A stretch of DNA of 19,632 nt from Chthoniobacteraceae bacterium (GTDB lineage: Bacteria > Verrucomicrobiota > Verrucomicrobiia > Chthoniobacterales > Chthoniobacteraceae). Of this stretch, positions 1 through 19,632 are shown piece by piece. Every line of letters starts with the position of its first letter. Positions within the stretch are counted from its first letter, which is position 1. Below the pieces are notes generated by a model. It had not been told where the DNA came from, searched no databases, and saw only the letters and a program-made list of their open reading frames with translations. The translations under genes were made by a program, and so were the position numbers. The stretch is taken from assembly GCA_031409335.1 (NCBI GenBank), contig JANNWY010000150.1, forward strand, positions 1 to 19,632, in the 5' to 3' direction.

Positions 1-112
1 AGCGGAGCCCCCTCGGCAGAACCACCCACAAAGCAGCTCCCGTATTGACCTCAATCCCCGAATCATCCACCACTCTCACACGCCACCCCGCCATAGCTTA
101 ATTGCTAGCCAC
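1..112 (+). mobile_element. Possible right (3' non-coding) end of an insertion sequence, perhaps IS110/IS1111-like, inserted into the IS1595 remnant
   Basis: C-rich stretch unlike host coding DNA, with a GGAGC(4-8)/GCTCC(36-40) stem and TTGACC at 45-50. It ends ...GCTTAATTGCTAGCCAC immediately before IS1595 transposase similarity starts abruptly at 114. The family assignment is pattern recall only. Confidence 0.25.
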
Positions 113-113
113 T

Positions 114-243
114 CTGGCCGGATTCCGGGGTCCACCTCACACCTCAAGGAATCCGAATGGCGTTGGAACCATCGTCACGATAATCTTTACCTCTTCCTCC
201 TCAAAAACCTCCGCTCAGAACCCCTCTAAAGTTACTAAGACCC
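114..243 (+). mobile_element. IS1595-family (ISXO2-like) transposase 3' remnant with right end
   Basis: LAGFRG (114-131), then after a frame change HLKESEWRWNHRHDNLYLFLLKNLRSEPL* (140-229). This matches the IS1595 C-terminal motif RLAKFRG..F.LHLKE.E(F/W)R(F/W)N.R. It is followed by AGTTACTAAGACCC (230-243, putative terminal repeat) and AT-rich TCAACAAA (candidate 8-bp target duplication). Confidence 0.7.
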
Positions 244-627
244 TCAACAAATAGATGGGCGACGGCTTTCTGGCGCGACGGAGCCGCTGCGCCTGCGGAA
301 GTCTCCGCTGCGCTCATCGGGTTTCGCGATTTGCAAAGCTGCGCGCATCTTGCGTTTCGCATTGTGATTCATCGCGGCGTCGTGGCCGTCGGCGGAGCAC
401 CCACGCTCGGTGAGGAACGTCTGATGAGCGGAGACCTCGCGTTCGCCTTCCGCATCGAAAAGCTCGCCGGCTCGCTCGGGCTGCCGTTTCTCATCACTCC
501 AGCCGCCGCCGCCGGCCTCGCGCCCCATCTTGTCATGGTGCCCGTTCCAGGGCGTCACGACATCAAGGGCTTTCCGCCGGTCGAAGGGCTGGCGACAATT
601 CCGCTAGTTGACGATCCCGCAAGTTGA
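244..627 (+). pseudogene. Class III adenylate/guanylate cyclase catalytic domain, 5'-truncated with a nonsense codon and a frameshift
   Basis: NK*MGDGFL (246-272) matches the cyclase K(Y/F)xGDG motif with TAG at 252-254. After a frameshift near 268: FWRDG...AFRIVIHRGVVAVGG...EERLMSGDLAFAFRIEKLA...HDIKGF, corresponding to the RIGIHxG, GxxVNxAxR(L/M)E and LKG motifs. Confidence 0.75.
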
Positions 628-715
628 GAAGATTCGGTCGCAAGGTGTGATTCCAGATGGCCTAACGCTTGCGAGCTTGCGCAGCACCATTCCCGACGCG
701 CTAAACTCTCGGCTT

Positions 716-3700
716 ATGAGCGCTGACTTTGATCCCACTCTGATCGATCGCACCGTCGCGCTTGCGCGCGTCCTGCAACTGCGTGCGTCGGAGCTGCAGA
801 CGCCGCCCGAGCGCAGGCAGCAGGCGGAGCTGGATCGGATGCTGCAGACGCCCGGCGATCTCGCGACGCTGGTACAAATGACGGATCAATCGTTCCGCTC
901 GAAGACGCCGGCGCGCACCGTCAATCAATTCACGCACATCCTCGATGTGCAGGGCATCCCGCGCTTTTTCAGTCCGCTCGATCGCGCGCTGCTTTTCGGA
1001 TTCCAATCCTTCGGCGGATGGATGCCGGGGGTCGCGGTGCCCCTGGTGAAGGAGCGGATGCAGCAGGAAACGGCGAACGTCGTACTGCCAGCGGAGGCGG
1101 AAATGCTGACGCCACATTTGCGCTCACGGACGGAGGCCGGGCTGCGGATGAATGTGAATTTCCTCGGTGAGGCGCTGCTCAGTGAGGCGGAGGCGGAGCG
1201 GCGGCTCGCACGTTACCTCGAGGCGCTGGCGCTGCCGGAGATCGAGGTGATCTCGGTGAAAATCTCGACGCTGTATTCGCAAATCTCGCCACTCGCTCGC
1301 GAGGTGACGATCGACGTTTTGTATGCGCGGCTGGAGGTGCTTTATCGCGCGGCGGCGAGCGCGCGTTTCGTGCGTCCCGATGGCACGAGCGTCCCAAAAT
1401 TCGTCTATCTCGACATGGAGGAATATCGCGACCTCCGGCTGACGGCGGAGACTTTCATGCGCACGCTCGACCGACCCGGACTGGACCGTGTGGAGGCCGG
1501 GATCGCTCTCCAGGCTTACATCCCGGACTCGGCCGCGATGCAGCGCACGATCAATGAATGGGCGCGGAAGCGGGTGGCGCGCGGCGGTGCGGCGGTGGTG
1601 ATCCGGCTCGTGAAAGGGGCGAATATGGAGATGGAACGAGTCGAGGCGAGCCTGCGCGGGTAGCCGCAGGCGCCGTTCAAAACGAAGCGTGAGACCGACG
1701 CGAACTACAAGCGGATGCTCGTGGAGGCGATGAAGCCGGAGAACCTCGCGGCAGTGCGGATTGGCGTGGCTTCGCACAATCTTTTCGATGTGGCATTCGC
1801 GCTCATGCTGACGGCGGAAAACAAGGCGGATGATCGCGTGCAGTTTGAAATGCTGGAAGGCATGGCGAATCACCAGCGGCGCGCGATCGAGGCGGAAACG
1901 CGCAGCGTTCTCCTTTACGCACCCGCTTGTCTGAAGGCGGATTTCGTTCACGCGATCGGGTATCTGATCCGTCGTCTCGATGAGAACACGGGCGAGGAAA
2001 ATTTCCTGCGCCACACGTTCAAGCTCGTCGTGGACAGCGACGACTGGCTCGCGCTGGAGCGCGGCTTTCGCGCGGCGTTCACCGCGGTGCCGGACGCTCC
2101 ACGGCGAACGCAGGATCGTCTCACCACGCCCGCGCCCGCGCCACTTCCCGAGATGCAGTGGAATGAATTTCGCAACGAGCCCGACACGGATTTCACGCTG
2201 CCACAAAACGTGCATGGGCGGAACAACTCGCGGCGCGATGGCTGGCGCGCGTGGCGGACATTCCGCTGGTCGTCGATGGCGTCGAGATTCGCGACGGGCA
2301 AACACGGCGCGAGTGCCGAGATCCGTCGCGCCCCGGCGTTTCGCTTGGTTCGCGTTCCGAAGGCAACGACGAGGCCGTCGAGCGGGCCGTCGCGTGCGCG
2401 GTGCGCGACGAAGATGGCTGGCGTGCGATGTCCCTCGACGCCCGATCCGCGATTCTCGGGAAGGTCGCGGACGAACTCCGCCGCGCGCGCGCGGACCTGA
2501 TCGGCGCTGCCCTCGCGAACGCAGGAAAGACGATCGGCGAGGCCGACCCGGAAGTTTCCGAGGCGGTCGCTTTCGTGGAATTCTACCGCGCCTCGGCCCG
2601 CCGCTGGACCGGATTGAAACAGGTGGCGACACGTGGCAAGGGCGTGATCGTGGTCGTGTCGCCGTGGAATTTTCCGATCGCAATTCCGTGCGGTGGAATC
2701 GCCGCCGCGCTCGCCGCGGGAAACACGGTGATCCTGAAACCCGCGTCCGACGCGGTGCTCGTCGCGTGGGAATTGTGCCAGTGTTTCTGGCGCGCGGGAG
2801 TTTCAAAAAAGACCCTGCAATTCCTCCCCTGCCCCGGTGCCAGCGTCGGGGAAAAGCTGGTGCTCCACGCGGATGTCGATGGCGTGATTCTCACCGGCGG
2901 CACGGATACCGCGCTGCGGATGCTTCACGAGAAACCGGCGCTGCAACTCGTCGCGGAAACCGGCGGAAAAAACGCGACGATCGTCACTGCGCTCTCCGAT
3001 CACGAGCAGGCGATTCGCAATGTGCTGCACTCGGCATTCAGCCACAGCGGGCAGAAATGTTCCGCGACTTCGCTGCTGCTGCTGGAGGCCGAGATTTACG
3101 ATGATCCCGCGTTTCGGAATGCACTCCGCGAAGCAGTGGAAAGTCTGCGCGTCGGGTCGGTGTGGGATTTTTCCACGCGCATCGGCCCGCTCATCCGCCC
3201 GCCATCCGGCGAACTCGAATGGGCGCTGACCTCGCTCGATGAAGGCGAGGAATGGCTGGTAAAACCACGCCGCGATCCGGTGAATCCGCACCTCTGGTCG
3301 CCCGGCGTGAAGTATGGCGTGCAGGCCGGAAGCCGCTCGCATTGCACGGAATTTTTCGGCCCCGTGCTCAGCGTCATGCGCTTCACTTCACTCGATGAAG
3401 CGATCAATCTCGTGAATGAAACCGGCTACGGGCTGACGTCCGGTATCGAGAGTCTCGACGAGCGCGAGATCGAGCACTGGCGCGCGCATGTCCGCGCGGG
3501 CAATCTTTACATCAATCGCCCGACCACCGGCGCGATCGTGCTGCGCCAGCCCTTCGGCGGATTCGGCAAATCGCACATCGGCCCCGGCATGAAAGCGGGC
3601 GGGCCAAACTACCTCGCGCAATTCATGACATTCGAGGAACACCTGCACGAAACTCCCGGTCGGAATATCGAACATCCGCGGCTCGAACATTTGCGAATGC

Positions 3701-4293
3701 ACATCCGCGGACGCGCGCCGGATGAGCCGGAAATGGGACGACTCATCACCGCGATCGAGAGCTACGACCGCGCGCGGACGGATGAGTTTAGCCAGGAGCA
3801 CGATCACTTTCGCCTGATCGGCGAGGACAACGTGCGGCGCTATCCCGCGTTCCGGGAAGTGCGCATCCGCATTCATCCCGACGACACGTTTTTTGAAATC
3901 TTCGCGCGCACCTGCGCGGCAAAGGCGGCGGGATGTCGCATCACCGTGAGCAGCCCGCCCGATCTCGACCTTGCGCCCGTCCTCCTCCTGGAAAGCCTCA
4001 CGGAGCCGTGGGCGGGCGCGATCGAATTCATCGAGGAAACCGACGAACATCTCGCCAATGCGATCCAGCATCACCGCACGCGCCGCATTCGCTACGCCGC
4101 CCCGGCGCGCGTGCCCGCGATCGTGCGAAGCGCCGCTGCAGAGAGCGGCTTCTTCATCGCGGACGCGCCGGTCCTTGTGGAAGGCCGCGTGGAAATGCTT
4201 TGGTATCTGCGCGAACAGAGCGTCAGCCATTCCTACCACCGCTACGGAAACCTCGGAGTCCGCACCCGCGAGCAGCGGGCGGAGCCGCTGTGA
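716..4293 (+). pseudogene. putA: Bifunctional proline dehydrogenase / P5C dehydrogenase PutA, interrupted by an in-frame TAG (1661-1663) and a 1-nt frameshift (~2210)
   Basis: PRODH motifs NVNFLGE, SVKIS, LDMEEY, LQAY, RLVKGA, ASHNLFD, FEMLEGM, YLIRRLDEN. ALDH motifs SPWNFP, ETGGKNA, FSHSGQKCSA, EFFGP, QPFGG. The three ORFs join: RG*PQAPF in one frame, then PQN to AWAEQLAARW across the shift. Likely start is ATG 716. Confidence 0.92.
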
Positions 4294-4299
4294 CGCGAA

Positions 4300-4326
4300 G
4301 TAGGCTGTGACTTCAGTTGGCACAGC
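4300..4326 (+). repeat. GTAG-type REP-like hairpin
   Basis: GTAG (4300-4303) immediately followed by the perfect 6-bp inverted repeat GCTGTG(4304-4309)/CACAGC(4321-4326), just after the putA stop. Confidence 0.4.
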
Positions 4327-4383
4327 AGGAGAGTCCCACCGCGCTCACATTCAGGCAATGAAGTGGCGCGGATGATCGCACGA

Positions 4384-4411
4384 TTGGCTTTCCGAAAAGT
4401 TTCGGCATCAT
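4384..4411 (+). promoter_or_regulatory. Putative sigma70 promoter of add with a palindromic operator-like site in the spacer
   Basis: TTGGCT(4384-4389)-16 nt-CATCAT(4406-4411)-6 nt-ATG. CCGAAA-AG-TTTCGG at 4392-4405. Confidence 0.4.
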
Positions 4412-4417
4412 CCGCAC

Positions 4418-5491
4418 ATGGCATTTGACATTCAGCAGCTTCCGAAAGTCCTCCTTCACGAACATCTCGACGGAGGATTGAGGCCCCAGACGGTCATCGA
4501 TCTGGCGAAGTCCGTGGGCTATGCGCAGCTTCCGACCGACCATGCCGACGAGCTGGGCGCGTGGTTTCATCGCGGCGCAAACCGCGGCTCGCTGCCACTC
4601 TATCTGGAAGGTTTCGCGCACACGATCGCCGTGATGCAGACGCGGGCAGGCATCGAGCGCGTGGCGTTTGAATTCATCGAGGATATGTTTCACGATGGGG
4701 TCGTTTACGCCGAAGTCCGTTTCGCGCCGTGCTTTCATCGGGAGCGCGGGCTCACCGACGAAGCGATCGTGCAATCCGTGATCGACGGGCTGAATCGCGG
4801 GAAAGAAAATTACGGCGTCGAGTGGGGCATCATTATCTGCGCGATGCGCAACATGACCGACTCGCTGGAAGCCGCGGAACTCGCCATCGACTTTCGCTCG
4901 CGTGGAGTCGTCGGCTTTGACCTCGCGGGTGAAGAGGCCGGGTATCCGCCGAAGAAACACGTCGCCGCGTTTCAGGCGATCCAGCAGGCAAATTTCAATA
5001 GCACGCTGCACGCGGGCGAGGCCTTCGGCGTGGCATCCATCTGGCAGGCGCTGCAACTCTGCGGCGCGCACCGTCTCGGCCACGCCACGCGGCTCACCGA
5101 CGACATGACGATCATCGACGGGAAAATCGTGAAGCTCGGCACGCTCGCGCAATACGTCCTCGACCGCCGCATCCCGCTCGAAATGTGCCTCTCGAGCAAC
5201 GTCCACACGGGCTCCGTCGCCACGATGAAAGACCATCCGTTCCGGCTCTACTTTGACCGCGGCTTCCGCGTCACCATCAACACCGACGACCGGCTGATGA
5301 GCAACACGAGCATGACGAAGGAATTCCAAATCGCCGTCGATGAATTCGGACTGACGCTGGCGGATTTGGAAAAGATCACGATCAACTCGATCAAGAGCGC
5401 GTTCATCCCATTCGATGACCGTCTGCGGCTGATCTACAAAGTGATCAAACCCGGCTACGCGAAGATTCGCGACGCGATGAAGGAGGCGTAG
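4418..5491 (+). CDS. add: Adenosine deaminase
   Basis: LPKVLLHEHLDGGLRP, YAEVRFAP, GFDLAGEE, TLHAGE, RLGH, LEMCLSSN and INTDD motifs of the adenosine deaminase amidohydrolase family; 357 aa. Confidence 0.93.
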   Translation: MAFDIQQLPKVLLHEHLDGGLRPQTVIDLAKSVGYAQLPTDHADELGAWFHRGANRGSLPLYLEGFAHTIAVMQTRAGIERVAFEFIEDMFHDGVVYAEVRFAPCFHRERGLTDEAIVQSVIDGLNRGKENYGVEWGIIICAMRNMTDSLEAAELAIDFRSRGVVGFDLAGEEAGYPPKKHVAAFQAIQQANFNSTLHAGEAFGVASIWQALQLCGAHRLGHATRLTDDMTIIDGKIVKLGTLAQYVLDRRIPLEMCLSSNVHTGSVATMKDHPFRLYFDRGFRVTINTDDRLMSNTSMTKEFQIAVDEFGLTLADLEKITINSIKSAFIPFDDRLRLIYKVIKPGYAKIRDAMKEA

Positions 5492-5525
5492 CCGGTTCGC
5501 CACAGAGCGGTGCCATCCGCCTTCG

Positions 5526-6437
5526 TTACTTCAAAATCATGCCGTCGCGCAGCACGCGCAGGACGAGTTCCTCGAACGGCACGGCGGTCGTGACCTGTGC
5601 ATAGCCGACGCCGCGGCGCAGGCAAAAGGCCTCGACGTTTTCCAGAAACGAATCGATCTCGCGCTCGTAGCGGCGGAGCATCGCCTCGTTCGCGGTGACC
5701 TCGAAGATTTCGCCGGTCTCCGCCTCCACCAGCCGCAGATCGCCACTGTCGCGCGGGCGCAATTCCGCGGGGTCGAGTGGCTGGATGACGTGGACTTCAA
5801 AGTTGTTGTAGCGCAGCAGCGCGAGCGCTTCCTCGTAGCCAGCACGATCGAATAAATCGCTGATGAGAAAGACGAGCCCGCGCCGTTTCATCCGCTGCGC
5901 GAAAGCCTTCGCACTCGGCAGCAGGCCGGTGCTGGCTCCGTTTGGCGATGGGGCGCGCTGGATGAAATCGAGGACTTTGTGGAACTGCGATTTGCCGCGC
6001 GTGAGCCCCATGTCGCCGAGCAGCAGATCGGCGAACCAGAGCACATTCACGCGGTCGAGATTGGCGAGGCCGATGTAGGCGAGCGACGCGGCGATGCGGC
6101 GTGCCTGGTCGAATTTGGATGTCGTGGAATCGCCAGCCGCTTTCCACCGCATCGACGCGCTCGCGTCGATGAGCAGGTAAATCTGCAAGTCCTGCTCCTG
6201 CTCGTAGAGCTTTACGAAAAGCCGGTCGAGCCGCCCGTAGATGTTCCAGTCGATCGAGCGCAGGTCGTCGCCGATGCTGTAGTTCCGGTAGTCCGCGAAT
6301 TCCAGGCTGGAGCCGTTCTGGCGGCTTTTGCGTTCCGCGCGATGCGCGCCGCGGAAGAGCTTTTTGGAAAGCAGGTAAAGTTGTTCGAGCTTCGCGAGGA
6401 AGGCGGAATCGAAAATCAGCGGTGCGGCGGTTTGCAA
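5526..6437 (-). CDS. DUF58 domain protein (vWA-like, usually MoxR-associated)
   Basis: G.S.EFADYRNY..GDDLRSIDWNIYGR...LFVKLYEQE, LLIDASASM, and FLISDL motifs; TTG start. Confidence 0.9.
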   Translation of the reverse strand: MQTAAPLIFDSAFLAKLEQLYLLSKKLFRGAHRAERKSRQNGSSLEFADYRNYSIGDDLRSIDWNIYGRLDRLFVKLYEQEQDLQIYLLIDASASMRWKAAGDSTTSKFDQARRIAASLAYIGLANLDRVNVLWFADLLLGDMGLTRGKSQFHKVLDFIQRAPSPNGASTGLLPSAKAFAQRMKRRGLVFLISDLFDRAGYEEALALLRYNNFEVHVIQPLDPAELRPRDSGDLRLVEAETGEIFEVTANEAMLRRYEREIDSFLENVEAFCLRRGVGYAQVTTAVPFEELVLRVLRDGMILK

Positions 6438-6482
6438 AGCGCGGAGAGGATGCGTGCGAAGCGGTCGCCGGGCAATCGCTGG

Positions 6483-7871
6483 TTACTGCGCCTGCGTTGT
6501 TTTCGCCGCCGCCGCTTTCATCGTCGGCGTTTTATAGTTCGGCGGAAGCGGCGGAATTTTCGCGGCGCCGGTCACTTCATCCCAGGAGAGTTTTCGCTTT
6601 TCCACCAAACCGACGCCGGCCTCGTAAATCTCGATCGCCACGGCGGGCTGGGCACCAGCGGTGTCGATGTCGAAGACGCAGATCATCTTGCCATGATCGT
6701 GCAGCGAAAAAATCCCGGGTGCGATTTGCGCGGGAGCGTTCGGGCTGCCGATCGGGCCGGAGCAGACTTCGATGAAGCCTTCCGGGAGTTGATACGCCGC
6801 TGTGAAATGGCGGTCGCCGGAAAGCAGCAGCACGTTTTTCATCCCGTGCTCCGCCAGCAGGTCGAAGATTTCCTTGCGCTCGCGCGGAAAACTTTTCCAC
6901 GAATCCTCGCTGCCATTGACATGCCATTCCCCGCCGGCCGCGAGCACTTTGAGCGTGGCCTTCGATGCGACGAGTTCGCGCTTCAGCCACGCGAGCTGTT
7001 TCGCGCCGAGCATCGTTTTGTTTTCGTCGTTCGCCGCTTTGTTCGGCGAGCGATGGTAGCGGTCGTCGAGCAGGAAGAAGTCGATGTCGCCCCGCGTGAA
7101 TTTGAAATAGACGCCGGGATTTTCCGGCTCGCCGAACGCGGGATTGGCAAAGAATTCCTTGAACGTGCGCAGCGACGATTCCTTGTCCTTTTGCGTGCCA
7201 TCGCTGTCGTTCACACCAAAGTCGTGGTCGTCCCAGATCGCGTACATCGGGGTGCGCTGGAAAAGCGAACGGAAGCCCGCGTTGTCGCGATGGGCGGTGA
7301 AAGCCGCGCGCTGTTTCTCCGGGTCGGGAGTGTTTGCGTAATGATTGTCGCCGAGCAGCAGCACGAGATCGACGGGCGTGCGCGCATCGACATCCGCCCA
7401 CAGCGCCGCATCCAGCCACGGCTCCTTGCCGACGCACGATCCGAACGCAAAACGAACCCGCCCTTTCGACCCATCCTCTGGCGCAGTGACAAATGACGGC
7501 CACGGACGCGAAGTCGCAGCCTGCCCGTCCAACAGCACGCCGTAGAAATAGCGCGTCGCTGGTTTCAAACCTTTGAGCAACGCAATGCCGGTGAACGCGG
7601 ATGCCGCCTCGAGCGATGCGCCCTCGACGGTTTGCGGCGCGGCCAGATCCGCCTGCTCACTCGCGCGCACGCTCCATTTCGCCGCGCCGGTCGCCTGGAT
7701 CCAGATGCGCGCATCGGTCGAAGAAACATGACCGAGCATGGGCGCGAGCTGTAGATAGGATGGGCCGGGCTGCGGTGGTGGAATGACGGGCGCAACGGTC
7801 GATTTACCGTAGTCGTCAGCGGCGAATGATGTGGCGGCAAAGAGGGTGGCGAGGACGAAAGTTCGGATCAT
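6483..7871 (-). CDS. Alkaline phosphatase D (PhoD)-family phosphoesterase, secreted
   Basis: Signal peptide MIRTFVLATLFAATSFA; FAFGSC, LLLGDNHY, IWDDHD, LDDRYHR, MLGAKQLAWL and LLSGDRH motifs. Start placed at ATG 7871. Confidence 0.88.
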   Translation of the reverse strand: MIRTFVLATLFAATSFAADDYGKSTVAPVIPPPQPGPSYLQLAPMLGHVSSTDARIWIQATGAAKWSVRASEQADLAAPQTVEGASLEAASAFTGIALLKGLKPATRYFYGVLLDGQAATSRPWPSFVTAPEDGSKGRVRFAFGSCVGKEPWLDAALWADVDARTPVDLVLLLGDNHYANTPDPEKQRAAFTAHRDNAGFRSLFQRTPMYAIWDDHDFGVNDSDGTQKDKESSLRTFKEFFANPAFGEPENPGVYFKFTRGDIDFFLLDDRYHRSPNKAANDENKTMLGAKQLAWLKRELVASKATLKVLAAGGEWHVNGSEDSWKSFPRERKEIFDLLAEHGMKNVLLLSGDRHFTAAYQLPEGFIEVCSGPIGSPNAPAQIAPGIFSLHDHGKMICVFDIDTAGAQPAVAIEIYEAGVGLVEKRKLSWDEVTGAAKIPPLPPNYKTPTMKAAAAKTTQAQ

Positions 7872-8014
7872 GGGAAGCTGGACGGTGAGGAGAGATTGTG
7901 GGTGAAAGCGAAAGGCGGGAAGAGTTTTCAGCGGCATCGCCGGAACGTGCGACAGCGTCGGATTTCAAAAAAAACGCCTTGTCCACGCCGCCTTTCCCGG
8001 GGCGTATTGCCGCG

Positions 8015-8713
8015 ATGCGAACTTTCGCGATTCTCCTGCTGCTGGTCATCATCGCGGCGGCTTGGTTTTACATCAAACGCCGCCCCAGCGCCCCGTCGCG
8101 CATCACCCGCGGGGAAACGCTCGCGATCGCGGAGAGCTACGTGACGCACGGATGGATTCCCGCCGAGGCGAATGCCTTTCATGGCGTCGATCCCGATGGC
8201 ATCCGCGTCGATACACCCGATGCGAATTTTCAGCCCGCGGATGACGACCGGGGCTGGTGGATCGCGGGGCAGCGCAATGTCGGGTTGCCCTACAAATGGG
8301 GCGGATTCGATACGCCGGAGGAGTTCGATCGCGGCCTGCGCGCGGGCCGGTTTGCGGGTGATGTGTATAGCGCGGAAAAGCGCCGCCTGCTCGACGACGC
8401 GGTGAGCACCCACGCCGTCGGGATCGATTGCAGCGGCTACATCTCGCGCTGCTGGCGGCTGCCCCGCAGCTACTCGACGCGCGAGCTTCCGCAGCTCTGC
8501 GAGCCCATCGCGGACCTCGCGCGACTTGAGCCAGGCGACATCTTTAACACGCACAATTCGCACGTCCGCCTCTTCGCCGCATGGGCCGATGCCGCGCGCA
8601 CTACGGCGCACGTGTATGAGGCCAAAGCCCGCGTCGTCCGCCGCGACATCCCGCTCCAGCAGATGCTCGACGAAGGCTATTCCGCCTGGCGCTACCGCGG
8701 GATGCGGAAGTAA
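8015..8713 (+). CDS. Membrane-anchored NlpC/P60-like (papain-fold) putative cell-wall peptidase
   Basis: N-terminal hydrophobic helix; GLPYKWGG, GIDCSGYISRCW, PGDIF and SHVRLF motifs (Cys-His dyad). Confidence 0.7.
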   Translation: MRTFAILLLLVIIAAAWFYIKRRPSAPSRITRGETLAIAESYVTHGWIPAEANAFHGVDPDGIRVDTPDANFQPADDDRGWWIAGQRNVGLPYKWGGFDTPEEFDRGLRAGRFAGDVYSAEKRRLLDDAVSTHAVGIDCSGYISRCWRLPRSYSTRELPQLCEPIADLARLEPGDIFNTHNSHVRLFAAWADAARTTAHVYEAKARVVRRDIPLQQMLDEGYSAWRYRGMRK

Positions 8714-8720
8714 CAGCGCG

Positions 8721-10076
8721 TCACTTTCCGCCGCGCGCGTCCACCGCCGGATCGTAGTCTGGATTCGCCACCGGAGCCTGCGCGCCGACGCTCGCCCGCC
8801 ACGCATCAAGTTGAGTGAGGAGTCGCTTCGCCCTCGCCGACTGCGTCTTGGTGAGATCGTTCTTCTCCACGGGATCGTTGCGCAGATTGTAGAGTTCCAC
8901 GCGGTCGTCTTCGTAGAAATGCACGAGCCGCCAGTCGCCATCGCGCATCGCCGAGTAGGGCGTCGCGCCGCCGGGATGGTAGTGCGGATAGTGCCAGTAG
9001 ATCGGCCGCGGCGGGATCGCATCGCCGCGCAGCAGCGGGCGCAGATCGACTCCGTCGCTCTGCGTATCCGCGCCGCTCGCAGCGGCGATCGTCGTGAACC
9101 AATCCATCGTCACGATCGGGGTCGCATTTTCACTCCCCGGCTTTGCCACCCCCGGCCAAACCACGATCGCCGGCACGCGCACGCCGCCTTCGTACACCGA
9201 GCCCTTGCCCGCGCGCATTCCGAGATTCGCGGTGACTGGCAGCAGCCCGCCGTTGTCGCTGGTGAAAATGATGACGGTGCGATCCGCGATTTTCAGCTCA
9301 TCGAGTTTCGCGCGCAGCGCGCCGATGCTGTCATCGACGGCGGCCACCATCGCCGCGTACTTCGCGTTCTTCTGCGGCGCGTCCGGTTCAGCTTTCGCCT
9401 CAAAGCGCGCGATCACTTCCGGCCTGCCACCGAGCGGGGTGTGGACCGCGAAGTGCGGCAGATACACAAACCACGGACGCTCCCGGTTTTTCTCGATGAA
9501 GCCCGCGGCCTCGCGCGCCAGCCGCCCGCTTAAATCTTCACCGTCCGGGCCGTCCGCGAGATTTGGGTTTTTGTAAGGCGACAAATAGGTCGCTGGCTGC
9601 CCGCGTCCATTGTCCGCCACGCTCAAATCGAAACCGTGCGCCGTCGCCACATTGTCCTTGCCCAAGTGCCACTTCCCGAAGTGCGCCGTCGCGTAACTCT
9701 TTTCGCGAAGCACTTCGGCGATCGTCATCTCGCCCGCCTTCAGCTCCTGAGTCGACGCCGGGATGCGCAGCTTCGCCTTCGGGAATTCGTGCCCCGCGAT
9801 CCAATCCGTGAGATGCAGCCGCGCCGGATATTTTCCCGTGAGCAGCGCCGCGCGTGTCGGCGAGCAAACCGTGCAGGCCGAGTAGGCGCTGGTGAACTTC
9901 ACCCCATCCTTCGCCAGCCGGTCGATGTGCGGTGTCTCGTAAAACTTCGATCCATGGCAGCCGAGGTCCGTCATCCCCATGTCGTCGATCAGCACCACGA
10001 GGAAATTTAGCTTCGTCTCCGCACAGGCCGCGGGAGCGAGGATCGCGATCAGCACGAGGCGGAGCAGAAGAGTCAT
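8721..10076 (-). CDS. Sulfatase (S1, formylglycine-dependent), secreted
   Basis: Signal peptide; NFLVVLIDDMG, CSPTRAALLTG (CxPxR), GKWHLG, FTSDNGG, KGSVYEGGVRVP and ELYNL..DP.E motifs. Start ATG 10076. Confidence 0.93.
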   Translation of the reverse strand: MTLLLRLVLIAILAPAACAETKLNFLVVLIDDMGMTDLGCHGSKFYETPHIDRLAKDGVKFTSAYSACTVCSPTRAALLTGKYPARLHLTDWIAGHEFPKAKLRIPASTQELKAGEMTIAEVLREKSYATAHFGKWHLGKDNVATAHGFDLSVADNGRGQPATYLSPYKNPNLADGPDGEDLSGRLAREAAGFIEKNRERPWFVYLPHFAVHTPLGGRPEVIARFEAKAEPDAPQKNAKYAAMVAAVDDSIGALRAKLDELKIADRTVIIFTSDNGGLLPVTANLGMRAGKGSVYEGGVRVPAIVVWPGVAKPGSENATPIVTMDWFTTIAAASGADTQSDGVDLRPLLRGDAIPPRPIYWHYPHYHPGGATPYSAMRDGDWRLVHFYEDDRVELYNLRNDPVEKNDLTKTQSARAKRLLTQLDAWRASVGAQAPVANPDYDPAVDARGGK

Positions 10077-10082
10077 GCGCGG

Positions 10083-10167
10083 ATCGTGGCAGGACTCCGT
10101 GCAAATCGCAAACAACCCACCGGGCCAAATATCAGGATTGCTCCTTCCCAAAAAAACCGCGCACTCT
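10083..10167. promoter_or_regulatory. Divergent putative leaderless promoters for the sulfatase and the pseudouridine synthase
   Basis: Minus strand: TTGCGA(10111-10106)-17-CACGAT(10088-10083)-6-ATG. Plus strand: TTGCTC(10138-10143)-18-CACTCT(10162-10167)-6-ATG. Confidence 0.5.
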
Positions 10168-10173
10168 CCGCGT

Positions 10174-10887
10174 ATGCGCCTCAATCGTTTTCTCGCCTCC
10201 GCCGGTCTCGGCTCACGCCGCGGCGTGGAAGAAATCATTCTCACCGGGCGCGTGAAAGTGAATGGCCGCGTCGTCACCGATCTCGCGACAGTGATCGGTC
10301 CCGAGGATTCGGTGAAAGTCGGCAGTCGCGTGGTGAAGACCGAAGAGTCGCTGACCGCCGTGCTCTTCAAGCCGCGCGGCTTCGTCTGCACAGCGAGCGA
10401 TGAACTCGGACGCCACACCATCTTCGAGCTGCTCCCCGCGAACTGGCCGCGCATCTACCACGTGGGTCGGCTCGATCGTGAAAGCGAAGGCCTGCTCCTC
10501 GTCACGAACGACGGCGCGCTTTCGCTTTCGCTCACGCATCCGCGTTTCAAGATCGAAAAGGAATACGAAGTCCGCATCGACAAACCTTTCGTCCCCGAGC
10601 ATCGCGAGAAATTGCTGCGCGGCTTTCGTATCATCGGCGGTCGCGCCAACGCCGAGTCCGTCACAGTCGTCGGTCCGCAGCTTCTCAAGATCGTCCTCCT
10701 ACAGGGGATCAAACGCCAGATCCGGCTGATGCTTTACGAACTCGGCTACGAAATCGTGCAGCTCTGCCGCATCCGCATCGGCCCCTTGAAAGCCGGGAAA
10801 TTGAAGCCCGGCGAATGGCGCTTGCTGACGCCGCGGGAGCTGGCGTCTTTGAAAGGCGGGAAGTCCGCGGACTCCGCCGAAAAGTAG
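10174..10887 (+). CDS. rRNA pseudouridine synthase, RsuA/RluB family with S4 domain
   Basis: MRLNRFLASAGLGSRR S4 domain; KPRG, VGRLDRESEGLLLVTNDG (catalytic Asp), KEYEV, QIR and RIRIG motifs. Most RluB-like. Confidence 0.92.
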   Translation: MRLNRFLASAGLGSRRGVEEIILTGRVKVNGRVVTDLATVIGPEDSVKVGSRVVKTEESLTAVLFKPRGFVCTASDELGRHTIFELLPANWPRIYHVGRLDRESEGLLLVTNDGALSLSLTHPRFKIEKEYEVRIDKPFVPEHREKLLRGFRIIGGRANAESVTVVGPQLLKIVLLQGIKRQIRLMLYELGYEIVQLCRIRIGPLKAGKLKPGEWRLLTPRELASLKGGKSADSAEK

Positions 10888-10971
10888 CGGCGCGCGCCCT
10901 GCCGTCCGGGTGGAAAAGTGGAGACGATGGTGACTTTCCAATGGGACCGGAAAAGCTCAGAGTCGCGGTTT

Positions 10972-11865
10972 ATGAAACGCAAAACTGCCTCTGAATTCGA
11001 CCAGGAAATCCTCGACCTCTATGACGACTACGCGCATGGCCGCGTGACTCGGCGCACGTTTTTCGAGCGCGCGTCCAAGTTTGCCGTCGGCGGCATCACG
11101 GCCTCCGCGATCTTGCAATCGCTCAGTCCGAACTACGCGTTCGCGCAGCAGATCGCGAAGGATGACAAACGCATCGCGGCAGCCTTCGAAGAGTATCCTT
11201 CGCCAAAGGGCGCGGGAAAAATGCGCGGCTATCTCGTGAAGCCCGCGGAGGCCGGCGCGAAGGCTCCCGGCGTGATCGTCGTCCACGAAAATCGCGGGCT
11301 CAATCCATACATCGAAGACGTCGCGCGCCGGATCGCGGTCGAGGGGTTTCTCGCGTTCGCCCCCGATGCGCTCTTTCCGCTCGGCGGCTATCCCGGAAAT
11401 GACGACGAGGGCCGCACCCTGCAAGCGAAGCGCGATGCCGGCGAGATGGTCGAAGACTTCGTCGCCGCCGCGGAATGGCTGCAAAAACATCCTGGCTGCG
11501 ATGGGAAAGTGGGCGTGGTGGGATTTTGCTACGGCGGCGGAATGGCGAACACGCTCGCGGTGCGATTGCCCGATGTCATCAAGGCGGCGGTTCCATTTTA
11601 CGGTCGCCAGCCAGCGGTGGATGACGTGCCGAAAATCAAGGCCGCGCTGCTCCTGCACTACGCGGGCCTCGACCAGCGCGTGAACGAAGGATGGCCTGCG
11701 TACGAGGCTGCCTTGAAACAAGCGGGCATCGCCCACACCGGACACATCTATCCCGGCGTGAACCACGGTTTTCACAACGACACCACGCCGCGCTACGACG
11801 AAGCCGCCGCCAAACTCGCGTGGACCCGCACGATCGATTTTTTCAAGCAGACGCTGCACGCGTAA
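10972..11865 (+). CDS. Dienelactone hydrolase family protein, YghX-like
   Basis: [13 protein letters not shown] leader, [24 protein letters not shown] nucleophile elbow and [12 protein letters not shown]. Confidence 0.9.
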
Positions 11866-11905
11866 GTCCGATGACTGTTCCGCGATCAAGTTTCGCGTCT
11901 TGAGG

Positions 11906-12820
11906 ATGCCCGCGGATACGCCAGCCAGGCAGCAACTGCGTGGCTTCGCCTTTGGCCTGCTTGGCGTGCTTTGCTTCAGCCTCACGCTGCCCGCCACCCG
12001 CGTCGCGGTCGCCTCGCTCGATCCCTTTTTCGTCGGGCTCGGTCGCGAACTCGTCGCCGCATGCTGCGCCGCGCCACTGCTCTACTTCACGCGCCAGCCG
12101 CGACCGTCCGCTTCCCAGCTCCGCCGGCTCAGTGTCGTCGTGCTCGGATTGGTGATCGGATTTCCCACGCTGAGCGCGTGGGCCATGGCGCGCGTGGATT
12201 CATCGCACGGCGCGGTCGTGCTCGGGCTGCTGCCGCTCGCCACTGCCATCGCCGGTTTTTTCCGCGCGCATGAGCGGCCATCGCGCGGATTTTGGTGCGT
12301 GAGCGCGGTGGGAAGTTTCACCGTCGTCACCTATGCGCTCGCCGCGGGCGATGGCCGCTTTCGGCCAGCCGATTGGGCGCTGCTCGCCGCGGTGGTCTGC
12401 ACCGCTTTCGGCTATGCGGAAGGCGGCAGGCTCGGCCGCGAGATGGGCGGATGGCAGGTGATTTGTTGGGCCGTCGTCCTCGGCCTGCCGCTGCTGGTGC
12501 CAGCCGTCGCATACCTCGTCTGGCAGCACGGTCTCGCGGCCACGCCATCTGCGTGGGCAGGCTTTGCGTATGTGAGTTTGGTCAGCGCGTTTCTCGCGTT
12601 TTTCGCATGGTACCACGGCCTCGCGATTGGCGGCGTGGCGCGCGTCGGCCAGGTCCAATTGCTCCAGCCATTCTTCACGCTCGCCTTCGCCGCCACATTC
12701 CTCGGCGAACACTTCGGCATCGGCGCGATCATCGCCGCCACCATCGTCGCGCTCTCCATCCTGATCGGGCGAAAAATGAAGATCACCCGCGCGCCCTCAC
12801 CAGATGGCCCGCGGGATTGA
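11906..12820 (+). CDS. EamA/DMT-family transporter
   Basis: About 10 hydrophobic helices in two repeats; FSLTLPATR, GYAEGGRL.R..GGWQVI.W and WY.GLA.GG.AR..Q.QL.QP motifs. Start is TTG 11900 or ATG 11906. Confidence 0.9.
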   Translation: MPADTPARQQLRGFAFGLLGVLCFSLTLPATRVAVASLDPFFVGLGRELVAACCAAPLLYFTRQPRPSASQLRRLSVVVLGLVIGFPTLSAWAMARVDSSHGAVVLGLLPLATAIAGFFRAHERPSRGFWCVSAVGSFTVVTYALAAGDGRFRPADWALLAAVVCTAFGYAEGGRLGREMGGWQVICWAVVLGLPLLVPAVAYLVWQHGLAATPSAWAGFAYVSLVSAFLAFFAWYHGLAIGGVARVGQVQLLQPFFTLAFAATFLGEHFGIGAIIAATIVALSILIGRKMKITRAPSPDGPRD

Positions 12821-12821
12821 C

Positions 12822-13178
12822 TCATTTGCAGCCACTCAGAATTTTCCGAAACCCGGCGGCACCTGGCGAGGGAGTGTGACCGGCACGGCTGAGCACGGCG
12901 ACCTGGCGCTCGACGGGATCGCCACGCAGGCGCAGGGCGATGCAATTGGCGGCGGCCTCGCACGTGGCGAATCGCGGGAGGATGGCGATGCCGAGGCCGG
13001 CGGCGGTGAGCACCGTTTCGCGGCGGCCGCGGCTGAACAACGACGCGCCGAGTTCGCTCTCCAGCTTGCGCATTTGCTCACTGAGCGCGGCCTGCGCGAG
13101 GTGCAGATGCGCGGCGGCGCGGGTGAAGTTTCGCTGGCGCGCGGCTTCGAGGAAGTATTCGAGCTGGTAAAGTTCCAT
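12822..13178 (-). pseudogene. LysR-family regulator with an in-frame internal deletion of most of the effector-binding domain (118 aa)
   Basis: Intact HTH (MELYQLEYF..AA...NFTRAA..LHLAQAALSEQMRKLESELG..LF.R......LTAAG) fused directly to the C-terminal LGIAILP...R.V......SPGA..F segment. Confidence 0.85.
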
Positions 13179-13251
13179 CGGAATTTCCAGCGAGTATCGA
13201 CGGAAAGCACTGTTTTACCAGTGCCACGAGCCATGCTTTGATCGGTGGCGC

Positions 13252-14736
13252 ATGAGCACGCCTGTTTCCATTCCCGTTGTCCGCCTTGGAGCCTTGAAAT
13301 CGCTGGAGGAGTTTCACGCCGCTTGTGAATCGCTCGGCATTGCGCTGCCTACGGAGGCGCTCGGCGCCGGGCCTTCCCCGCTCGCGGAGCCTGCCGCGGT
13401 GGTGATCAATGGCAGGCGTCCGGGCAATCGCATCGTGATTCATCCGATGGAAGGCTGGGATGGCACCACCACGGGCGGTGTGAGCGATGAGATGCGGCGG
13501 CGCTGGCGGCGTTTCGGCGAGAGCGGGGCAAAGATGATCTGTGGCGCGGAGGCAATGGCGGTGCGCCCCGATGGCCGCGCAAATCCGAATCAGCTCATCA
13601 TCACGGAGGAAAACAAGGCGGGTATCGCGGAGTTGGCGGGCATTTTGAAAAGCGCCCACGCCGAACGCTACGGCACGGCGGACGATCTCGTGATCGGCTT
13701 TCAACTCACCCACTCGGGCCGCTTTTGCCGTCCGCATGACAAGGCGCGCTGGGAATCGCGCGTGGCTTTCCGCCACCCGATTCTCGATCGCAAATTCCAC
13801 GTCACGAGCGATGATCAGGTGTTCACCGATGGGGAAGTGGAGGCATTGATCGCGGACTTTGTGCGCGCGGCGCGGGTCGCGTGGGAAGTGGGCGCGGACT
13901 TTGTCGATTTGAAGCACTGCCATGGTTATCTGCTGCACGAGTTCCTCGGCGCACACACCCGGCCGGGCAGGTATGGCGGCAGCTTCGAGAATCGCACCCG
14001 CATCCTGCGCGAGATCGTCGCGGGCATTCGCGCGGACGGAAATCCCATCGAGTGCGGTGTGCGGCTGAGCCTTTTCGACAAGGTGCCGCATCGCCCGGAC
14101 GCCGCGCGCGCGCAGCCAGGCAAACTCGGGCCGGGTGTCGCGGAGGATTTCTCGGCGTGCCTGCCGTATCGCTACGGCTTTGGCGTGAATCAGGACAATC
14201 CGACGGAGATCGATCTCACGGAGACCTTCGCGTTTGTGGAGCTATGCGGCGAACTCGGGATCAAGGTGCTGAACACCAGCGCTGGCTCGCCGTACTACAC
14301 GCCGCACTTACAACGGCCCGCGTCGTTCCCGCCGAGTGATGGCTACCAGGCAGCGTACGACCCGCTCATCGATGTCGCGCGGCTCATTCAAACGGTGCGT
14401 CTGGTGAAAGCGCGCGCGCCGCGGGGGCTCTATGTCATCGGTTCGGGCTACACCTATTTGCAGGAGTTCCTCGCCCCCGTCGCCACAGCCGTGGTGCGGC
14501 AGGGTTGGGCGGACGCGATCGGTCTCGGACGCGCCGTGCTCTCGTATCCGGCGATGCTGACCGATGCCATCGCGGGCAAGGCACCGGAGAAGAAGCTCAT
14601 CTGCCGCACCTTCAGCGAATGCACCACCGCGCCGCGCAACGGACTCATCAGCGGCTGCTACCCGCTCGACAAGTTTTACACGCAGCGCCCGGAATTCGCG
14701 CAGCTCAAGGAGATCAAGAAAAAGGCCGGCGCGTGA
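13252..14736 (+). CDS. NADH:flavin oxidoreductase / Old Yellow Enzyme family protein
   Basis: NRIVIHPME, GFQLTHSGR, AA..A...G.D.V, HGYLLHEFL, YGGSFENRTR..REI, and GLGR FMN-binding motifs; divergent from the LysR gene. Confidence 0.88.
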   Translation: MSTPVSIPVVRLGALKSLEEFHAACESLGIALPTEALGAGPSPLAEPAAVVINGRRPGNRIVIHPMEGWDGTTTGGVSDEMRRRWRRFGESGAKMICGAEAMAVRPDGRANPNQLIITEENKAGIAELAGILKSAHAERYGTADDLVIGFQLTHSGRFCRPHDKARWESRVAFRHPILDRKFHVTSDDQVFTDGEVEALIADFVRAARVAWEVGADFVDLKHCHGYLLHEFLGAHTRPGRYGGSFENRTRILREIVAGIRADGNPIECGVRLSLFDKVPHRPDAARAQPGKLGPGVAEDFSACLPYRYGFGVNQDNPTEIDLTETFAFVELCGELGIKVLNTSAGSPYYTPHLQRPASFPPSDGYQAAYDPLIDVARLIQTVRLVKARAPRGLYVIGSGYTYLQEFLAPVATAVVRQGWADAIGLGRAVLSYPAMLTDAIAGKAPEKKLICRTFSECTTAPRNGLISGCYPLDKFYTQRPEFAQLKEIKKKAGA

Positions 14737-14748
14737 CCGGAGCGGCGC

Positions 14749-17325
14749 TCACTTCGCCCAGGTGATGAGCCGCAACTCGTGGTCCTGCGTCACGTTTGGG
14801 TGGGTGGGAATGACGCGCACGTTCAGCCCGTAGCTGCCGCTGTCGGTGGCGGGGATTTCGCCGATGTAGAGATGGTTTCCACCGTCGATTTTCTTTTCCA
14901 GTTTGAACGCGGACATCGCCGGCCGCTCGATTTCGTTGTTCACCGCCTCGCCGAAATACGCCTGCACGGTGACAAACTCGGGATCGACCGGCCCCAGATG
15001 CACGATGGCCTCGACGCGCACTTTTTCACCGACAAAAACGCCCGGCGGTTTGGTGTGAAGCTGCACCTCCTTGATCGAAATCTGCGGCCAGTTTTTGCGG
15101 ATGGAATCCTTCCACTTGGAAAGTTCGACCGCCTTTTTTCCGCCATTCGGCGCGAGGATGCCATGCGCTTCCGCTGCCGGTTCGTAGAGCCGCTCGGCGT
15201 ATTCCTTCACCATGCGATGGGTGTTGAAAACGGGGACGACCGTGCGGATGGATTCGCGCATGAGCTGGATCCACGCGACGGGCAGCTTGCCATCCGGCTT
15301 CGCGTAATAGAGCGGGACGATCTGCGCTTCGAGCAGGTGAAAAAGGCTCGCGACATCCACGGCCTCCTCGAATTTTTCGTCGATCGGCTCGGTCGTTTCG
15401 TCGATCTCGGAACCGATCGCCCAGCCGGATTTTTTGTTCTGCTTGTAAGCCTCGCACCACCAGCCATCGAGCACCGAGAGATTCAGCCCGCCGGATGGCG
15501 GCAGCTTCATGCCGCTGGTGCCACTGGCTTCGAGCGGACGGCGCGGATTATTCAGCCAAAGATCGACGCCCTGATACAGCCGCCGCCCGACGTAGTGATC
15601 GTAGTCTTCGACAAAGACGATGCGGTTTTCAAACTCCGGCATCCGCGTGAATTGATAGACTTTCTGGATGAATTGTTTGCCCGGTTCGTCTTTCGGATGG
15701 GCCTTGCCGGCAAAAATGAACTGCACGGGGCGCTCGGGATTGGTGAGCAGTTTTTGTAGCCGATCCGGGTCCGCGAAGAGCAGCGTCGCACGTTTGTAGG
15801 TCGCAAAACGGCGCGCAAAACCGATCGTCAGCACCTCGGGATTCAGCATCCGCGAGACGTGCCGGATGCTCTCCGGCGTCTCCCCGAGCCGCGTCCGCTG
15901 GCGGCGCACCCGCTCGCGCACAAACTCGATCAGCCGCGACTTCAGCCGCTGATGCGTCGCCCACATCTCATCATCCGGAATATCCAGCACGCCGCGCCAG
16001 AAATCCTCGTTCATCAAATTCTCCTCCCAGTTCGGCAGATACTTGTCGTAGAGGTCGCCGAATTCCGGGGCCATCCACGTCTTGGTGTGAATGCCGTTCG
16101 TGATCGACGTGATCGGCACTTCGTTCTGAGGCACGCCCGCCCACACATCCTTCCACAGCCCCTGCGAGACGCGCCCGTGCAATTCCGAAACGCCATTCGC
16201 ATGGCGGCTCGTGCGCAGGGCGAGGATCGTCATCGAAAACGGCTCGCTCGTGTTGTGCCGGAACTGGCCGAAACTCGCGAACGTCGTCCAGTCGATCCCC
16301 ACCGTGACCGGATAGCTCCCGAAATATTTCCGCATCAGATCGAGCGGGAATGAATCATTCCCCGCGGGCACTGGCGTGTGCGTGGTGAAAATATTTGCCG
16401 ACGCGACGATCTGGAGCGCGGAGTAAAAGTCGAGTTTGTGATCCGCGACCTGGCGGCGGATCAACTCCAGGCTCAGGAAAGCGGAGTGCCCTTCATTCAT
16501 GTGATACACGCTCGGCACGATGCCCATCGCGTGCAGCGCGTGGACGCCGCCGATGCCCAGCACGACCTCCTGCCGCACGCGCAGCTCCGTGTCGCCGCCG
16601 TAGAGCTGCGCCGTGATGCCGCGATCCTCCTCCGAGTTCTCCGGCACATCCGTGTCCAGCATGTAAAGCGTGATCCGCCCGATCGCGAGCGCCCACACTT
16701 TCGCCGAGACCGAGCGCCCGGGCATCTCGACGCCGATCGTCAGCGGAGCACCCTTGCTATCGAGCGCTTCCTTCAGGGGAAGATGCGAAAAATTCTGATT
16801 CAGGCCGATGGATTCCTGCCAGCCCTCCTTGTTGATCTGCTGCCGGAAGTAGCCCTGCTTGTAGAGCAGCGTCACCGCCACGAAATTGATGTCGAGATCG
16901 CTCGCGCTCTTGCAGTGATCGCCCGAAAGAATCCCGAGGCCGCCCGAGTAATTCGGGACCGATTCGTGAAACCCAAACTCGGCGCTGAAATACGCGACCG
17001 GCCCTTTCGCCAGCGGGCTCTTCGTCCGCAGTTTTCCGTAAGTGTCCTTCCGTCCGAGATAGCTCTCGTACCGCTGATGCACATCCTTCATCTCGCGGAT
17101 GAAATCATCGTCCCCCGCGACCTCGTGCAGCCGGGCCTGCTTGCAAAGCTGGAGCATCCGCAGCGGGTTGTGATTGGTATTGTCCCACAGATGCGGATCG
17201 AGATGGCGGAAGAGCGCCCGCGCCTTCGGCTCCCACGTCCACCACAGGTTGAAGACAATGTCCCGCAGTGGCTCCAGCGGGAGTGGCAATCTCGGCACGA
17301 CGTTGAATGTATGAATTGGCTGCAT
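14749..17325 (-). CDS. glgP: Alpha-glucan (glycogen/maltodextrin) phosphorylase
   Basis: AYFSAEFG, YSGGLGILSGDH.KSASD, HMNEGH, FTTHTPVPAG, ITNGIH, GFARRFATYKR, EASGTSGMK (PLP lysine) and LSVLDGWW motifs; 858 aa. Confidence 0.95.
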   Translation of the reverse strand: MQPIHTFNVVPRLPLPLEPLRDIVFNLWWTWEPKARALFRHLDPHLWDNTNHNPLRMLQLCKQARLHEVAGDDDFIREMKDVHQRYESYLGRKDTYGKLRTKSPLAKGPVAYFSAEFGFHESVPNYSGGLGILSGDHCKSASDLDINFVAVTLLYKQGYFRQQINKEGWQESIGLNQNFSHLPLKEALDSKGAPLTIGVEMPGRSVSAKVWALAIGRITLYMLDTDVPENSEEDRGITAQLYGGDTELRVRQEVVLGIGGVHALHAMGIVPSVYHMNEGHSAFLSLELIRRQVADHKLDFYSALQIVASANIFTTHTPVPAGNDSFPLDLMRKYFGSYPVTVGIDWTTFASFGQFRHNTSEPFSMTILALRTSRHANGVSELHGRVSQGLWKDVWAGVPQNEVPITSITNGIHTKTWMAPEFGDLYDKYLPNWEENLMNEDFWRGVLDIPDDEMWATHQRLKSRLIEFVRERVRRQRTRLGETPESIRHVSRMLNPEVLTIGFARRFATYKRATLLFADPDRLQKLLTNPERPVQFIFAGKAHPKDEPGKQFIQKVYQFTRMPEFENRIVFVEDYDHYVGRRLYQGVDLWLNNPRRPLEASGTSGMKLPPSGGLNLSVLDGWWCEAYKQNKKSGWAIGSEIDETTEPIDEKFEEAVDVASLFHLLEAQIVPLYYAKPDGKLPVAWIQLMRESIRTVVPVFNTHRMVKEYAERLYEPAAEAHGILAPNGGKKAVELSKWKDSIRKNWPQISIKEVQLHTKPPGVFVGEKVRVEAIVHLGPVDPEFVTVQAYFGEAVNNEIERPAMSAFKLEKKIDGGNHLYIGEIPATDSGSYGLNVRVIPTHPNVTQDHELRLITWAK

Positions 17326-17488
17326 GTTTCCCTTTTTGTAATTTTGTTTCCCTGCGCCCGTAGCGGAATCGGTGCCGCGGGCGATTTCGCGCGGAGGCTA
17401 ACGGGCGAAAAGTCCGAGACAAGAAAAACTGCGGGTGAAGATTTTTGCCGAGCGTGACTGAAAGTGGAGCCGCTGGCAGTGGCTCGTC

Positions 17489-17561
17489 ATCGTCCTCGTC
17501 CTCCTACTCGTCCTCGAAAAAAAGCGGCCCTTTCGTGGACGAGTAGGAGGACGAGGACGAT
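17489..17561. repeat. Long palindrome built from TCGTCC-like hexamers
   Basis: Perfect 25-bp inverted repeat 17489-17513 / 17537-17561, then one T-T mismatch, then CGAAA/TTTCG, with an 11-nt loop. Confidence 0.9.
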
Positions 17562-17726
17562 TTCCGCGCCGCCAAAGCACTTACCATCCCATTGCACCTC
17601 GATGCGCCGGCACCGGCGCGCAGCAAGGGGAATGGACGCTCTACAAATTCAACACCGACTTTTACGAGACATCGGCGGTCTCTAGCCGCCACAGTGTTTT
17701 GGTTGCGATTGAGTTCCAGCGACTTT

Positions 17727-18417
17727 TCAAAGACTTCTCGCTTCTGTGTGGCGCGCACGGCCGTTGCCATTGCCGTTAGCCTGGATGCTCGCGCTCTCGG
17801 TCGCCGCAGGCTCTTCCTCCGTGGTCGAAAGATTCCGGTACCCAGCAGCTCTTGCCACCGGCAGCGTGAAAAACACCGGCTCACTCGCCACCCCCTGCGA
17901 TCGCACATTCACCGCCTGCACGATCACCTCCACCGTCTGCCCCGCCATCACCTCACGGATCACCGCCAGCGGCTCCGTCGTTCTCGCCACCAGTTGGAAA
18001 TCGTCCTGCACCCCCGCGATCCGTGTCCGCCACCGATACCGCTTCGCCAGCGCCACCGCTTCGCACTGCACCACCAGCGCCCCCGTCTCATCCAGTTGCA
18101 CCGTCACATTCACCGGCTGCCCCGGCGTCACACTCGTCGCCGGCATCTTCAGCCCGAATGCCAGCCAGCGCGGATCATCCTTCGCCAGTTTCCCCTCCAG
18201 ATTCTTGATCAATTCACGCATCACCCCCACCAGCTTTTCATACGCCGTCTGCCACGCATCCCCGATCGTATTCAGCTCCACCGCTGCCGTCGTCACCGCC
18301 TCCTGCGCTGCCAGCGCCCCGTCCCGCAGCGTCGTCCCCTGCCCCGCCGTCAGCTTCATCGTCGGCACCTCAAAGGTCGGATTCGCCATGAAAAACTTCA
18401 CCAAAGACAACGCCAGC
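17727..18417 (-). pseudogene. Fibronectin type III domain protein, probably 5'-truncated
   Basis: Helical segment, then DDPRWLAFGL, then an FN3-like beta domain (TPGQPVNV...RYRWR...GQTVEVIVQAVN...SEP). Upstream of ~18417 the frame is simply antisense to the IS110 transposase. An in-frame ATG at 18389 could give a 220-aa product. Confidence 0.6.
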
Positions 18418-19097
18418 AACGCTGGCAGCAACTCTGCGCCGCCTTGCTCGACTGCGACCAGGAACTGGCCACCCGCACCGCCGCGCTGACCAGCATCACC
18501 GAGGCCCCGCTGCCCGCCGCCCCGGCCACCCAGCGCCGCGTGCAAAAGAACATGCCCCTTAGCCTGCCCATCTATGCCGAAGCCCACCGCCTGCTCGGCG
18601 TGGACTTGAGTGCCGTCCCGGGGATCAGCGGCGGCGTCCTCTGCGTGCTCCTCAGCGAAGTCGGCACCGGCACCCATCTGCGGGAAAAGTTCCGCAGCGC
18701 CGAAGCCTTTGCCAGTTGGCTGGGCCTTTGTCCGGACAACCGCATCAGCGGCGGACGCATCCTCAAAGCCGGTACCCGCAAAGTCTGCAACCGGATCGCC
18801 AACATCCTGAGGATGGCCGCCCACGCCTTAAGCCGCGCCGATGGCCCGATGGGCGACTATGTGCGCCGCTTCAAAGGCCGACTGGGCAAAGCCGAAGGCA
18901 TTGTCGCCGGGGCGCATAAGTTAGCCCGCATCATTTGGGCCTTGGTCGTCTCCGGCCAGCCCTACGACGAAAAAAAGGCCTTTCAAACCACTCCCGCCAG
19001 CGCCGCCCGCCGCCTCAAACACCTCCAAAACCAAGCTAAAGCCCTCAATATGCAACTCGTTCCAGTCTAACCTCTTCTAACTCCTGTTATTCAGGAG
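18412..19097 (+). mobile_element. IS110-family element, 5'-truncated: C-terminal transposase domain (stop 19068-19070) and right end
   Basis: GVDLSAVPGI, SEVG, FRSAEAFASWLGLCPDNRISGG (serine motif), LRMAA and A.AHKLARII motifs. The N-terminal DEDD/RuvC domain is absent. The end carries a CTCCTG-TTATT-CAGGAG hairpin (19081-19097). Confidence 0.88.
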
Positions 19098-19420
19098 GCC
19101 ACATGGTCACTCCATCTCTTGATGACTCGCCCGAGACCAACAACGCGCGCACCCTCGCGAACGGTGAACTCAACTCCGGGCACAAGTGCTGAGTAATCAA
19201 CCTGCGGATGATAAACAAGACCGAACGTCGCAACGAAAGGGCAAGCGGGCTGAACGCGCTCCGGCGCTGAAAGGAAGATCGTGCCGAGATACTCGCCGTC
19301 ACCAACGACGACGTGTGGCCGATACATCATCGGCTCGGTGAAGACCGGTGGCCGCTGTCGTCCGCCTTGTGCTTCTGTGAGAAACAACATCTCTGCCTCG
19401 ACCTTGGGAAACTCGCGCAT
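19091..19420 (-). CDS. Stand-alone EF-Tu domain III-like beta-barrel protein, 109 aa, in a probable integron cassette
   Basis: EAEMLFLTEAQGGRQRP, YRPH and FTVREGARVVGLGRV align by eye with EF-Tu C-terminal EAEVYIL.K.EGGRHTP, YRPQ and FAIREGGRTVGAGVV. Confidence 0.75.
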   Translation of the reverse strand: MREFPKVEAEMLFLTEAQGGRQRPPVFTEPMMYRPHVVVGDGEYLGTIFLSAPERVQPACPFVATFGLVYHPQVDYSALVPGVEFTVREGARVVGLGRVIKRWSDHVAS

Positions 19421-19435
19421 GATGTGTGTGGCCTA
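19096..19435 (-). mobile_element. Probable integron gene cassette with both attC core half-sites interrupted
   Basis: Minus strand reads TAGGCCACA-cacatc-ATG...TGTGGCCT. These look like remnants of GTTAGGC (core) and GCCTAAC (inverse core), with 8-bp complementarity AGGCCACA(19096-19103)/TGTGGCCT(19427-19434). The single ORF has no room for its own promoter. Confidence 0.6.
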
Positions 19436-19632
19436 GACTTTATGGCTGCCCTCCATGTGAGCGCGGCGTTTTCTGAAAGGGGAAGCGGTGCGCTTGAAGG
19501 AGTGGCGAAGTCGCGGGTTGCGCGGGATAAACCGTGCCGAGCCGCATTCTGTGCGGGATCACCGCCGGAGCGGCGTCACCAATAATAAAGCCAACACACA
19601 ACAAGCACACCATGAACAAAGAACTACTGTTT
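19434..19632 (+). mobile_element. Left end of a second probable IS110-family element; transposase start ATG 19612 (MNKELLF...) cut by the window end
   Basis: Begins with -10-like TAGACT (19434-19439), then ~175 nt of structured non-coding DNA and an A/C-rich leader. MNKELLF fits the short lead-in before the IS110 (I/V)GLD motif, but that motif is not visible here. Confidence 0.55.
19440..19590 (+). ncRNA. Candidate IS110 bridge/seek RNA
   Basis: Stems CTCC(19451-54)/GGAG(19499-502), AGCGC(19460-64)/GCGCT(19490-94), GTGGCG(19502-07)/CGTCAC(19574-79), CCGCA(19542-46)/TGCGG(19552-56) and CGCCG(19563-67)/CGGCG(19571-75). It lies upstream of the putative transposase, as in IS621. Confidence 0.45.

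Follow-up and report, generated by a model that had tools for sequence, protein, structure and literature searches.

The right-hand end of a 19,632-nt stretch of a contig from a Chthoniobacteraceae bacterium (the window) raises the question of how a short minus-strand ORF came to lie between two insertion sequence ends, and whether these two ends found their places by the same signal. An initial annotation of the sequence had described the ORF as an integron-like cassette hit at both boundary sites by two IS110-family elements, probably different, with RNA-guided attC targeting in a Verrucomicrobia-like host. Our analysis makes it highly probable that both boundary cores of a cassette were split at the AG/CT step of GTTAGGC by different IS110-family elements, whose lineages occupy attC sites in many related genomes and whose targeting is predicted to be directed by a guide RNA. 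The host is indeed a member of Verrucomicrobiota, and the nearest relatives of the left-hand element, IS-A, are found in Chthoniobacteraceae records.

A gene cassette starts at G^TTRRRY (carets mark breaks and element boundaries throughout), ends in an attC site beginning RYYYAAC, and has complementary ends. The ORF (P0001) and its edges read as follows.

19091..19420, minus strand: cassette ORF P0001, 109 aa as read, EF-Tu domain-3-like
19098..19434, minus strand: cassette DNA remaining between the insertions, reading (GTT)AGGCCACACACATC-ATG...GTG GCC (TAA C)
19096..19097, plus strand: AG core dinucleotide, split site GTT-AG-GC
19096..19103, plus strand: AGGCCACA, what remains of the R'' core in the cassette's own attC, with 4 further nt
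19427..19434, plus strand: TGTGGCCT, remnant (reverse complement) of the upstream attC R' core, and left flank of the right-hand element, IS-B

Re-reading the sequence bore out the earlier description of the ORF ends: the ORF has 109 aa, TAGGCCACA begins 15 nt upstream of its minus-strand ATG, and AGGCCACA (19096-19103) and TGTGGCCT (19427-19434) are exact 8-bp complements, an agreement expected by chance at two fixed positions in about 1 of 65,000 cases. The window thus holds the cassette half-sites AGGC... and ...GCCT. A Pfam scan of P0001 gave zero matches, and its profile matched EF-Tu residues about 303-391 among PDB sequences (E 7e-10). The ORF ends CAT GTG GCC TCC TGA, and the final Ser codon and the TGA are supplied by the IS-A end, as had been noticed. 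Judged from the sequence, the native product is 108 aa long and stops at GCC TAA (C), because the closest homologs (90% and 86% identity) both stop ...WSDHVA at 108 aa, just as the cassette interpretation predicted.

Uninterrupted alleles of the ORF were found in metagenomes, reading GTTAGGCCACA...ATG at the start and ...GTGGCCTAAC plus a palindrome at the end, in agreement with the prediction of the initial annotation. Allele L107 reads GTTAGGCCACATCACGTC-ATG and allele L108 reads GTTAGGCCACTT...CAGTGGCCTGA. In homolog L110, ...GTGGCCTAAC is followed by a palindrome with a 13-bp stem, that is, by an attC behind the ORF. The complete core sites in these three are GTTAGGCCAC... and ...GTGGCCTAAC or GTGGCCTGAC. 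The pairing of the cassette ends covaries in L108 (AGGCCACT and AGTGGCCT; CACA/TGTG vs CACT/AGTG).

These alleles bear on whether P0001 could be an ordinary chromosomal gene with GGCC-rich ends, onto which the IS elements landed by relaxed specificity. Such a gene would agree with the result of an attC model search, which found no complete attC in the window (the body of the cassette's own attC is absent), with the housekeeping genes that fill the window to the left, and with a homolog in another genome (L002 in G022) that lies beside a TPR gene with no obvious attC. It is, however, hard to reconcile with uninterrupted alleles that carry GTTAGGC upstream and GCCTAAC with a palindrome downstream, with the covarying ends, with the metagenome origin of the homologs (the longest contig is shorter than 3 kb for 13 of 16), or with the presence of both IS lineages in attC sites elsewhere. 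We regard it as very unlikely. Cassette arrays are often found on short metagenome contigs. The evidence supports reading 19096-19434 as a gene cassette that encodes a 108-aa protein resembling EF-Tu domain 3, as had been proposed, and the body of its attC is replaced by IS-A and then, probably, by a deletion.

Because the contig ends inside a repeat and belongs to a 326-contig bin with 141-nt overlaps, the arrangement might be suspected to be an assembly chimera that joins, at the contig end, repeats not adjacent in the cell. A 391-nt assembly unit covers 19070-19460 without difference in two public runs, X1 and X2, which may be the source samples. One unit spans both junctions in these runs, and the junctions are therefore not a scaffolding artefact of this contig. 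The unit has depths of 15 and 7, similar to the 10 and 12 of the adjacent chromosomal sequence; the IS-B end is far deeper, at about 290. A chimera is thus hardly credible. The assembled contigs of four runs contained no joint skipping either IS (an empty site) and no circle junction.

Both flanking elements were confirmed as IS110-family insertions by their domains and copies, and as different from each other, IS-A being IS110-type and IS-B IS1111-type; the initial annotation had passed over the fact that IS-A is a 5'-truncated remnant. A composite transposon is ruled out, since the two elements differ and IS-A is truncated. The left side of the cassette contains the following.

18396..19095, plus strand: IS-A remnant, C-terminal half of an IS110-type recombinase gene and a 25-nt right end ...CTGTTATTCAGG
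17727..18389, minus strand: gene X, a 5'-truncated copy of a multi-copy gene, 220 aa, no Pfam match, abutting the truncated IS-A

IS-A spans ~18396-19097 including the AG and occupies the cassette's 3' core GCCT^AAC, which holds the native TAA. In terms of the cassette's own attC this is the 5' (R'') core, and IS-A lies there antisense to the cassette. Its 5' limit was set by BLAST homology to a full-length relative in the same genome (C268+C285), which starts at 18408, and by protein similarity reaching back to ~18396. The full-length relative carries both PF01548 (DEDD) and PF02371 and belongs to the IS110 family; the window copy has PF02371 only (18606-18863, with the recombinase stop at 19068-19070) because it is truncated. 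Without left end, bridge-RNA region and DEDD domain, it is a dead 5'-truncated remnant. The right end ...CTGTTATTCAGG-AG is common to a 77%-identical copy in C285 and to 17 copies in related genomes. In the layout seen in the relative, ~280 nt of non-coding DNA precede the recombinase gene and 25-28 nt follow it, and elements of this type have no long inverted repeats, as is the architecture of the IS110 group.

At the other limit of IS-A, four paralogs of gene X (C120, C272, C190 and C16) continue their coding sequence upstream past the joint in the window, so a deletion likely fused the middle of IS-A to the middle of gene X. Taking place after both insertions, this deletion would have cost IS-A its left half, together with the remaining attC sequence and anything further out. 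The cassette has thereby probably become fixed where ordinary chromosomal genes begin, beyond the reach of the integrase and of read-through from the array promoter.

Copies of IS-A elsewhere indicate what the lineage recognizes. The full-length relative splits one attC of its own genome's array at GGTT-AG-GCG, giving ...GCAGCGCATGGTT-AG^CACCGG...TTATTCAGG-AG^GCGCGTTG vs ...GCGCATGGTTAGGCGTTGCGG in the uninterrupted form, with AG at both junctions (GGTT-AG^CACCGG and TTCAGG-AG^GCG). Among 151 same-family genomes, which are kin and in which some flanks are possibly orthologous and not independent (e.g., L032 and L034), the left junctions of relatives read GGTT-AG^CA in 8 of 8 cases and the right junctions read AG^GC(G/C) in 14 of 18, with a different downstream sequence each time; the other four right junctions deviate from AG^GC. 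The exact crossover is ambiguous over 2 nt because the AG is common to target and element. AG at both junctions agrees with the earlier placement of the crossover at or next to AG/CT.

Our statements on the IS-A RNA come from relatives at 77-87% identity, because the window copy has no guide region. In these relatives, a bridge RNA would be transcribed from the left end. Two modules are predicted in it, the first (ACCCCGT-GGGTTAG-CATGG) to base-pair with the bottom strand at ...GGTT-AG, the second (ACCCCGT-TCAGGAG) with the element's own right end. Of 19 wider-clade loci examined in GTDB species genomes, 15 contain the second module, and it equals the element's own right end in all 15, including a TCAGGAG/TCGGGAG switch. 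The 7-nt slot of the first module was located in 14 wider-clade loci and equals the element's own left flank plus AG in 11. Six of these 11 have non-attC targets with six different slot sequences, and the surrounding motifs ACCCCGT and CATGG stay unchanged while the slot varies with the left flank. Sister elements with 79-82% identical recombinases and the same ends carry another 7-nt guide and sit in other targets, examples of sister slots being GGATTAG and TTTTTAG; in all, the clade shows one scaffold with seven different 7-nt guides. The target-like GTAGGCCGG was rejected as an IS-A guide, since it is conserved also in relatives with other targets. RNAalifold of six IS-A left ends gave 72 pairs, 8 of them with compensatory changes, a plausible fold with no clear two-loop structure. 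An Rfam scan of 17000-19632 returned no bridge-RNA family and only sub-threshold miRNA-like matches on a hairpin.

The varying slots also bear on whether the attC core is recognized by the recombinase protein or as folded hairpin DNA, with the RNA matches as leftovers of the source sites. Sites of attC are structured palindromes, and group IIC-attC introns home there too (according to the available text of PMC3001079). A preprint, in the part accessible to us, reports an IS110 element that also reads target structure (10.64898/2026.03.19.712850). Moreover, no right target guide or right donor guide was found for IS-A: a search of 11 loci for the reverse complement of AG with the adjoining right flank gave no exact match of at least 5 nt. 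Recognition by protein or by DNA structure is nevertheless unlikely, given the slot that follows the left flank in six non-attC relatives between fixed ACCCCGT and CATGG motifs, the agreement of second module and right end at all 15 loci, and the experimental demonstration of RNA guidance for both family branches, as far as the accessible parts of PMC11208160 and PMC11187229 describe it. We thus favour guide-RNA targeting for IS-A, and the same question can be put to the element on the other side of the cassette.

19435..19612, plus strand: IS-B left end, 178 nt non-coding, terminal extension AGACTT followed by the sub-terminal inverted repeat TATGGCTGCC (19441-19450)
19613..19632, plus strand: first 20 nt of the IS-B recombinase gene, ATG at 19613, MNKELL...; the contig ends here inside the repeat

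IS-B is IS1111-type, runs from 19435 to the contig end, and occupies the GTT^AGGC core upstream of the P0001 ATG. In the upstream attC this core is the 3' (R') one; IS-B lies there in antisense orientation, 2 nt away from the point G^TT at which the integrase crosses over. Copies that begin at the same base are present in C38, C213 and C274 (near-identical) and in one 80% copy, as well as in 18 cases in relatives. The longer copy in C38 contains PF01548, and the recombinase of a full-length relative (L044) has 388 aa; the interior and the C-terminal domain of IS-B are absent from this assembly. The right end was taken from L044 and then recognized at the starts of C9 and C268. It reads ...GACAGCCATA-TC, and the 10-bp inverted repeat pairs TATGGCTGCC on the left with TATGGCTGTC (reverse complement) on the right; the terminal extensions measure 6 and 2 nt. 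With a downstream non-coding region of ~400 nt (L044), IS-B has the features of the IS1111 group, namely sub-terminal inverted repeats of 7-17 bp and a long downstream non-coding region. Against a plasmid collection, the IS-B recombinase reached at most about 54% identity, the best matches being ISSfr2-like elements at ~50%; no integron context surrounded the plasmid matches among the 25 records listed. Both IS-A and IS-B match the IS621 and ISCro4 chains in a PDB sequence search (E about 1e-5 to 1e-6), which does not tell the two apart.

IS-B breaks GCCT^AAC at its T/A step (ambiguous by 1 nt), again at or next to the AG/CT dinucleotide, and no dinucleotide is duplicated at its two junctions (TA left, CA right). 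Left flanks of IS-B relatives end in GCCT in 17 of 24 cases, often 10-25 nt after a minus-strand start codon, and depart from it in 7; a copy in the same genome (C274) has the flank GTTAGGCG^AGAC in place of ...GCCT. The right flanks, A(A/G)CGA...CAAGCTCAG (AACGAC..CAAGCTCAG), are attC body in 11 of 11 relatives. Together these flanks show the attC-specific insertion of the IS1111-attC group. Solo left-end fragments of IS-B occur in relatives. The attC core therefore predominates in the collected flanks of IS-A and IS-B alike, and these flanks, with the uninterrupted attC sites of the same array, uphold the claim that both lineages target GTTAGGC/GCCTAAC.

In IS-B relatives, a seekRNA or bridge RNA would come from the right end, with a segment complementary to CGCCT..AACGACCC followed by GCCUAA. 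The candidate guide segments are GGGTCGTT and GCCUAA, and the predicted RNA spans GGGTCGTTGGAGGCG...GCCUAA. A conserved right-end segment, GGG(G/T)CGTT(G/A)GAGGCG, stands 5' of GCCTAA and tracks the element's own right flank in three readable IS-B-type elements (AACGCCCC, AACGACC and CGACTC). The same order of two matches is reported for IS1111 seekRNAs in the accessible part of PMC11187229. The earlier proposal of RNA-guided attC targeting is consistent with these guide-like segments in the non-coding ends, which track the flanks of each element.

The genome provides an integron background for this locus. A true integron integrase, IntI, is encoded at C166:399-1334 (TIGR02249, 416 bits vs a cut-off of 265). 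A search with nhmmer gave nine matches to the attC type, seven of them full or nearly full (on C122, C268 and C285); the partial matches lie on C9 and C213. The array attC sites are 125-180 bp long and bounded by GCC(T/G)AAC...GGTT(A/C)GGCG, the cassette ORFs lie on the strand opposite to them, and two contigs of this kind also carry IS-B right ends (C9 and C268). The assembled cassette array is small. No contig in the assembly joins that of the window (C150) to the IntI contig or to the attC arrays. GTTAGGC occurs in 54 copies in the genome, which is not above the similar 7-mers GTTAGCC (68) and TTTAGGC (53).

Seen more broadly, we lean toward a general reading in which two unrelated RNA-guided branches of the IS110 family in Verrucomicrobiota each set their guide RNA to GTTAGGC, one per attC arm. 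The IS110-type branch would then be a natural case of a bridge RNA retargeted onto the site of another recombinase, and together the two would cut, freeze and terminate cassette arrays in the sedentary integrons of environmental bacteria. Bacteria acquire and rearrange genes to a large extent through integrons, and an element that inserts in attC can fix cassettes in place, terminate an array or give rise to deletions. The two lineages at this single small locus are both predicted to be RNA-guided, and they occupy the same dinucleotide on opposite attC arms. The IS-A-type relatives form a natural series of guides and targets, useful for the programming rules of bridge RNAs with a non-CT (AG) core, and with this locus the range of attC parasitism comes to include Verrucomicrobiota in addition to Pseudomonas and clinical integrons.

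Among known systems, the closest to IS-B is the IS1111-attC group, on which Tetu & Holmes 2008 and Post & Hall 2009 are said to be the relevant papers; the former reportedly describes decayed footprints at array ends, which the truncated IS-A and the solo left-end fragments of IS-B resemble. The group combines a DEDD recombinase, site- and orientation-specific attC insertion antisense to the cassettes, and a downstream RNA matching both target strands. IS-B shares with it the sub-terminal inverted repeat, the long downstream non-coding region, the antisense orientation and the order of the matches, the top-strand match standing 5' of the bottom-strand match. It differs in its host phylum, Verrucomicrobiota, and in attC sites of 125-180 bp, and it is likened to ISPa21, ISPst6 and ISKpn4 by features, not by recombinase sequence. 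Its position differs as well: the IS1111-attC group sits near the attC 5' end (available text of PMC3001079), and IS-B occupies the 3' R' core, immediately ahead of the start codon of the following ORF. A seekRNA has been shown for that group (ISPa21, ISPst6 and ISKpn4; also ISPa25) by Siddiquee et al. 2024 (PMC11187229, in the part accessible to us). Since attC-hunting is already in the literature for IS1111 elements, the surprise of IS-B is limited. An IS110-type lineage doing the same is apparently undescribed: no description was found in the literature searched.

Group IIC-attC introns are likewise mobile, specialised for attC and antisense near one end (PMC3001079, in its available text). 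They are, however, retroelements with a reverse transcriptase and a ribozyme, and are related to IS-A and IS-B neither in sequence nor in mechanism. The IS-A relatives are better compared with IS621, ISCro4 and ISEc21, IS110-group elements that encode a bridge RNA (seekRNA) ahead of the recombinase gene and have the same long upstream non-coding region, short right end and lack of long inverted repeats, as described in the accessible parts of PMC11208160, PMC11208158 and PMC11187229. Like the IS621 group, they have a dinucleotide core at both junctions and two similar predicted RNA modules, target then donor, whose candidate 5' slots match the left target with the core and the right end with the core, in line with the definitions of the left target guide (LTG) and left donor guide (LDG). 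At about 460 aa their recombinase is larger, with distant similarity only (E about 1e-5 to 1e-6 vs PDB chains), and their core is AG vs CT. Unlike the IS621 group, the IS-A lineage has as its natural target the site of another recombinase, the R'' core of integron attC.

The end of the window is laid out as follows, IS-A and IS-B being the two flanking insertion sequences.

17727-18389, minus strand, gene X, 220 aa
~18396-19097, IS-A, IS110-type element, 5'-truncated
19091-19420, minus strand, cassette ORF
19096-19434, cassette
19435 to contig end, IS-B, IS1111-type element

On direct reading of the sequence, the initial annotation was accurate about the ORF, its upstream motif and its complementary ends. 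The ORF reads ATG...CAT GTG GCC TCC TGA, TAGGCCACA begins 15 nt ahead of the ATG on the minus strand, and AGGCCACA (19096-19103) and TGTGGCCT (19427-19434) are exact complements. At the IS-A junction (^ marks junctions here) the window reads AG^GCCACATGG, indicating a native sequence of GTT-AG-GCCACATGG and a coding strand ending ...CAT GTG GCC TAA C. Uninterrupted alleles had been predicted, and a metagenome scan found them with such ends. Allele L107 (93% identity) reads ...AATGTTAGGCCACATCACGTC-ATG, and allele L108 (61%) reads ...CTGTTAGGCCACTTCGCGCC-ATG and ends ...CCA GTG GCC TGA CC. In allele L110 (85% across the C-terminus) the end is ...GTG GCC TAA C, and GGATGGAATTGAC...GTCAATTCCATCC comes after it. 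The complementarity of the cassette ends covaries, with CACA/TGTG in the window and CACT/AGTG in L108. This ORF is a genuine cassette gene.

A protein search returned 16 homologs of the cassette protein with 41-90% identity; the longest contig is below 3 kb for 13 of them, and the name of one assigns it to a Verrucomicrobia MAG. In the two closest homologs the protein stops with ...WSDHVA after 108 aa, precisely the terminus that GCC TAA predicts. Against PDB sequences, the family profile hits domain 3 of EF-Tu (residues ~303-391, E 7e-10), and this resemblance explains why 29 of the 60 related genomes covered by the search gave weak matches to ~400-aa proteins. Proteins of ~100 aa that consist of an EF-Tu domain-3-like unit alone (the window ORF and homologs P0005-P0020) recur on short metagenome contigs. 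One guess is that the cassette protein is a decoy for something that binds EF-Tu.

The genome carries a true integron integrase at C166:399-1334 (TIGR02249, 416 bits; cut-off 265), and none of 14 control genomes has a TIGR02249 match over the cut-off. A cassette ORF points away from the integrase. Repeats of 125-180 nt on contigs C122, C268 and C285 and at the start of C9 read GCC(T/G)AAC-GACCCCAAGCTCAGCGAC...GTTCGCTGCAGCGCATGGTT(A/C)GGCG, with short ORFs between them on the opposite strand; nhmmer gave nine matches across the assembly, including two partial ones. These repeats are attC sites. Written this way, they begin with the reverse complement of R', beside the start of the following ORF, and finish with that of R'', beside the stop of the preceding ORF. 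Beyond the last cassette on C285 (2075-2217) the array reads GACGCCTAAC^GTTGTTTAGCCACAATAAATTGTGG...CCACAGTTTTTTGTGG, and the paired short palindromes there resemble neither the attC body nor the region beside intI on C166.

The frame at 18396-19070 of IS-A holds PF02371, the C-terminal IS110-family domain, and the right end comprises the 25 nt after its stop, ending ...CTGTTATTCAGG and then AG. C285 carries a 77%-identical copy and overlaps C268 by 125 nt. Joined in silico across this overlap, the two contigs give a full-length relative with ~280 nt of non-coding sequence, a recombinase of ~460 aa (PF01548 and PF02371) and a 28-nt right end. Likeness of the window copy to this relative starts only at ~18396-18408, so IS-A lacks ~1 kb, comprising its left end and DEDD domain. 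Where this likeness begins, IS-A is joined to the start of gene X. Four paralogs of gene X (C120, C272, C190 and C16) stay coding further upstream, and therefore both fusion partners are truncated. We infer that a deletion would be the simplest account of the fusion. The 5'-truncated ORF of gene X, a member of this five-copy family, has no Pfam match.

The full-length IS-A copy reads ...GCAGCGCATGGTT-AG^CACCGG...(IS)...TTATTCAGG-AG^GCGCGTTG, with AG at both junctions, and uninterrupted sites of the same array read ...GCGCATGGTTAGGCGTTGCGG. Among 151 genomes of the same family, the left end was found in 8 and the right end in 22. All eight readable left junctions show GGTT-AG^CA, six of them with a longer attC arm (...CAGCG..TGGTT or ...CATCGCCTGGTT). 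Right junctions, window included, show AG^GC(G/C) in 14 of 18 cases, each with a different sequence after it, and the remaining four show AG^GA, AG^GAA, AG^CAC and AG^GGT. By these flanks, IS-A relatives specialise in attC. On a 5.7-kb contig from a Deltaproteobacteria bin (L131), a recombinase 97% identical to that of the IS-A relative in the own genome lies between the same attC flanks, probably through mis-binning or a recent transfer.

IS-B starts at 19435 (AGACTTTATGGCTGCC...) and recurs on C38, C274 and C213 (95-98% identity) and on C57 (80%), with an identical start base in all copies. An ATG at 19613 opens its recombinase, and the longer C38 copy carries PF01548; the IS-B interior is absent from the assembly. 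One same-family genome carries a full-length relative (L044) in which 178 nt precede a 388-aa recombinase and ~400 nt follow it. This relative ends ...GACAGCCATATC, and contigs C9 and C268 of the own genome start with the same end. A sub-terminal inverted repeat is present, with TATGGCTGCC as left arm and, in reverse complement, TATGGCTGTC as right arm. By the criteria of PMC11187229 and PMC11208160, this repeat and the long downstream non-coding region place IS-B in the IS1111 pattern, and IS-A has the IS110 pattern.

The IS-B left end occurs in 23 of the 151 same-family genomes. In a set of 24 left flanks (19 from relatives and 5 from the own genome), 17 end in GCCT, mostly (A/G)GTCGCCT or ACGCCT, and 22 end in CT; the flanks often lie 10-25 nt past a minus-strand start codon. 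The other seven flanks end in GCGT, GTCT, GGCT, GACT in two cases that probably represent a single orthologous site, GCTT in the decayed copy on C57, and GTTAGGCG on C274. All 11 right junctions read ...CCAT(A/C)(T/A)C^A(A/G)CGA...CAAGCTCAG, which is attC body. Taken together, the junctions give CGCCT^AACGACCCCAAGCTCAG as the target, the antisense-strand reading of R'. The break falls between its T and A, with a placement ambiguous by 1 nt, and lies 2 nt away from G^TT, where the integrase crosses over. IS-B relatives specialise in attC too, at the other arm than IS-A.

The C274 copy (21090-21343), with left flank GTTAGGCG^AGAC, lies at the other attC arm with no GCCT, and is cut off at ~240 nt by yet another repeat. 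Many relatives' matches to the IS-B left end span only the first 70, 110 or 140 nt; they may represent decayed remnants, or short derivatives, that stayed behind in attC sites. In the region C38:12441-13950, a third IS110-family element, with a 320-aa ORF containing both domains, lies ~600 nt upstream of another IS-B copy. One cassette and a variant attC ending ...CCACCTAAC-GTTAGGCG stand between them, and the layout (IS, cassette, IS-B) is that of the window.

The left ends of six aligned IS-A relatives contain two similar modules, GACCCCGT-(G/T)GGTTAG-CATGG and GACCCCGT-TCAGGAG-AC. PMC11208160 defines the left target guide as the left target's top strand together with the core, and the left donor guide as the right end together with the core. 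The module slots fit ...TGGTT-AG and ...TTCAGG-AG. For the wider clade, 19 loci from GTDB species genomes were compared, mostly Chthoniobacteraceae, Verrucomicrobiae, Opitutaceae and Akkermansiaceae records with a few small contigs binned elsewhere. The second module is present in 15 of the 19 and equals the element's own right end in all 15, three of which have TCGGGAG in both places; it is missing in four, two of them cut by contig ends. The first module is present in 14 loci, and in 11 its 7-nt slot is identical to the left flank of the same element followed by AG, directly before the conserved CAC/CAA start. Five of these 11 are attC-type and six have other targets (slots GGATTAG, AGGGAAG, TGTATAG, TTTTTAG, CCTCAAG and ACGCAAG). 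Two of the 14 do not match and one is doubtful. No right-hand guide of IS-A was found in the loci examined.

The right-end non-coding region of IS-B has a conserved core, GGG(G/T)CGTT(G/A)GAGGCG, the reverse complement of CGCCT-CY-AACG(C/A)CCC. In each of the three elements with both readable, it tracks the right flank of that element (L094, AACGCCCC; L095, AACGACC; L096, CGACTC). GCCTAA follows the core and then GCCTAGAC, the left-junction sequence. IS1111 seekRNAs have the same order, a top-strand match 5' of a bottom-strand match (PMC11187229). From these sequence matches we infer that both lineages would be RNA-guided.

In two public runs, a 391-nt assembly unit spans 19070-19460 with zero differences. 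Its depth resembles that of the neighbouring chromosome and the IS-B end is ~25-fold deeper; the comparison used contigs, not reads, and depth here says nothing on expression or copy number. Runs of other studies contain IS-A-type ends with other flanks after them, one GTTGCGGTC..., and IS-B-type ends with other flanks before them, one ...GTAGCGAC ahead of GCCT.

The window is the complete 19,632-nt contig C150 of a 7.9-Mb assembly (326 contigs, 62% G+C), and the cassette and IS arrangement lies in its final 1.3 kb. Ordinary chromosomal genes lie between 1 and ~17,400: proline dehydrogenase / aldehyde dehydrogenase, adenosine deaminase, DUF58, PhoD, sulfatase, pseudouridine synthase, dienelactone hydrolase, EamA, an Old-Yellow-Enzyme-like oxidoreductase and glycogen phosphorylase. 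The PutA-like gene (608-4293, plus strand) is split over different ORFs, which may reflect frameshifts or assembly errors.

608-1663, plus strand, proline dehydrogenase part; profile match reaches only position 164 of 278
2251-4293, plus strand, aldehyde dehydrogenase part

Positions 1-141 are a repeat 96-100% identical to the ends of eight contigs (C208, C320, C325, C238, C118, C49, C48 and C322), so the assembly is interrupted there by a further multi-copy element. A long, nearly perfect hairpin at 17480-17571, between the phosphorylase gene and gene X, has miRNA-like Rfam matches on both strands, all sub-threshold, and similar copies on at least seven other contigs (C304, C19, C195, C229, C73, C226 and C77). 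The hairpin and its copies form a repeat family that resembles REP elements or terminators.

The initial annotation's observation of an integron-like cassette at 19081-19445 with IS110-family insertions at both attC core sites is confirmed, and its interpretation is supported. Our analysis adds mainly that two lineages occupy one and the same cassette, that IS-A is truncated, what the cassette protein is, and that guide and flank covary across the IS-A clade. Tetu and Holmes (2008) and Post and Hall (2009) reportedly described attC-targeting IS1111-family elements, with ISPa21, ISPst6, ISKpn4 and ISPa25 as examples. Such targeting by IS1111-family insertion sequences is already established, and the seekRNA of these elements was shown in 2024 (PMC11187229). 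A full-text literature search, covering the main text of the 2024 papers, found no description of an IS110-group element aimed at attC among the papers searched. Compared with the known attC-targeting IS1111 elements, IS-B fits the kind, but its position is the 3' core. IS-A occupies the 5' core, yet belongs to the IS110 type.
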